DNA from: Chloroflexota bacterium
Lineage (GTDB): Bacteria > Chloroflexota > UBA11872 > VXOZ01
Length of the DNA stretch: 64,000 bases
Direction: 5' to 3'
Assembly: GCA_963662335.2 (NCBI GenBank)
Contig: CAXXVD010000002.1
Span: forward strand, 64,001 to 128,000
Shown: piece after piece, positions 1 through 64,000 of the stretch
How the letters are laid out: each line of letters starts with the position of its first letter
Numbering within the stretch: position 1 is the stretch's first letter
Notes under the pieces: model-generated
Seen by the model: the letters and a program-made list of their open reading frames with translations, nothing else
Databases searched by the model: none
What the model was told of the DNA's origin: nothing
Position numbers and translations under genes: made by a program

Positions 1-341
1 TCGTTCTGCTTTTGTCGGGCCAGAAACTCCTCTGCATAGCTCTTCATCGTCCTATCTTTGATTTGCGCGATCCCTGAGGTCACTGCGGCGACTGGAGCTG
101 CGCCCCCATGAATCTGGAAGAGTTTTGTCACACCTCCCCATGCGTTGGTGACAACAGGGCGAATACTTGACGGGTCAAAGCTAACGAGAGGGTGCCCTTC
201 CCCGTCCACCAATGGTTCGCCATCTTCGTCCTTTGGCTGACTTAGTTCGAATGGATCTATAGCGTACTCAATACTACTCGCAATACTGTCACAACCCAGC
301 ACTAACCCTTCACTGGTAGCTAGCGCGATGTTTATCGTCAT
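1..341 (-). CDS. Partial proteasome-beta-like N-terminal nucleophile (Ntn) hydrolase, runs off the window start
   Basis: Manual translation from ATG at 341: MTINIALATSEGLVLGCDSIASS...VTKLFQI...VAAVTSGIAQI; open to position 1; GGAG RBS upstream; Thr2, 'GLVLGCDS' and a downstream Lys match the proteasome beta/HslV pattern. Confidence 0.7.
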   Translation of the reverse strand, partial: MTINIALATSEGLVLGCDSIASSIEYAIDPFELSQPKDEDGEPLVDGEGHPLVSFDPSSIRPVVTNAWGGVTKLFQIHGGAAPVAAVTSGIAQIKDRTMKSYAEEFLARQKQN

Positions 342-697
342 GTTGTGCTCCAAGAGCGTACATAGCCGAAAACTCCACAAGCACGCAGACTGCACCTTTG
401 TATCCAATCGAAGGCTGGCGCCAGACTGGCGAACTGAATCGCAGGAAGTTCACGTTGAGAAGATCTCGACACATAGGTTGTGTAAAGAGATCCAGCGGTC
501 CCAGCGTTGTTACTCGACAACCCAACAAGATGAGTAACATCTTCCAGGAAGGCAGGCGCGCGGTGCAAATAAGGAAGCGCGGAACAATCCAAGCGCACGA
601 AACTGATCATTCCCTCCACCCGAAGAAGCCGCACTCTCTCATTTGAATTTCGCATCCGGCGTAAGGAACAGGCTCCCACAGGGGGCAGCGGAAGTTT

Positions 698-955
698 CTA
701 TGCCTGCGGTGGCGAACCGTCGGTGCGTTCCCGTATGAAGTAGCCCTCCAGCAGGCCCTCGATGCGGGAGACGCGCTCGCTGAGGGCATCCACACGGATG
801 CTGAGGGCGTCGATGCGCGAATTCACGTCCCTACTGAGCGTGTCCATGCGCTGTTCCAGCCGGGATATGCGCCCGTCCATGCGCAGAATCAGGCCAATGA
901 CCGCGACGCTGGTAACGATGATGGTCGCCAACATGCCGAAGAATTCGTAATTCAC
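698..955 (-). CDS. Small membrane-anchored coiled-coil protein
   Basis: N-terminal TM helix, then heptad repeats (ISRLEQR/IDALSIR/VDALSER); purine-rich RBS. Confidence 0.75.
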   Translation of the reverse strand: MNYEFFGMLATIIVTSVAVIGLILRMDGRISRLEQRMDTLSRDVNSRIDALSIRVDALSERVSRIEGLLEGYFIRERTDGSPPQA

Positions 956-1144
956 TACGTTTCCCTTTCGCGATCAGGGATTCACCGGAGAGTTTCTTCC
1001 ACCACCATTGTAGTCAAGCGCCGCGGGCCACGCAATCCTGGCGCGCACTCGGCGTGAAACCATCACCAGAGTCGACAGAGAAGCGTCTCGCCTACGCCTC
1101 TGGTACACTTCAGTCAAACAACAATACCGTCACTTAAGGGAGGT

Positions 1145-2899
1145 TTGTTCACTGTGGGCATGCTTGTTCTCACCCAACCGGGGAATCGCGCGAATACGTA
1201 TGGGCCGTATACGGCCGCGGTGCTGAAGGCCGAGGGTTTCGCGGACTTCGACGTGCGGCCCATCGGTCAGGAGGCTTTGTGCCGGCTCGACGCGTACGAC
1301 GCGGTGATACTCACGCCCAGCCTGCCCCGGCGCGCCCTTGTCGAGCGGCTCGCGGCGTACGTAAAGGCCGGCGGACGGCTGATCGCGCTGCGGCCCTCGC
1401 GGCTGCTGGCGGTGGCGTTGGGCCTGGCGCCCACGGACACGGCGGCCTTTCCAGCCTACGTGCGGCCGCTGCCGGGCAATGCGATCAGCGCCGGCGTGCC
1501 GCACGAGTCCATTCAGACACACGTGCCCGCCGACAACTACGAGCCGCTGCAACTGCCGGAGGGCGCGCGCGAGATCGCCCGCATCTTCCAGGACGCGGAA
1601 GTCGAGACCTCCTATCCCGCCGTCTTGCACTTCCCCTTGGGCAAAGGCCAGGTGGTGGTTTTCGGCTACGACCTCCCCCAGGCGGTGGCGCTGATTCGCC
1701 AGGGCAATCCCACTCACTACGGCTGGCGCACCTGTGGCTTCGGCAATCCCTACCGGCCCAACGATATGTACGCCGGCCACCTGGACCCGCGCCGCATGAG
1801 CCTGCCCCAGGCCGACATCCACGCCATGCTGCTTGGCAACGCGATCAACGCCATTGCCCGCAACCCGCAGCCGCGCCTGTGGTACTACGACACACCCGAT
1901 ACCACAAGCATGGTGGTGCTGGATTCCGACGACGACTACTCACCGCTGGAAGCCTTCGAGGCGCTCATGGACTCCGTGGAAGCGCACCAGGGGCACATCA
2001 CCATCTACCTCATGCTCGGCCCTTCCAAGTACACCATCGCCACGCCGGAGCGGGTGGAAGGCTGGCGCGCCCGCGGGCATTCGTTCGGCATCCACCACAA
2101 CGCCTTCGATCCACAGTACGCGAATGAAGAGCAGGACGCGGTGATGGAAGAGATCGTGCGGCGCGATACCGGCTACTTCCGCGAGCACTACGGCGGCGAG
2201 ACGGTCATCGCCAACCGCAATCACTGTCTCGGCTGGAAGGGCTACGTGGACCTGCCGCGCATCTACCAGGACGTGGGCGTGGTGCTGGACACCAACCTGC
2301 TCAGCATCCACAACGAATGGCTGCATTACACCAACGGCTCCGGGCATCCCGGCAAGTTCGTGGACACCGACGGCGAGGTAATCGAGGTATTCCAGCAGTT
2401 GACCCAGGCCTACGATGATGCTTCCGTGAAGGCGCGGCTCTCGTCGGACCCGGTGGGCGAGGCCAAGTCCACGCGCCAGGTGATGCTGGAAAAGAAGGAG
2501 CGCTACTTCAGCCCGCTCACGATGCTCTCGCACCCGGTCTCGTTCTACACCTACAGCAGCGCCTACCAGAACCAGTGCTGGGACTACGCCAACGAACTGG
2601 GACTGCCCATCTGGAGCGCGTTCGAGTGGGCGGCGTTCGTGCGCGCCCGCGACCAGGCGGTCGTGTTGCACAGCGCCTGGGACAACGGCAGTTTTTCCTG
2701 CACGGTTGCCGGCAGTTCGCCCAGCGGCAGCTTTACGCTGATGGTGCCGTTGCCAGACGGCGAAACGCCCCGCGCCACGGTGGACGGCGAGGACGTGGAC
2801 GTGACGCTGCAAGAGGCGTACGGCTGGACCTACGCCCTGGCGCCGGTGCCCATCAGCAGCAACGGCGCGGAAACGCGGCAGGTTGTAGTGCAAACGTGA
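1145..2899 (+). CDS. Hypothetical protein: GATase-like N-terminal domain plus polysaccharide-deacetylase-like domain
   Basis: 584 aa ORF; DSDDD, GIHHN and NRNH metal-site-like motifs; start may be GTG 1154 or ATG 1160. Confidence 0.65.
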   Translation: MFTVGMLVLTQPGNRANTYGPYTAAVLKAEGFADFDVRPIGQEALCRLDAYDAVILTPSLPRRALVERLAAYVKAGGRLIALRPSRLLAVALGLAPTDTAAFPAYVRPLPGNAISAGVPHESIQTHVPADNYEPLQLPEGAREIARIFQDAEVETSYPAVLHFPLGKGQVVVFGYDLPQAVALIRQGNPTHYGWRTCGFGNPYRPNDMYAGHLDPRRMSLPQADIHAMLLGNAINAIARNPQPRLWYYDTPDTTSMVVLDSDDDYSPLEAFEALMDSVEAHQGHITIYLMLGPSKYTIATPERVEGWRARGHSFGIHHNAFDPQYANEEQDAVMEEIVRRDTGYFREHYGGETVIANRNHCLGWKGYVDLPRIYQDVGVVLDTNLLSIHNEWLHYTNGSGHPGKFVDTDGEVIEVFQQLTQAYDDASVKARLSSDPVGEAKSTRQVMLEKKERYFSPLTMLSHPVSFYTYSSAYQNQCWDYANELGLPIWSAFEWAAFVRARDQAVVLHSAWDNGSFSCTVAGSSPSGSFTLMVPLPDGETPRATVDGEDVDVTLQEAYGWTYALAPVPISSNGAETRQVVVQT

Positions 2900-2990
2900 T
2901 AGACTCGTCAGGAAAAGTGAGGCAGTGTTGATACGTGGGAGGCGCGGCATGTCCGCGTGTGTCGCCCAGAGGAGAACGGCTCCCGCAAAG

Positions 2991-3064
2991 TGTCATTCTG
3001 AGGAGCGCAGCGACGAAGAATCTAGGGCGCGCGCAGTAGATTCCTCGCTACGCTCGGAATGACA
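2991..3064. repeat. Palindromic repeat family A (TGTCATTCYGAG...AGAATCT / AGATTCCTCGCT..GCTCGGAATGACA); other copies at 10050-10143, 57889-57965, half copy at 28752-28780
   Basis: Near-identical imperfect inverted repeats in intergenic regions. Confidence 0.85.
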
Positions 3065-3140
3065 AGCCACGTGTCAACAATGCCGAGACTCGAGAGATGA
3101 ATAGATTCGCCCAACAGCACTTAGTGACAAGGAGTGTGCC

Positions 3141-4358
3141 ATGGAACTGACCAAAGACGAACAACACCTGCTGGAGCACGCCAAGCGGAAGTTTCCGTTT
3201 CCCATCCTGGGCGGCTGGTATACGGAAGCCGAGGTAGACGCGATCAACGCCAGCTTGCAGGAGAGCATGGACTGGCGCATCGGCTTTCACGGGCCGGAGA
3301 TACCGCAGTTCGAGCAAGCGTTCGCGGAGTACTGCGACGTGAAGCACGCGCTGGCCGTGAATTCCTGCGGCACCGGCCTGGACGCGGCCATTCACGCCCT
3401 GCAACTCGGCCCGGAAGACGAGGTAATCGTGCCGGGTATCACGTTCAAGGCCACCTCGCTCTGCGTGCTGGGCGTGGGCGCGAAAGTGGTGCTGGCGGAG
3501 ATCGACCCGGCCACGTTCAACATCGATCCCAACGACGTCGAGCGCCGCATGACGCCCAATACCCGCGCCATTCTGGCCGTGCACAACAACGGCCTCTCCG
3601 CCGACGTGGACGCCCTGGAAGAGATCGCGCAGCGGCATCCGCATCCCGTCCACGGCCCGCCGCCGGTGCTCTGCGACGCGGCCCGCGCCGTCGGCGCCGG
3701 CTACAAGGGCACCAAGGTCGGCAAGAAAGGCGCCATGAACATCTTCAGCTTCCAGACCAGCAAGAACATGACCACCCTGGGCGAGGGCGGCATGGTCACC
3801 ACGGACGATGACGACTACGCGAACTTCGTGAACAGCATGCGCTCGTTTGGCAGTGCGCTGGACGGCTGGGGCACCAACTTCCGCATGACCAAGCTGCAAG
3901 CGGTCGCGGGTTCGATTCAGGTCACGCGCCTGGACGAGATGAACGAGGCGCGGCGGCAGCGCGTGGCCGACTTCGTCGAACTGATCGAGGACATCCCCGG
4001 CCTCATCCTGCCCAGCGAGCCTGAGGGCTACCACCACGTGTGGTACGGCTACACGCTCATGTTCGAGGAAGAATGGGCCGGCGACCCGCGCGACAAGTTC
4101 GCCGACCGCCTCATCGGCAAGCACGGCGTGGGCACCTGGATCATGAACGCCTCCCTGCCGGATTACGTCGGCTACATGGTGCGGCTGGGGCACAGTCCGG
4201 AAGACGTGCCGGTCTCCACCGACGCGGGACGCCGCCTCTTCTGCCCGGCGATCCATCCGCTCATGACCGACGAGGACCTGCGCTACGTGGCCGCGGCCAT
4301 CAAGGAGAGCATGAACGCGGTGGCGGCGGAGACGCGGATGCCGGTGGCGGTGGGCTAA
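3141..4358 (+). CDS. DegT/DnrJ/EryC1/StrS family PLP-dependent aminotransferase
   Basis: AVNSCGTGL, DAARAVG and SFQTSKNMTTLGEGGMV (PLP lysine) motifs; AAGGAG RBS. Confidence 0.92.
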   Translation: MELTKDEQHLLEHAKRKFPFPILGGWYTEAEVDAINASLQESMDWRIGFHGPEIPQFEQAFAEYCDVKHALAVNSCGTGLDAAIHALQLGPEDEVIVPGITFKATSLCVLGVGAKVVLAEIDPATFNIDPNDVERRMTPNTRAILAVHNNGLSADVDALEEIAQRHPHPVHGPPPVLCDAARAVGAGYKGTKVGKKGAMNIFSFQTSKNMTTLGEGGMVTTDDDDYANFVNSMRSFGSALDGWGTNFRMTKLQAVAGSIQVTRLDEMNEARRQRVADFVELIEDIPGLILPSEPEGYHHVWYGYTLMFEEEWAGDPRDKFADRLIGKHGVGTWIMNASLPDYVGYMVRLGHSPEDVPVSTDAGRRLFCPAIHPLMTDEDLRYVAAAIKESMNAVAAETRMPVAVG

Positions 4359-4407
4359 TCCGGGCGCTCCTTGCCGCTGGATACGACAGTCCGATAGGAG
4401 GAGTGCC

Positions 4408-4725
4408 ATGCCAGCTTTGGACACACACAAGGCGTACGAGGCGTATACGCGGGCAGGCTTTAGCAAGCTCCAAGCCGAAGCGCTGCTGGATACGCTGAAT
4501 GAAGAGCGCGAAGCGCTGGCAACCAAAGCCGACTTGCAGGCACTAGAGGAACGGATGAATGCGCGGTTCAAAGAGCATCAGCAACAGACGGATGCCCGGT
4601 TCAAAGCGCTCGAGCACCAAATGGACTCGCGCTTGCAGTCCCTTGAACTGCGCATAACGCTTCGTTTGGGCGCGCTGGTGGTGGCCGTGGCGATCTTGCT
4701 CGCCATACTGGAACTGATTCCGTGA
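4408..4725 (+). CDS. DUF1640/CCDC90-like coiled-coil protein
   Basis: LDTHKAY...AGFSKLQAEAL...LATKADL, coiled coil, C-terminal TM helix. Confidence 0.8.
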   Translation: MPALDTHKAYEAYTRAGFSKLQAEALLDTLNEEREALATKADLQALEERMNARFKEHQQQTDARFKALEHQMDSRLQSLELRITLRLGALVVAVAILLAILELIP

Positions 4726-4841
4726 GACAACGGCAGAGTTCCCACCGCTCGTGCTGCTGATTGTTCTGCAGCAGCGGCGTACGCAGGCTACAGGGAGTAG
4801 AATTCGTGGGAATACCTGCCTGTAGACGTTGAGAGAGGCAC

Positions 4842-5246
4842 ATGCTGCGCAAACTCATTGGCCCGCACTTTTCCGCCTCTGCCGAGCAATCGGACGCGCA
4901 GGATTCACGCCCTCGTCAGCGAGATCACGCGAGCCGGGACGGAAATCCGCAGGCTGCCGGCCAAGAAGCGCAGGCAGACTCCTGGGCCAACGAGGACGCC
5001 GGCCCGGACGAAGACGAGAACGACTGGGACGAATACGACGACGAAATCGCCAGCGCCGCAGCCTTCTCAGCCTGGCAAGACGCATCCGTGCCTCAACGGG
5101 TCTGGAATGAGGATGAAGCGGCCCTGGCGGCGGAACTGCAGGAAGCGCATGACGACGCAGAGCGCTGGGAAGACTGGGCGGCAGTGGATGACATTGAAGA
5201 CGATGCGTCGTATGAATGGGGGCAAGAGGAAGAGGAGGAATATTGA
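4842..5246 (+). CDS. Highly acidic hypothetical protein
   Basis: 134 aa, very D/E-rich with scattered Trp; GAGG RBS. Confidence 0.6.
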   Translation: MLRKLIGPHFSASAEQSDAQDSRPRQRDHASRDGNPQAAGQEAQADSWANEDAGPDEDENDWDEYDDEIASAAAFSAWQDASVPQRVWNEDEAALAAELQEAHDDAERWEDWAAVDDIEDDASYEWGQEEEEEY

Positions 5247-5374
5247 CCACTCTCCTTCTCGATAAGGATTCAACGCAGTCTCAGTCTATCCCGCCGGCTC
5301 CGAGTGTCATAGAGCAGGCGGGGAACGTGAAACCGGTGTCGGTTAAGTCGTAGGCAACAGGGGAAGAAACTGGC

Positions 5375-6541
5375 ATGAAGAAAGCAATCGTGCATCCGCT
5401 GCGGTTCGTGGTGGGGCCGGGCGTAGTTGGCGACGTGGGCGCTCATGCGGCGGCATTGGGCAGCAAGGCGCTCATCGTCGGCGGCGGTCGCGCCGTGGCG
5501 GCCATCCAGGACACCGTTACCGGCGCGCTCGACGCGCACGGCATCCCGTACCACGTCGAGCACGGCAAGCACGTCGATAAGAATCGCCCGGCGGTGGACG
5601 CGCTGGTGGCGAAGGGCAAAGAATTCGGCGCGGACGTGGTGATTGGCGCCGGCGGCGGGCGCGTGGTGGACGCGGCCAAGGCGATCGCGCACGAGATGGG
5701 CGCGTGGCTCATCAGCGTGCCCACGGTCGCTTCCACCAACGCCACCGCCACCTTCAGCGCCAGCATCGAAGGCGACGCCGAGCGCAACGTGTGGTACGTC
5801 GGCCCGCACACGGTGATTGCCGACACCCGCGTCATCGCTCAAGGCGGCGGGCGCTGGCTGGCGGCCGGCATGGCCGACGCGCTGCCCACCTGGACCGGCG
5901 GCCGCATCGCGCGCGAACTGCGCCAACGCAGCGGCACCGAGCGCATCCTCGGCTTCGACAACGTCTTTCCCACCGAAGCCGCGATCGCCATCGCGGAGTG
6001 GACCTACGACACGATTCTCGGCTACGGCGCGTCGGCCTACCAGGCCTGCGAGCGCGGCGTGGCTACGGAAGCGGTGGACAAGGTGGTGGAAGCGATCGTC
6101 TACGGCGGCGGCGTGGCCGGCCCGGCCTGCGGCGTGGTCGGCGGCGAACACGGCCTGCACCCCGGCAATTCCAAGCACGCCACCAAAGAGGGCGTCCACG
6201 GCGAGCAGGTGGCCTTCGGCATCCTCGTCTCGGTCTCGCTCATGCAGCAGGGCGAAGCCGAGGTGCGCAATCTCATCCGCTTCAACCAGTCGGTCAACCT
6301 GCCCTCCACGTTCGCCGACTTCGGCGTGGAGAACGCGGACCGCAGCCTGGTGCGCGAGATCGCGGAGGAAATCCTGGGCCCGGGCGGCACGAGCACGTTC
6401 GGCCTGTGGTACGAGGTGGACGTGGACTTGCTGACGGACGTGATGGTGGACGTGGACCGCATGGCGCAGGAGGAGAAGGGCCGTCAGCCGCGCTTGCCGG
6501 CAGGCGCGATGTTTGGCAGGCGCCGGCGGCTGTGGGCTTGA
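5375..6541 (+). CDS. Glycerol dehydrogenase-like metal-dependent alcohol dehydrogenase
   Basis: GGGRVVDAAK, VPTVAST, MADAL, HGEQVAFG motifs. Confidence 0.85.
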   Translation: MKKAIVHPLRFVVGPGVVGDVGAHAAALGSKALIVGGGRAVAAIQDTVTGALDAHGIPYHVEHGKHVDKNRPAVDALVAKGKEFGADVVIGAGGGRVVDAAKAIAHEMGAWLISVPTVASTNATATFSASIEGDAERNVWYVGPHTVIADTRVIAQGGGRWLAAGMADALPTWTGGRIARELRQRSGTERILGFDNVFPTEAAIAIAEWTYDTILGYGASAYQACERGVATEAVDKVVEAIVYGGGVAGPACGVVGGEHGLHPGNSKHATKEGVHGEQVAFGILVSVSLMQQGEAEVRNLIRFNQSVNLPSTFADFGVENADRSLVREIAEEILGPGGTSTFGLWYEVDVDLLTDVMVDVDRMAQEEKGRQPRLPAGAMFGRRRRLWA

Positions 6542-6617
6542 AGCAATGCCGCATCGCCGCGGGTCGCAAAGCGGTGAATCCCGCGCCGGCGCTTCCCTCC
6601 CGCCGTATCGGCAAACG

Positions 6618-6642
6618 GTAGCGCGGGGGCTTGTCCCCCGCC
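6618..6642. repeat. GTAG-type REP family C (GTAGCGCGGGGGCTTGTCCCCCGCC); copies at 10220, 12220, 28922, 29986, 50010, 55346, 57609, 60123, 60369, plus interrupted copies
   Basis: About 10 near-identical 25-bp hairpins with a GTAG foot, in both orientations. Confidence 0.9.
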
Positions 6643-6725
6643 TCGGTAGAGAGGCCGCCAACGGAATTCTGCGAGCAACAGCCCCCCTCACCTAGCCCTC
6701 TCCCCGGGGAGAGGGAAAAGAAGGA

Positions 6726-7619
6726 TTGACATTAATGGCCGCTAAACCGCTCTACGTCATCTTTACGCAGGACTGCGAGCAACTCATGGACGACTCGCTG
6801 CACGGCGGGCCGGAGGAGTGGGGCATCAGCGAACGCTCGGTAACCGGCTATGCGGATGTCCTGGAAGAGAACGGCTTGCGCGCCACCTTCTTCATCGTGG
6901 CGCAGACGGCGGCGGCGCAGCCCGCGCTGTATTGGGACCTGGAGAAGCGCGGCTTCGAACTTGGCTTGCACGTCCATCCGCAGGATACCGGCCTGGGCTA
7001 TACCGACTATCTCGGCGGCTACACGTTCGACGAGCAGGTAAGCATGTTCGACACGGTGGCCGACCAGTGGGCGGACGCCATCGGCAGGCGGCCCACCAAC
7101 TTTCGGGGCGGCAATTTTTCCGCCAACGACAACACGTATCCCGCCCTCGTCGCCACCGGCTTTACCCATGGCAGCGTCTCGTCGCCGGGCCGGCAGTATG
7201 ACAAAGCCAAGGCCGTCTGGCAGGGCGCGGCGCCCTACGCCCACTACGCGCACAAGGCGAACCGGCTCTTCCCCGGCGACCTGGACTTCTACGAAATCCC
7301 GCTTACCTGCGACCAGGTGCGGCGGCGCGCGCCGCATCTGCCCATGGAACTGCGCATCGAGGGCGCCGACGGCGATTCACACCGCCAGACTATTCGCCAG
7401 GCCTGGGCCGATATGGCGGATTACCCCGACGATGTTCCCAGGATCATCATGCCCTTTACCCACAACACGCACTTCTACGGCGATACGGACGGCGAGAAGC
7501 GCCTGGCGCTCGATGCCATCGTGGATGAGATAAAAATCATTGCGGAAGAAGCGGGCTACGCGGTCGTCGGCGGCACCATTGGCAGCGTCTACGCGGCGGT
7601 GGAAGGGGTAAGCAATTAG
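6726..7619 (+). CDS. Polysaccharide deacetylase family protein
   Basis: TQDCE, RATFFIV, ELGLHVH, FRGG motifs. Confidence 0.8.
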   Translation: MTLMAAKPLYVIFTQDCEQLMDDSLHGGPEEWGISERSVTGYADVLEENGLRATFFIVAQTAAAQPALYWDLEKRGFELGLHVHPQDTGLGYTDYLGGYTFDEQVSMFDTVADQWADAIGRRPTNFRGGNFSANDNTYPALVATGFTHGSVSSPGRQYDKAKAVWQGAAPYAHYAHKANRLFPGDLDFYEIPLTCDQVRRRAPHLPMELRIEGADGDSHRQTIRQAWADMADYPDDVPRIIMPFTHNTHFYGDTDGEKRLALDAIVDEIKIIAEEAGYAVVGGTIGSVYAAVEGVSN

Positions 7620-7625
7620 ACGGCA

Positions 7626-8696
7626 GTGGCCTTAAGCACGCAGGAGGTATTTCCCATGCGGCAAGTGGTTCAGTCGGGCACGCCCCACGAGATGGGCTTG
7701 CAGCACGGCGCGGCGTTCGCGGACGTCATTCCGGTGGCGGTCAAGCGCTTTGCCATCGACCGCGGCTGGAACACGCCGCACGGCAGGCGCGTGCTGCGGC
7801 AGGTGGAGCGCAACCTGGACAGAGTGTTCCCGGAATCCCTGGAGGAACTCCACGCCATCGCTGGCGCCGCCAACGTGAACTGCGACGAACTGCTGGCCTA
7901 CAACTTCTGCCAGGAGATTAGCCGCTCGCGCGTGGAGTGCACCAACGTGGCGTTGGCGGATACGCCTCAGGGAACCATTCACTTCAAGTCCAACGACGTG
8001 GACGCCGACATGAAGCAGTTCCACGTCTTGCAGGAAGTGCACCCCGAGCGCGGGCACGCCTATCTTGGGGTGACCTACGCCGGCACCACGTGGCTGAACG
8101 CCGGCGTGAACGAGGCGGGCCTCACCTACGGCGGCAGCAGCATTCCCAACAACGACAGCGATTGGGATAACGGCATTCCCACCAATACGGTACTGCGCTA
8201 TCTCTTGCAGTTCGCCGATTCCGTTGACGCCGTGGCCGATTTGGCGGCGCGCACGCCCATCATGAACCACGGCGCAAACATGATGTTCACCGACCCCAGC
8301 GGCGCGGCAATCGTGGTGGAACGCTCGGCCACGCGCACGGCGGTGCGGTGCATGGACGGCCACGCCATCTGGAACACGAACCACTTTCTGTGCGCAGAGA
8401 TGCAGGCGGTGCTCAAGGACGACGGCGGCGCGGCGGCCCAGAACAGCCGCGACCGCTTCACCGTCTTGGAGCGGCTGACGGCGGAGCAACCCCACTCGCT
8501 GGCGCAACTCAAGCAAATCGCGCGCACGCACACGGAACCCGCCGACATCTGCCGCCACGGCCCGCTGGCCCACAGCATCATGGGCTACATCATGATCCCA
8601 CGGGAACGCAGTTTGCTCGTGAGTTTCGGCTATCCGTGCGAGAATGAGTTTGAGACGTTTACGTTTACTCAGGTACCCGCAGCGGCCGCGTCCTGA
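7626..8696 (+). CDS. Peptidase C45 / acyl-CoA:6-APA acyltransferase-like Ntn hydrolase
   Basis: GTPHEMGLQHG, E-C-T nucleophile site, GVNEAGL, NTNHF motifs; likely start ATG 7656. Confidence 0.85.
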   Translation: MALSTQEVFPMRQVVQSGTPHEMGLQHGAAFADVIPVAVKRFAIDRGWNTPHGRRVLRQVERNLDRVFPESLEELHAIAGAANVNCDELLAYNFCQEISRSRVECTNVALADTPQGTIHFKSNDVDADMKQFHVLQEVHPERGHAYLGVTYAGTTWLNAGVNEAGLTYGGSSIPNNDSDWDNGIPTNTVLRYLLQFADSVDAVADLAARTPIMNHGANMMFTDPSGAAIVVERSATRTAVRCMDGHAIWNTNHFLCAEMQAVLKDDGGAAAQNSRDRFTVLERLTAEQPHSLAQLKQIARTHTEPADICRHGPLAHSIMGYIMIPRERSLLVSFGYPCENEFETFTFTQVPAAAAS

Positions 8697-8714
8697 CAGA
8701 GCGACCGCGCATAT

Positions 8715-8786
8715 CGTCATTCCCGCGAAAGCGGGAATCTATCGGCTGCGCGGCGAAGATGGATTCCCGCGTGCGCGGGAATGACG
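8715..8786. repeat. Palindromic repeat family B (CGTCATTCCSGCGAAAGCSGGAATC...GATTCC...GGAATGACG); copies at 13710-13781, 59789-59840, 61504-61531
   Basis: dRS3/RPE-like double hairpin repeated intergenically. Confidence 0.85.
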
Positions 8787-8795
8787 CTCCAACCC

Positions 8796-9998
8796 ATGAA
8801 AATTACACTCGACGACTACCGGTACATCGGCACGGAACTTGGCCGCTACGTTGCCGCGCGCGTGCCCAATCTCGCTGCGGCGGTCTACTGCAAGCATCAT
8901 CTCGGCACGCTCACGCCCGGGTTCAGCGATCACGACCTCCGCACCGTGGCTGCCGCGCCGGACGCCGCGACCTGGCTGGCGTTGAGCCGCGCCGGCGGCG
9001 AATCCTACGTGGAACTGCTGGAGCGCGCCCCCCACTACGCCCGCATCCTGGAGCATCCGCCGGGTTTCATCTGCTCGCCGGACGAGGCGCGACAACTCCT
9101 GCCGCTCATGGGCGAGGTGCGCGATTGGGAGCGCATCGGCGGCGCGGAGAACCCGCTGGACGACGTGCTGGCGGCGCAGCCGCCGCAGTTTACGCGGGCG
9201 CAGCAGCATGAGGCCTGCGGCAAGTTCAAGATGTACTTGGTGCCGCGGCCGCAGCAGTTCGACCCGCCCATCAACCTGCTGCCGGAGTACCTGTCCTACT
9301 ACCCGCTCTACGGCGCGCTCTCGCACTGGTTCCTGCCGGCGGCCAAGCTGGCGTGCGGCCTGCTGCGGGACGCGTGGGTACCGACCAAGCCGGCGGCCTT
9401 GGACGTGCTGCCTGAGGTGATTGGCGCGCGGCCGCTGTTGGAGCGGCTGAACGCAATTGTCGCCGCGGACTATCGCGTACGCATGTCTGACACGGAGTGC
9501 GCGGCGCTGGCGGACGAACTCCTAGCAGTGGTCTACGAACTGCGCGACAAGGTGGCGGCGCATTGCGCGCAACTGCCGCCGGTAGCGCCGGAACTGGCGG
9601 CCCACGAGCAACGGCTGCGCTACGCGCTCCAGGCGCTGGCCGGTATCCGCGGCCGGTTCGGCATCGCGGTCTTCTTCCGCCACGCTCCCCCCGACCGCTT
9701 CGACGGCGCGTGGCTGCGCATGCACCTGGGCGAGGAAATCGAAACTCTGAGCACGCAGTTCTTCAATGCCCTGCTCAATGACGACGGCACAGATACCAGG
9801 CCAGTGTCTGAAAGGCTTGAAGGCGTACTCAATCCTTCAACACTTCCCATCGTCACCAACCTCTACGCCGCAATCACGCCGCACGACGACATGAACGACG
9901 CCCGGCTCGACGCGCTGATAGCCATTTGGCCGGAATACGCCGCGCTGGTGGAAGAACTCTATGCCGCTAAAATCGCGCCGCTGTGGCGCGAGGCGTAA
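8796..9998 (+). CDS. Hypothetical protein with a nucleotidyltransferase-like N-terminal motif
   Basis: ~400 aa ORF; GTLTPGFSDHDLR resembles the Pol-beta NTase G..PGxSDxD motif; the track start 8781 lies inside repeat B. Confidence 0.55.
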   Translation: MKITLDDYRYIGTELGRYVAARVPNLAAAVYCKHHLGTLTPGFSDHDLRTVAAAPDAATWLALSRAGGESYVELLERAPHYARILEHPPGFICSPDEARQLLPLMGEVRDWERIGGAENPLDDVLAAQPPQFTRAQQHEACGKFKMYLVPRPQQFDPPINLLPEYLSYYPLYGALSHWFLPAAKLACGLLRDAWVPTKPAALDVLPEVIGARPLLERLNAIVAADYRVRMSDTECAALADELLAVVYELRDKVAAHCAQLPPVAPELAAHEQRLRYALQALAGIRGRFGIAVFFRHAPPDRFDGAWLRMHLGEEIETLSTQFFNALLNDDGTDTRPVSERLEGVLNPSTLPIVTNLYAAITPHDDMNDARLDALIAIWPEYAALVEELYAAKIAPLWREA

Positions 9999-10260
9999 GC
10001 CGCGCCCGCGGCTCCGGTTCCCTCTCCCTGGCTGACAGGGATAGGCAAATGTCATTCCGAGCGCAGCGAGGAATCTAGAGTTGCCGGCTCTGCGTGAGAG
10101 TGCCTTAGATTCCTCACTCCGCTGCGCTCCGTTCGGAATGACACGTGAAGTCGATTGTAGAATACCTGCCCCTGTCAGCCGGGGAGAGGGTTTGGGTGAG
10201 GGGGAAACTTCCCCAATCCGGCGGGGGACAAGCCCCCGCGCTACGAATTGCCGGCGCGCG

Positions 10261-10417
10261 CCGTTCGCCCTGAGCGCCGTCGAAGGGTGAACGGCGCGGC
10301 ACAGGCGAGACCAGTCCCACTCTTCGCTCGCATTCTCAGTTCATGCTTCGACAGGCTCAGCACGAACGGCGCGATTTGCCCTACGCCTCGTGCTTCGACA
10401 TTGCTCAGCACGAACGG
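10261..10417. repeat. Palindromic repeat family E (CCGTTCGCCCTGAGC..GTCGAAGGG / CTTCGACAGGCTCAGCACGAACGG); second cluster at 60161-60331
   Basis: Repeated inverted arms shared by two loci. Confidence 0.75.
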
Positions 10418-12201
10418 AAGATCTCGCCCGGCCCCCAGTCGAAGTCCGCCGGCCGGCTGGACGAGAGCGAGAAGAAGGGCAATTCCGGCTCCGCGCCGTC
10501 GCGCCACCAGAGGAAGCCGTCCCACTTGTACGTGGTCCAGCCGTGTTCCACCGGGCCGGGGATGAGGGTGGAGAGGTGGTTGTTGCGGAGAACCAGGCCG
10601 CAGAAGCGGTAGAGGCCCAGGGGCAGCATCTCTTCGATCCAGTCCGGGCCGATCTTCACCCGGCCGGCGTTGGCGCCGGCCACGACATCCAACTCGCCAA
10701 GCGCGCCGTCCCGCCAGGCGTCGTGGATTTCCAGCACGCCCAGCGGCGCGCCCGCCCGTGCCACGTGCGAATCGGTATCGGCGTCCAGCATCACCCACTT
10801 GGCGTGCGCGGCGCTCCAGATTTCCGCCACAAAGTGGCCGTTGGTGTGCAAGGTCGGCTCGGCGGACATCACCCAGAGGCGCGCCGTCCAGCCCAGCGCC
10901 AGCGCGCACTGCGCCAGGACCACCGCGTAGTGGGTGCAGTAGGCGTCCGGTTGCGGCTGGCCGTGGCCCCGGTCGGCGCGCATCCACGCCAGAATCGTCA
11001 GCGCGTCCCACGGGCAACAGCGGCGAAACTCGTGGGGCGCCCGGTGCGTCCACTGCACCGCCGTCCAGCTACGCAGCGCCAGCATCTGCTCCCATTGCGT
11101 CTTGGCGCCGGCGATGACGTCGTCAAGTCTCTCCTGACTTCGGAGAATACGCAGCTTAGGTTCCGCAGGATCTTGGTGGGTGAACGTGTAAGAAGGTGTG
11201 GCTTTGCTCTCAGCCCGAGACAGCGTGCCGGCGGGTTTTGTCTCGTTTGGACCGGCGTCTGTGGGAAGAAGCGCCACGCCGCGCAGAACGGGCGTCGCGC
11301 TACCATTGCTCGAACGCAGTTCTGCTTGCCACTGCACACAAGGGCCGGCGGGATGCGGTAACTCGGCTTGCGCGAATTCCTCATTCCCGCGCATTGCCGA
11401 CCCCGTATCTGATTCGGAACGGGAATCAACCTCCTCATCTGAACTCGCAGCGGCATTCACCGCGTCGAGCCAAGCTGTTTTCTCTACGTCTTGCAGCTTT
11501 CCAATGCGGTAGCGCAAGGCGACGCTCGTTCCAGCCGGCGTGTCGGCGTGCCAATGCAGGACGAGTGGGGCGGACTGAAATAGTGTATCCACGTCAAGTA
11601 CGGAACTCGTGATCGCCCCTCGCGCCGGATGCTCTCGCACGCGCAGACGCACCACGTACTCGCCGGACAACGCGCCTTCCAGACCGAATCCCGTTGTGTG
11701 CCACGACTGTCCCCCGTCCGTGCTCTTGTGGCTGTGCGCGTTGGGCACGCTGGTATCCACGGCCAGAATCCAGGCATTAGCGGCGGGGCTCTCGCAGGCA
11801 AAGCGGACGACATTTCCGCTATCAAGTAACGCATGCTGGGGTATTCTCACGTGGCGCCAGGCGAATTCTCCCGCCAGCGGCGTGTCAGGCCCCACGATCT
11901 GGCTGTGACCGTTCACGCTAACCAGCAGCGGCCAGCGGTTGTCCGGCTCCTCACGGGCGTAAAAGTAGCAGTCGGCCCACTCGGGACGAGTCTCGGCCAA
12001 GTCAAAGCACACTTCAGCCTGGACGTGTTGGAAGAGTTCCTCCCCGTGCTGGGTGGAAAACGCGCCGGGCTCGTGCGTTATCAAGTGGCTGGCGGCAAGG
12101 CCCACCGCGCCGTCATCGCCTATGGCAATGCCGCCGTCCCTGGCGCAGGTGTCCCAGTCAGCCGGGTCAGACCAAATCAATGTGTGCGAGCGCGTTGACA
12201 T
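10405..12201 (-). CDS. Transglutaminase-like domain protein with beta-rich N-terminal region
   Basis: C-terminal YCTHYA / GHFVAEIW / KWVMLD Cys-His-Asp triad. Confidence 0.8.
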   Translation of the reverse strand: MSTRSHTLIWSDPADWDTCARDGGIAIGDDGAVGLAASHLITHEPGAFSTQHGEELFQHVQAEVCFDLAETRPEWADCYFYAREEPDNRWPLLVSVNGHSQIVGPDTPLAGEFAWRHVRIPQHALLDSGNVVRFACESPAANAWILAVDTSVPNAHSHKSTDGGQSWHTTGFGLEGALSGEYVVRLRVREHPARGAITSSVLDVDTLFQSAPLVLHWHADTPAGTSVALRYRIGKLQDVEKTAWLDAVNAAASSDEEVDSRSESDTGSAMRGNEEFAQAELPHPAGPCVQWQAELRSSNGSATPVLRGVALLPTDAGPNETKPAGTLSRAESKATPSYTFTHQDPAEPKLRILRSQERLDDVIAGAKTQWEQMLALRSWTAVQWTHRAPHEFRRCCPWDALTILAWMRADRGHGQPQPDAYCTHYAVVLAQCALALGWTARLWVMSAEPTLHTNGHFVAEIWSAAHAKWVMLDADTDSHVARAGAPLGVLEIHDAWRDGALGELDVVAGANAGRVKIGPDWIEEMLPLGLYRFCGLVLRNNHLSTLIPGPVEHGWTTYKWDGFLWWRDGAEPELPFFSLSSSRPADFDWGPGEIFRSC

Positions 12202-12364
12202 GTCACGTCCTCATCCCATGCGGGGGACAAGCCCCCGCGCTACGCGGGCAAGGCAGCGCCCCTGTTTGCCTGCCATTGTATACGGAGCACGCGCTTGTAT
12301 GCCCACTACCAAACGAGTACAGTACATTGGCGGAGGACCGGACACGCATAACTAAGGAAAGCCA

Positions 12365-13687
12365 ATGGCAGCAGCCGTAATTGCGGACGTCGAGCAGGCC
12401 GTTGCCGCGCAGCCGGTCATCGACACCCACGAACACACCTTTTCCGAATCAGACCGGCGGCAAGACCAACTCGATCTGCTCTCTCCCACAATGCACCACT
12501 ACGTCGGCAGCGACCTGGTTTCCGCCGGCATGACGCCCGCCGAGCAGGCGCGCATGTACGACCAGGGCCGCGATCCCGCCGAGCGTTGGGACATCTTCCT
12601 GCGCTATTGGCAGTACGCGCGCACCACCGGCTACGGCAAGGCGCTGCACGTCGCGTGCCGCGACCTCTTTGGCGTGGACGACCTCATGTCGGCCGCGCCG
12701 TCGCTGGACGGCTACCGGCGCGTCACCGAGCAACTGGAAGCCTCCAAACGGCATGAGGCGTGGTACCGCTACGTGCTGCAGGAGCGCGGCAACATCGTGC
12801 TGGCGATTCCCGATGTGCAGTCCACTCAGGTTGACAAGACGCTCTTTGCGCCGGCCATGCGCTTCGATTCTTTTATAAGCGCGGGCAGCCGCAGCGACGT
12901 GGCGAAACTGGAGCGCCAGACCGGCCGGAGCATCCACGACCTCGCTGACCTCGTGTCCGCCCTGGGCGTCGCTTTTGCCACGGCCAAGGATGAGGGCATG
13001 GTGACCGTCAAGAGCGGGCTGGCGTACCGGCGCATCCTGCGCTACGACAACGCGGCGCGCACCGACGCGGAGCGGCTCTTTGCGCAGGCGGTCGCGGGCA
13101 CGCGGCCGCACGGCGGCGGCCTGGCGCAGGACGGCCTGAACTTCACCGAGGCCAAGCCGCTGCAGGACTACATGATGCACCAGGTGGTGCGGCTCTGCGT
13201 CGAGCACGGCGTTCCCATGCAAATCCACACCGGCCTGCACGCGGGCAACGGCAATATCATCACGAACAGCAATCCCGTGCACCTTGTCAACCTCTTCATC
13301 CAGTATCCCCAGGCGCGCTTCGACATCTTCCACGCCGGCTACCCGTACCAGAGCGAACTCGCCGCGCTGGCCAAGAACTTCCAGAACGTCTACGTGGACC
13401 TCTGCTGGGTGCACATCATCAGCCCCTACGTGGCGCGCGCGACGCTGCACGAGTGGCTGGAAACCATCCCCCACAACAAGATCTTCGGCTTTGGCGGCGA
13501 CTACGGGCCGGTGGAACTGGCCTACGCCCACTGCGTGATGGCGCGGGAGAATATCGCCCGGGTGCTGAGCGAGAAGGTGGAAGAAGGGCTCTATTCGGTG
13601 GAGCAGGCCGGCATCGTCGCGGCGCGGCTGCTGCACGACAATGCCAATGTGTTCTTTGGGCTTGAACGAGAGAACCACTGCCCGTAG
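12365..13687 (+). CDS. Amidohydrolase family protein (uronate-isomerase-like)
   Basis: IDTHEH, QIHTG, FHAGYP, FGGD motifs. Confidence 0.88.
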   Translation: MAAAVIADVEQAVAAQPVIDTHEHTFSESDRRQDQLDLLSPTMHHYVGSDLVSAGMTPAEQARMYDQGRDPAERWDIFLRYWQYARTTGYGKALHVACRDLFGVDDLMSAAPSLDGYRRVTEQLEASKRHEAWYRYVLQERGNIVLAIPDVQSTQVDKTLFAPAMRFDSFISAGSRSDVAKLERQTGRSIHDLADLVSALGVAFATAKDEGMVTVKSGLAYRRILRYDNAARTDAERLFAQAVAGTRPHGGGLAQDGLNFTEAKPLQDYMMHQVVRLCVEHGVPMQIHTGLHAGNGNIITNSNPVHLVNLFIQYPQARFDIFHAGYPYQSELAALAKNFQNVYVDLCWVHIISPYVARATLHEWLETIPHNKIFGFGGDYGPVELAYAHCVMARENIARVLSEKVEEGLYSVEQAGIVAARLLHDNANVFFGLERENHCP

Positions 13688-13853
13688 CACTGCGGTGTGG
13701 CTTCTTGGCCGTCATTCCGGCGAAAGCCGGAATCCAGGGCGCGCCCGACGAAGATGGATTCCGGCTTTCGCCGGAATGACGGAAAGATCGCTCTTTACAC
13801 CGGACGCGGCCCACTTTCACAACAGGGCCTATTCTCACGATAGGAGTCTCGTC

Positions 13854-15398
13854 GTGAGCGACGAAATCGGCAATCGCGGCAACGGCAGCGGCGCGCGCAA
13901 TCGGCCAAACGTCCTCTTCATCATGGCCGACCAGATGCGCTGGGACGTGCTGGGTTGCGCCGGCCATCCCATTTGCCGGACGCCCGTGCTGGACGCAATG
14001 GCGGCGCGCGGCGTGCGCTTCAGCAACTTCTACACGGCGGCCCCAACGTGCACCCCCGCCCGCTACTCGCTCTTCAGCGGACGGCACGTCCACGTCCATA
14101 ACGGTTGGAGCAACGGCTGGCCCACGCGGGACGGCGAAATCTTTCTTCCGTCTATCCTCAAGCACTACGGCTACGCGACGGCAATCGCCGGCAAACTGCA
14201 CTTCGCGCCCAAGGAAGAGTCATTCGGCTTCGACGACTTCCGCTCGTACCGCGCCGAGGGGCCGACGCCGGAACGCGGCTACGACGCCTATATGACGCGC
14301 AAGTACGGCGACGCCTACCAGCGCAATCGGATCGAAGAAGGCACGGCGTACAAGGGCGTCGGGCGTTTCGCCGACCCGCCGGAGGACTACGACACGAGTT
14401 GGATTACGGCGCAGAGCATCGAGGCCCTGGATTTGCTGGCGCAGAGTGGCAAGCCGTGGTTTCTCTTTGCCAGCTATCACGATCCCCACTCGCCGTTCGT
14501 CGAGCCGGAGCCGTACTTCTCCATGTATGAGCGGGAATCCATTCCGTTGCGGCCCATTCCGCCGGAGAATCGCCGGCTGCGCCGGGACGCGCGCGGCACC
14601 CAGGAACGGGCGCACGTGATCGACGATCCGGAAATCGTGCAAGCGATTACGGCGGTGTACTATGGGTCAACCACCCACGTAGACCATGACGCCGGCATTC
14701 TCTTGGACGCGCTCGCGGAACGCGGCCTGGCGGACAACACGATTGTCCTCTTCCTTTCCGACCACGGCGACATGATGGGCGACCGCGGCCGGATGAATAA
14801 ACAGGTGATGTACGAAGGCGCGGCGCACGTGCCGTTGGTGATGCAGATCCCGGAGTCCATCCACCCGGCGCTGGCGCCGGGCCGCGTGGTGGACGAGATC
14901 ACCGGCCACGTGGACATTCTGCCAACCGTGCTCGACCTCTGCGGCCTACCCATTCCCCAGGGCATGCAGGGCAAGAGCCTCGTGCCGTTGTGCGCCGGCA
15001 ACGCCGCCGGTTGGCCCAATGAGGCGTTCGCGGCGGTGCGGGCCGCGCCGTTCGTGCGCCAGGAAGCGTACATGGTCGGCAAGAAGCGCATGCTGCGCAC
15101 GCCGGCGTACAAACTGATCGACTACGGCGCGGACTTCCGTACGCAGTGGGAACTCTTCAACATGGCCGACGACCCGGGTGAGACGCGCAATCTCGCCAAC
15201 GATACGGGGTGCCGTTCCGTGCTGCGCGCGCTGGCGGCGCGGCTGGATGCGTTGCAGGCGGAAGCGCCCCCGCCGGTGCGGGTGCCCGGTATGCCCACAC
15301 CGAGCTATGCGTACGTTCCTGCGGAACGCCGGGCGGCAATGCACGCGGCGTGGGAAGCGAACATGCGCCGTTCGGCGGCGCGGCGCTGGCCGCAGTAA
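13854..15398 (+). CDS. Sulfatase (formylglycine-type), copy 1
   Basis: PNVLFIMADQMR, CTPAR, GKLH, SDHGD; GTG 13854 follows AGGAG; the track's N-terminal extension crosses repeat B. Confidence 0.92.
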   Translation: MSDEIGNRGNGSGARNRPNVLFIMADQMRWDVLGCAGHPICRTPVLDAMAARGVRFSNFYTAAPTCTPARYSLFSGRHVHVHNGWSNGWPTRDGEIFLPSILKHYGYATAIAGKLHFAPKEESFGFDDFRSYRAEGPTPERGYDAYMTRKYGDAYQRNRIEEGTAYKGVGRFADPPEDYDTSWITAQSIEALDLLAQSGKPWFLFASYHDPHSPFVEPEPYFSMYERESIPLRPIPPENRRLRRDARGTQERAHVIDDPEIVQAITAVYYGSTTHVDHDAGILLDALAERGLADNTIVLFLSDHGDMMGDRGRMNKQVMYEGAAHVPLVMQIPESIHPALAPGRVVDEITGHVDILPTVLDLCGLPIPQGMQGKSLVPLCAGNAAGWPNEAFAAVRAAPFVRQEAYMVGKKRMLRTPAYKLIDYGADFRTQWELFNMADDPGETRNLANDTGCRSVLRALAARLDALQAEAPPPVRVPGMPTPSYAYVPAERRAAMHAAWEANMRRSAARRWPQ

Positions 15399-15482
15399 TT
15401 CGGCTATTCTGTGAAAACCGGCCCGCGCTTGGGCGCGGGACTCGCGTCAGAGCAAGTTTGCAATCCGCTGAGGAGTCGCATC

Positions 15483-17045
15483 GTGAACGACCGCTCCGGC
15501 ATTGGGCATAGCGAGAGTGGGGGCGCAGCGCGGCTGCCAAATGTGCTCTTGCTCATGGCCGACCAGATGCGTTGGGACGTGCTGGGGTGCGCCGGGCATC
15601 CCATCTGCAAGACACCGGCGCTGGACGCTATGGCGGCGCGCGGCGCGCGCTTCGCCAATTTCTACAGCGCCGCGCCGATTTGCACGCCGGCCCGCTATTC
15701 GGTCTTCAACGGCCGCCACGTCCCCGTCCACGAAGGTTGGTGGAACGGCCTGCCGACGCGGGACGGCGAAATCTTCCTGCCTTCCATCCTGCGGCACTAC
15801 GGCTACGCCACCGCCATCGCCGGCAAACTGCACTTCGACCCCAAGGAGGACCCGTTCGGCTTCGACGACTTCCGCACCTTTCGCGCCGAAGGTCCCACGC
15901 CGGAGCGGGGCTACGAAGCCTACATGAAGGGGAAATACGGCAAGTTGGACCGCGACCGCATCGAAGCGGGCACCTGCCCCTGGCCGGACGACCCCCACGG
16001 CCGGGGCGTGGGGCTGTTCGCCGACCCGCTGGAAGACATTGATACAAGCTGGATTACGCGCCAGACGCTGGAGGCGCTCGACCTGCTGGAGCAGAGCGGC
16101 AAGCCGTGGTTCCTCTTTGCCAGCTACCACGACCCCCACTCGCCGTTCGTCGAGCCGGAGCCGTACTACTCGATGTACGACCGCGAAGCGATTCCGCTGC
16201 GCGAGATTCCGCCGGAAATCGGCCGCCTGCGCCGGGACGCGCGCGGTTCGCAGGAGGTCAACCACCTCATCGACGATCCCGAAATGCTGCGCGAAATCAC
16301 AGCCATCTACTACGCGGCCACCACCCACGTGGACCACGACATTGGCATCGTCCTGGCCGAACTCGACAAGCGCGGCCTGACGGATAACACCATCATCATG
16401 TTCATGTCGGACCACGGCGACATGATGGGCGACCACGGCCGCATGTACAAGCAGGCGATGTACGAAGGCGCGGTGCACGTGCCGCTGATCGTGCAGGTTC
16501 CTGAATCCGTGCGCCCGGGGCTGACGCCGGGCCGGGTGGTGGATGAAGTCACCGGGCACGTGGACATCGTGCCGACCGTGCTCGACCTCTGCGGATTGCC
16601 GGTTCCGGAGGGCGTGCAGGGCAAGAGCCTGGCGCAACTGTGCGCCGGCAAGACCGCCGGTTGGCCCAACGAGGCGTTCTCGTGGATGCTCGGCGTGCCG
16701 CATACGCGCCAGGAAGCCTACATGCTCGGCACCAAGCTCATGCTGCGCACGCCGGCGTACAAGCTGATCGACTACGGCGCGGAATTCCACACGCGCTGGG
16801 CGCTCTACGACATGGCCGCCGACCCCGGCGAGACGCGCAATCTGGCCGGCGACCCGGCGCACGCCGCCGTGCTGCAGGCGCTGGCGGAGCGCCTGGCTGC
16901 ATGGCAGCATGAAACGCCGCCAGCAATGCGCGTCCCCGGCATGGCCACGCCCAGCTATTCCTACCTGAGTGAGGAGCGGCGGGCGGCATTCACGCGGGCG
17001 TGGGACGACGGCCTGCGCCGCCAGGCCCGTTGGCGTTGGCAATGA
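15483..17045 (+). CDS. Sulfatase (formylglycine-type), tandem paralog
   Basis: Same motifs as copy 1 and closely similar sequence; GTG 15483 follows GAGGAG. Confidence 0.92.
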   Translation: MNDRSGIGHSESGGAARLPNVLLLMADQMRWDVLGCAGHPICKTPALDAMAARGARFANFYSAAPICTPARYSVFNGRHVPVHEGWWNGLPTRDGEIFLPSILRHYGYATAIAGKLHFDPKEDPFGFDDFRTFRAEGPTPERGYEAYMKGKYGKLDRDRIEAGTCPWPDDPHGRGVGLFADPLEDIDTSWITRQTLEALDLLEQSGKPWFLFASYHDPHSPFVEPEPYYSMYDREAIPLREIPPEIGRLRRDARGSQEVNHLIDDPEMLREITAIYYAATTHVDHDIGIVLAELDKRGLTDNTIIMFMSDHGDMMGDHGRMYKQAMYEGAVHVPLIVQVPESVRPGLTPGRVVDEVTGHVDIVPTVLDLCGLPVPEGVQGKSLAQLCAGKTAGWPNEAFSWMLGVPHTRQEAYMLGTKLMLRTPAYKLIDYGAEFHTRWALYDMAADPGETRNLAGDPAHAAVLQALAERLAAWQHETPPAMRVPGMATPSYSYLSEERRAAFTRAWDDGLRRQARWRWQ

Positions 17046-17277
17046 TTGCGGCATGTCCCGCCGAGTACATGATTCACAACCGAGGACTTCCCCAAAGGCG
17101 GGAACGCGCGGTCTGAAGTGCGCAGCGCCGTTGACCACACGTGTAGAGAAATGCGGCGCTTTCAGGCGTGAGTCGCTGCGAAGGGCGGCAGGTTGCCGCA
17201 CGGAAGAGGGCCAAACGCTAGAAATCAGAAAACACCCTGCGAGAGGGGCAGGGGATCTGTCACTCTGTTCCAATACT

Positions 17278-17879
17278 CTATCTGACTTCAGGCGCCGCGG
17301 ACTCCAATTGTCGTCTGAGCAAGGTCGTCGTCAAGGTGATCAAAGGCTCGAAGTTACCATTGTCAGCCATTCGGAGCCCAGCGACGTATTCATCGTGCCT
17401 AAGCCTGAACTGCTCTGGCAGGATGGGTTGCCCGGCAATACCAGCCCCATGCTTGTACTGATGATGTAGTAGCAGACCGCTCGCGCTGTGCGGCCATTGC
17501 CGTTGACGAAGGGGTGAATACGGTTAAGTCCCCATAGAGCATACGCGGCTACCGTCACGAATGCCGTTGACTCCCATAGTCTGTTAGTAGTATCGACGAA
17601 TTCCGCCATCAAGTCCGGCACTTCGGTGTGGTCTGGCAAGTCCAGATTTCCAACCGTGACTTGAACTGGACGGTATATCCCTGCCTCCATGTGCAGTCCG
17701 GCAATTGCGTGGAAGTTGATGGCTTTGATGAGGGCTTGGGTAAGTTCGCGCCTGCCCGTCTTGATTGCGGCGTCGATCATGGAAAGGAGGAATTCGTAGT
17801 GCCTGCTACCGTTAGCCGCCTCCACTTCCATGTACAGTGGATCGTCCTGATCCAATCCGATGGCGCCAAACTGTTCCAT
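17278..17879 (-). pseudogene. Fic family protein with a frameshift near 17426
   Basis: HPFVNGNGRTAR motif; an alternate frame continues ILPEQFRLRHDEYVAGLRMADNGNFEPL to TAG at 17278-17280. Confidence 0.75.
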
Positions 17880-17888
17880 GGCAAATCA

Positions 17889-18119
17889 CTACCAGCAGCG
17901 GCGCTTTTCGAGATACTGAATGACCTCCTCGCGCGTCATGGTGCTTTTCGAGCTAACGGTGCCGAGAACGAAGGAAATCAACTGTTCCCGGCGCTGCTCG
18001 GGCGTCATTTCACCGGCGCCCTTCACTGCGTTCCGCAACTCCTCTTCGGTTATGCCAGGATCGATGGACTGCAGTAAGTCCGCAATCTTCTCACTGCTAT
18101 CCTTGATAAGTGCCGGCAT
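17889..18119 (-). CDS. Small protein upstream of Fic, putative antitoxin
   Basis: 76 aa, GGAGGAG RBS, 9 bp before the Fic start. Confidence 0.7.
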   Translation of the reverse strand: MPALIKDSSEKIADLLQSIDPGITEEELRNAVKGAGEMTPEQRREQLISFVLGTVSSKSTMTREEVIQYLEKRRCW

Positions 18120-18432
18120 ACACTACTCCTCCCGAAGCTACAGACATCGCATCGTAACGCTATGCTCATATAATCGCACATTTCTGCGCAAATCAGAAGG
18201 GGTTGACTTGAGTGTGAAACGCACACACTCCCTATAGCGACGTATATGCAGGATCGGTGTTCGCTAGGCGCTTTTCGGGCTCGTCTTGCGCCGAGGACGT
18301 GCTTACCCGCGGCATTGTGACCTGGGCGCCGCCTGCCAATCTGCTACCCTTGACATTAATTCGACATTGTCCAAGATTTAGAACACGTCACTCAAAGTAG
18401 ATTAGCCGCAACGCAGCACATGAGGAGTCACT

Positions 18433-19482
18433 ATGCGCGCGCTATATGCAAACAATCGCGGTGAGACATTTCTCAAGGAAGTGCCCGACCCCGCATTGGG
18501 AGAATCTGGAGTCCTGATAGAAACCACCGTCTCCGTGCTGGGCACCGGCTCGGAGGTCGGCGGCGTGGCCGGCGCGCGCCGCGCCGCGCAAGCGGGGAAC
18601 GCGCCGGACGACGTGCGCGAGCGGCCCATGAGCTACCAATCGGCGGGCCGGGTGGTGGCCGTCACGCCGGACTTGCAGTCGCACTACGCGCCGGGCGACC
18701 GGGTGGTGGCGGTGGGCGGCGGCTTTGCGCCCCATGCCGAGCGCGCGTTCGTCATCCGCCACAACTTTGCCAAGATCCCGGACGGCCTGGACACGGCGGA
18801 TGCCGCCACCGCCAATATCGGCCTCACCGCGCTCCACGCCCTGCGCCGCGCGCAGTTTCTGCCGGGCGAGACTGCCGCCGTCATCGGCCTGGGGCTGGTG
18901 GGCCAGATGATCGGTCAGATGGTGCGCATGACGGGCGGCCGCGCCATCGGCATCGACCTCATCTCGTTTCGCCTAGAAAAGGCGCGGGAACTGGGAATCG
19001 ACCTGACCCTGCACGGCACTGCGGACGAACTGGCCGCGGCGGTGGCGGACTACACCTGCGGCCTGGGCGTGGACGTCTCGTTCGTGGCGGCCGGCGGCGG
19101 GCCGGTGCCGGGACGCTTGGGCGTGCGCCTGGTGCGGCCCAGCGGGCGCGTGATGATGATTGGCGGCCTGGTGCCGGACTTCACCGTGAGCCACCCGGAC
19201 GCCAATCCCCACACCAAGGAAATCGACATTCGCTGGGTCTTTGGCCGCGGCCCCGGCAGCCGCGACCAGGACTACCTGCACGCCCGCGCCGACTACCCCA
19301 ACCGTTTCGTCCAGTGGGACCAGGAGCGCAATCTCAACGCGCTGCTCCACATGCAGGCCAGCGGCCAGGTGAACGTCGGCCCGCTGCTCACCCACCGCTT
19401 CCCGTTCAGCGAAGCGCCACGAGCGGTAGATCTCCTGATCGACCACCCCGATGAGGCCCTGGCGGTGGCGCTGGAGTATTGA
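18433..19482 (+). CDS. MDR-family (zinc-type) dehydrogenase
   Basis: GTGSE, SYQSAGRV, GLGLVG Rossmann motif, LLTHRFPF. Confidence 0.85.
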   Translation: MRALYANNRGETFLKEVPDPALGESGVLIETTVSVLGTGSEVGGVAGARRAAQAGNAPDDVRERPMSYQSAGRVVAVTPDLQSHYAPGDRVVAVGGGFAPHAERAFVIRHNFAKIPDGLDTADAATANIGLTALHALRRAQFLPGETAAVIGLGLVGQMIGQMVRMTGGRAIGIDLISFRLEKARELGIDLTLHGTADELAAAVADYTCGLGVDVSFVAAGGGPVPGRLGVRLVRPSGRVMMIGGLVPDFTVSHPDANPHTKEIDIRWVFGRGPGSRDQDYLHARADYPNRFVQWDQERNLNALLHMQASGQVNVGPLLTHRFPFSEAPRAVDLLIDHPDEALAVALEY

Positions 19483-19513
19483 GCGCACTGAAGCACTACT
19501 GCTCCGCCATTAG

Positions 19514-19588
19514 ACGCTTGATGCAGATTGGTTTAGCCATTGAAGCGCGTGGCCAATGCCAGCGGTGGACGACCGAGGTGCCGGATCC
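19514..19588 (-). mobile_element. IS982-like 3'-end fragment
   Basis: Matches 54816-54890, including the terminal repeat ACGCTTGATGCAGATT. Confidence 0.75.
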
Positions 19589-19824
19589 GGGCGTTTCAAT
19601 GCTTATGTTGCGATATAGGAAACTACAATGTTAAGAACGTTCTGCAAATACCGCCAAAATAGACGATAAATTACATAATAAAGGTTGCATTCTTCGGATT
19701 CATGGTCTATACTACCTTCTAGGTTTGATTTTCTAAACATGCAGTTAGGAGGACTCGATGCTACGTCGCGACGGAGCGGCGGTGTGCGCGGCCGCGCCCG
19801 CACAGAGACTGGGAAGGGGCGCCA

Positions 19825-20748
19825 ATGAGCGACACTAGCCCCGTCATTCAGACGGAAGGACTCACCAAGCGCTACGGCAAGATCCTCGCCGTGGACAATC
19901 TCTCGTTGACCGTGCCGCGCGGCCACGTCTTTGGCCTATTGGGCCCCAACGGCTCCGGCAAAACCACCACCATGGGCATGTTGCTGGGCTTGGTGGCGCC
20001 CACCGCCGGCAGCTTTCGCTTGTTTGGCGGGAGCGGGAACCACCAGAACGCCCTGCGCCGGGTGGGCGCGATTGTGGAGACGCCGGCCTTCTATCCCTAC
20101 CTTTCGGGGCGCGACAACCTGGCCTACTTCCAGGGCGTGCTGGGTCGCGGCACTGCCAAAGAACTCGACGACCTGCTGGCGCGGGTCGGCCTGGCGGAGC
20201 GCGGCGGCGACCGCTTCCACACCTACTCCCTGGGCATGAAGCAGCGCCTGGGCCTGGCCTACGCCCTGCTGGGCGACCCGGAGTTGCTCTTCCTGGACGA
20301 ACCCACCAACGGCATGGACCCGGCCGGCATGGCCGAAATCCGCGACTTGATTCGCAGCCTGGGCACGGAAGACCGCACGGTATTCCTCTCCAGCCACCTG
20401 CTCAACGAGGTGGAGCAGGTCTGCGACAGCCTGGTCATCCTCTCCAAGGGCAAACTGATCGCCCAGGGCAGCGTGGCCGACCTGCTGCAAGGGCGCGGCC
20501 AGACCCGCCTGCGCACTACCGATAACGCGCAGGCGCTCACGATTCTCTCGGCCCTGGACTGGGTTGAGGAAGCCAAGCTGGACGGCGAGACCCTGGTGGT
20601 GACGGCCCCGCCGGAGCGCGCGCCGGAACTGAGCGCGGCCCTGGGCCAGGCTGAAATCTACGTCACCGAGATGACCAGCGGCGCGGAATCCCTGGAAAGC
20701 TACTTCCTGGAAATCACCGCCGCGGAGGAAGGAGAGGCAGCCACATGA
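19825..20748 (+). CDS. ABC exporter ATP-binding protein
   Basis: GPNGSGKTT, YSLGMKQR, LDEPTNG, SSH motifs. Confidence 0.95.
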   Translation: MSDTSPVIQTEGLTKRYGKILAVDNLSLTVPRGHVFGLLGPNGSGKTTTMGMLLGLVAPTAGSFRLFGGSGNHQNALRRVGAIVETPAFYPYLSGRDNLAYFQGVLGRGTAKELDDLLARVGLAERGGDRFHTYSLGMKQRLGLAYALLGDPELLFLDEPTNGMDPAGMAEIRDLIRSLGTEDRTVFLSSHLLNEVEQVCDSLVILSKGKLIAQGSVADLLQGRGQTRLRTTDNAQALTILSALDWVEEAKLDGETLVVTAPPERAPELSAALGQAEIYVTEMTSGAESLESYFLEITAAEEGEAAT

Positions 20749-21794
20749 TCGGCCAGGTCTTGCGACTTACCGTCTGGGAGTGGCACAAGCTCCGCCGCCG
20801 GGCGCTGCCCTGGATACTGCTGGGAATCGTCGTCGTCCTGATGCAGGTAGCGGTCTGGGGCGCGTACGCCGTGTACCGCACCGAACCCTTCTCGCCGACG
20901 CACGGCGTTTCCATTAACGATGAGACTGACGAAGACGTAACGGTGTTCGAAGCGTCATGGACGTGCAAGGACGTGCGCGGCGACCGCATCCCGCCGGAGG
21001 TGGAGAACGTCGCCGACGAGCATCGGGAACGCGCGCTCGCCAGTGTGGAGGGTTTCCGCGAAACGTGTGAAGGCTACGAGGAGTTCCGCGCGTTCACGAG
21101 CAACGCGGTCCTGCTGCCGAACAGCATTCTCCTGGGCTTCGACCTGCTGCAAGGCACCCTGTTCATTCTCGTCAGCATCCTGGCCGCGGCGGCGCTGGGC
21201 GGTGAATACGGCTGGGGCACGCTGCGCACGGTGTTGACCAAAGGCGCGGGCCGCTGGCAGTTTCTGACGGCAAAGCTCCTCGCCGTCATGTTCAAGACGC
21301 TGGTGGGACTGGCCATTGCCGCGGCCGGGGTGGCCCTGAGCAGCCTCTTGATTAGCGCGCTGGGCCTGGAAGTGGAAACGCCGCTGGGCTTGGCGGAATG
21401 GCCGGACGTGCCGCTGAAGATCGGCGCGCTGCTCTATAGCTTCTTGCCGTACGTCATGCTGGCGCTGCTCATCACGGCCCTCGCCCAGTCCACGGCTGCG
21501 GGCATCACCGCGTTTGTCGTTTACTACCTAATCGAGGCAACGCTCTTCCCGCCCCTGGAGAATCTGGACTGGTTCAAGCGGGTGTCCGAGTACCTGCTCA
21601 GCCCCAACGCCGATGCCTTGCTTGCTTCGACCTACGGCGAGGTCTCCGTCACGCTCGGCAACGGCGGCGGCAACGGCGCACAGCCGGACGTCCTCCACGC
21701 CATGGTCGTGTTGGCGGTCTACACCCTCGTCTTCGGCGCGGCCACGTTCTGGCTCTTCCAACGGCGGGACATCGCGGGGGCGAAAGGCGGCTAA
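20745..21794 (+). CDS. ABC-2 type permease
   Basis: GEYGWGTLR motif, ~6 TM helices, FQRRDI C-terminus, ATGA coupling. Confidence 0.9.
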   Translation: MIGQVLRLTVWEWHKLRRRALPWILLGIVVVLMQVAVWGAYAVYRTEPFSPTHGVSINDETDEDVTVFEASWTCKDVRGDRIPPEVENVADEHRERALASVEGFRETCEGYEEFRAFTSNAVLLPNSILLGFDLLQGTLFILVSILAAAALGGEYGWGTLRTVLTKGAGRWQFLTAKLLAVMFKTLVGLAIAAAGVALSSLLISALGLEVETPLGLAEWPDVPLKIGALLYSFLPYVMLALLITALAQSTAAGITAFVVYYLIEATLFPPLENLDWFKRVSEYLLSPNADALLASTYGEVSVTLGNGGGNGAQPDVLHAMVVLAVYTLVFGAATFWLFQRRDIAGAKGG

Positions 21795-21852
21795 GCGGCC
21801 GGCGATCCGATCGCGACTTAGCAGGCGGCGGGCTTTAGGCAGTTTCGCTCCC

Positions 21853-21887
21853 AAAGTGGGCGCAGGGTTGCATCCTGCGCCCACTTT
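21853..21887. terminator. Hairpin, probable intrinsic terminator (could also be REP-like)
   Basis: AAAGTGGGCGCAGG...CCTGCGCCCACTTT perfect stem after the permease. Confidence 0.55.
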
Positions 21888-22199
21888 CTCCATACACAAG
21901 AGAGCCGACATTCGCGCAATCGATAGACTGAGACGGAAGCAATGCAGACACCGGTGTGCTCGCTGTTGATAGTAGGGGAAACTGTCAAGAAACTTTGCGT
22001 AGCACGGTCGCATTCTGGCTACAATGGATCGGCCATAGGAGTACAAGAGTTAGAGAATGTAGAGAGTGCTGTAGTCATGGGCAGTAGATGCGAAGAGCTC
22101 CGAAAGGAGGACGGACAACAATTCTCTTCGTCAGCCGCCCTGAATGTTCAGGGGCTGGTTGCCATCTGCGAGTGCTCGGACAGTCAGGATACGCTCACG

Positions 22200-22730
22200 C
22201 TAGATAAGCCCGGCTCCTTCAAGAGTTTGGTAAGCGCTTTCAATTGTCTGTCGATTGAATTTTGGCTTTATCTCGCCGACAGTCCTCAAGACTTCATCCT
22301 TAGACTGCTCTTCGTGCACCCCAGCAATAAAGTGGATTGTGGCAGAAAGCTCAAGCACATGGGTATCGAGAGAATTGAGTGCGCTAATCGCTCCATCGAT
22401 TTCTGCCCCATTAGAGAATTCCGATATGTCCTGTGCTTGCGACCAGGCTCCTCCATCTGCCGTACCCGGCGTCACATGAAATCCGAATCCGTCAGGGTCA
22501 GGATTGATGTCGACTAATCCAAGCGCCTTAGCAAGGGATAGCACACCGTCAAGATCATCCGAATAGGGACCAAAGTAATGTATCCTGAATCGGTACTCTA
22601 AAGGAGCGCCGACTGATTCTTGCAGAAAGTACGTAATCTTCTGGATCTTGGTCTTGCCAATGTCCTGACACGAGGAAACTATCCTCTCAACGATCGCCAA
22701 TCTAAATGACAGCAGTTGTTGGTCTCTCAT
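22200..22730 (-). CDS. YwgA/Panacea(SocA)/DarG-C-terminal-like protein
   Basis: GKTKIQKITYFLQ...FGPYSDDL...LELSATIHF...KPKF motifs; AGGAG RBS. Confidence 0.75.
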   Translation of the reverse strand: MRDQQLLSFRLAIVERIVSSCQDIGKTKIQKITYFLQESVGAPLEYRFRIHYFGPYSDDLDGVLSLAKALGLVDINPDPDGFGFHVTPGTADGGAWSQAQDISEFSNGAEIDGAISALNSLDTHVLELSATIHFIAGVHEEQSKDEVLRTVGEIKPKFNRQTIESAYQTLEGAGLI

Positions 22731-22742
22731 GGTTTGCTCCTT

Positions 22743-24050
22743 CTAGTTTACTATTGTGCCACAAAATCCTGCTATTTCTCTCTCTAAGGCTTCGTCTTCT
22801 CCAACGTCAGCATATACTCTAAACTGAATGACTTCGTCTAAGCCATACAGAGCCTTAGAGAGGCTCTTGAGAGAGGCCCACCTACCGTCTCTTCTTTGAA
22901 TCGACAACTCCTCGTCGCCCATTTTGTATCTCTCTGGATGGTCGGTTGCTTTGTCAGTCCAGATTTCGACATTGGGATAGTTGGCTTGCAACTCTTGAGG
23001 CAGCAGCATCGCGCGGTTAACTAACGCTGAGTCGGCGTGATCGCCAGTTTGAAAGACGGGCTTCGGGTGCTTTCGGGCGGCCAGTCTCCACGCCAGGTTC
23101 CTCGCGCCCTCGTCCCGACGCTCGTTCAACTCCGCCAAGACGTTCCAGTCACTCCATTTAATGTACTCTGCTACTTGGTCGGGGTAGTGTTCCAAGTCTA
23201 GCCTGTCTTGCAGTAGCTCATGAATGAAGTCGGTCAGTATCAGATCGTATGCGCGGCGAACCGCATGAAAATACACCTGGGTGAACATAAAATACCTTGC
23301 TAGAATAAATCCCTCTATTGCGTGAATGCCACCGTATTCAACTCCCAGCCTGAGAACGCCGTCCGGGTTTTCGTCATAGAGCGTAATCGTATCGATAATT
23401 CTGTCCAGGTCAAACGAGCCATATCGAACGCCGCAATACAATGAGTCGCGTAGCAGGTAGTCCATCTTGTCGACGTCCCACACACTGTCAATCAGCTCTC
23501 GCACGAATCCAACTTCATATATTCCTCTCTCTTGGAGTATGGCAACTACCCTCTGCGTAGTCACGCCGAAATTACGTTCCAAGTCGTCGATGATGGGACA
23601 TATCCCCATCTCAGGCGAGAGCACTATCTCTTCACTGTATTGTTCGTGCTGTTTGCCTTTTGGAAATAGCGTCTTCTCTCCCGTGTGAGAGAACGGCGCA
23701 TGGCCAATGTCGTGCAGCAGTCCAGCTAGGCGAGCCTCCAACACGATCTGATCCACTTTCGATTTGAATTCGCCCTCAGACCATCCTTGTCTCTCTTTTA
23801 GTAGCTGCTTGTGCTTAGGGTGCCGAAGTATCTTCTCGACGAATCGCCCCGCTAGGTGCATCACGCCCAATGAGTGGCCGAAACGAGAGTGCTCCGCGCC
23901 GTGATAAACGTATGAGGACAGTCCCAATTGCCGAATGCCGCGCAGCCGCTGAAAGACTGGCGTGTCGATTATCTCCTTTTCCCAATCGAATACACCAATA
24001 TACCCGTGTATCGGGTCTCTGAAAGTTCTGGTCGGTTCAGGCAAAGGCAT
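22743..24050 (-). CDS. HD-domain phosphohydrolase, SAMHD1/YwfO-like dNTP triphosphohydrolase
   Basis: RDPIHG, FQRLRGIRQLG, HSRFGHSLG, LLHDIGHAPFSH, DVDKMDYLLRDS, QVYFH. Confidence 0.92.
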   Translation of the reverse strand: MPLPEPTRTFRDPIHGYIGVFDWEKEIIDTPVFQRLRGIRQLGLSSYVYHGAEHSRFGHSLGVMHLAGRFVEKILRHPKHKQLLKERQGWSEGEFKSKVDQIVLEARLAGLLHDIGHAPFSHTGEKTLFPKGKQHEQYSEEIVLSPEMGICPIIDDLERNFGVTTQRVVAILQERGIYEVGFVRELIDSVWDVDKMDYLLRDSLYCGVRYGSFDLDRIIDTITLYDENPDGVLRLGVEYGGIHAIEGFILARYFMFTQVYFHAVRRAYDLILTDFIHELLQDRLDLEHYPDQVAEYIKWSDWNVLAELNERRDEGARNLAWRLAARKHPKPVFQTGDHADSALVNRAMLLPQELQANYPNVEIWTDKATDHPERYKMGDEELSIQRRDGRWASLKSLSKALYGLDEVIQFRVYADVGEDEALEREIAGFCGTIVN

Positions 24051-24189
24051 GGCGAGTCTCGGCAAGGACCTATCTTCTACTGAGGTGAGTTTAGCACTGA
24101 AGCGGTGACATAGTCTCGCGACTGTCGCTCAAAGCCGTAGTAGGGCAGGGTTTAGGCAGATGGTTAGTCTCACAGAGAACAAAACCCAA

Positions 24190-24378
24190 ATGGCCCGAGT
24201 CGCTCGACGACATCAAGGAACGCTATGCGGCGTTAGATTTGAAACTGGAGGTCGCTGGGCCGGAGGACATCGACGCCGCGCCTGCTGGTCTTTCCGTATG
24301 AGTACGACGACAGTCTGGCTAAGGTGGTGTTAGAGACGAGCGATTTCACAGCGGTCTGCCCGTGGACCGGACTGACGG
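24190..24378 (+). pseudogene. queF: Degenerate 5' copy of queF
   Basis: Colinear with 28267-28459; two frameshifting indels; truncated after VCPWTG. Confidence 0.85.
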
Positions 24379-24402
24379 CGGAAACCGTTCAGGAGGCGTC
24401 AT
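24376..24402 (-). pseudogene. First ~9 codons (MTPPERFPP) of a probable HEPN partner gene
   Basis: ATG overlaps the MNT 3' end; sequence switches abruptly to the queF remnant. Confidence 0.5.
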
Positions 24403-24718
24403 ACACGACAATTCCTTCTGCGAGCGCGGGCTTGATGACCAGCGCGTGGCTGTCCCGGTAGCGCTCTACGTCCGCGGGCGAGACCATTACGGCGTCTACC
24501 GCCGCGCCGACGCCGTGCAGCCTGCGGTAGACTTGCCCCACCAATTTGCGCGAGTGCCCGCCTTCTCGGACAATGAGCAGGTCCACATCGCTATTGGAGC
24601 CCATGTCGCCGCGAGCGGCAGAGCCGAAGAGGATGATCTTCTCCGGGCGGACAGTCTCGACAATCCGGCTGACGATGTCCGCCAATACCGCTTCATCGAG
24701 CGTCATGGGACAATCCAA
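24389..24718 (-). CDS. Minimal nucleotidyltransferase (MNT, MntA-like antitoxin)
   Basis: IILFGSAARG...SDVDLL motif. Confidence 0.9.
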   Translation of the reverse strand: MDCPMTLDEAVLADIVSRIVETVRPEKIILFGSAARGDMGSNSDVDLLIVREGGHSRKLVGQVYRRLHGVGAAVDAVMVSPADVERYRDSHALVIKPALAEGIVVYDAS

Positions 24719-24980
24719 TTCTCTGCTATCGCGCGTTTATTTCCGCGTCCGCCTCACGGCAGCGACAAAGGTCTCGCCGGGCGGCGTGCCAACGGCCGCT
24801 GCCAGCAACATACCACGCAGGTGGACTTGAGCCAAGCCGGTCCGGTTCCTGGCGGCGCCGGTCGTTTTGGGCGCAGCCGGTTCAACGCCAACGCTCTTCC
24901 CTAGACATGAGTGTGCTAGAATCGCTTCAACTGATCGGCAGTGGTCCCGGTCGGCGCGCGGCGGCCTTTAGGGGGAACCG

Positions 24981-25370
24981 ATGGCCACACTCAGCATATT
25001 CGTGAGTTTCGAGTTTGACAAAGACGAGAACCTCAAGAGCAAGTTCTACGCAGAGGCCAAGAGTGAGACGCACCATCGGGTGGTTAATAGGGCGCTAAAC
25101 GAAGCGTATCCGAGTAACGCTTGGAAGAAGAAGGCGCGGGAAGCCATAGTAGCAAGTGACGTTGTCGTCGTCTTGATCGGTCAGGACACGCACAACGCGC
25201 AAGGCGTCAGAGTGGAAACGGACATGGCGCGCGGCCGGCAGAAGCCAATTATCCAGATTAGGCCGCAGGGCAGCACACACACCGGGCTAAAGCATCTCAA
25301 CAAGCCAATCGCGTGGCACTGGCAGACCATCAACGCCAAGCTGGATGCTATAGCGCCGCGGAAACGTTGA
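24981..25370 (+). CDS. MTH538/ThsB-like TIR domain protein
   Basis: IFVSFEF, SDVVVVLIGQDT, GVRVE (catalytic Glu position), KPIIQI, terminal WxW. Confidence 0.85.
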   Translation: MATLSIFVSFEFDKDENLKSKFYAEAKSETHHRVVNRALNEAYPSNAWKKKAREAIVASDVVVVLIGQDTHNAQGVRVETDMARGRQKPIIQIRPQGSTHTGLKHLNKPIAWHWQTINAKLDAIAPRKR

Positions 25371-25413
25371 GCGGCCCCGTCAAGCTGCGGCATAACGGAG
25401 AGAGGAAGACGCG

Positions 25414-25854
25414 ATGGCAAGCGCAAACCTGGATGTAGAGTCCGCCGCCGTTCAGACTCATCTCACCATCATGCAAGACGTGATACGGCGCATGGCGGAG
25501 AACAGCCGCTCGTGCAAGGTATGGTGCGTCACGCTGGTTGCCGCCGTCCTGGTTTTGGCGGCGCAGAACGGCAACGCCGATCACGCCTTGATCGCGCTGG
25601 TTCCCGCGCTCCTCTTTCTCGTGCTCGACACCTACTACCTGGCTTTGGAGCGCGGCTTCCGCAATTCATACGACGCGTTTGTCCGCAAGCTGCATTGCGG
25701 CACGCTAACCCCCTGCGACCTCTACGTCGTCAAGCCAACGGAAGCCATCCCCAAGCTGTTCCTGCAATGCCTGCCGTCCTTCTCGATCTGGCCCTTCTAC
25801 GTGATGGTAGCGGGCATGGCAGTCATCCTTGCCCGGTGGTTGATAGCCCCTTGA
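25414..25854 (+). CDS. Three-TM membrane protein, TIR-associated candidate effector
   Basis: HLxxMQxVIxRMAxNSxxxKxW, LDTYYLALERGFR, SFSIWPFY; co-directional, 43 bp after the TIR gene. Confidence 0.75.
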   Translation: MASANLDVESAAVQTHLTIMQDVIRRMAENSRSCKVWCVTLVAAVLVLAAQNGNADHALIALVPALLFLVLDTYYLALERGFRNSYDAFVRKLHCGTLTPCDLYVVKPTEAIPKLFLQCLPSFSIWPFYVMVAGMAVILARWLIAP

Positions 25855-26018
25855 CGCTGCGGGGAGAGGAAGTGAGTAGGGAGGCCCCGGTTTAGCCCAC
25901 TTCCGCAAGAGGCTTGGCTTCCTGGAGCTAGCGGACACCGCGCACGGGCATTGTTCCGCGCTTGTCCCGCGCCGCCGCTTCACGAACCGCGTTCCAGGTA
26001 GTAGAATGCTACCCGTAG

Positions 26019-28214
<2,196 letters not shown>

Positions 28215-28239
28215 AACGAGCGAGGCGCGCGCCGGCGCC

Positions 28240-28707
28240 ATGAGCGGTAGCAAGAAGGAGGCGCCGGTGGCCGAGTCATTGGACGACATCAAGGAGCGCT
28301 ATGAAGCGCTTGACGTGAAACTGGACGTTGCCGGTGAGGAGGCCATCGACACCGCGCTCTTGCTGGTCTTTCCGTATGAGTACGACGACAATCCGGCTGA
28401 GGTGGTGATAAAGACCAGCGAGTTTACGGCGGTCTGTCCGTGGACCGGGCTGCCGGACACCGGCGACCTGACGATTACCTACGTGCCGGACTTGTATTGC
28501 CTCGAACTCAAGTCGCTCAAGTTCTACCTGCTTACCTACCGGCAGGTGGGCATCGTGCAGGAGCACGCCGCCGGCCGCATCTTGAACGACCTGGCGCAGG
28601 CGTGCCGCCCCCGCGCGCTGACCGTGCGCCTCGACTATACGCCCCGGGGCGGCCTGCACACGGTGGTCACCGCGCGCTACCCACCGGAGAAGGCTTCTTG
28701 CGCCTGA
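28240..28707 (+). CDS. queF: preQ0 reductase QueF (short type)
   Basis: EFTAVCPWTGLPD, ELKSLKFYL, QEH, PRGG motifs. Confidence 0.95.
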   Translation: MSGSKKEAPVAESLDDIKERYEALDVKLDVAGEEAIDTALLLVFPYEYDDNPAEVVIKTSEFTAVCPWTGLPDTGDLTITYVPDLYCLELKSLKFYLLTYRQVGIVQEHAAGRILNDLAQACRPRALTVRLDYTPRGGLHTVVTARYPPEKASCA

Positions 28708-28802
28708 GCCCTCATTTGGGCCGTCTCATTTGGTTGGCTGTCTACCCCAGCTGTCATTCCGAGCGCAGCGAGGAATCTAGGGCGCAGAAGCGGTTCGCGA
28801 GC

Positions 28803-28964
28803 CGCCGCTGTCGCATTGAACAGTGCGAGGGGAAATCTCGTCCCCAGTATCCCCGGTTGCGCAGGTCTGTAACCTGCGAAGCATTAGGGCTAGTGCTCTA
28901 TGGGTCGGTTGCCCTAACTCCGGCGGGGGACAAGCCTCCGCGCTACATTAGTGCGACAACATTG
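28803..28964. mobile_element. Degenerate copy of the IS4-like MITE
   Basis: Right end TTAGTGCGACAACATTG, decayed left end, same internal hairpins. Confidence 0.55.
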
Positions 28965-29082
28965 GCGACAAGCCCCCGCGCTGCGCCAAGACTCGGCATG
29001 ACGCAGGGGCGGTTCGCGAACCGCCTCTACGTCATTGGCGCGCGCATGGTCGGGGGGAGAACACCGCCGCGGGCAACGGCGC

Positions 29083-29835
29083 TTAGGCGTTCGCTGTCTC
29101 CGCGGCGTTCACGCTCGCCGCCGGGTCGCCGCCGAAGATACCGAACGGATTGAGCGAGCGCGGCGCGTCGTAGACGTCCATGCGCTCGGTGCGCTTGAGC
29201 CAGCCCACCACCAGGTAGGTCAGCGGCGTGGCGGCGATTTCGTAGGCGGTCTTGGCGAGCCAGGCGAGTATCATGGCGCGCGCCACCTCCTCCGCCGGCC
29301 AGAAGCCGGAGAGGCCGAACGCGATGCCGTAGAAGATGAACGAATCGACGCCTTGCCCCACAAACGTGGACGATATGGTGCGCAGCCAGAGAAAACGGCC
29401 CTGGGTGCGGTTCTTCAGCACCACCATTACCGTGGCGTTTGTGAATTCACCCACCAGGTACGCGGCGAACGAGCCGAGCAGCACCCAGCCGGTGGCGCCG
29501 AGGATTGCTGCGTAAGCGTCTTGGTCTTCCCAGAAGCCGGGAGCCGGCAGCGCGCCGCCCAGCCAGAAGATGACCACCATGAGCAGATTGCAGCCGAAAC
29601 CCAGCCAGATTACGCCCCGCGCCACGCGAAAGCCGTACACCTCGGTCAGCACGTCGCTGATGATGTAGCTCAGCGGAAAGCAGATAACGGCCACCGATAC
29701 GACGAAAGCCGTACTGCCGAGAAACGTGAACGGCAGGTCGAAGAGCGTGAGCGGCTTGGCGGCAATGATGTTGCTCACCAGCAGCACGGTGACGGCGATG
29801 GCAATGATAACGACCAGCTTGCCGGAAAACCGCAT
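29083..29835 (-). CDS. yhhQ: Queuosine precursor transporter (YhhQ/Vut_1 family)
   Basis: SNIIAAK, FPLSYIISDVLTEVYG, LWLRTISST, GQGVDS. Confidence 0.92.
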   Translation of the reverse strand: MRFSGKLVVIIAIAVTVLLVSNIIAAKPLTLFDLPFTFLGSTAFVVSVAVICFPLSYIISDVLTEVYGFRVARGVIWLGFGCNLLMVVIFWLGGALPAPGFWEDQDAYAAILGATGWVLLGSFAAYLVGEFTNATVMVVLKNRTQGRFLWLRTISSTFVGQGVDSFIFYGIAFGLSGFWPAEEVARAMILAWLAKTAYEIAATPLTYLVVGWLKRTERMDVYDAPRSLNPFGIFGGDPAASVNAAETANA

Positions 29836-29967
29836 GGATTCTCTCTTCCCTACCTACGGACGGGGAGGTGTGCCGGGAGTGTCGCAGGCAGTATAGTGGA
29901 AGGCGCGTGATTGGTTCAAGGCGCGGCGCGCGCGACAACCGTCAGCCGTAACGCGGGGACTTGTCCC

Positions 29968-30130
29968 CAATGTTGTCGCATTAACGTAGCGCGGGGGCTT
30001 GTCCCCCGCCGGAGCCATTGAAACTGGCACGAAAAAGAATTGACCTAACAGCATCGCAGGTTACAAACCTGCGCTACCAGAAGTCTCGAACTCGAGTTTT
30101 GCTGTCTTTCTGATTAATGCGACAACATTA
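29968..30130. mobile_element. IS4-like MITE inserted in a family C REP
   Basis: 17-bp TIRs CAATGTTGTCGCATTAA / TTAATGCGACAACATTA; 11-bp flanking repeats GGACTTGTCCC / GGGCTTGTCCC. Confidence 0.8.
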
Positions 30131-30228
30131 GGGCTTGTCCCCCGCCGGCCGCGTGGCGGAGCATGTCACGGGCTGGGCGCGAATGGCAACCATTGGTTCA
30201 ACAATAGGCGTGGAATCTCTCGCGCTGC

Positions 30229-31848
30229 ATGGGAGGCGACCGCATGGAGCTTGATAACGGGCTAGTCGCACACTGGCCGCTGGACGGGGATTGCGATGAT
30301 CATTCCGGCAACGGCAACCACGGCCGGCCCCAGGGAGCGCTCGCGTTCACCGCGCCGCTGCCGCTGGGCGGCGGCCCGGGCGCGGCCCGGTTCGACGGGC
30401 GCGGAGGGCGCATCACCGTGCCGCACGGCGAGAGCCTGGCGCTCGGCGCGGCGGACTTCTCCCTGGCGGCGTGGGTGAACGTGAATCGGGTCACCACGGA
30501 CGTGCCCGGCGACATCCTGAGCAAGTTCTGTCCAGAGACGCGGCGCGGCTTCAACTTCGGCATCCAGTCGGCGGCGGGCGTAGGCTCATCGCAAGCCAAC
30601 TGGCGCAACGTCTTCTTTGGCGTCGATAACGGCCAGGTGGAGCCGGTCTGGACCAACCACGGCCGCCCTGGCAATGCGCAGTACGTCATGGCCCTGGCCG
30701 TCCACGACGGCGCGCTCTACGCCGGCACGTACGAAGGCGGGGCCGGCGAGACCGGCCACGTGTACCGCTTTGCGGGCGGCAGCGCCTGGGAGGACTGCGG
30801 CGCGCCCGCCGGCTGCAACGCCGTGAGTGCGCTCGCCGAATACAATGGCGATCTCTACGCGGCGGTGAGTTGCTATCGCGCGCAGGGCTCGGCTCTGCCC
30901 AATTCGCCGAACCGTGTGCCGGGCGGCAACGTCTACCGCTACGCGGGCGGCAGGGAGTGGGTGGACTGCGGCCAGCTTGGCGACGCCGCGGACGTGTTCG
31001 GCCTGGCGGTCTACGCCGGCGAACTCTACGGCTCGGCCATGTATTCGGCCGGCATGTTCCGCTACGCCGGCGGCACAACCTGGTTGCCGTGCGGCGATCC
31101 GGGCACACGGGTTGCGGTGCTGGGCGTCTTCCAGGGCGGCCTCTACGCCACCGGCTACGACGTGGGCGGTGTCTTCCGCTATCAGGGCGAGCGCCGCTGG
31201 TCGTTTTGCGGCAATGCGGCGGGTTCCACCCAACTTTACTCGTTCGCCTCGTACCAGGGGCGGCTGCACACCGGCGTCTGGCCCAGCGGCTCGGTCTACC
31301 GCCAGGACGACGGCCTGCCGTGGTACAGTTGTGGGCGCTTGGGCGAGGAACTGGAAGTGATGGGCATGATGGTCTACAACGGCAAGCTCTATGCCGGCAC
31401 GCTGCCCACCGGTTCGGTCTACCGCTACGACAGCGAGGGCGCGTGGGCGAACACGGGCCAACTCGACACCACGCCGCACGTAAAATACCGCCGCGCCTGG
31501 ACGATGGCCGTCTACCAGGGCCGCCTCTTCTGCGGCACGCTGCCGTCGGGAAACGTGCTCTCGCTGGCGGCCGGCGCCAACGTCACCCACGACCACGCCC
31601 TGCCGGGCGGCTGGCGCCACCTCGCAGCCGTGCGTGCCGGCGGCGTGCTGCGCCTCTACGTCGACGGCGCCCTGGCAGCAGAATCCGCGTCCTTCAACGC
31701 CGCGGACTACGACCTCTCAATCGAAGAACCGCTCCAGATCGGCAACGGCCAAATCGGCCCCTTCAGCGGCAGCCTGAGCGGCGTGCGGCTCTACAACCGC
31801 GCACTTAGCGAGACTGAGGTTGCCGCGATGTGCGAGAGACCGCGATAG
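30229..31848 (+). CDS. LamG (ConA-like) domain protein with an inserted beta-propeller repeat region
   Basis: LVAHWPLDG/FSLAAWV and WRHLAAV...LYVDG...VRLYNRALS flank ~7 repeats of xYxGxLYAGT..GxVYRY...W. Confidence 0.8.
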   Translation: MGGDRMELDNGLVAHWPLDGDCDDHSGNGNHGRPQGALAFTAPLPLGGGPGAARFDGRGGRITVPHGESLALGAADFSLAAWVNVNRVTTDVPGDILSKFCPETRRGFNFGIQSAAGVGSSQANWRNVFFGVDNGQVEPVWTNHGRPGNAQYVMALAVHDGALYAGTYEGGAGETGHVYRFAGGSAWEDCGAPAGCNAVSALAEYNGDLYAAVSCYRAQGSALPNSPNRVPGGNVYRYAGGREWVDCGQLGDAADVFGLAVYAGELYGSAMYSAGMFRYAGGTTWLPCGDPGTRVAVLGVFQGGLYATGYDVGGVFRYQGERRWSFCGNAAGSTQLYSFASYQGRLHTGVWPSGSVYRQDDGLPWYSCGRLGEELEVMGMMVYNGKLYAGTLPTGSVYRYDSEGAWANTGQLDTTPHVKYRRAWTMAVYQGRLFCGTLPSGNVLSLAAGANVTHDHALPGGWRHLAAVRAGGVLRLYVDGALAAESASFNAADYDLSIEEPLQIGNGQIGPFSGSLSGVRLYNRALSETEVAAMCERPR

Positions 31849-32029
31849 TAGATTGAGGTTTGCGTCCGTTTAACCCACTACGGTTCTAGCGTAAGCCTGC
31901 ACGGGCTGGAACTTTCCCAACGATTACGCCTGAAAGGTCGATCCCAGTTCGACCCAGCCGTCATACGCGCGAAGGAAGACATAGCCGGCAAGACAAGCCC
32001 GCATCTATCCCGGCGGCGCGCTCACCACC

Positions 32030-33382
32030 ATGACGAAAGCCGTGAACACGGAAACAACAACCCAGCTAGGCGCGGTAAAGCGGGTCCTCGCCCTGAGCTA
32101 CCCGCTCATCGTCGCCAACCTCTCGCAGATCGTGCTTGGGCTCGTCGACACCGCGATGATCAGCCGCGTTTCTACCGAGGCGCTCGCGGCGGCGGCCGTC
32201 GCCGCGTCGGTCAACATCGCCGCAAGCATGCTGTTCGGCGGCTGGGCGACCGCGGCGCAGGTGATTGCGGCCCGTCGGTTCGGCGAGGGCCGTCAGGCGG
32301 CCGTAGGGCAGTTGCTGGATATTTCATTGCTCGTAGGCGTCGGCGCCGGCATCGTGGTGTTGCTGTTCTTGAGCATCGGCGCGGGGCCTCTGCTCGCTGC
32401 GTTCGGATTGAGCGAGGCGGTGCGGGCCGAGGGCGTGCCGTATCTCCGCATTCTCGCGTTGGCCGCGCCGCTCGCGGCCGTGACGGCAATGTTGCGCGCC
32501 GTCTACGCGGGCGTAGGGGAAACCGGCGTGGCGATGCGTATGACGCTGCTCGTAAACGTGATCAATATCCCGCTGAACTATGTCCTAATCTTCGTAGTTG
32601 GCTGGGGACTCATGGGCGCGGGTATTGGGACGGTAATCGCCGTAGCCGTCGGCTGCGCCTACATGGGCCAGTTTGGGTGGAGACGGTTCAGGGACACCTA
32701 CGAACTGTTCGGGTTCCGGCGCCTGCGCCACCACCGGCAGGTGCTGCCGCGGCTCTGGTCGATCGGCTGGCCCGAGACGGCCATGCTCTTCCTGGGCTAC
32801 GCCAACAACGTCCTCGTGCTCTGGATTGTCGCCGCGCTGGGGACCACCGTCATCGCCGGGATGCAGGTCGTCACGAATGTGCAGCAGGTGCTCTGGACGA
32901 TGGTGTGGGCGCTCTCGAGTGGCGTGTCGATCCTCGTCGGACAGAGCCTTGGCAGCGGCGATGAGCGCGCCGTGGCGCTGACCGAGCGCGCCGGGCTGCT
33001 GCTGATGGCGGCCTTGCCGGCAATCTTCCTGGCGCCGGCGCTTGCCGCGCCGTCTCTCATCCTGCACCTGTTGACCCCCGACGGCGGCGTGGTAGCGGAG
33101 GCAAGCCGCGCCCTGCCCTTCCTGGCGCTGCAAGTGCCGTTCATGGCTTCCAGCATGGTGCTGGCCGCGGTGCTGCGGGCCGCCGGCGACTCCAAGTGGG
33201 TGCTCTACGCCTCCACGGCTTCCAGCTATCTGGTCATGGTGCCGCTGTCGTGGCTGCTCGCCGGCCCGGTCGGCTGGGGACTGCCCGGCGTTTACGTCGC
33301 TGGGATGGCCTTCTTCGCGGCGCGGACCGCCGTATCCTGGTGGCGCTACCGGCAGGGAGCCTGGCGGACGGCGGAAGTGTGA
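32030..33382 (+). CDS. MATE family efflux transporter
   Basis: VDTAMI, NIPLNYVLIF, GQSLG, LRAAGD; ~12 TM helices. Confidence 0.92.
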   Translation: MTKAVNTETTTQLGAVKRVLALSYPLIVANLSQIVLGLVDTAMISRVSTEALAAAAVAASVNIAASMLFGGWATAAQVIAARRFGEGRQAAVGQLLDISLLVGVGAGIVVLLFLSIGAGPLLAAFGLSEAVRAEGVPYLRILALAAPLAAVTAMLRAVYAGVGETGVAMRMTLLVNVINIPLNYVLIFVVGWGLMGAGIGTVIAVAVGCAYMGQFGWRRFRDTYELFGFRRLRHHRQVLPRLWSIGWPETAMLFLGYANNVLVLWIVAALGTTVIAGMQVVTNVQQVLWTMVWALSSGVSILVGQSLGSGDERAVALTERAGLLLMAALPAIFLAPALAAPSLILHLLTPDGGVVAEASRALPFLALQVPFMASSMVLAAVLRAAGDSKWVLYASTASSYLVMVPLSWLLAGPVGWGLPGVYVAGMAFFAARTAVSWWRYRQGAWRTAEV

Positions 33383-33442
33383 GTCGTCAAGATGGCCAAG
33401 CTCATTTGATGTGGCGCGACTGAAGACCGGCTCCGGCGCTAC

Positions 33443-33538
33443 CGGCCCCTTCAGCGGCAGCCTGAGCGACGCGCGGCTATCCAACCGGGGCTTGAGCGAC
33501 GCGCACGTGGCGGCAATCTTCGCGAGACTCCGCATTTA
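33443..33538 (+). pseudogene. Duplicate of the LamG gene 3' end
   Basis: GGCCCCTTCAGCGGCAGCCTGAGCG...AACCG matches 31756-31830. Confidence 0.75.
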
Positions 33539-33630
33539 AGGCGACGGCTCGAGCCTCGGCAATCCCGCCGGATGCCAATGTGGGTCAGTCTGCGCCCGCA
33601 TCCCAAATGGGATAGTCCGGCCGGTCGTCG

Positions 33631-34014
33631 TCACGTCTGCATCATCTGGATCAGGTTGCCGCAGGTGTCGTCGAAGACGGCAATCGTGACGGCGCCCATA
33701 TCGGTTGGCTCCATCGTAAACGTCACGCCCAGTGACTTCAGTTTCTCGTGTTCCGCATGGATGTCCGCAACGCCAAAGGACGCCGCCGGGATGCCTTGAT
33801 CGAAAATCCCTTTCTGATATGTTTGCGCCACCGGGTTTTCATTTGGTTCAAGCAGAAGCTCGGGCCCATCCGGGTCATCGGGCGAGACGACGGTAAGCCA
33901 CTTGAATTCCCCCACCGGGACGTCATGCTTCTTCACGAAGCCGAGGGTCTCCGTGTAGAACTTCAGCGCTTCGTCCTGGTCGCTTACGAAAACGCCGGTG
34001 AGTACAATGCGCAT
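33631..34014 (-). CDS. VOC/glyoxalase family protein
   Basis: VSDQDEALKFYTETLGF...FDDTCGNLIQ. Confidence 0.92.
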   Translation of the reverse strand: MRIVLTGVFVSDQDEALKFYTETLGFVKKHDVPVGEFKWLTVVSPDDPDGPELLLEPNENPVAQTYQKGIFDQGIPAASFGVADIHAEHEKLKSLGVTFTMEPTDMGAVTIAVFDDTCGNLIQMMQT

Positions 34015-34041
34015 CTCTGGCCTCCTTTTCCCTGCGTAGTG

Positions 34042-34314
34042 TCACTTGAGCCATCGGTTCACGGCAGCCCTGAGGGGTTCATCGTTGAAGACAAGCAGCC
34101 GGTACTTGCCGCGCTTCTCCGAGCGCACGAGCCCCGCTCTTTCCAAGACATCGATGTGCTTGGCCATGGCCTGCCGGGAGATGGCGACTTCATGCCGCAT
34201 GATCAAGCGCGCCGTGAGCTCGTAGAGCGTCTGCTCGTTGCGCTCACAGAGCTCGTCGAGCATCAACCGCCGTGTTGGGTCCGCGAGCGCCTTGTAGAGC
34301 AAGTCTTCGTCCAT
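34042..34314 (-). CDS. ArsR/SmtB family transcriptional regulator
   Basis: KALADPTRR, SRQAMAKH, LERAGLV. Confidence 0.92.
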   Translation of the reverse strand: MDEDLLYKALADPTRRLMLDELCERNEQTLYELTARLIMRHEVAISRQAMAKHIDVLERAGLVRSEKRGKYRLLVFNDEPLRAAVNRWLK

Positions 34315-34322
34315 GCACGCCT

Positions 34323-34352
34323 ATCATACACAACCGTATGGTTGCATGTCAA
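34323..34352 (-). promoter_or_regulatory. Sigma70-like promoter containing a CAACC-N4-GGTTG palindrome, probable ArsR autoregulatory operator
   Basis: TTGACA-N18-TATGAT on the minus strand, 8 nt before the ATG; palindrome lies in the spacer. Confidence 0.6.
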
Positions 34353-34487
34353 ATGAAGATTCTCCAGGCTGGCAGGAACCATAGCCCCAGCCACTGGCAG
34401 GATTGGGTGAAGGCTTCGAACAGGTTGAGGTGAAACCGGAAGAGCCACAAGTCTAGTAGGTGGCCGCCGGCAAGTCCTAGACTCTGT

Positions 34488-35195
34488 CTATTGCCACAGA
34501 TCGGGATCGGGTCGCTTCATCAGTCCGTAGCCTAGGTAGCCGTACCAGATGACCAGGAGCACGTAGAAGCCCCGGGCCAGGGAGATGAAGGTGTCGCGGC
34601 CGTCGTCGTTGAGAATGGCGATCATGAAGAAGACCATCACGGCCAGGCTGACGAGGGCGGCCAACAGGGAGATCAGCCGGTTGAAGTCGTCTCTGGTGGA
34701 GAGACCCAGGGCGAAGATGCAGCCGCCAAACCCGAGGGCGATGCCGCCGGCGTAGAGAAGGCCGAAGGCGGTGTTGTAGACCGGAACGCTTTGCGTGATC
34801 TGGTCGCCGGTTTGGGCATCGGCCAGAATGAAGTCAATGCCGCCGGAGAGAATCCAACCGGTCAGCCCGACGAAGATCATGAAGTAGCCCATCTGCACAA
34901 GCGCCTTGCCGTTGCCCTGCAAGGTCACGTTGCGCATGAGCGCGTAGAGGCCCGAGAGGATGAGCGTCAGGCCCAGGATTATCGCGATGTTGGTCACGTT
35001 GGTCAGCGTGGCGTTGGCGCTCTTGGAGGTGATGGCGCCAACGGCGTCGGACACGCTGGCGCTGTCGATCAGCAGTCCGCCCGGCTCTACGAGAAAGAAG
35101 ACGAACGCGACTAGCGGACCGAATATGAGAGACAGACCCGCCAGCCGATTCACCGATATGGTGCCCATGCTTGAATCTCCTTTGTGCGACGCCAT
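34488..35195 (-). CDS. Multi-pass membrane protein (DUF4386-like)
   Basis: 6-7 hydrophobic helices; PGGxxIDS motif shared with 35345 and 44881; likely start ATG 35168. Confidence 0.75.
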   Translation of the reverse strand: MASHKGDSSMGTISVNRLAGLSLIFGPLVAFVFFLVEPGGLLIDSASVSDAVGAITSKSANATLTNVTNIAIILGLTLILSGLYALMRNVTLQGNGKALVQMGYFMIFVGLTGWILSGGIDFILADAQTGDQITQSVPVYNTAFGLLYAGGIALGFGGCIFALGLSTRDDFNRLISLLAALVSLAVMVFFMIAILNDDGRDTFISLARGFYVLLVIWYGYLGYGLMKRPDPDLWQ

Positions 35196-35344
35196 GAGAA
35201 GGACCTGCGGGGTTCAATCCCCACTGGCATACATTCTGACGCCAGCGCTGCGGCATTGCAATAGGAGAATCCCAGCGCTCAACGACGTCGGCGTTGCCGC
35301 GATCTGCGCGAGGCCGCGCCCGCAAGTGGGTGAGGCCGACCAGC

Positions 35345-36103
35345 CTAGCCGGCGGAATCCGCCGCCACAAGCTCGTCGTGGCCCCGGTACATGCCCGCGC
35401 CTACGGCAAACAGGCACAGGGAGCCGATGAAGAGGAAGAGCTGGTTGATCGTGAGATGCAGCGTGACGTCCAGTTCGGGGAGCACCAGCGCCAGAGTCAG
35501 ATTGATGAATGCGCCTGCCCCCACGACAACGAGCCCGTAGCAGGCCAGCATATAGATATTCAGCTTGCTGATTCTGGCCACGAGGCCAAGCCCGACAAAC
35601 GCGGTCCCAAATGGACTCACGATCATAAACGCCAAAATCAGTCCCACCATGGTGACCTGGCTGAACAAGGCGAGGCTGGCGAACTCCGCTTGCAGTTCCG
35701 AGCCCTCCCCGGCGCCGAGGCTCTGTTCCATGAAGTAGGTGGCGGCAAGCCTCATGCCGAAGCTAATGATGAATATGCCCCAACTGAAGAGGCTCGCCAC
35801 GATCCCAAAGCGCAGGAGCGAGGCACTAAAGCCGGCTCCCTGGCCCCGCAGCCGCAAGAGTTCGATGAAGCCATAGCCGTAGAGCAACATCCCTATGATC
35901 ACGCCGATCGTCGTCGCATGGGACAGGCCGGGGCTATTGCCCATCGCGGTGACCGCGGCCCCAAAGTCCGTTTGGTCTACCGTGTCGAAAACCGGGCCCC
36001 CAGGAAACAAGAGTGACGCGAAGAAATTGACGACCACGGCCAACATGATCGCCAGGCCGCCGGCTCTGCCCGCGTTTAACCCGGTTCCAGTCGTTGCGCT
36101 CAT
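35345..36103 (-). CDS. Multi-pass membrane protein, paralog of 44881..45639
   Basis: LFPGGPVFDTVDQTDF; same length (252 aa) and colinear with the paralog. Confidence 0.8.
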   Translation of the reverse strand: MSATTGTGLNAGRAGGLAIMLAVVVNFFASLLFPGGPVFDTVDQTDFGAAVTAMGNSPGLSHATTIGVIIGMLLYGYGFIELLRLRGQGAGFSASLLRFGIVASLFSWGIFIISFGMRLAATYFMEQSLGAGEGSELQAEFASLALFSQVTMVGLILAFMIVSPFGTAFVGLGLVARISKLNIYMLACYGLVVVGAGAFINLTLALVLPELDVTLHLTINQLFLFIGSLCLFAVGAGMYRGHDELVAADSAG

Positions 36104-36324
36104 CGGCGATTCTTTTCACTGCATAGGCATAGTGCAGCATGCTACCACAGTGTAGTGTTCTGCGATAGTTGTGGCAAAGTGAAGGAATTGCGCCACCATG
36201 CAGTGACGGGCGCCCGGCACAGGCGGAGACGGACGGGGACGGCCAGGCGGCGGGAGCCGGCCCGGCTTGCCGGCTTCAAATTCCGACAGATAGGCGTCAA
36301 CTTCGTGGGGCGCGTCGCGGCGGG

Positions 36325-36747
36325 CTACCTGCGCTCCCGTTGCTTGCGCAGATACTCTTCCGCTTCGATTTGCTCTGTGGTTATGACCTCGAAGAAGTCC
36401 TCGGCATCGTAGAGCGGCCGGATCTCGATTTCACTCGGCCCCGGCATGGGATTGGGGCAGCGCTTCGCCCAGGCCACGGCCTCGTTCATGTTCGCTACCT
36501 CCCACAGCCAGAATCCCGCCACCAGTTCGCCGACGGCCGGGAAAGGGCCGTCAGTGACCGTGCGCTCTTCTTCGTCGAAGGCCACGCGCTTGCCTTCGGA
36601 AGAGGGCTTGATGCCTTCGCCGCCCCGCAAGATGCCGGCGTCGGCCAGCGCTTGGTTGAAGTATTCCATGTCCTCGATGAGTTCGGCGGTAGGCATGTCG
36701 CCGGCCTCACTGTCGGCGGTGGCCTTTATCAAGACGATTACGCGCAC
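36325..36747 (-). CDS. YciI/DGPF domain protein
   Basis: VTDGPF..ELVAGFW...WAKRCPNP; GTG 36747 after AAGGA. Confidence 0.9.
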   Translation of the reverse strand: MRVIVLIKATADSEAGDMPTAELIEDMEYFNQALADAGILRGGEGIKPSSEGKRVAFDEEERTVTDGPFPAVGELVAGFWLWEVANMNEAVAWAKRCPNPMPGPSEIEIRPLYDAEDFFEVITTEQIEAEEYLRKQRERR

Positions 36748-36927
36748 GTGCGCTTTCCTTTCGTAACGGCTTTCCCGATGAGATGCGCCTGCTTCAGGAA
36801 ACAATACACCAAGAGAGAGGATGACGTTTCAAACCGTCTAAAGAGAATCTGCATCGGAGTGGGGAACTACATTGCGGCAGAGGAGAATTCGGGAAACAAG
36901 GCCGGAATGCGCAATGGCCTATCGATC

Positions 36928-37070
36928 TCAACTTCCCAGATTGGCACGGACACTCTGCTCGAATTCCGTCAACGTTACGGGAGCGCCGCCGGTCAGGGCT
37001 TCGGTAGCCCTTGCAAGCGTCGTGATGTGCACGTTTTCTCTGACGAGCCTAAAGCGTCTGCCGGCGTCGT
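36928..37070 (-). pseudogene. Duplicate 3' end of the NotI-like endonuclease gene
   Basis: Near-identical to 39988-40130. Confidence 0.9.
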
Positions 37071-37134
37071 ATACTCGCCGTTCGGTCTGCGAAAGGGCGG
37101 TTAGCCCCTTGGCGAGGGTGAGAGACGCTGCCGC

Positions 37135-39603
37135 CTACGTTCCCTGCTCTTGGCGCCGGAACACTGCCTCGATTTCATCGTCGAGATCGCTTGCCAAATG
37201 CCGCAGATTCGAGCGCAGCCGCGCGTTCTGATACGCGCCCCAGACCGTCATCGCGGGCGGGACTACCAAGATGGCGAACAACAGAGCGTAGAAGATAGTA
37301 ATCGCCACGGTGAAGGCGAACTGCTGGAATAGTTGCAGCGGAGAGAATATCAGCACGCCGAATCCCAGTCCCGTCGTCAGCGCGGAGCCCAGCAGCGCCG
37401 AGCCGGTGGTCGCAAGCGTCCGCACTGCCGCCTGTTCGGGGTCGCGCATGCGGCCGTACTCCTCGCGGTAGCGATGGATCACGTGGATTGTGTAGTCCAC
37501 GCCGATACCGATTGAAAGCGCCGTAACAATTGACGTGAGAAACGTATAGGGAATGTCGAGCAACGCCATCGTGCCCAGCACCGATACGAGGACAAGAATG
37601 GTTGGCCCCACCGCGATGATCGCCAGGAACGGCTGACGCAAGGTCAGCCAGAAGAAGACTGCCAGAACGCCGACAGCCACAGCGACGGTTATGCCAATCG
37701 ACTCTGTTTGCCGGTCCCTAATCGTGTCGAGGATCGCGAGCATGGTCATCGTTGGAGACGTGGCGGTGATAGCATCGTCATCGCCAACCCAGAGCTCTTC
37801 AACTTCCTCTTGCAACATTTTCGTTGCATTGACATCCCCTGTGAGGGCAGGGAATTGGACGAGCATCGTATCGATGCCCTCCGGATCGACAACCAGCACG
37901 TGCCCTAAAGCGGGATCTCTCGCCTCTAGTCTTTCCAGGAACACCCGCATCAACTCTGCATCGAGCTCCACGTCGGCAGTCGCTTCGGCAAAGAGCGCGG
38001 CCAGTTCCGGGTCGTATTTGTCGCCAGGCTCTCCGCTGTCGCTAATCCAATCGCGGATGAGCAACTCATACGATGCCTGAACCGGTCCCGCCGCCGCGCT
38101 GGGGCGACGCGCCTCATCGTCGAATGCGGCGGTGAGGTCTTGTAGGTTCAATAGCGTGCGCGTCTCCATAGCCTCAGCATAGAGGAGGACATTGACTGTC
38201 TCAGTAGTGCCGCCGAGCGCCTCGTTGAGCGTCTCGAGGTCGGCCCGCACACTCCCATCGTCCGGCAGAAGATCATTGACGTTGAATTCCGCCCTGATGC
38301 CGGCGGCAGAGAAGCCAAGCGCAATCGTTACCACGGCCACCAAAATCAAGTAGGGAGCCGGCGCGCGCGTGACCTCTCTTCCCAATAGTTCGGCCGCGCG
38401 CTCCGCACCGGGAAATGCGGCCGAAATGAGACGGGGCTGTCGCAACGCGCCGCGCGCCGCGCGCCGCCGGTCGATGATCGTCCTGCCGGCGGGGAGCAGC
38501 GTCAGCATTATAAACAGGCTCAGACCCACCCCTAGCCCCGCGACGATACCGAAGTCGCCGACCATTTCAATCGGGGAGAAGAGACCCGCCAACAGGCTCG
38601 CAATCGTCGTCACGGCGGCCAGCACCAAAGGAATCGTGACATTGCGCAGCCCGGTCCGAACCGCGCCCACAACCCGCTCGCCCGCAGCGCGTCGTTCACG
38701 GTAATGCGAAACGGCTTGGATCGCGTAGTCTACCGTAAGACCGAAGATGATTATCGGCACCATCGAAGAAAGGGAGGTTGGTGGACCAATGAGACCCACG
38801 CCTCCCGGCCCGAGCAGTCCCTCGGCCCCAAAGACTCCGACCAGTGACATGATCAGACCCGCAAGCGTAAGCAACAAGTCAGAAATCGCGCGCATGAAGA
38901 GCAGCAATATCGCCGCGATCACCAGGAGTGACAGCCCTATCACCGGCAGCATCCCCTCTTCGATCGCTCTGTTGGACTCGTCTTGGGCTACTGCGCCCGA
39001 TATGGTACTTACGTCCAGAGGCCCCTCATCTCCCACTGCGAGCTCATCGATCCTCCACTCTGCATCCGAAAGCCGTTCGTCTTCGGTGTTGCGTAGGCGA
39101 ATGTGTGCGACCGCAACCGGAGTGCCATCCGAGTCGATCCCGGTCATCGCGGCCAGCGCCTCCCGCACTCTCGGTACTCCTTGGAGAGCGTCGATCTGAT
39201 CCTGGGTAACCGCATCGAGGCTTTCTACTTGAAGCACGGACTGTACCAATGACGTGGGCGCGATGATGGGATCGATTGGCGTCAACAACTCCACCACGGC
39301 AGGATCGCTGACGATATCACCCAGCAGTTCAGACATCTGGGAGAGCCCGCCCGGCGTGAGCGCATTCCCACGAAAGAGGAGCGTTATGGTTGCAACCCGC
39401 CCGGACTCTCCAAAGAGATCATCGACCGCAATCCTCGCTCTGTTGATGGCGCCGTCTTTGGGAAGCGCTGCTTCGAGGCTCCCGGGAGCCACGCGCAGCG
39501 GTATGCCCGCGCCCAGCGCAACAGTAACGATGAGAAGAAAGAGGAGCGTTATCCAGGGACGCGCCGTGACCAGCCGGCTCCACGCGTTGAGCAAATTGTG
39601 CAT
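37135..39603 (-). CDS. MMPL/RND family transporter, copy 1
   Basis: Two repeats with GLTVDYAI and GIGVDYTIH; ATG 39603 aligns with the paralog start. Confidence 0.9.
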   Translation of the reverse strand: MHNLLNAWSRLVTARPWITLLFLLIVTVALGAGIPLRVAPGSLEAALPKDGAINRARIAVDDLFGESGRVATITLLFRGNALTPGGLSQMSELLGDIVSDPAVVELLTPIDPIIAPTSLVQSVLQVESLDAVTQDQIDALQGVPRVREALAAMTGIDSDGTPVAVAHIRLRNTEDERLSDAEWRIDELAVGDEGPLDVSTISGAVAQDESNRAIEEGMLPVIGLSLLVIAAILLLFMRAISDLLLTLAGLIMSLVGVFGAEGLLGPGGVGLIGPPTSLSSMVPIIIFGLTVDYAIQAVSHYRERRAAGERVVGAVRTGLRNVTIPLVLAAVTTIASLLAGLFSPIEMVGDFGIVAGLGVGLSLFIMLTLLPAGRTIIDRRRAARGALRQPRLISAAFPGAERAAELLGREVTRAPAPYLILVAVVTIALGFSAAGIRAEFNVNDLLPDDGSVRADLETLNEALGGTTETVNVLLYAEAMETRTLLNLQDLTAAFDDEARRPSAAAGPVQASYELLIRDWISDSGEPGDKYDPELAALFAEATADVELDAELMRVFLERLEARDPALGHVLVVDPEGIDTMLVQFPALTGDVNATKMLQEEVEELWVGDDDAITATSPTMTMLAILDTIRDRQTESIGITVAVAVGVLAVFFWLTLRQPFLAIIAVGPTILVLVSVLGTMALLDIPYTFLTSIVTALSIGIGVDYTIHVIHRYREEYGRMRDPEQAAVRTLATTGSALLGSALTTGLGFGVLIFSPLQLFQQFAFTVAITIFYALLFAILVVPPAMTVWGAYQNARLRSNLRHLASDLDDEIEAVFRRQEQGT

Positions 39604-39621
39604 GCCTAAGCCTCTGTCTAG

Positions 39622-39790
39622 AGAACCTCTGATCAAGTCCTTGACATAGTAGCATAGCAAGAAAGCGCTGGATGGAGAGGGCCTGGAACATGGCGCGGCC
39701 GGCGTTTGCCGATCTGGAGTACCGCTGAGGAAGCGCGAGACCCCGGCGGGAGAGGTTCCTGGAACGCATGACGCGTTGCCGCTGGGACTG
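39622..39790 (+). mobile_element. IS5-family left end and decayed transposase N-terminus
   Basis: CTAG then GAACCTCTGATCAAGTCC end-like sequence; broken frame MARPAFADLEY...RRERFLERM. Confidence 0.65.
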
Positions 39791-39987
39791 GCCAATCTAG
39801 CGACGGCCGCGCGCTACGCGGCGGCGTGGCACGGGGGTAGTCCGTCCAACACGAACGGAAACAGTACTCCAAGAGAGAAGAGGATGAATTTCACAGCGAA
39901 AAGAATGTCAACGTCGAAGTGGCGAACTGCGCTGGGAAAGAGACCCGTTCGTTCGTCAAGGCCGTGGGGCCCTGAGGCCAAGCAAGC

Positions 39988-40857
39988 TTAACTTCCCAGT
40001 TTGGCACGGACACTCTGCTCGAATTCCGTCAACGTTACGGGAGCGCCGCCGGTTAGGCCTTCGGTAGCCCTTTCAAGCGTCGTGATGTGCACGTTCTCTC
40101 TGACGAGCCTAAAGCGTTTGCCCGTGTCGTCCTCTTCGAAGTCAACGGTGAACCACGCTATATCCCCGTTTGACAGGTCGTCAACCTCTTCCATGCGGCC
40201 CAGAGACGCAAAGAAGTGCTTGTCGACTACGACAGCCATCTTCTTGCCCCAGCGGCGGAGCGTGGGCACTTTGATTTGCAACTGGGGCATCAGCCGCTTT
40301 GGGCCGCTGCTGCGATAGTCGGGCCGCCGTATCTGTCTGGGAAAGGGCGGGCGTTGGCCGGCGTATGCTCTGATGTCGCGGAACTCCTCGTTCATGCTCC
40401 TGCCTGAGAAGTAGACGGCCTGAATCTCCAAGGCGCACCAATTCAGCGCTGACGCGCAAGACTCCCGCTCCACGAGCACCATGTCGATGCGGCCCACGTC
40501 GGCGTTGCTACCTTCTGCCCTCAGGAAGCCAACTTCGGTGGCGATATCGGGTGCGGAAGAGCCCAAGATGGTTTCTCCCACCCACTGAAAGATGGTCGCA
40601 CTCTCTTCGAAGCGTCGTGGACAGAGCACGCGCAGACCGCCCTCAGCGTCCGCTATCGGAACCGCCGCGCCTTCTGCTTCTTCATACAATCCAAATGAGC
40701 AGACGCCGCCTCACTTGGTACAGCGGCCGCCGCCCAAACGAAAGGGGCATGGCTGCGAACCAGCGCCGGCCGCGAACGCCCGCCGTTCTTCCCGCGTGAG
40801 TCCGGCGAAAGCGTGGCCGTACCATTCACCTATGCCAAAGCGCCGCGGCCCGCTCAT
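39988..40857 (-). pseudogene. NotI-family restriction endonuclease with in-frame TGA at 40711-40713
   Basis: MSGPRRFGIGEWYG...CPF...CTK*GGVCS...CPRRF, LEIQAVYFSG, RPDYRSSGPKRLMPQL; ATGA-coupled to the methylase. Confidence 0.85.
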
Positions 40858-41810
40858 GGCGTGAGTTCGTGGGACGTGATGAGCAACTCGTACATCACCG
40901 CGTGGTGCGTATTCTTCATAGCTACCTTGGCCAGGTGGAATCCGCGCCTTGCCGCCATCTCGACGACTTCGGGGCTTTCGTCGTACGTCATCATGAAAGC
41001 GCCGCGCACGCGTGACATCCGCGCGAACAGGTCCTCGTGGTCGACTTCGTTGTACGTATACAGTCGTCTGCCCGCCCGCTTGCCGGCAGCGGTGTACGGA
41101 GGATCGATGAAGAACACGGCTGCGGCGTTCTCACTGTACGAGTCAACGATGTTCGCGCCGTCTCCTTGAACGAATTCAAACCGGTCGGCGAAATTCCCAA
41201 TGGCGCGGATGCGCGCCGCCAACGTGGCGGCATACCAGCGGGAGGCGATGCCTTGGCCGTTTTCGCCTTGCTTCATCACCGAAGCGCCCTTCGCCATGAT
41301 GCCGCCCCGGCTGACCCTATTGTGCAGCAGCGTGCGAAAAGCGGCGTCCATGCCCGAGTTTCCGGCATCCTCGAATACCGCGCTCACGTTTTCCGGGGTT
41401 GCCTCAAAGCCCTCGACGCGCCGGGCGAGTGCAGCGGCATCATCGAGCATGCGCTGCCAGAGATTGGCAATGTCCGGATCTATCTCGCAGAGCACGGCAC
41501 GCTCCGCATACCCCTCCATGACCGCCGTCAGGGATGCGATGCCGCCGCCGGCAAAAGGCTCGACGAAGACGTCCGGGCGAGAGTCAAGGCCCGACAGAAA
41601 CTTCCGTATTTCGGGCACAAGCCACGTCTTGCCGCCCGGGTAGCGCAGCGGGCTGCGCTGCGGGACCGACGCGACGTTGACTGCCGAATCGGCTATCACC
41701 GGAATTGCCCGCGAGGCATCGGATTCGTTTCCGGTAGCGGGCCGTCTTCTCGCGCGAGAGTCCGTTCCGGCTTGCGCGACTGATAGTAAGTCTGTTCTAG
41801 GGGGCGCCAT
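40854..41810 (-). CDS. Dam-type (D12 class) DNA adenine methyltransferase
   Basis: SPLRYPGGK, VEPFAGGG, FIDPPY motifs. Confidence 0.93.
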   Translation of the reverse strand: MAPPRTDLLSVAQAGTDSRARRRPATGNESDASRAIPVIADSAVNVASVPQRSPLRYPGGKTWLVPEIRKFLSGLDSRPDVFVEPFAGGGIASLTAVMEGYAERAVLCEIDPDIANLWQRMLDDAAALARRVEGFEATPENVSAVFEDAGNSGMDAAFRTLLHNRVSRGGIMAKGASVMKQGENGQGIASRWYAATLAARIRAIGNFADRFEFVQGDGANIVDSYSENAAAVFFIDPPYTAAGKRAGRRLYTYNEVDHEDLFARMSRVRGAFMMTYDESPEVVEMAARRGFHLAKVAMKNTHHAVMYELLITSHELTP

Positions 41811-42022
41811 TGGCGAATCACATTCTCTATCATAGAGGCTCGAGGCGCGCTAGAACTTCGCCCTTGGCTCGTACGCTTGCAAATTCGGGGGTGCTCTCTC
41901 TCATCATCCGTCACACTTGCATTGCAGTCAAGGCGTCGCCGTAGATGTGTCTCATCTGCATCCCACACCAATTCGCAGCTAACGTGCAACTCCCTCAACC
42001 CACAGCGTTTCCAGGCAAAGGG

Positions 42023-44485
42023 CTACACATGACGGCGCTGATACACCGCCTCGATTTCCAGGTCGAGATCATCCGCCATGCGCCGCAGGTTGAAGCGCAG
42101 CCGCGTGTTTTGGTATGCGCCCCAAACCGTCATCGCCGGCGGCACCACCAGGATGGACACCACCAGCGAGTAGAGAATAGTAATCGCCGCCGTGATGGCG
42201 AATTGCTGGGATGCCAATTGCGGGGAGGCAATGAGCACGCCGATGCCAAGCCCCGTGGTCAGCGCGGAGCACAGCAGCGCCGATCCGGTGGTCGCCAGCG
42301 TCCGCACCGCCGCTCGCTCCGGATCGCGCTGGCGGCCGTATTCCTCCCGGTAGCGATGAATCATGTGAATGGTATAGTCTACGCCGATACCGATCGCGAG
42401 CGCCGTTATGATTGACGTGATGACGGTGTAGGGAATGTCCAGGAGCGCCATGGTGCCCAGCACCGAGATGAGGACGATGAAGGTGGGCCCCACTGCTATG
42501 ATCGCCAGCAGCGGCTGCCGCACGGTCAGCCAGAAGAAGATTGCCAGGACGCCAATGGCTACGGCGGCGGTCGTGCCGATGGACTGCGTTTGCCGTTCCC
42601 GGATCGCGTCCGCAACGGCGAAGGATACGATAGTCTCTGACGCCGCCGTAATGGCGTCGTCCTCGCCGGCCCACAGCCGCTTGATGTCCTCCTGGAGCAC
42701 GCGCGAGGCCGCGGGATCGCCCGTGTAGGCCGTAAACTGCATGAGCATAGCGTCCGGGCCTTCAGGGTTGATCGAGAGAACGCGAGCCAATGCGGGCTCC
42801 TGCGCCTGGAGCCTTTCCAGAAAGTCTCGCATCAGTTCCGCATCGAGTTCCACGCCGGCGGAGGCATTCTGGAAGAGCGTGGCCAGTTGCGGGTCGTACT
42901 TGTCGCCCGGCGCCCCGCTGTCGCTGATCCAGTCACGGAGCAGCAATTCGTACGATGCCTGAATCGGCCCCGCCGCCGCTGCCGGGCGGCGGTTTTCGTC
43001 CGCGAAAGCGGTGGTGAAGTCTTTCAGGTCCAGCAGCGTGCGAGTATCCGCGGCCTCGGCCCGCACGAGCACGCTGACCACTTCCGTTGAGCCGCCGATT
43101 GCCGTGTCGAGCGTCTCGATGTCTGCCATCACCGTGCCGTCGCCGGGCAGGAGATCGCGGACGCTGAATTCCGATCTGAGCCCCGTGGCCGCAAAGCCGA
43201 GGGCGACGGTCGCCACGGCCACGATGAGGAAGTAGGGAACGGGCGCGCGGGTGACCTCCCTCCCCAGCGCTGCCGCCGCCCGTTCCACGCCGGGCAACGC
43301 CGTCGCGAGCGGGCGCGCCGCCCGCAGGGAACCCCGGGCCTCCCGCCGCCGGTCCAGGATCGTCCGCCCGGCGGGGAGCAGCGTAAGCATTACAAGCAGG
43401 CTCAGGCCCACGCCCAACCCCGCGATGATGCCGAAGTCGCCGATGATATTGATTGGGGAGAACAGGCCGGCCAACAGACTTACAATCGTCGTGACCGCCG
43501 CCAGCAGCAGAGGGACGGTAACGTTGCGCAGCCCAAGCCGGACCGCCTCCACTACCGGTTCCCCGCCAACACGCTGCTCGCGGTAGTGCGAGACCGTCTG
43601 AATGGCGTAGTCCACCGTGAGGCCGATCATGATTATTGGCACCATGGCCGTGAGCGCGCTCGGCGGCCCGACAAGTCCCACTCCTTTCGGGCCGAGCAGG
43701 CCTTCGGCTCCGATGATCCAAATCAGGGCAATAAAAAGCCCCGCGAGCGTCAGCAACAGGTCTGAGAACGAGCGCATGAACAGCAGGAGCAGCGCCGCGA
43801 TGAGCAGAAACGCCACCCCTACCAGCGGCGCCATGCCGGTCTCCGTGGCCTCCCGGGCCTCGTCCTCGATTATCACAAAGGAGACGCTGCTCGCGCTAAG
43901 GGGGCCTTCATCGCCAACCGCGAGTTCGTAGATTCTGCGCTCGGCGCGCACGAGACGGTCGTCTTCCGTGTTGCGCAAGCGGATGCTGGCGATTGCAACC
44001 GGACTGGCGTCGGCGTCGCTGCCGGTCAGCGCGGCCAATGCCTCCCGGATGCCGGGGACGCCTTGAACGGTGTTGATCTGGTCCTGCGTGACCGCGTCGA
44101 GGTTGTCCGTTTGCAGCGCGGCCATCACCAGGGAGGAGGGCGCAATGATGGCATTGTCCGCCAACAGCAACTCCGCCACGGCCGGGTCGCCGGCGATGCG
44201 CTCGAGCAAGGCGGCCATTTGCCTGAGACCCACGGGCGTGAGCGCATCTCCGCGGAAGAGCAGGGTGACTACCCTGACTTCACCGGATTCTCCGAAGATG
44301 TCTTCGATTTCAGACATAGCTTTCGCAATGGCGCTCCCTTGGGGCAGCGCCTCCGCAGTTGCCGCCGGGGGCACGCGCAGCCCGGCGCCGGCGCCCAGCA
44401 GCACGGTAATGATGAGAAGGGTGAGGAGCGTAAGCCAGGGGCGAACCGTGACCAGCCAGCTCAAACCGCCAAGTAGGGTGTACAT
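42023..44485 (-). CDS. MMPL/RND family transporter, copy 2
   Basis: 820 aa, colinear paralog of 37135..39603. Confidence 0.9.
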   Translation of the reverse strand: MYTLLGGLSWLVTVRPWLTLLTLLIITVLLGAGAGLRVPPAATAEALPQGSAIAKAMSEIEDIFGESGEVRVVTLLFRGDALTPVGLRQMAALLERIAGDPAVAELLLADNAIIAPSSLVMAALQTDNLDAVTQDQINTVQGVPGIREALAALTGSDADASPVAIASIRLRNTEDDRLVRAERRIYELAVGDEGPLSASSVSFVIIEDEAREATETGMAPLVGVAFLLIAALLLLFMRSFSDLLLTLAGLFIALIWIIGAEGLLGPKGVGLVGPPSALTAMVPIIMIGLTVDYAIQTVSHYREQRVGGEPVVEAVRLGLRNVTVPLLLAAVTTIVSLLAGLFSPINIIGDFGIIAGLGVGLSLLVMLTLLPAGRTILDRRREARGSLRAARPLATALPGVERAAAALGREVTRAPVPYFLIVAVATVALGFAATGLRSEFSVRDLLPGDGTVMADIETLDTAIGGSTEVVSVLVRAEAADTRTLLDLKDFTTAFADENRRPAAAAGPIQASYELLLRDWISDSGAPGDKYDPQLATLFQNASAGVELDAELMRDFLERLQAQEPALARVLSINPEGPDAMLMQFTAYTGDPAASRVLQEDIKRLWAGEDDAITAASETIVSFAVADAIRERQTQSIGTTAAVAIGVLAIFFWLTVRQPLLAIIAVGPTFIVLISVLGTMALLDIPYTVITSIITALAIGIGVDYTIHMIHRYREEYGRQRDPERAAVRTLATTGSALLCSALTTGLGIGVLIASPQLASQQFAITAAITILYSLVVSILVVPPAMTVWGAYQNTRLRFNLRRMADDLDLEIEAVYQRRHV

Positions 44486-44880
44486 GCCTTTTCCTCTATG
44501 CGATTAGAACGGTTGGGGAGGGCGGGGCCGCCTCCCGGAACTGCGCCGGCAACGCGCAGCGCGGCGGCACGTCGAACAAGCCCGTTACGCGCATCCCCGG
44601 CGGAGGCGGCCGCTACCCGTGCAATCCCTGCCGCTTACCCCGTATCTAGCTTGCCGTCAGCGCGGCTTTGCGGTCAACGACTCTGCCCTACGGGCCTTGC
44701 GGGGATGCGCGCCCAGCAACTCGTTGCTTGCGCCGGGCAGAGTCCTCACGCATCTAGCGCCCGTTCTTGGCGGAGAACCGCCCCTCTTGAGCCGGCAGTC
44801 GGGCCTCTGGCGCCGACTTGTCGAAATTCCTTTGCATATGCTAACCTTTGTGAAATCATCCATGTAAGGAGGGAGCCGTC

Positions 44881-45639
44881 ATGAGCGCAGAAACCGCATC
44901 CGTGCCAGCCGGAGCGAAAGCCGGCGGACTGGCCGTGATGGCGGGCATGGTTTCAACTATCGTCGCGGCTCTATTCTTCCCTGGAGGCCCGCTCATCGAC
45001 AGTGTGGACCAGACGGACTTTCCGGCCGCGGCCGCCGCCCTGGGCGCCAAACCCGAGTTGAGCCACGCGATGACGTTGCTGGTAATCTTAGGCATGCTAC
45101 TCTACTGCTTCGGCTTCGTCGAACTCTTGCGGCTGCGCGGGCGGGGAGCGGGCCTTTCCGCGGCCGTCCTGCGCTTTGGCATCTTGGCGAGCCTCTTCAG
45201 TTGGTGCGTATTCATCATTGGTATCGGCGTCAGGCACGGCGCAATCTACCTCATGGAACAGGGCATCCGCGCCGGCGATGGCACGGAACTGCAAGCGGAG
45301 TTCGCGGGCCTCGCCGTGGCCAGTCAAATCACCATGATGGGCGTGCTGCTGTCGTTCATGGTCGTGAATCCAATTGCGTCCGCGCTTGTTGGGATTGGCC
45401 TCGCGGCCCGGTTGAACAAGCCGGACATCTATTTGCTGGCTGCCTACGCGCTCATAATCATTGGACTGGGCGGGTTCGCCGGCGTGGCGCTGGCCTTGTT
45501 TCTCGCCGATACGAACGTCGCGGTGTTCCTCTCTATCAGCCAGGTATTCCTGTTCATTGGCTCGCTCTGCCTCTTTGTCATAGGCGCGGGAATGTACCGG
45601 GGCCGGCGCGAGTTCGTGGCCGAGGATGCCGCGAGCTAA
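44881..45639 (+). CDS. Multi-pass membrane protein, paralog of 35345..36103
   Basis: FFPGGPLIDSVDQTDF; AAGGAGG RBS. Confidence 0.8.
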   Translation: MSAETASVPAGAKAGGLAVMAGMVSTIVAALFFPGGPLIDSVDQTDFPAAAAALGAKPELSHAMTLLVILGMLLYCFGFVELLRLRGRGAGLSAAVLRFGILASLFSWCVFIIGIGVRHGAIYLMEQGIRAGDGTELQAEFAGLAVASQITMMGVLLSFMVVNPIASALVGIGLAARLNKPDIYLLAAYALIIIGLGGFAGVALALFLADTNVAVFLSISQVFLFIGSLCLFVIGAGMYRGRREFVAEDAAS

Positions 45640-45815
45640 GTTTGGCTGCATCGCCAATCCTGCCGTCCGCGCTTGGCATTGGGAGCCGTCCCCCTATACG
45701 TCCGGCTGCGGGCGCTTGGGTCACCCGCCTGGCGCGGAGTCTACGTGGAAGAGCGCAGCCGGGCACGGCTCGGTTGGCTAATCTCCCTGATTGAGGCCGC
45801 GGTTGGCAGAGGCAG

Positions 45816-47066
45816 TCAGTCTTGCGAGAGAAGCCAGCCAAGCAGCGCGTCCGCGAAGGCGTCGCCGTAGGCGGGGCCGTGGCTGCTGCCGACGCCTTGC
45901 CAGAGTTCGATGGTGATGCCGGGGGCGCAGGACTCTTGCAGGCGGTAGGCGTGGGTTTCCGCGCCGGGCACGTGGCGGTCCAGGTCCAGAGTAGCGTAGG
46001 GTTGGGGATCATCGGGCCAGGCGCAGCCGGCGCGTTGACTCCAGCGCGTCACCATCTCCTGCGCGCCCGCGTAGAAGGCCCGTTTGCCGTCTTCATCCGG
46101 CTCGCCTTGGTCGCCCGCGTAGCGGATCACGTCGTCCGCCGTGCCGTGGATGTGCAGGACGGAGACGGGCGGCGCGCCGGCGCAGCTTGCGTCATCGACA
46201 TAACTCGTGCCGGCCAGGCTGGCCACCGCGCGCAGGCCGGGCAGGCCCTTGCACGCCAGGTGGTAGGCCATGAACCCGCCGTTGGAGTAGCCGAAGACGA
46301 AGACCGGGCCGAAGTCCGCGAGCTTGCGCGCGCCGGCTACCAGTTCCGTCAGATACGCCACGTCGTCCTCGCCGGACTTGCCGCCGTCACAGCACTCGTC
46401 GGTGGGGTTCCAGAAGCGGTCGCCCGCAGCGTCGCGGATGCCGTTGGGCAGCAGCAGCGCAAAGCCGTGGCTGTTCACGCGCTCATGCAGGGGCACGTAG
46501 GCGGCGTGGTCGGCGGCATTGCCGCCAAAGCCGTGCAGGGAGACGATCAGCGGCGTCTCGCCGTCAACGAATTTCTGCGGCGTCACCAAGACCGTGCGGT
46601 TCTTGCGTCCGGGATGGTCGACGTAGTGGACCTCGCCGCCGGCCGCCACCGCCAACTGGGCGGTTCGTTCCAGCACGGCGTCATCCGTTAGCGGTTCCCG
46701 CTTGTCCTTGTCCCACGCTTCCTGAGCGAAAAGGGCCGCTTCCGTTTTGGCGGCGGCGGCCTCGAGTTCCTCGATGCGGTCGTCGAGGCCGTCGACGCGG
46801 ACGTCGAGGTCGTCCGCGCGCTCGCGCAGAAGCGCGATTTCACGCTTGAGCTCGGCATTTTCATCCGCAAGGGCCGCCAGCGACTCTTCCAGGGCGCGCG
46901 TCTGCGCCGCCGGCGCGAGTACCCGCATACCTGCGGCAGAATCTTCGCCCAAGTCGGCGCACCCCAGCAGCGCGGCGGCCAGCAAGAAGCAGACGGCCAG
47001 CGCGCCAAGACGGCGCAGGGGATTCACGCCAAGAGGCGCCGGCGCGATAGGCTTCTCTATTGACAT
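45816..47066 (-). CDS. Lipoprotein esterase (PHB depolymerase/LpqC-like alpha/beta hydrolase) with coiled-coil linker
   Basis: LLGC lipobox, coiled coil, LHGFGG, GYSNGG nucleophile elbow, HGTADD, C-terminal His. Confidence 0.85.
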   Translation of the reverse strand: MSIEKPIAPAPLGVNPLRRLGALAVCFLLAAALLGCADLGEDSAAGMRVLAPAAQTRALEESLAALADENAELKREIALLRERADDLDVRVDGLDDRIEELEAAAAKTEAALFAQEAWDKDKREPLTDDAVLERTAQLAVAAGGEVHYVDHPGRKNRTVLVTPQKFVDGETPLIVSLHGFGGNAADHAAYVPLHERVNSHGFALLLPNGIRDAAGDRFWNPTDECCDGGKSGEDDVAYLTELVAGARKLADFGPVFVFGYSNGGFMAYHLACKGLPGLRAVASLAGTSYVDDASCAGAPPVSVLHIHGTADDVIRYAGDQGEPDEDGKRAFYAGAQEMVTRWSQRAGCAWPDDPQPYATLDLDRHVPGAETHAYRLQESCAPGITIELWQGVGSSHGPAYGDAFADALLGWLLSQD

Positions 47067-47175
47067 TCTTTGTTTGCCTCTTCTACATTGTCGATTTGCC
47101 GTGCTTGCTAACCATTCGGGAGACCCTTGCGCAACCTTGGCGGTTACGTGAGGCTATGCCGCATTGGCGCAGCGG

Positions 47176-48444
47176 CTAGCCCGCGGCGCGGGCCGTCCGC
47201 AGCCGGGCCAGCGGCGTGTCGTTTATTGGCAGGTGGACTATGGCGGCAAACACGCCAAAGCCGACGCCCGCCCACCACATGGCGTCATAGGAACCGGTCT
47301 GGTCGTAGAGCATCCCGCCCAGCCACACGCCGAGAAAGCTGCCGACCTGATGGCTGAGAAAGACGATGCCAAAGAGCGTAGCCATGAATCGCAGCCCGAA
47401 GATTTGCGCCACGATGCCGGTGGTGAGAGGCACCGTGGAGAGCCACAGCAGTCCCATTGCCGCCGCAAAGAGGTATATCGTCAGTTCGGTGGCCGGGGCA
47501 AGCAGCAGCGCCAAGATGACGAACGCCCGCCCGGCGTAGATGAAGGAGAGGCCGCGATTCTTGGCGTGCCGTTGGCCGAACGCGCCCGACAAGAGAGAAC
47601 CGAGGATGTTGAACAGGCCGACAAGCGAGAGCGCGAACGCGCCCGCGCGCGCTGAGAGACCGAGGTCGGTGACGTACGTGGGGAAATGCGCGGTGATGAA
47701 CGCCACGTGAAAGCCGCACACGAAGAACCCCGCCGTGAGGAGCAGGTAACTGCGATGACGCATTGCCTCGCCCAAGGCGTCGGCCAGCCCCTGGTGCGAT
47801 GCCGGTTCCCCTTTGGCCGCCGTGCCGCGCGGCAGGCTGAACGCCAGCGGCACCACGACCAGAGCAACAAGAGACATGACCAAAAGCGAATCGAACCAGC
47901 CGTAGGTGGCGATCAAGGTCTGATTGATGGGCGAAAAGAGCACCTGGCCCATGGAGCCGGCCGCGGTGCCAAGCCCAAGCGTCAGTGAACGCCGTTCCGG
48001 CCCGATGATGCGGGCGATGGCCGCCAGCACCAGGGAGAACGAGCAGAAGGCTACGCCCAAACCAACCAGAATCCCGCCGGTCAGGAAGAGCGCCGGCCCG
48101 CTGTCCGCCAGCGCCATGCCGGCCACGCCGGCGGCGTACGCCGCCGCTCCCAGAGCGACGACTCTGGCCGTGCCGAACCGGTCGGCAACCGCGCCGGCCA
48201 CCGGCACGCCCAGGCCCCACAACAGGTTCTGCAGCGCCAAAGCCAGGGAAAAAGTCTCCCGCGACCAGCCGCGCGCCGTCGTCATCGGCTCCAGATAGAG
48301 GCCGAAACTGGAGCGGATGCCGAACCCGATGAGCGAGATGAGACACGCCGCCGCTATGACCGCAACAATGGCAGTGCGTCCGGGAGAGAGATTGGCAGTG
48401 GCCTGGCTCAAGGGATCGTGCTCTACGGCAACTCGATGTGGCAA
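47176..48444 (-). CDS. MFS transporter
   Basis: GAVADRFG motif A, FFVCGFH, ~12 TM helices. Confidence 0.92.
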   Translation of the reverse strand: MPHRVAVEHDPLSQATANLSPGRTAIVAVIAAACLISLIGFGIRSSFGLYLEPMTTARGWSRETFSLALALQNLLWGLGVPVAGAVADRFGTARVVALGAAAYAAGVAGMALADSGPALFLTGGILVGLGVAFCSFSLVLAAIARIIGPERRSLTLGLGTAAGSMGQVLFSPINQTLIATYGWFDSLLVMSLVALVVVPLAFSLPRGTAAKGEPASHQGLADALGEAMRHRSYLLLTAGFFVCGFHVAFITAHFPTYVTDLGLSARAGAFALSLVGLFNILGSLLSGAFGQRHAKNRGLSFIYAGRAFVILALLLAPATELTIYLFAAAMGLLWLSTVPLTTGIVAQIFGLRFMATLFGIVFLSHQVGSFLGVWLGGMLYDQTGSYDAMWWAGVGFGVFAAIVHLPINDTPLARLRTARAAG

Positions 48445-48713
48445 CGGACACGAGAGCGATGCAATGGCGTCCGTGAGACTACTCTGAAGCTAACTATACA
48501 CGCGGGGAGAGCGTGTCTGCAGTAGGGCGGCTGACGACGATCTGTATCGCTTCGGCGTGGCGTGCGGTCGGACGGCGCCGGACGCTGACAGGGCTGCCGC
48601 GCCGGTTCATTCGCGCCGCCGTTACCGATTACTCTTCAAGCTGCGCTTCACGTTGCGCTTCAAGCAGTGACGTCAGGAGCTAGCTGGGCGCAATCCGCTC
48701 AATTGAGTTGGGG

Positions 48714-49121
48714 CTACTCCTGGACAAAGGGATTCTGCAATTCAACCCCAAGCCGCTCGAAATCGCCCACATTCCGGGTCACCACGGTCAGCCGATGTAC
48801 CCTGGCGATTGCCGCGATCATAGCGTCTTCAGCCATTGTATCCGACCGGCGGTGCATGATCCGGGCCCATTCTCGGAAGGCGCGCGCATCCAGCGGCAAC
48901 ACCGCATAGGACGCGAGGACCTGGTCCAGCCAAACTTCCAACTCCTCAGCCTTAGCTTCATCCTGCTCACGGGTGATTTCGATCCCCGCCTGGATTTCCC
49001 CAACGGTCACTGCAGGGAGAAAAAGCCGTTCAGCCGGCACGGCGGCGATCCAGTCCAATACCGCGCCGTGTGGACATGGGCGCCGCAGTTCCGAGACCAC
49101 GTTGGTATCGAGAAGGTACAC
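48714..49121 (-). CDS. vapC: PIN-domain toxin
   Basis: YLLDTNVVSE...EDAMIAAIA...VVTRNVGDF. Confidence 0.93.
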   Translation of the reverse strand: MYLLDTNVVSELRRPCPHGAVLDWIAAVPAERLFLPAVTVGEIQAGIEITREQDEAKAEELEVWLDQVLASYAVLPLDARAFREWARIMHRRSDTMAEDAMIAAIARVHRLTVVTRNVGDFERLGVELQNPFVQE

Positions 49122-49124
49122 GGC

Positions 49125-49385
49125 CTACTCCATAACCAAAGGCGGCCGGCGGCGGCGCGGTCGCCGGGGCGGCGTGAGAGCCTCGGTCCGCGCCTCGCGC
49201 GCGAGCAGGAGTTCCTTTAGGTCCGGCCGCGTCAGCGTCTCCAACCTGCGCCACTGCTCGATGGGAAGGAGCACCGCGGTCTCCACCCCACGCCTGGTGA
49301 CGATTTGCGGCCCTTCGGCGAGGGCGGTATCGAGGAGTTCGCTGAATCTTGACTTGGCATCTTGAACCGGCCATTTCTTGCTCAT
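49125..49385 (-). CDS. Phd/YefM family antitoxin
   Basis: WPVQDAKSRFSELL...GPQIVTRRG. Confidence 0.92.
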   Translation of the reverse strand: MSKKWPVQDAKSRFSELLDTALAEGPQIVTRRGVETAVLLPIEQWRRLETLTRPDLKELLLAREARTEALTPPRRPRRRRPPLVME

Positions 49386-49421
49386 ATCTTGCTCCCAACA
49401 AGATGCTTCTGACTAGTTATC

Positions 49422-49450
49422 AGACTAGCCTGATTGGACGCAGATGTCAA
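49422..49450 (-). promoter_or_regulatory. Sigma70-like promoter of the TA operon
   Basis: TTGACA-N17-TAGTCT on the minus strand; repeated GACTAG boxes overlap the -10. Confidence 0.5.
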
Positions 49451-49489
49451 GGAAAGAGACGAGAGCCCAAGAGTGGCGCGACCCTATCC

Positions 49490-49882
49490 TTAGTCCAGCC
49501 CCGCTACGCCGTCGATTTCCACCAGCCAGTCTTCTGAGGCCAGCGAGGATACCTCCACCAGGGTAGTGGCTGGGTAGGGAGGCACAAGGACTTCGCGGCG
49601 CACCTTGGTAATGGTCTCGCGGAAGCGGATGTCGGTGACGTAGATGTTCAGGGCAACGACGTTCTTGAACGTGGCGCCGGCGGCTTCCAGGACGGCTTGG
49701 ATGAGGCCGAACACGTGGCGCGTCTGCGCTTCGACGTCGCCCGCGCCCACCACGTTGCCGTCCGCGTCCGTTGGCACCTGGCCGGCGATGTAGAGCGTCT
49801 CTCTGGCTTGCACGCGGATGGCGACCGAGTAGGGCACGTCCGGCTGCGTCATGCCTGCGCCGACGACGAGTTCTTTCTTCAT
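49490..49882 (-). CDS. RidA/YjgF family protein
   Basis: PYS, LYIAGQ, conserved Arg, PATTLVEVSSL, LVEID; ATG 49882 after GAGGAG. Confidence 0.9.
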   Translation of the reverse strand: MKKELVVGAGMTQPDVPYSVAIRVQARETLYIAGQVPTDADGNVVGAGDVEAQTRHVFGLIQAVLEAAGATFKNVVALNIYVTDIRFRETITKVRREVLVPPYPATTLVEVSSLASEDWLVEIDGVAGLD

Positions 49883-50125
49883 GGCGGGTGCTCCTCTCCC
49901 AGGATTGGTGATGCCAAGGCCGGTCACTCAAGGGGCAGTATAGACCCTGCGCCGGCCTTATCCAAAGTGCGGCGGCGGCCCCGGGAGAGGTGTGCAATTC
50001 TGTTGCTCCGGCGGGGGACAAGCCCCCGCGCTACGGTAGCGCGCTGGCGGAGGACAAACCCCAGTGCGGTCGCATTTGAGGAGGATTGGTGTCAAATGCG
50101 TGCCTTGAAACGTAGGCATAACGGC

Positions 50126-50153
50126 GTAGGGGCACGACATGTCGTGCCCCTAC
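50126..50153. repeat. GTAG-type REP family D (GTAGGGGCACGACATGTCGTGCCCCTAC); copies at 52279-52306 and 57762-57789
   Basis: Three identical perfect 28-bp palindromes. Confidence 0.9.
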
Positions 50154-50205
50154 GCCGTTATGCCAATGCCGCTATCAGACCATACGTTGGAAGAACGTGA
50201 GTTGC

Positions 50206-50598
50206 CTAGTCCAGCGCCGCGATCGCGTCGATCTCCACCAGCCAGTCGGCGGACGCCAAGGAGCCGATTTGCACCATGGTGGCGGCCGGGAAGGGCGGCT
50301 TGAGGATTTCGTTGCGCACCAGGGTGATGGTCTCGCGGAAGCGAATATCGGTGACGTACATGTTCATGAAGACCACGTTGTCGAACGTCGCGCCGCCCGC
50401 CTCCAGTAGCGATTGGATGTTGGCGAACACCTGGCGCACCTGCGCTTCGATGTCGCCCGCGCCGACGATGCTGCCGTCGCCGGCCGTCGGCCCTTGGCCG
50501 GCGATGTAGAGCATCTCGTTGGCTTGCACGCGCAGGGCCATCGAGTACGGCGCGGCAGGCTGGGACATGCCCGCGCCCAGGAGGGGTTCTTTCTTCAT
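50206..50598 (-). CDS. RidA/YjgF family protein, tandem paralog
   Basis: Colinear with 49490..49882. Confidence 0.9.
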   Translation of the reverse strand: MKKEPLLGAGMSQPAAPYSMALRVQANEMLYIAGQGPTAGDGSIVGAGDIEAQVRQVFANIQSLLEAGGATFDNVVFMNMYVTDIRFRETITLVRNEILKPPFPAATMVQIGSLASADWLVEIDAIAALD

Positions 50599-50839
50599 TG
50601 CTTGTTCTCCTCGTTATCTGTGGGAACGTGGCGGTTGCTTTGCGCCACGGGCATTATAGCCGCTGCGCCGCCGTTCTCCAAGAGCGGCAGGCAACGGCTG
50701 CGCGCCGCGTTACGCGCACCGACGCTCGTCCAGGCGGCGCCATAGCAAACGGCAGCACAGATTCAAGCCACCGGGAATCTGGACATACGTTGCGGCTAGT
50801 CATATACTTTGTCCATATTTGGAGGCTTTGGGGGAGAGC

Positions 50840-51064
50840 ATGAAAGAGATTGAGGCCGCGAAATTCAAGGAACAGTGCTTGGCGCTGTTGGACAGTTTGG
50901 ACGCCGACGGGCTGATCATCACGAAGCGCGGCAAGCCCGTAGCGCGCGTTCTGCCCTGCGACGCCAATGACGGCGACCTCATTGGCAGCCTGGAGGGACG
51001 GCTTAACATCAAGGGGGACATATTCACCACCGGAATCCGCTGGGACGCAGAGGGTCAACCTTGA
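50840..51064 (+). CDS. Phd/YefM family antitoxin
   Basis: MKEIEAAKFKEQCLALLD...IITKRGKPVARV. Confidence 0.88.
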   Translation: MKEIEAAKFKEQCLALLDSLDADGLIITKRGKPVARVLPCDANDGDLIGSLEGRLNIKGDIFTTGIRWDAEGQP

Positions 51065-51182
51065 CGCGCGTATCCTCATATTCGCATGCAACGGCGAACG
51101 CGAGGTAAGCGAAGAGCGTCTGGTGGCGCGTTATATCGCCCGTCGGCAGCGCACGCAGTCGGGAAGAAGGCAAGTAGGCTAA
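51051..51182 (+). pseudogene. Truncated PIN/VapC remnant
   Basis: VNLDARILIFA resembles a PIN N-terminus (LDTHIL); no start codon; ends after ~43 codons. Confidence 0.6.
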
Positions 51183-51247
51183 CAAGGATATAATCACTCG
51201 AGCGAAGCGGACGCTAAGAGCGTTCGCATCAAGGAGGAGGCATAGCC

Positions 51248-52216
51248 ATGCAACTCGGTGTTTTGACGGTGCTCTTGGGCGACTTGCCCTTTGAAGAGGC
51301 GCTGGACTATCTGCGCGACCTGGGCGTGCAGTCGGTGGAGATCGGCTGCGGCAACTATCCGGGCAACGCCCATTGCGACCCGGACGCGCTGCTGCACGAC
51401 GACAAGGCCTGCGACGCCTTTCTCCACGCCGTAACCAGTCGCGACATGGAGATTTGCGCGTTGGCCGCCCACGGCAATCCGCTCCATCCCAACCCCAAGA
51501 TTGCGCGGGCGCACGCCGAGACCCAGCGCAAGGCCATTCAACTGGCGCACAAACTGGGCGTGGAGACGGTGGTCGGCTTCTCCGGCTGTCCGGGCGATTC
51601 CGACGGCTCCAAGTATCCCAACTGGGTCACGTGTCCCTGGCCGACGGACTATCTGGAGATTCTGGAGTGGCAGTGGGAGCGGAAGGTCATCCCCTACTGG
51701 AAGGAGGAGGCCGACTTCCTGCGGGAGCACAACGCCCGCATGGCGTTGGAGATGCACCCCGGCTTCGTGGTCTACAATTCCGAGACCTGCCTGCAACTGC
51801 GGGAGGCGTGCGGGCCCGAAATCGGCGCGAACCTGGATCCCAGCCACCTCTTCTGGCAGGGTTGCGACATCATCGCCGTCATCCGCGAGTTGGGCGAGGC
51901 CGGCGCGCTCTACCACTTCCACGCCAAAGACACGAAAGTCCACCCCTTGAACGCCGCCAAGCACGGCGTGCTGGACACTAAGTCCTACACCGATGAAGTC
52001 AACCGCTCCTGGCTCTTCCGCAGCGTGGGCTACGGCCACGACTACGGCTACTGGAAGGACATCGTGAGCGAACTGCGCCTGGTGGGCTACGACGGCGTGC
52101 TCTCCATCGAGCACGAGGACAGCCTGATGTCGTCCAACGAGGGCCTGGAAAAGGGCGTGAAGTTCCTGAAGGAAATACTCATCTTCGAGGTGCCGGGCAC
52201 GGCCTATTGGGCGTAA
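51248..52216 (+). CDS. Sugar phosphate isomerase/epimerase (AP endonuclease 2 TIM barrel)
   Basis: LEMHPG, NLDPSH, HFHAKD, LSIEHED. Confidence 0.92.
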   Translation: MQLGVLTVLLGDLPFEEALDYLRDLGVQSVEIGCGNYPGNAHCDPDALLHDDKACDAFLHAVTSRDMEICALAAHGNPLHPNPKIARAHAETQRKAIQLAHKLGVETVVGFSGCPGDSDGSKYPNWVTCPWPTDYLEILEWQWERKVIPYWKEEADFLREHNARMALEMHPGFVVYNSETCLQLREACGPEIGANLDPSHLFWQGCDIIAVIRELGEAGALYHFHAKDTKVHPLNAAKHGVLDTKSYTDEVNRSWLFRSVGYGHDYGYWKDIVSELRLVGYDGVLSIEHEDSLMSSNEGLEKGVKFLKEILIFEVPGTAYWA

Positions 52217-52283
52217 GATTTCGGCCTATTCGGCGTAGGGGCACGGCCTATCGGGTATAATGGCACGGCCTACCGGGTGTAGG
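52196..52283 (+). repeat. Four imperfect 22-bp tandem repeats leading into a family D REP
   Basis: GGCCTA at 52201, 52223, 52245, 52267. Confidence 0.75.
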
Positions 52284-52354
52284 GGCACGACATGTCGTGC
52301 CCCTACACCCGATGCGCCAAACCCACGAATAGAATTGGAAACAGAGTCACTGCC

Positions 52355-53200
52355 ATGAACGATACACGCATGAACAACACAAGCTGCTCAACGGCGCTCT
52401 TCCGGGACCGCGAACTTGCCCCGGCGCTGGACGCCATCGTCGCGGCCGGCTTTCCCCAGGCCGAACTCAACATAAGAGAGCCTCACGTCTATTCAGCGGA
52501 CGCCGCTGAGGTGCGCCGCGTGCAAAGCGAGTTCGCGGCGCGTCCTCTGCGCCCGCGGACGATGCACGCGCCGTCGGGCCGCAGCATTCTAGGCGCGCTG
52601 GATGACGAGTGGCACAAGGAGAGCTTCGGCATCCTGAGCCAGTACGCGCGCATGGCCGGCAATCTCGGCCTGACCGAGATGGTGATTCATCCCATCCCCA
52701 ACCCGTCCCTCGTGCCTGACCCCGCTGATCCGGCGCTGGCCGGGCAACTCCGCGATGGGATCCGGCGCTCGCTGGACGCGCTGCTGCCCGTCACCGAGCC
52801 GGCCGGCGTGCGCATTACGGTGGAAAACCTGCCGTATCCGGATTATCCGTTGAACAACATTCAGGATCTGCGCGCGGTGGTGGAGCCGTATCCCGACACG
52901 GCGGTGGGACTCATCATCGACCTGGGGCACGTTGGGAAAGTCGGCCGCGATCCGGTCACGGATATCCGCGCCGCCGGCGACCGGCTCTGCGGCACGCACA
53001 TCCACGACCTGAACGCGCCCGGCGGCGTCGACCACCATTCGCCGGTCGTGAACACGTATGATTGGGCCGCCATCCGCCGGGCCTTCGCCGAGATCGGCTA
53101 CCAGGGCCCGTGGACGATGGAGGTCTCCCAGACCAGCCGGGATGAGAGCCTGGACGAGTTGGCTCAGGAAATCGCCGGCTGGCTTGGCGACTGGCTCTAG
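52355..53200 (+). CDS. Sugar phosphate isomerase/epimerase family protein
   Basis: VENLP, DLGH, THIHD, DHH, TME metal-binding motifs. Confidence 0.85.
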   Translation: MNDTRMNNTSCSTALFRDRELAPALDAIVAAGFPQAELNIREPHVYSADAAEVRRVQSEFAARPLRPRTMHAPSGRSILGALDDEWHKESFGILSQYARMAGNLGLTEMVIHPIPNPSLVPDPADPALAGQLRDGIRRSLDALLPVTEPAGVRITVENLPYPDYPLNNIQDLRAVVEPYPDTAVGLIIDLGHVGKVGRDPVTDIRAAGDRLCGTHIHDLNAPGGVDHHSPVVNTYDWAAIRRAFAEIGYQGPWTMEVSQTSRDESLDELAQEIAGWLGDWL

Positions 53201-53316
53201 CGGCTGGGGGATGCCGTCCAATCTAGCGGCCGCGTCTTGCTGCTTGCGCCGCGATTACCGCGCTTGCAGGCACAACCGGGCGTTCCCGCCGCCGCGAGTC
53301 TGTCCCCCTTTGGTTG

Positions 53317-54036
53317 CTAGCGCCGCCGCCACATCGCTTCCAGCCGGTCTTGCGGCGTGAAGCCCAGCAGGCGCTTGTTCTTCTCGTTGCTGAAGCGTTG
53401 GTGGGGCAGGTCGGCGAAGATGTTGAAGACCTCGCAGCGGGAGGGGAGCGTCGCCAGGTCTACGCTGAGACCCAGGCGGATCGCCTCGGCGGCGTCGCGC
53501 CAGGAAATGGCAAACGGATGGTTCAGGCCCACCGTTGGCGCGTCGTGGTCTTGAAAGTCGTAGAAGAGGAAGCAGAGCACGTGCACGTCGTGGTTTTCCG
53601 TGAAGACCTTGCAGATCTCTTGCCCGAGCCCTTTGCTGAGGGCGTAGAGATACGTGCTGGGGTGCGGCGGCACGTCCGGGCCGATTTCGTAGTCGAACGC
53701 GGTGTAGCTGCGGCCGGCGATGGTGAAGTGCGGGCCGGTGTTGAGCACGCGCGGGATACCGTGGGCAACGGCCGCCCGCAGCATGTTGTAGCAGCCGCGC
53801 GCGTTCACGTCGAACGCCGCCTGCCCGTCCTCGCGCACCACGGTGCAGTTGACGATGGCGTCCATGCCTTCCGCCGCGCGGTGGACGTCGTCAGGGTCGG
53901 CGACGTCCACGCGCCGGTACTCGTGGGGCGTCTCGACCGGCGAAATATCGGTGACGCGCAGCGTGTGTTCGCCTTCCAGAGCGCGGATGACGTGCGGCCC
54001 CAAACGCGCCGCGCCGCCGAGGATCAAGACCCTCAT
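53317..54036 (-). CDS. NAD-dependent epimerase/dehydratase (uronate-dehydrogenase-like)
   Basis: MRVLILGGAARLG, DVNARGCYN, YALSK; ATGA-coupled to the upstream gene. Confidence 0.88.
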   Translation of the reverse strand: MRVLILGGAARLGPHVIRALEGEHTLRVTDISPVETPHEYRRVDVADPDDVHRAAEGMDAIVNCTVVREDGQAAFDVNARGCYNMLRAAVAHGIPRVLNTGPHFTIAGRSYTAFDYEIGPDVPPHPSTYLYALSKGLGQEICKVFTENHDVHVLCFLFYDFQDHDAPTVGLNHPFAISWRDAAEAIRLGLSVDLATLPSRCEVFNIFADLPHQRFSNEKNKRLLGFTPQDRLEAMWRRR

Positions 54037-54764
54037 GCCTCGCCTCCGCTTGAGCGGTCGGGCGCAAAGCCGAGCGCGTCCCGCGCCCTGGCGCTGCTGA
54101 ACCGCGCACCCGGAAACGCCGACTGCACGTGGTATATTGCCCAGGGTTCGGCCGGGGCCGCCAAAGCGCGTTCGAAGGCGTGCACGGCGTCCGTGTGCGC
54201 CAGCCAGGTTGGGTCGTCCGGCGGCGCGGCGCGCCCACCGGGTTGACCGACGTTCCCCAAGCGCAGGCACGTGACCGCGATGCGCCCTTCCCGCGCGAAT
54301 TCGCGGCAGACGAACTCGCCGAGATGCCGCGCCAGAACCGGCGGTTCCGTAGACGGCCGGGGCCGCCATCGTTCGTCGACGGCCCAATCCTCGCCGCAGC
54401 CGACTTCGTCGAAGATGTTCGCAAAGAGGCTGAGGCTGCTGGTGTAGACGCAGCGCGCGACCCCGGCCTCGCTGGCGGCGAGCAAGAGGTTGTAGGTGCA
54501 GCGGGTGTGGAAGTCGAGGAGCCGGTTCGCGGATTCTTCCGTTTCACTCGCGTAATCCGGCGGCGGTTCCGCCAGGTGGATGAGCGCGTCCACTCCGGCA
54601 ACCAGGTCAGCGGTCGCCGCATCATGTCCCAGTGCGCAGCGGGTGAACGGCCAGGGCAGGGCCACGTCCACCACATCCGTCAAGTGTACGCTATGGTCTG
54701 TGGAGAACGCCCGCGCCAGGTCTTGCGCCAAGGCGGAGGCGGCGGACGTTATCAGGATGTTCAC
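54033..54764 (-). CDS. NAD-dependent epimerase/dehydratase-like protein with degenerate motifs
   Basis: Rossmann-type start ILITSAASAL, LIHLA, VYTSS; lacks the Gly-rich loop and YxxxK. Confidence 0.75.
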   Translation of the reverse strand: MNILITSAASALAQDLARAFSTDHSVHLTDVVDVALPWPFTRCALGHDAATADLVAGVDALIHLAEPPPDYASETEESANRLLDFHTRCTYNLLLAASEAGVARCVYTSSLSLFANIFDEVGCGEDWAVDERWRPRPSTEPPVLARHLGEFVCREFAREGRIAVTCLRLGNVGQPGGRAAPPDDPTWLAHTDAVHAFERALAAPAEPWAIYHVQSAFPGARFSSARARDALGFAPDRSSGGEA

Positions 54765-54815
54765 TCAGGAGGCTCCTCTTCCTCTTGTCCCTCACCCCGG
54801 CCCTCTCCCCCAGGG

Positions 54816-55267
54816 ACGCTTGATGCAGATTAGTTTAGCCATTGAAGAGCGTGGCCAATGCCAGCGGTGGACGCCCGAGGTACCGGTTCACCCAGATACC
54901 CAGGTTGAGGGCAGCCGGTTTAGCGGCCACATGACCACGACACCGGCGCAGCAGGCGCGGAAAGTAGCGGCGCCAGTGTGCCGTCGCATACCGCAGGAAC
55001 GCACGCTCAGACCTGCCAAACCACTGGCAACTGAGCGCCAGTGTCGGCGCCTCGCTGACAGACATCGCCGGCCGCTTGCCCGGACGTTAGGGCTTGGTGG
55101 GGGCAAAGTGCTGCTCATACTAATCGTCCACGATGGTGCACACTGTCACGAGGCAGGTGTGGAGGTCTACGGTCATGGCCAGCCTCCTGCCGTTTGCATA
55201 GGGTTCACGGCTAGCTTACACCATCCTCGACACCTTTCTTCCCCTGTCCCTAATTTGCATCAAACGT
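54816..55267 (-). mobile_element. IS982-family internal-deletion derivative (452 bp)
   Basis: 18-bp TIRs ACGCTTGATGCAGATTAG / CTAATTTGCATCAAACGT; 8-bp direct repeat CCCCAGGG; transposase N- and C-termini fused (55176-54835) with two stops. Confidence 0.85.
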
Positions 55268-55490
55268 CCCCAGGGAAAGGGAGCGATTTCGTTTGTCGGC
55301 TTGAGTTTTTGCAAAGGTCTCCTCAGGGATTTGTAGACTTCTGGAGTAGCGCGGGGGCTTGTCCCCCGCTCCGGTCACCGTGCGCCCGCGCGGAGAAGAC
55401 GGATTCCGCGCCCCCTCATGGAGGCGAACTTTCGCGGAAATGACGGAGTCTTGGCATCTCCGCCGCCCGCCAGCATAACGGTGGCAACGG

Positions 55491-57407
55491 CTACTCGCCG
55501 GCTGATTCCACCTGCTCGAAAACCGCCGCCAGTTCCGCCGGCGTGTGGGCGCGCGCCGCCTCAGCATCGCCGCTAGAGACGATTGCCGTTGGTGCGGCGT
55601 CGATTGCCGCGATACCGAGCGCCGCCAGCAGGTCCGCGTCGCTTGCCGGGTCGAGCCACTGGGTGACCTGCGCCGGCGTGTGGACGCGCAGCGCCTGCCG
55701 GAAGAGTTCCCGCGCCTGCGGAGCGTCGCGCGCGCCGACCACCACGATGCGCGTAGGCGGCCGCAGGAGGCGGTCGACCGCCTGGCCGTAGAGCGCGCCA
55801 AAGTGCCCAAAGTAGCGGAACGACTCCGCGTAGTTTGCCAGCGCGGTCTCGGCCACGGCGTGGTACCGCCCGTTGCCGGTGAGCCGCCACAGGCGGATCA
55901 AGAGTTCGGCCGCCGCCGCCGTGTCCGCCAATACCTCCTGGCGGTGGGCCAGCAAGCCCAACGGGGACTGGGAACCGCCGCGCTCCGCCGCCGCGCCCGC
56001 CTCCCCGCCGGCGGACTGCGCGGAGTCGGCGTTGTGCGTTGCGGTATCCCAGAAGCCGCCGCTGGCGGGATCGTGATGCGCCCGCAGGATATGCGTGCCG
56101 ATCGTCTGCGCCCGGTCCAGGTATTCGCGTGCGCCGGTGGCCTCGTAAGCGTGCCCAAAGGCGCGTGCAACCGCGATCTGGTCCGGCAGCCAGCCCCAGC
56201 CGTACGCGCCGCCGTCCCAATTGCGCGCCATGCCGCGCTGCGGATCCCACATTTCTTGCCACATGTGTGCCAGTAGCCGGATTGCGTGGTCGCAATACGT
56301 CTCATCCTCCGTCGTGCGGAAAGCGTCCAGGAAAGCCTGCGCCGCCAGCGCGTTTTCCCTGGCGTGGATAATCGGATCAACGCAGGTCTCGCCGTAGGCG
56401 CGCCGTTGCGCGGCCGGCAGGTGATAGTACGCATCCGGCGCAAAGAATCCGCCGTAGTACGCGCCGGTAGCCGGGTCGCGCAACCGCTCAACCAGATACC
56501 GCAGCACGCGCGCCCCGGTCTGCTTGAAGGCCTCCTCGCGAAAGACGTGCGCCGCTTCCATATAGAGGGAAACCAGCGCCGCGTTCTCTTCCAGCATGAC
56601 CTCGCGCTCCGGGTTCTCCCACTGCGCGTCGTTGGCAAAGCGAAAGAACACGCCGTCCTCGCGGTCGAAGAGGTTGCTCAGCGCCATGATGTCCAGCGAG
56701 TGCTTGACCAAGGCGGCCAGATCGTAGTCCAGGGTATGCTGGCACCACTCCAGCGCGAAGCCCAGCGCCTCGGTGTGGGTGAACTTGGGCGCTTCCCCCA
56801 GGCCGCCGTTCACCTGATCGAACGCGGCGGTGATGAAAGCGACAACCTCTGCCGGAATCGCCGGCGTCGGCACGCCGTCCGCGGCCCGTTCCGCCGCCTC
56901 CGCCGCGCGCCGTTTCTCCTCCAGCGCGCCCAGTTTCGCGCGGATTGTGTCGCGGTTCCGGCGGTACTCATCCGCCAGTTCCACCAGAAAGTCGCGCATC
57001 TCCTGGGGCGGGATGTACGTCGCGCCGGCCATCAATTCGCCTTCCGGCGTCAGGAAGGCCGTGGTGGGCAGGCCGCCGCGATTGTAGCGCCGGTCCACGT
57101 CGGGCCGCGCGGCGGCGTCCACCCGCACCGGCACGTATTCGGTCTTGATGAGAAACTGCACCGTGTCGTCGGAATACGCCTGCTCGTCCATCAGGTGCGA
57201 CCACCGGCTCCAGGCCGCGGTGATGCAGAGCAGGATGGGCCGGTTGCGCGCCCGCGCCTCGGCGAACGCCGCCGCCGACCACGCGCGCCACGGGATGCGC
57301 CCCGCGCTATGCGGGCGCGGCGAAAAACGGAACTCTTCATGCTGCGCTGTTTCAGAAACCGGCTTCATCGCGTGCTCGCTGGCGTAAATCGCACTCTTGC
57401 TACGCAC
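55491..57407 (-). CDS. YyaL/DUF255 thioredoxin-like plus alpha/alpha toroid protein
   Basis: IPWRAWSAAAF, RPDVDRRY..GGLPTTAFLTP, APKF, FFRFA, VMLEENA; start may be ATG 57368. Confidence 0.88.
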   Translation of the reverse strand: MRSKSAIYASEHAMKPVSETAQHEEFRFSPRPHSAGRIPWRAWSAAAFAEARARNRPILLCITAAWSRWSHLMDEQAYSDDTVQFLIKTEYVPVRVDAAARPDVDRRYNRGGLPTTAFLTPEGELMAGATYIPPQEMRDFLVELADEYRRNRDTIRAKLGALEEKRRAAEAAERAADGVPTPAIPAEVVAFITAAFDQVNGGLGEAPKFTHTEALGFALEWCQHTLDYDLAALVKHSLDIMALSNLFDREDGVFFRFANDAQWENPEREVMLEENAALVSLYMEAAHVFREEAFKQTGARVLRYLVERLRDPATGAYYGGFFAPDAYYHLPAAQRRAYGETCVDPIIHARENALAAQAFLDAFRTTEDETYCDHAIRLLAHMWQEMWDPQRGMARNWDGGAYGWGWLPDQIAVARAFGHAYEATGAREYLDRAQTIGTHILRAHHDPASGGFWDTATHNADSAQSAGGEAGAAAERGGSQSPLGLLAHRQEVLADTAAAAELLIRLWRLTGNGRYHAVAETALANYAESFRYFGHFGALYGQAVDRLLRPPTRIVVVGARDAPQARELFRQALRVHTPAQVTQWLDPASDADLLAALGIAAIDAAPTAIVSSGDAEAARAHTPAELAAVFEQVESAGE

Positions 57408-57456
57408 TCATTATACCGAGAGGCAGCCGCATCATCGTAGCGCGGGGGCTTGTCCT

Positions 57457-57650
57457 CAATGCTGTCGCATTAAACATAATGAGAAACTACACCGTGCCTG
57501 ATTCCTCTGGTAGCGCAGGTTTGCAACCTGCGACGTGGTAGGGTCAAGATGTGGCATCGTCTGCCGGCGGGAAACTTGAGGCGATCGCCCGCCGTGCCTT
57601 GCACACCTGCGGGGGACAAGCCCCCGCGTTACGTTAATGCGACAACATTG
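57457..57650. mobile_element. IS4-like MITE inserted in a family C REP (second clear copy)
   Basis: TIRs CAATGCTGTCGCATTAA / TTAATGCGACAACATTG; flanks GGGCTTGTCCT / GCGCTTGTCCC. Confidence 0.8.
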
Positions 57651-58015
57651 GCGCTTGTCCCCCGCCTGCCGGCAAAGAGCGCGCCTTTCGCTATGGCAGA
57701 GGCAGTCACATCGATGGGGAAGCCCATTCCAAGGATATCTCTACCCTGCATGTCGAAAGGCGTAGGGGCACGACATGTCGTGCCCCTACGCCGCCACGCT
57801 AAGGCGTCGGCGCATGGTGCGCGCACGCCCAGAGCAGCGCGCATTCATACCAGCGCCCCGAATCATCATGTTAGGCAACGCCTCGCCCTGTCATTCTGAG
57901 GAGCGCAGCGACGAAGAATCTAGCGCCGATTGCGCTCCAGATTCCTCGCTGCGCTCGGAATGACAATAGATGCAGCCCCACAGGGCCAACACTTCCGTGC
58001 CCAGCCATCCTACAG

Positions 58016-58045
58016 TTGACAAAGCTACCGCAGTGCACTAACAAT
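58016..58045 (+). promoter_or_regulatory. Possible sigma70 promoter of the binding-protein gene
   Basis: TTGACA-N18-AACAAT. Confidence 0.3.
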
Positions 58046-58228
58046 AGGGTAGCGTAGCAGCCTGACCGTGTTGCGGCGAGAGTTTTCGGTACTGGTTGTA
58101 TATCCGCCGCGTGCAGAGGAGGTGCAGGACACGGGGGAATCGGGCCTACCCAAGCCAAGCCGCGTTCCTCTAGAGAGAGGAATGCGCATGTGTGCGAACC
58201 GTAGTGGCATTGTGTATCAAGGAGAGAG

Positions 58229-59623
58229 ATGACAATGCGAACCCGTTTTACCAGACGGACGATTCTGGGCGGCATGGGCGTCGGGATTGGCGCCGCGTTT
58301 GCGGCCGCCTGCGGCGCGGGCGCGGGCATGGCCCCGGCCGGGGACACGCCGGCGGAGTCCGACGGCGACGGCGAAGCCGCGGAGCCCATGATGGAAAAGC
58401 AGAAGGTGCTCTACTGGTCCCACTCCACCCAGCCCTTCCATGAGGACATTGGCGCCGAGATGGTCGCCGAGTTCAACGAGTCGCAGGACGGCGTCGAGGT
58501 CTTTGCCGTCGGCACCGCCTACGGCGACACCAAGAACAAGCTCCCCACCGTGGTCGCGGCGGGCAGCGCGCCGGACATCTCGTTCCTCGACCGCTACATC
58601 ACCAAGAGCCACGCCGCCGTGGGCGCCACCATGGACATTACCCCGTTCGTGAAGGCTTCCAGCGTGATGCAGCCGGACGACGTCTGGGACCGCATCCTGA
58701 ACGACGTGACCTACAAGGGCCGCCACTTTGGCTGGCCGTGGGGCCCGGACACCCGCACGCTCTTCCTGAACCACGACGTGCTGATCGAAGTCGGCATCGA
58801 TCCGGAAGAGCCGATTGGGGACTGGGAAGACTTCCATAACGCGTCGAGCAAGATTCACACGCTGGAAGGCGAGAACATCACCCGCCTGGGCTTTGTGCCC
58901 AACTGGGGCAGCGCCGGCATCATTGCCGGTTGGATGATTCCCTACTGGCAGCAGGGTATGACTCTCACCAGCGCAGACGAGACCAAGGCCACCATGGACA
59001 ATGCGGAGATGGCCGCGGCGCTGGAGCACAGCACCCGCTTCTACGACGCGCAGGGCGGCTGGGACGCCGTGCAGGCGTTCCGCGGCGATTTGTCGCCGGC
59101 GCTCGTGTTTACCGGCGGCGGCGTGGGCATGTTCTTCGATACCTACAGCACGCCGCGCAATACGGCGTTCGCCGAGGAATACGCCAAGATCGACTACAGC
59201 GTCGTCTTCGAGCCGTATCCTGACGATGGCCAACCCGCGACCTACGGCGGCGGCTGGTCCAACGTCATTCCCACCGGCGCCAAGTCGGCGGAGGGCGCGT
59301 TCCAGTTCCTCGAGTTCCTCTTCATGGAGCCGCAGGACCGCCGCTGGGCCGATCGCTGGAACCGCATTCCGGTGCGGAAGTCCGTCGGCCGCAGCGAGGA
59401 GTTCATCCAGGGTGACGCCGACCGCGCCCACGCCATCGACGAGATGCCGGGCGCGCACTGGGTGGTCACCGCCGCCGGCGGCCCCGACATCCTCGGCGCC
59501 CACATCCAGCTCAGCCGGGACGCCTGGCAGCACCTGAAGACCATCCCCGAGGCCATGAAAGAGGCCGAGGCCAAGACCCAGCAACTGCTGGACGAGTGGG
59601 AAGCCAACTCGGTCGTGCAGTAG
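58229..59623 (+). CDS. ABC sugar-type substrate-binding lipoprotein with Tat signal
   Basis: TRRTILG, AAAC lipobox, AAGSAPDI, LFLNHD. Confidence 0.9.
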   Translation: MTMRTRFTRRTILGGMGVGIGAAFAAACGAGAGMAPAGDTPAESDGDGEAAEPMMEKQKVLYWSHSTQPFHEDIGAEMVAEFNESQDGVEVFAVGTAYGDTKNKLPTVVAAGSAPDISFLDRYITKSHAAVGATMDITPFVKASSVMQPDDVWDRILNDVTYKGRHFGWPWGPDTRTLFLNHDVLIEVGIDPEEPIGDWEDFHNASSKIHTLEGENITRLGFVPNWGSAGIIAGWMIPYWQQGMTLTSADETKATMDNAEMAAALEHSTRFYDAQGGWDAVQAFRGDLSPALVFTGGGVGMFFDTYSTPRNTAFAEEYAKIDYSVVFEPYPDDGQPATYGGGWSNVIPTGAKSAEGAFQFLEFLFMEPQDRRWADRWNRIPVRKSVGRSEEFIQGDADRAHAIDEMPGAHWVVTAAGGPDILGAHIQLSRDAWQHLKTIPEAMKEAEAKTQQLLDEWEANSVVQ

Positions 59624-59678
59624 GGACTGGCTGTCTTACAGACGGTAACGGTTCTCATTTGGGACTGGTCTGGAAAGT

Positions 59679-59713
59679 GAAGAGGGTGGCGCCAATTTGG
59701 CGCCACCCTCTTC
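59679..59713 (+). terminator. Intrinsic terminator-like hairpin
   Basis: GAAGAGGGTGGCGCCAA-T-TTGGCGCCACCCTCTTC followed by a T-rich tract, after the binding-protein gene. Confidence 0.55.
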
Positions 59714-59949
59714 TTGTTCGTCCACCCAAGCACGACGTGGCAACGGCACAAAGCCGAATTCACCGGGACAATGAGGGCAATTGCACTCCGTCACTCCGGC
59801 GAAAGCCGGAGTCTAGGGTAGCGCGAGAAGATGGATTCCCTAGACTCCCTACTTTAGGTTGACGGCAACCTGGTCACACAAGTGGAGAGCCGTGAAGACG
59901 ACTGAGGGCGTAACCCACGAACCGGAAGAGGCCTGTCCCCTGGGGCTGC

Positions 59950-60088
59950 GCTCGCCTACATGAGCGAGCAGTCCGACGCGCCCGAGGCCGGTGAGATTTC
60001 GCTGCGGCTGCTGCGGCACTTCGCGTCCGGCGTGCGCCACCGCAAGTATCAGGGCATCGACATCGTTACGGTCGAGGCGCCGCGCTAG
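59950..60088 (+). pseudogene. Probable orphan 3' gene fragment (EISLRLLRHFASGVRHRKYQGIDIVTV)
   Basis: Protein-like 43-codon frame with host-like codon usage between repeats; family not established. Confidence 0.3.
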
Positions 60089-60415
60089 CGTAGGGGGGAG
60101 GCGCGGCCGCTGCAAGATCTCAGGCGGGGGACGAGCCCCCGCGCTACTCGAAGTCACACGCCGTTCGGCCTGAGCGACGTCGAAGGGTGATTAGCGTGGA
60201 GAACGAAGTAGGAGTTACACGCTCCCCGCCGTTCATGCTTCGACAAGGGCTTCGCGCAGCCCTCAGCACGAACGGGAGGGAATCGGGCGCGACAGACCCG
60301 TTCGCCCTGAGCGCCGTCGAAGGGTGAACGGCGTGGGGAATGAAGTAGAAGTTGCGGCGCTCTTCTCAGGCGGGGGACGAGCCCCCGCGCTACGTTAGTG
60401 CGGCAACGCCCAGGC

Positions 60416-60847
60416 TCAGACCCCGGTGCTGCCGAAGCCGCCGCGGTCGTCGCCCGTGAAGCGCGCCACCTCTTCCCACGTCACGCGCGGCGCGGGCACG
60501 AGCAGCGCCTGGGCGATCCGCTCGCCGCGTTCCACCGTCACGGGCGCGGCGGTGACGTTATGGAAGAGCGCCTGGATCTCGTCGCCGTCGCCGCAGTAGT
60601 CCTGGTCGATGACGCCGACGCCGTTTGCTTTCAGCAGTCCCTTGCGCACGGGGGTGCTGCTGCGGCTGACGACCAGCAGCGCGTAGCCCGGCGGCACCTC
60701 GATGACCACGTTGCACGGCACGCGGACGGTCTCTCGCGGCCCAATCGTCACCGCATTGCGGGCGCAGAGATCAAAGGCCACCGCGCCGCCGGTGGCGTAG
60801 CGGGGCAGGGGCAGCGTGGGATCGATGCGTTTGATGCGCACGTTCAT
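60416..60847 (-). CDS. dut: dUTP diphosphatase (trimeric)
   Basis: AFDL, SRSS, GVIDQDYCG, GERIAQ, RGGFGSTG; start ATG 60847. Confidence 0.95.
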   Translation of the reverse strand: MNVRIKRIDPTLPLPRYATGGAVAFDLCARNAVTIGPRETVRVPCNVVIEVPPGYALLVVSRSSTPVRKGLLKANGVGVIDQDYCGDGDEIQALFHNVTAAPVTVERGERIAQALLVPAPRVTWEEVARFTGDDRGGFGSTGV

Positions 60848-60863
60848 AGGAAGGATGGCGTCT

Positions 60864-61292
60864 TTAGGCAAACGAGCGTTTGAGCAGCGCCAGCCATTGC
60901 AGGAAATAGCCCCACTCCGCATCGTAGGGAGTGGCCGCGAGCGAGCGGTCTTGGGATGAGACGCCCTTCCGGCCCGGCGCGCTCGCCGCGCGGACGCCGT
61001 CCAGCGGCAGCAAGAGCAGCGCTTCCCCGGGTTCCACCAGCCCCAGGCGTTCTTTGGCCACGGTACGGACGTAAGACTCCGTGCCCCGGCGGGCCAACTC
61101 CTGCTGTAGGGCGGCGTTCTCCGCTTCCCGCTCCGCCAGGCGCTGCTCCAGCACCAGTACGCGCTGGTTGACCTCGTAGCTATTGAGCACGCGCGCCGGA
61201 AAGCCGGTGAGCGTGATGGCAATGACCAGTCCCGCGAGCAGGAGCACAAATCGCGTCACGCGCGCCGGTATCCGGTCGTCAGGGATGCGCAT
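60864..61292 (-). CDS. ftsB: Septum formation initiator FtsB/DivIC
   Basis: TM helix, coiled coil, VAKERLGLVEPGE. Confidence 0.8.
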   Translation of the reverse strand: MRIPDDRIPARVTRFVLLLAGLVIAITLTGFPARVLNSYEVNQRVLVLEQRLAEREAENAALQQELARRGTESYVRTVAKERLGLVEPGEALLLLPLDGVRAASAPGRKGVSSQDRSLAATPYDAEWGYFLQWLALLKRSFA

Positions 61293-61589
61293 GGTTTACG
61301 GTCTCGCGTAGGTACTGAGGCGGCCTGCCGCGCGGGCCTACGAGGCGTGAGGCATAACGGGGAGGCGCAGCGCCGGTGTGGAAACCCGCCGCTAATTCCA
61401 CACGTGATTCTAGCACAAACGGCGGCGGCGCGGCAGCCTCCGTCATTTCCACGAAAAGGGGCAACACACTCCGTCATCACTCTGAAAACAGCGCGGCCGG
61501 CTCCGTCATTCCCGCGCACGCGGGAATGACGATTGGAAGACGCAATCTTCGCCCTCAGTGGCGCGGTTAACCGGCCTTAGTGAGCGCCG

Positions 61590-62468
61590 TCAACCGCTCT
61601 CCGGCGTGGCGTACTCCCGCTCCCAGGCGCGGAACTGCTCAACGTTCACGCACTCGGTAAATTCGTCCAGCGTCGTCATGTCGGTGACGCTGGCGGTGGT
61701 GCCGTGTTCCTTGAGGGCCGTATAGACGTGCTGCATGGCGCGGGCCGCGGAAAAGAGCGCCGAAAGCGGATAGACTACGATCTTGAAGCCAATCTCAGCC
61801 AGGGCGTCCGGCGCCAGCACCGGCGTCTTGCCGCCCTCGATCATGTTGGCGAAGAGCGGCGCGTCCGGGAACGCCGCGGCCACGGCGTGCAGTTCGTCCA
61901 GCGACTGGGGCGCTTCGATGAAGACCACGTCCGCGCCGGCCTCGTAGTAGGCGCGGCCGCGTTCCAGGGCGTCGTCCAGTCCCAGCACCGCGCGGGCGTC
62001 GGTGCGGGCGATGATCACCAGGCCGGAATCGCCCCGGGCGTCCACGGCGGCGCGCAGTTTCTGCACGTGGTCTTCCATGGGAATCACCCGCTTGCCCTCC
62101 AGGTGGCCGCACTTCTTGGGCCACTCCTGGTCTTCCAGGATGATGCCGGCCACGCCCTGCGCCACGCACTCGTTCACGGTGCGTATCACGTTGAGCGGGT
62201 TGCCGTAGCCGGTGTCCATGTCGGCCACCAGGGGCACGCTGACGCTCCGCACGATGTTGTGCACGCGGTCGAGAATTTCGCTGGCGGTCATCAGGCCCAG
62301 GTCCGGCACGCCGAGCGCGCTGGCGGCAAAGCCGAAACCGGTGGTAAAGACGGTCTCGAAGCCGGCCTGCTCCGCCAGCCGCGCGCTCAGGCAGTCGTAC
62401 GCGCCGGGCAGGACGACGATACCGGGTTTTTCAATTAGAGCCCGCAATTGGGCGGCACGTTCATTCAC
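61590..62468 (-). CDS. Isocitrate lyase/PEP mutase family (methylisocitrate-lyase-like)
   Basis: GAYDCLSA, DMDTGYG, EDQEWPKKCGH, IARTDA. Confidence 0.92.
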   Translation of the reverse strand: MNERAAQLRALIEKPGIVVLPGAYDCLSARLAEQAGFETVFTTGFGFAASALGVPDLGLMTASEILDRVHNIVRSVSVPLVADMDTGYGNPLNVIRTVNECVAQGVAGIILEDQEWPKKCGHLEGKRVIPMEDHVQKLRAAVDARGDSGLVIIARTDARAVLGLDDALERGRAYYEAGADVVFIEAPQSLDELHAVAAAFPDAPLFANMIEGGKTPVLAPDALAEIGFKIVVYPLSALFSAARAMQHVYTALKEHGTTASVTDMTTLDEFTECVNVEQFRAWEREYATPESG

Positions 62469-62727
62469 CGCACATGCTCCTTGTTTTCTTCTTACCTAAG
62501 GATGCCGCACATTCATAGAGACATTGTAGCCGCAGGCGCGTGTCCACACACGATACCGGGCCGTCCGAACGACCTGCTGCCCCACGCGGCTTGACGAATC
62601 ACACTTGACGGGCATAGGCTAACGCTATCGGGCTTAACGTTTACGGAAAGGGGGTGAGTTCCCATCGGCCCTACGCGAGAAGAGGCCACGTGACTCTAGG
62701 TTTGGTTCAAACGAAGGAGACAAGTAA

Positions 62728-64000
62728 GTGGATATCCGAGAACGCTTTTCGCGGCGTCGTCTGTTGGGCGGTATCGGCGCATTCTCCGCGGGCAGTCTCT
62801 TGTTCGCGGCGTGCGGCCAAGCGGCGCCTATGGAATCCGGCGGGGAGATGGCACAGGAGGAAACGGCCAAGGAAGAGGCCGAACAGCCCGCCATGGCCGA
62901 GCCGGTGGAGGTGCAGTGGCTCACCCACCACAACAGCCGCCAATTGGACAACGTGGACGGACTGGTCAAGGAGCCATTTGAAAACGATAATCCCGGCATC
63001 ACGCTCAAGTGGATCATTTGGTCCGGCGACCGCCGCGAGTTCCTGCTGACGCTCGTGGCCGGCGGCCAAGCGCCTGACGTTGCCTGGCTCACCGATCCGG
63101 CGCTCACGGCGCTCGGCGCGGTGCAAGCCATCGACGACCGGGTCGCCAAGGACCAGATCGACCTCAGCCCCTTCCCGGAAGCGGCCATGGACGCTTGGTT
63201 CCGCCGCGACGGGAAGCTCTTTGCCCTGCCGAACCAGTCCGGCGGCGACTGGCCGGTGGCGCCGACCAACAAGCGCATGTACGAGGAGGAAGGCCTAAAC
63301 CTGCCGCCCACCGATTGGACTGACCCCGATTGGACCTTCGACCGCTTCCGGACGGAGATGAAGCGATTGACCAAGGAAGACGGCGGCCAGCCCACGCAGC
63401 TCGGCCTGCTGGGGGCGAGTCCGGTCTACCTCTTCATCGACTGGCCGAACCTCTTCGATACCGAATGGATCGCCGACGATAACCGCACGGTGATCTCGGA
63501 CGATCCGGCGTTGGTGGATGCCTATGAAAAGTTCTTCGATATGGCTATCCAGGACCGCTCCGTGGCCAAGCCGGGACAGGTAAACGACCTTTTCGGTACC
63601 AATGTCAGGACGGCGTTCGTCGAGGAACGGGGCGCCATGCTGCGCAGCGCGCCCGGCGGCTTCTTCATGATACTGGAGGCAATCCAACGCGGCGCGCCGT
63701 TCGTCTACAGCCCCATTTTTCGCGGCACCAGCGCGCGGCCGGTCTCACACCTGAACCTGGACGGCAACGGCATCGTGGTCGGCTCCAAGCAACCCGACGC
63801 CGGTTGGGCACTCATCAAGTGGGGCAGCCGCACGATCAACTGGGCGATTTCGCGCGGTACCGGCTTCCATCGCGTGGACTTCTTCGACGAATGGGCGGAG
63901 AACATCTACGGCGATAAGGCCTTCCAGGCGGAGGTGCGGCTGGAGGTCTACCGCGACGCGCTGCAGTACGCGGTGCCGGCGGGACGCTCCTTCCGCTCGG
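62728..64000 (+). CDS. Partial ABC substrate-binding lipoprotein with Tat signal
   Basis: GTG 62728 after AAGGAG: MDIRERFSRRRLLGG...FAAC, AGGQAPDV; appears open to the window end; not in the ORF track. Confidence 0.85.
   Translation, partial: MDIRERFSRRRLLGGIGAFSAGSLLFAACGQAAPMESGGEMAQEETAKEEAEQPAMAEPVEVQWLTHHNSRQLDNVDGLVKEPFENDNPGITLKWIIWSGDRREFLLTLVAGGQAPDVAWLTDPALTALGAVQAIDDRVAKDQIDLSPFPEAAMDAWFRRDGKLFALPNQSGGDWPVAPTNKRMYEEEGLNLPPTDWTDPDWTFDRFRTEMKRLTKEDGGQPTQLGLLGASPVYLFIDWPNLFDTEWIADDNRTVISDDPALVDAYEKFFDMAIQDRSVAKPGQVNDLFGTNVRTAFVEERGAMLRSAPGGFFMILEAIQRGAPFVYSPIFRGTSARPVSHLNLDGNGIVVGSKQPDAGWALIKWGSRTINWAISRGTGFHRVDFFDEWAENIYGDKAFQAEVRLEVYRDALQYAVPAGRSFRS

Follow-up and report, generated by a model that had tools for sequence, protein, structure and literature searches.

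A TIR gene followed by a three-helix membrane-protein gene in a Chloroflexota bacterium: a further example of the catalogued PDC-M50 pair and a probable type V Thoeris module

The window analyzed here, a stretch of 64,000 nt from a Chloroflexota bacterium, carries two consecutive genes encoding a 129-aa TIR protein and a 146-aa membrane protein. Both open reading frames occur exactly where, and at the lengths at which, an earlier note on this DNA had placed them. They lie on the same strand, separated by 43 nt, and each has a Shine-Dalgarno-like element close to its start codon (Table 1). The pair is located in a rearranged stretch, and scanning the region for promoters and terminators gave nothing useful.

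Table 1. Positions of the gene pair and of nearby features, numbered from the first nucleotide of the window.
Feature	Position	Strand	Remarks
thsB-like TIR gene	24981..25370	+	ORF, 129 aa, ATG start
membrane-protein gene	25414..25854	+	ORF, 146 aa, ATG start
Shine-Dalgarno-like AGGGGGA	24970..24976	+	4 nt 5' of TIR ATG; read from sequence
Shine-Dalgarno-like, purine-rich GGAGAGAGGAAG	25397..25408	+	5 nt 5' of membrane-protein ATG; read from sequence
copy of queF 5' end	24195-24378		184 nt, diverged (79-86%)
MNT-type nucleotidyltransferase gene	24389..24718	-	solitary
queF	28240..28707		intact

An HD gene and an MNT gene had been reported about 1 kb from the pair, and their ends indeed lie 916 nt and 262 nt, respectively, 5' of the TIR start. 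We rejected both as parts of the system, because they are encoded on the strand opposite to the TIR and membrane-protein genes and do not recur beside the pair among the related-locus neighbors that were scanned. No ORF for a HEPN partner of the MNT gene was found. The interval between 22 and 24 kb has a G+C content of 0.49-0.52, as compared with about 0.64 elsewhere, and two proteins are encoded there on the minus strand, one an HD/HD_assoc_2 protein and the other, of 176 aa, similar to the C-terminal half of DarG. A diverged copy of the 5' end of queF occurs upstream of the pair, and an intact queF downstream of it, with katG positioned between the pair and the intact queF. None of these local-context genes of the window recurs with the pair at related loci.

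The only family scoring above its Pfam cut-off for the TIR protein was ThsB_TIR (PF08937; E = 4.1e-10, 40.4 bits against a cut-off of 21.2, residues 7-98), followed by weaker matches to TIR_2 and to nucleoside 2-deoxyribosyltransferase families (E = 0.0025 and 0.013). The ThsB models of PADLOC matched it down to E = 4.7e-5 and the PDC-M50B model at E = 6.5e-4, and NCBIfam gave no family for either the TIR or the membrane protein. Glu79, within the sequence GVRVETD, is invariant in 21/21 close homologue sequences and in 17/17 sequences of a second set, and the motif VVVLIGxDTHNAxGVxVETDxA is kept whole in 20 close homologues. When a profile of this 129-aa TIR class was compared with solved chains, the matches were weak (8fz9, E = 0.0022; 8wcf, 0.0045; MTH538, 0.02; ThsB1 9b7d and 6lhy, 0.04). 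In the weak alignments to 8fz9, 8wcf and 9b7d (E 0.002-0.04), Glu79 is in register with the Glu of the W-V-x-x-E motif, which we take to be the catalytic Glu of ThsB. Based on these sequence comparisons we propose Glu79 as the catalytic residue; the family match above cut-off, the invariance of Glu79 and its alignment to the Glu of ThsB uphold the earlier description of a minimal TIR that retains its catalytic Glu. The protein has no obvious sensor domain, a point that counts against a Thoeris-type module.

Three hydrophobic segments were found in the membrane protein (residues 34-50, 55-71 and 123-139), and the AlphaFold2 model is confident (pLDDT 88.3, pTM 0.78; helices at 11-52, 55-95, 112-119 and 126-144), in agreement with the three membrane-spanning segments originally ascribed to it. 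In the modeled fold, a long helix (11-52) runs into TM1, turns tightly and continues as helix 55-95 out of TM2, after which a short helix (112-119) precedes TM3 (126-144). The distribution of Lys and Arg, with 4 in the N-terminus and 6 in segment 73-125 versus 0 in the loop 53-58, suggests that the N-terminus and segment 73-125 are cytoplasmic. The polar core motif pointed out in the earlier note proved real and conserved: R26, N30, S31, R32, K35, W37, D72, Y74, Y75, L76, E79 and Y86 are invariant in 20 sequences, and R26, K35, E79 and Y129 across 62 more diverse ones. Pfam gave no family for this 146-aa protein, and no solved structural relative was found either with Foldseek against the PDB (none at E <= 0.001) or with VIA-align against 48,161 chains, where the best Z was 8.6 and all matches were generic helical hairpins within the noise range of the tool for helical proteins. 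Prediction of a homo-oligomer of four copies scored 0.17 against a mark of 0.42, which speaks neither for nor against oligomerization.

The pair is already catalogued, as PDC-M50 of PADLOC. All four PDC-M50A models match the membrane protein, PDLC04686 at E = 1.1e-29 (residues 14-140 on model positions 6-129 of 134) and the other three at 1.2e-19, 1.1e-18 and 8.4e-15. PDC-M50 as defined in PADLOC-DB v2.0.0 has the same two-gene architecture, with a membrane protein (M50A) and a TIR-like protein (M50B), and at several related loci the pair is likewise embedded in, or beside, restriction-modification (R-M) systems. It differs in that the window TIR, being of the 129-aa class, matches M50B weakly and generic ThsB models slightly better. 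The accessible part of the source publication (Payne et al., bioRxiv 10.1101/2024.01.29.577857) describes the PDC systems as 145 untested candidates, for which BREX, DISARM and type I R-M systems were mined by "guilt by embedding". The name PDC-M50 was not found in the literature searched, and the texts searched document no link between PDC-M50 and type V Thoeris.

The proposal of the earlier note that this is a candidate new system was not sustained, because the TIR matches ThsB models and PDC-M50B, the membrane protein matches all PDC-M50A models, and a Thoeris type with a three-TM effector, type V, has been described and tested. The window copy is an intact, ordinary additional example of the catalogued pair, which has probably already been tested under that other name.

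One genome per species was scanned, yielding 136 relatives of the membrane protein, and the best 80 loci were kept. Most of these 80 are from Chloroflexota/Dehalococcoidia MAGs, and the rest include Bryobacterales, cyanobacteria, Gemmatimonadota, Latescibacterota, Bacteroidales, Bacillota and more. Their 134 same-strand neighbor ORFs were scanned with Pfam, and a TIR HMM built from 17 Pfam-confirmed neighbors was iterated over all ORFs of the loci. In 67/80 loci (the best 80 of 136 relatives), the membrane gene has a ThsB-type TIR gene as an immediate same-strand neighbor. Since this adjacency recurs across many phyla, the pairing of the TIR and membrane genes is not due to chance.

The position of the adjacent TIR gene varies among the best 80 loci: it is upstream only in 16, as in the window, on both sides in 23 and downstream only in 28, and 13 have none. 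Upstream TIRs fall into two classes, one of 129 aa, to which that of the window belongs (phmmer E < 1e-40 in 20 loci), and one of about 165 aa; the downstream TIR represents a third class of about 188 aa. Among the loci counted as having no adjacent ThsB-type TIR, a contig ends beside the membrane gene in L030, L036 and L048; downstream in L038 lies a SEFIR/TIR_2-EAD2-VMAP-C protein; L032 has a weak TIR_2 match and, at a distance of about 1 kb, another TIR; in L062 both matches fall on one ORF; and L022, L023, L034, L039, L040, L045 and L074 have no TIR at all. No TIR was present within 1.5 kb in some divergent members of the family (L098-L101). The genes immediately flanking the module differ from locus to locus: AbiEii/AbiEi, methylases and subunits of type I R-M, a ParE toxin, SIR2_2 and HEPN-DUF499 are among them, as are CoA transferases, UvrB/C and QueC/QueF.

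The membrane-protein family is large and widely spread. A word-indexed search returned 1407 proteins at E <= 1e-3, the best 120 of which are 58-96% identical, and an exhaustive search returned 4334 clusters (50% identity) at the same threshold. Homologues occur on plasmids of many genera (39 records), under product names that are either 'hypothetical protein' or unrelated, and never 'DUF2270', and Bacillus thuringiensis also carries the family. Among the 120 Bacillaceae-type homologues listed, 0 had a precomputed Pfam family. In the genus of the window's genome the spread is patchy, with the gene in 7/16 other species, most of whose genomes are >=95% complete (that is, at least 95%), and one genome of the genus holds two copies 2 kb apart. 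This spread, together with the neighbors, is the behavior of a mobile defense module.

We consider it probable that the two genes form a Thoeris-type abortive-infection module, PADLOC PDC-M50, corresponding most probably to type V Thoeris (ThsB plus ThsF). Type V is one of the systems treated in a recent survey, the accessible part of which maps 29 putative Thoeris types and verifies seven new ones (Yirmiya et al., bioRxiv 10.64898/2025.12.03.692087, Dec 2025). There, type V is given as a TIR protein with a three-TM effector "annotated as" PF10028 (DUF2270) and renamed ThsF, whose modeled structure is a homo-heptameric channel in which positively charged pockets lie between neighboring protomers; the type is reported in about 1.2% of genomes, with especial enrichment in Bacteroidota (bioRxiv 10.64898/2025.12.03.692087). 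The pair resembles it in consisting of a TIR gene and a small effector with three membrane-spanning helices and in being spread over diverse phyla.

In the mechanism we envisage, phage infection would be sensed by the 129-aa TIR, and Glu79 would cleave NAD+, from which we infer that an ADP-ribose-derived signal would be made. By analogy with one type V system this signal may be 3'cADPR; of the two type V systems tested in the accessible part of the survey, 3'cADPR triggered one and failed on the second, and its identity is therefore not transferable with confidence (bioRxiv 10.64898/2025.12.03.692087). The signal would be bound at the membrane by a putative patch on the two cytoplasmic helix extensions that flank the TM1-TM2 hairpin, with R26, N30, S31, R32 and K35 contributed by one extension and D72, Y74, Y75, E79, R80 and R83 by the other. 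The effector is presumed to be a homo-oligomeric ring, which signal binding would open or rearrange, such that the membrane would be breached and phage replication stopped. Of this scheme, the analysis itself establishes the gene structure, the family membership, the conservation and the linkage of the two genes. The earlier idea of a signal-making TIR acting on a membrane-bound receptor and effector stands as the best-supported functional reading, given the linkage in 67 of the best 80 of 136 loci, while its claim to novelty does not.

The identity of PDC-M50A with ThsF is in our judgment likely, and the case for it is circumstantial, because PF10028 does not match, the profile comparison is weak and DUF2270 proteins miss the PDC-M50A models. 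Specifically, Pfam PF10028 gave no match in the window protein even at E <= 1, nor in the Bacillaceae plasmid homologues, and canonical DUF2270 proteins gave no match to the PDC-M50A models. Aligning the membrane family to DUF2270 with hhalign gave 0.8% (62 versus 8 sequences) and 5.9% (55 versus 8), in register and not significant. In favor of equivalence, DUF2270 was the commonest Pfam match among the relatives, although sub-threshold (7/62, best E 0.0012), and TM1-TM2 falls on DUF2270 profile positions of about 20-74 in every alignment; the divergent L100 and L101 match DUF2270 at 0.025 and 0.027. A model of DUF2270 (pLDDT 78; helices 2-38 and 43-87, followed by a short one and then by another TM helix) qualitatively shares with the window model the long hairpin and the late TM helix, and differs from it by one extra C-terminal helix.

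Genomic context adds to the comparison. The 8 canonical DUF2270 genes that we examined have housekeeping neighbors, four of them are fused to DUF2179, and 0/8 have a TIR within 1.5 kb. PF10028 was found in 26/301 Chloroflexota genomes, in 0/401 genomes of the phylum of G302, a sample uninformative on Bacillus, and, in the phylum of a Bacteroidales record (G301), in 1/251 genomes, where it was not beside a TIR. The PDC-M50A alignment gave 9 matches in the same 251 genomes, 6 of them at E <= 4e-26, three of which have a TIR alongside (the sample was centered on a genome chosen for having the gene; the unbiased figure is 5/250). On plasmids of Priestia megaterium and Terribacillus, homologues that match PDC-M50A at 1.8e-52 and 6.9e-48 directly follow a TIR gene matching type I ThsB models (2e-56 and 2e-81). 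This pairing agrees with the report, in the accessible part of the survey, of one TIR cluster common to type I, type IV and the 'DUF2270' effector (bioRxiv 10.64898/2025.12.03.692087). The occurrence of the family in Bacillus thuringiensis also counts in favor of the equivalence.

Alternatively, PDC-M50A may be distinct from ThsF and constitute a separate effector family, belonging together with 8xMP and DUF2270 to a broader ring-forming class that has repeatedly been coupled to 129-aa ThsB TIRs; we regard this as possible and rather unlikely. The architecture of such a class would be an amphipathic helix leading into a TM hairpin, and then a late TM helix. 8xMP ('octameric membrane protein', PF24838), presumably a RipA-type family, is the nearest named cluster to the window protein by protein-language-model features (0.85-0.87), and PF24838 matches 3/62 relatives weakly (best 0.0013). 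The window protein itself has no PF24838 match, and hhalign against 8xMP gave 4%, in register and not significant. The genome holds one PDC-M50A gene but two ThsB-type TIRs: the second TIR, also of 129 aa, is on contig 1, and 4 nt beyond it comes the gene of a 170-aa 8xMP protein (PF24838, E = 1.4e-36) for which PADLOC gave no match. A TIR gene lies immediately 5' of the 8xMP gene in each of the five best out of 15 Chloroflexota loci. If PDC-M50A were separate from ThsF, this genome would carry two parallel TIR-to-membrane circuits, possibly responding to different signals.

Other named systems differ more clearly from the pair. Type I Thoeris relies on a ThsA with SIR2 and SLOG domains, which has no counterpart in the window's genome: in this assembly (96% complete) we found no SIR2_2 match and no STALD (SLOG) match at E <= 0.001, the latter result being weak, as the STALD control was silent in every control genome. 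The absence of a ThsA near the pair, pointed out before, therefore extends genome-wide, with the same reservation for STALD. In type II, according to the accessible part of the survey, the TIR signal (His-ADPR) activates a membrane-spanning TM-Macro pore effector (bioRxiv 10.64898/2025.12.03.692087). The pair shares with it a TIR signaling to a membrane-spanning effector, but the window protein has no Macro match, and its 146 aa leave no room for a Macro domain. Type VII is described in the same part as ThsB with a SLATT-domain protein, ThsH, that responds to canonical cADPR (bioRxiv 10.64898/2025.12.03.692087). As with the SLATT effectors of CBASS, this is a small TIR- or nucleotide-signaled membrane effector, thought in what the accessible text says of it to oligomerize and breach the membrane; however, the window protein has no SLATT match, and only 1/62 relatives has a weak one (SLATT_6, E = 0.0077).

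We also weighed three explanations that depart from a Thoeris-type signaling module, each of which we judge less likely than that module. In the first, the roles are reversed: the TIR would be an NAD+-depleting killer and the membrane protein a sensor or anchor that activates it, with no diffusible signal being read. The survey by Yirmiya et al. (bioRxiv 10.64898/2025.12.03.692087) raises role reversal, in its accessible part, as possible where a TIR configuration is unverified, and the TIR keeps the Glu that would be needed for NADase activity. Nevertheless, one membrane gene often lies between two different TIR genes (23 of the best 80 of 136 loci), and the presence of many TIRs per membrane partner is what would be expected if sensors converged on a single effector. 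Thoeris systems habitually carry several ThsB genes for each effector, and the loci with a TIR on both sides count in favor of a Thoeris module. On the Bacillaceae plasmids, in addition, the partner TIRs closely resemble the signal-producing ThsB of type I, and the membrane protein is most strongly conserved in residues that make up, in the model, a polar and basic patch on the cytoplasmic side, as would be expected of a nucleotide-binding site. Taken against these points, a reversal of roles appears improbable.

A second explanation, that the window copy is a decayed or incomplete remnant lacking a second, downstream TIR and lying in a rearranged region, seems to us quite improbable. It is true that the window has no downstream TIR, as compared with 51 of the best 80 of 136 loci that have one, and that the copy of the queF 5' end and the katG gene preceding queF set it apart from L001 and the same-genus L112, in both of which queF directly follows the membrane gene with no intervening katG. 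Yet neither ORF is truncated, all residues invariant in the respective families are retained, and the upstream-TIR-only layout is found in 16 of the best 80 of 136 loci, and also in L112, where queF again comes directly after the membrane gene. Finally, a toxin-antitoxin-like, otherwise signal-free or housekeeping pair, such as a nucleoside-transferase-like enzyme tied to queuosine genes, is very unlikely: it could draw on the weak nucleoside 2-deoxyribosyltransferase matches of the TIR (E 0.0025 and 0.013), on the queF that directly follows the pair in L001 and L112 and on the QueC-family genes 5' of it in L020 and L029, but ThsB_TIR is the one family of the TIR above cut-off, the flanks vary widely over the best 80 of 136 loci (CoA transferases, UvrB/C, R-M, AbiE), and the pair occurs on plasmids and is patchily spread in the genus. 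Because of this variation of the flanks, the plasmids and the patchiness, the queuosine neighborhood looks like a local insertion site rather than a functional link.

With this locus, the very large family of TIR-plus-membrane-effector pairs, which comprises 4334 clusters at 50% identity, gains an example from Chloroflexota. The probable link between PDC-M50 and type V Thoeris is out of reach of Pfam PF10028, so that Pfam-based annotation misses these systems. Together, the minimal 129-aa TIR class and the second pair of this genome, TIR/8xMP, point to a greater variety of small three-helix membrane effectors of TIR signals than the types named so far convey.

The window's own genome carries, outside the window, a second pairing of a TIR gene with a membrane gene (see table). 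Its first gene encodes a ThsB_TIR protein of 129 aa (E = 1.6e-9), followed after 4 nt by the gene for a 170-aa membrane protein of the 8xMP family ("octameric membrane protein"; PF24838, E = 1.4e-36), which has no match in PADLOC. Among 15 Chloroflexota 8xMP loci, all five of the best have a TIR directly upstream; no named system was found for this pairing.

Within the window, the TIR pair is enclosed, together with katG and a solitary MNT gene, between two copies of the 5' end of queF, which have diverged to 79-86% identity. In two related loci, L001 and the same-genus L112, queF directly follows the membrane gene. This order and the bracketing repeat therefore suggest a rearrangement or insertion at queF in the window. 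The MNT protein matches both MntA and HalB weakly, and no ORF for a HEPN partner lies downstream of its gene in the window, that space being occupied by the queF fragment of the repeat. The neighbouring low-G+C patch encodes a 440-aa HD + HD_assoc_2 protein, with weak dGTPase-like matches, and, closely overlapping it, a 176-aa protein whose match to the antitoxin DarG is confined to the C-terminal half of DarG (PADLOC, 8.4e-14; NCBIfam, 3.2e-11). These two proteins may form a separate toxin-antitoxin-like or defence pair.

Features around the TIR pair and elsewhere in the same genome
Feature	Location	Strand or orientation	Remarks
Low-G+C patch	window 22200-24065	minus	G+C 0.49-0.52
queF 5'-end repeat, two copies	window 24195-24378 and 28271-28456	direct repeat	184 nt
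MNT-type nucleotidyltransferase, solitary	window 24389-24718	minus	NTP_transf_2, 1e-10; PADLOC PDC-S09
Second TIR-membrane pair	own genome (G000), contig C1:215799-216704 (= locus L118 1483-2388)		outside window

The surroundings of the membrane gene vary among related genomes: a 780-aa SEFIR/TIR_2-EAD2-VMAP-C protein is encoded downstream of it in L038, and a DUF1883-TIR_2 protein and a SIR2_2 protein are encoded nearby in L064 and L050, respectively. In L062, a single ORF bears both the membrane and the TIR matches and adjoins a HEPN_Swt1-DUF499 giant, and one same-genus genome (G954; L110 and L116) holds the module in two copies, 2 kb apart.

Divergent members of PDC-M50A, the PADLOC candidate family of the 146-aa membrane protein, occur at four loci (L098-L101; E = 1e-45 to 6e-6) in the phylum of G301, a genome whose public record is titled Bacteroidales, with no TIR within 1.5 kb of their membrane genes. 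One adjoins AbiGi, one a GH25 lysozyme-like gene, and one sits amid housekeeping genes. By sequence, L101 looks intermediate between PDC-M50A and DUF2270. A structure search of the ESM Atlas (query P0279) returned a 311-aa cluster in which 97% of the 184 members carry a NUDIX domain; structurally, its N-terminal part resembles the fold of PDC-M50A (query-based TM-score, 0.67). As a lead, this cluster could represent a PDC-M50A-like membrane module fused to an ADP-ribose-type hydrolase domain.
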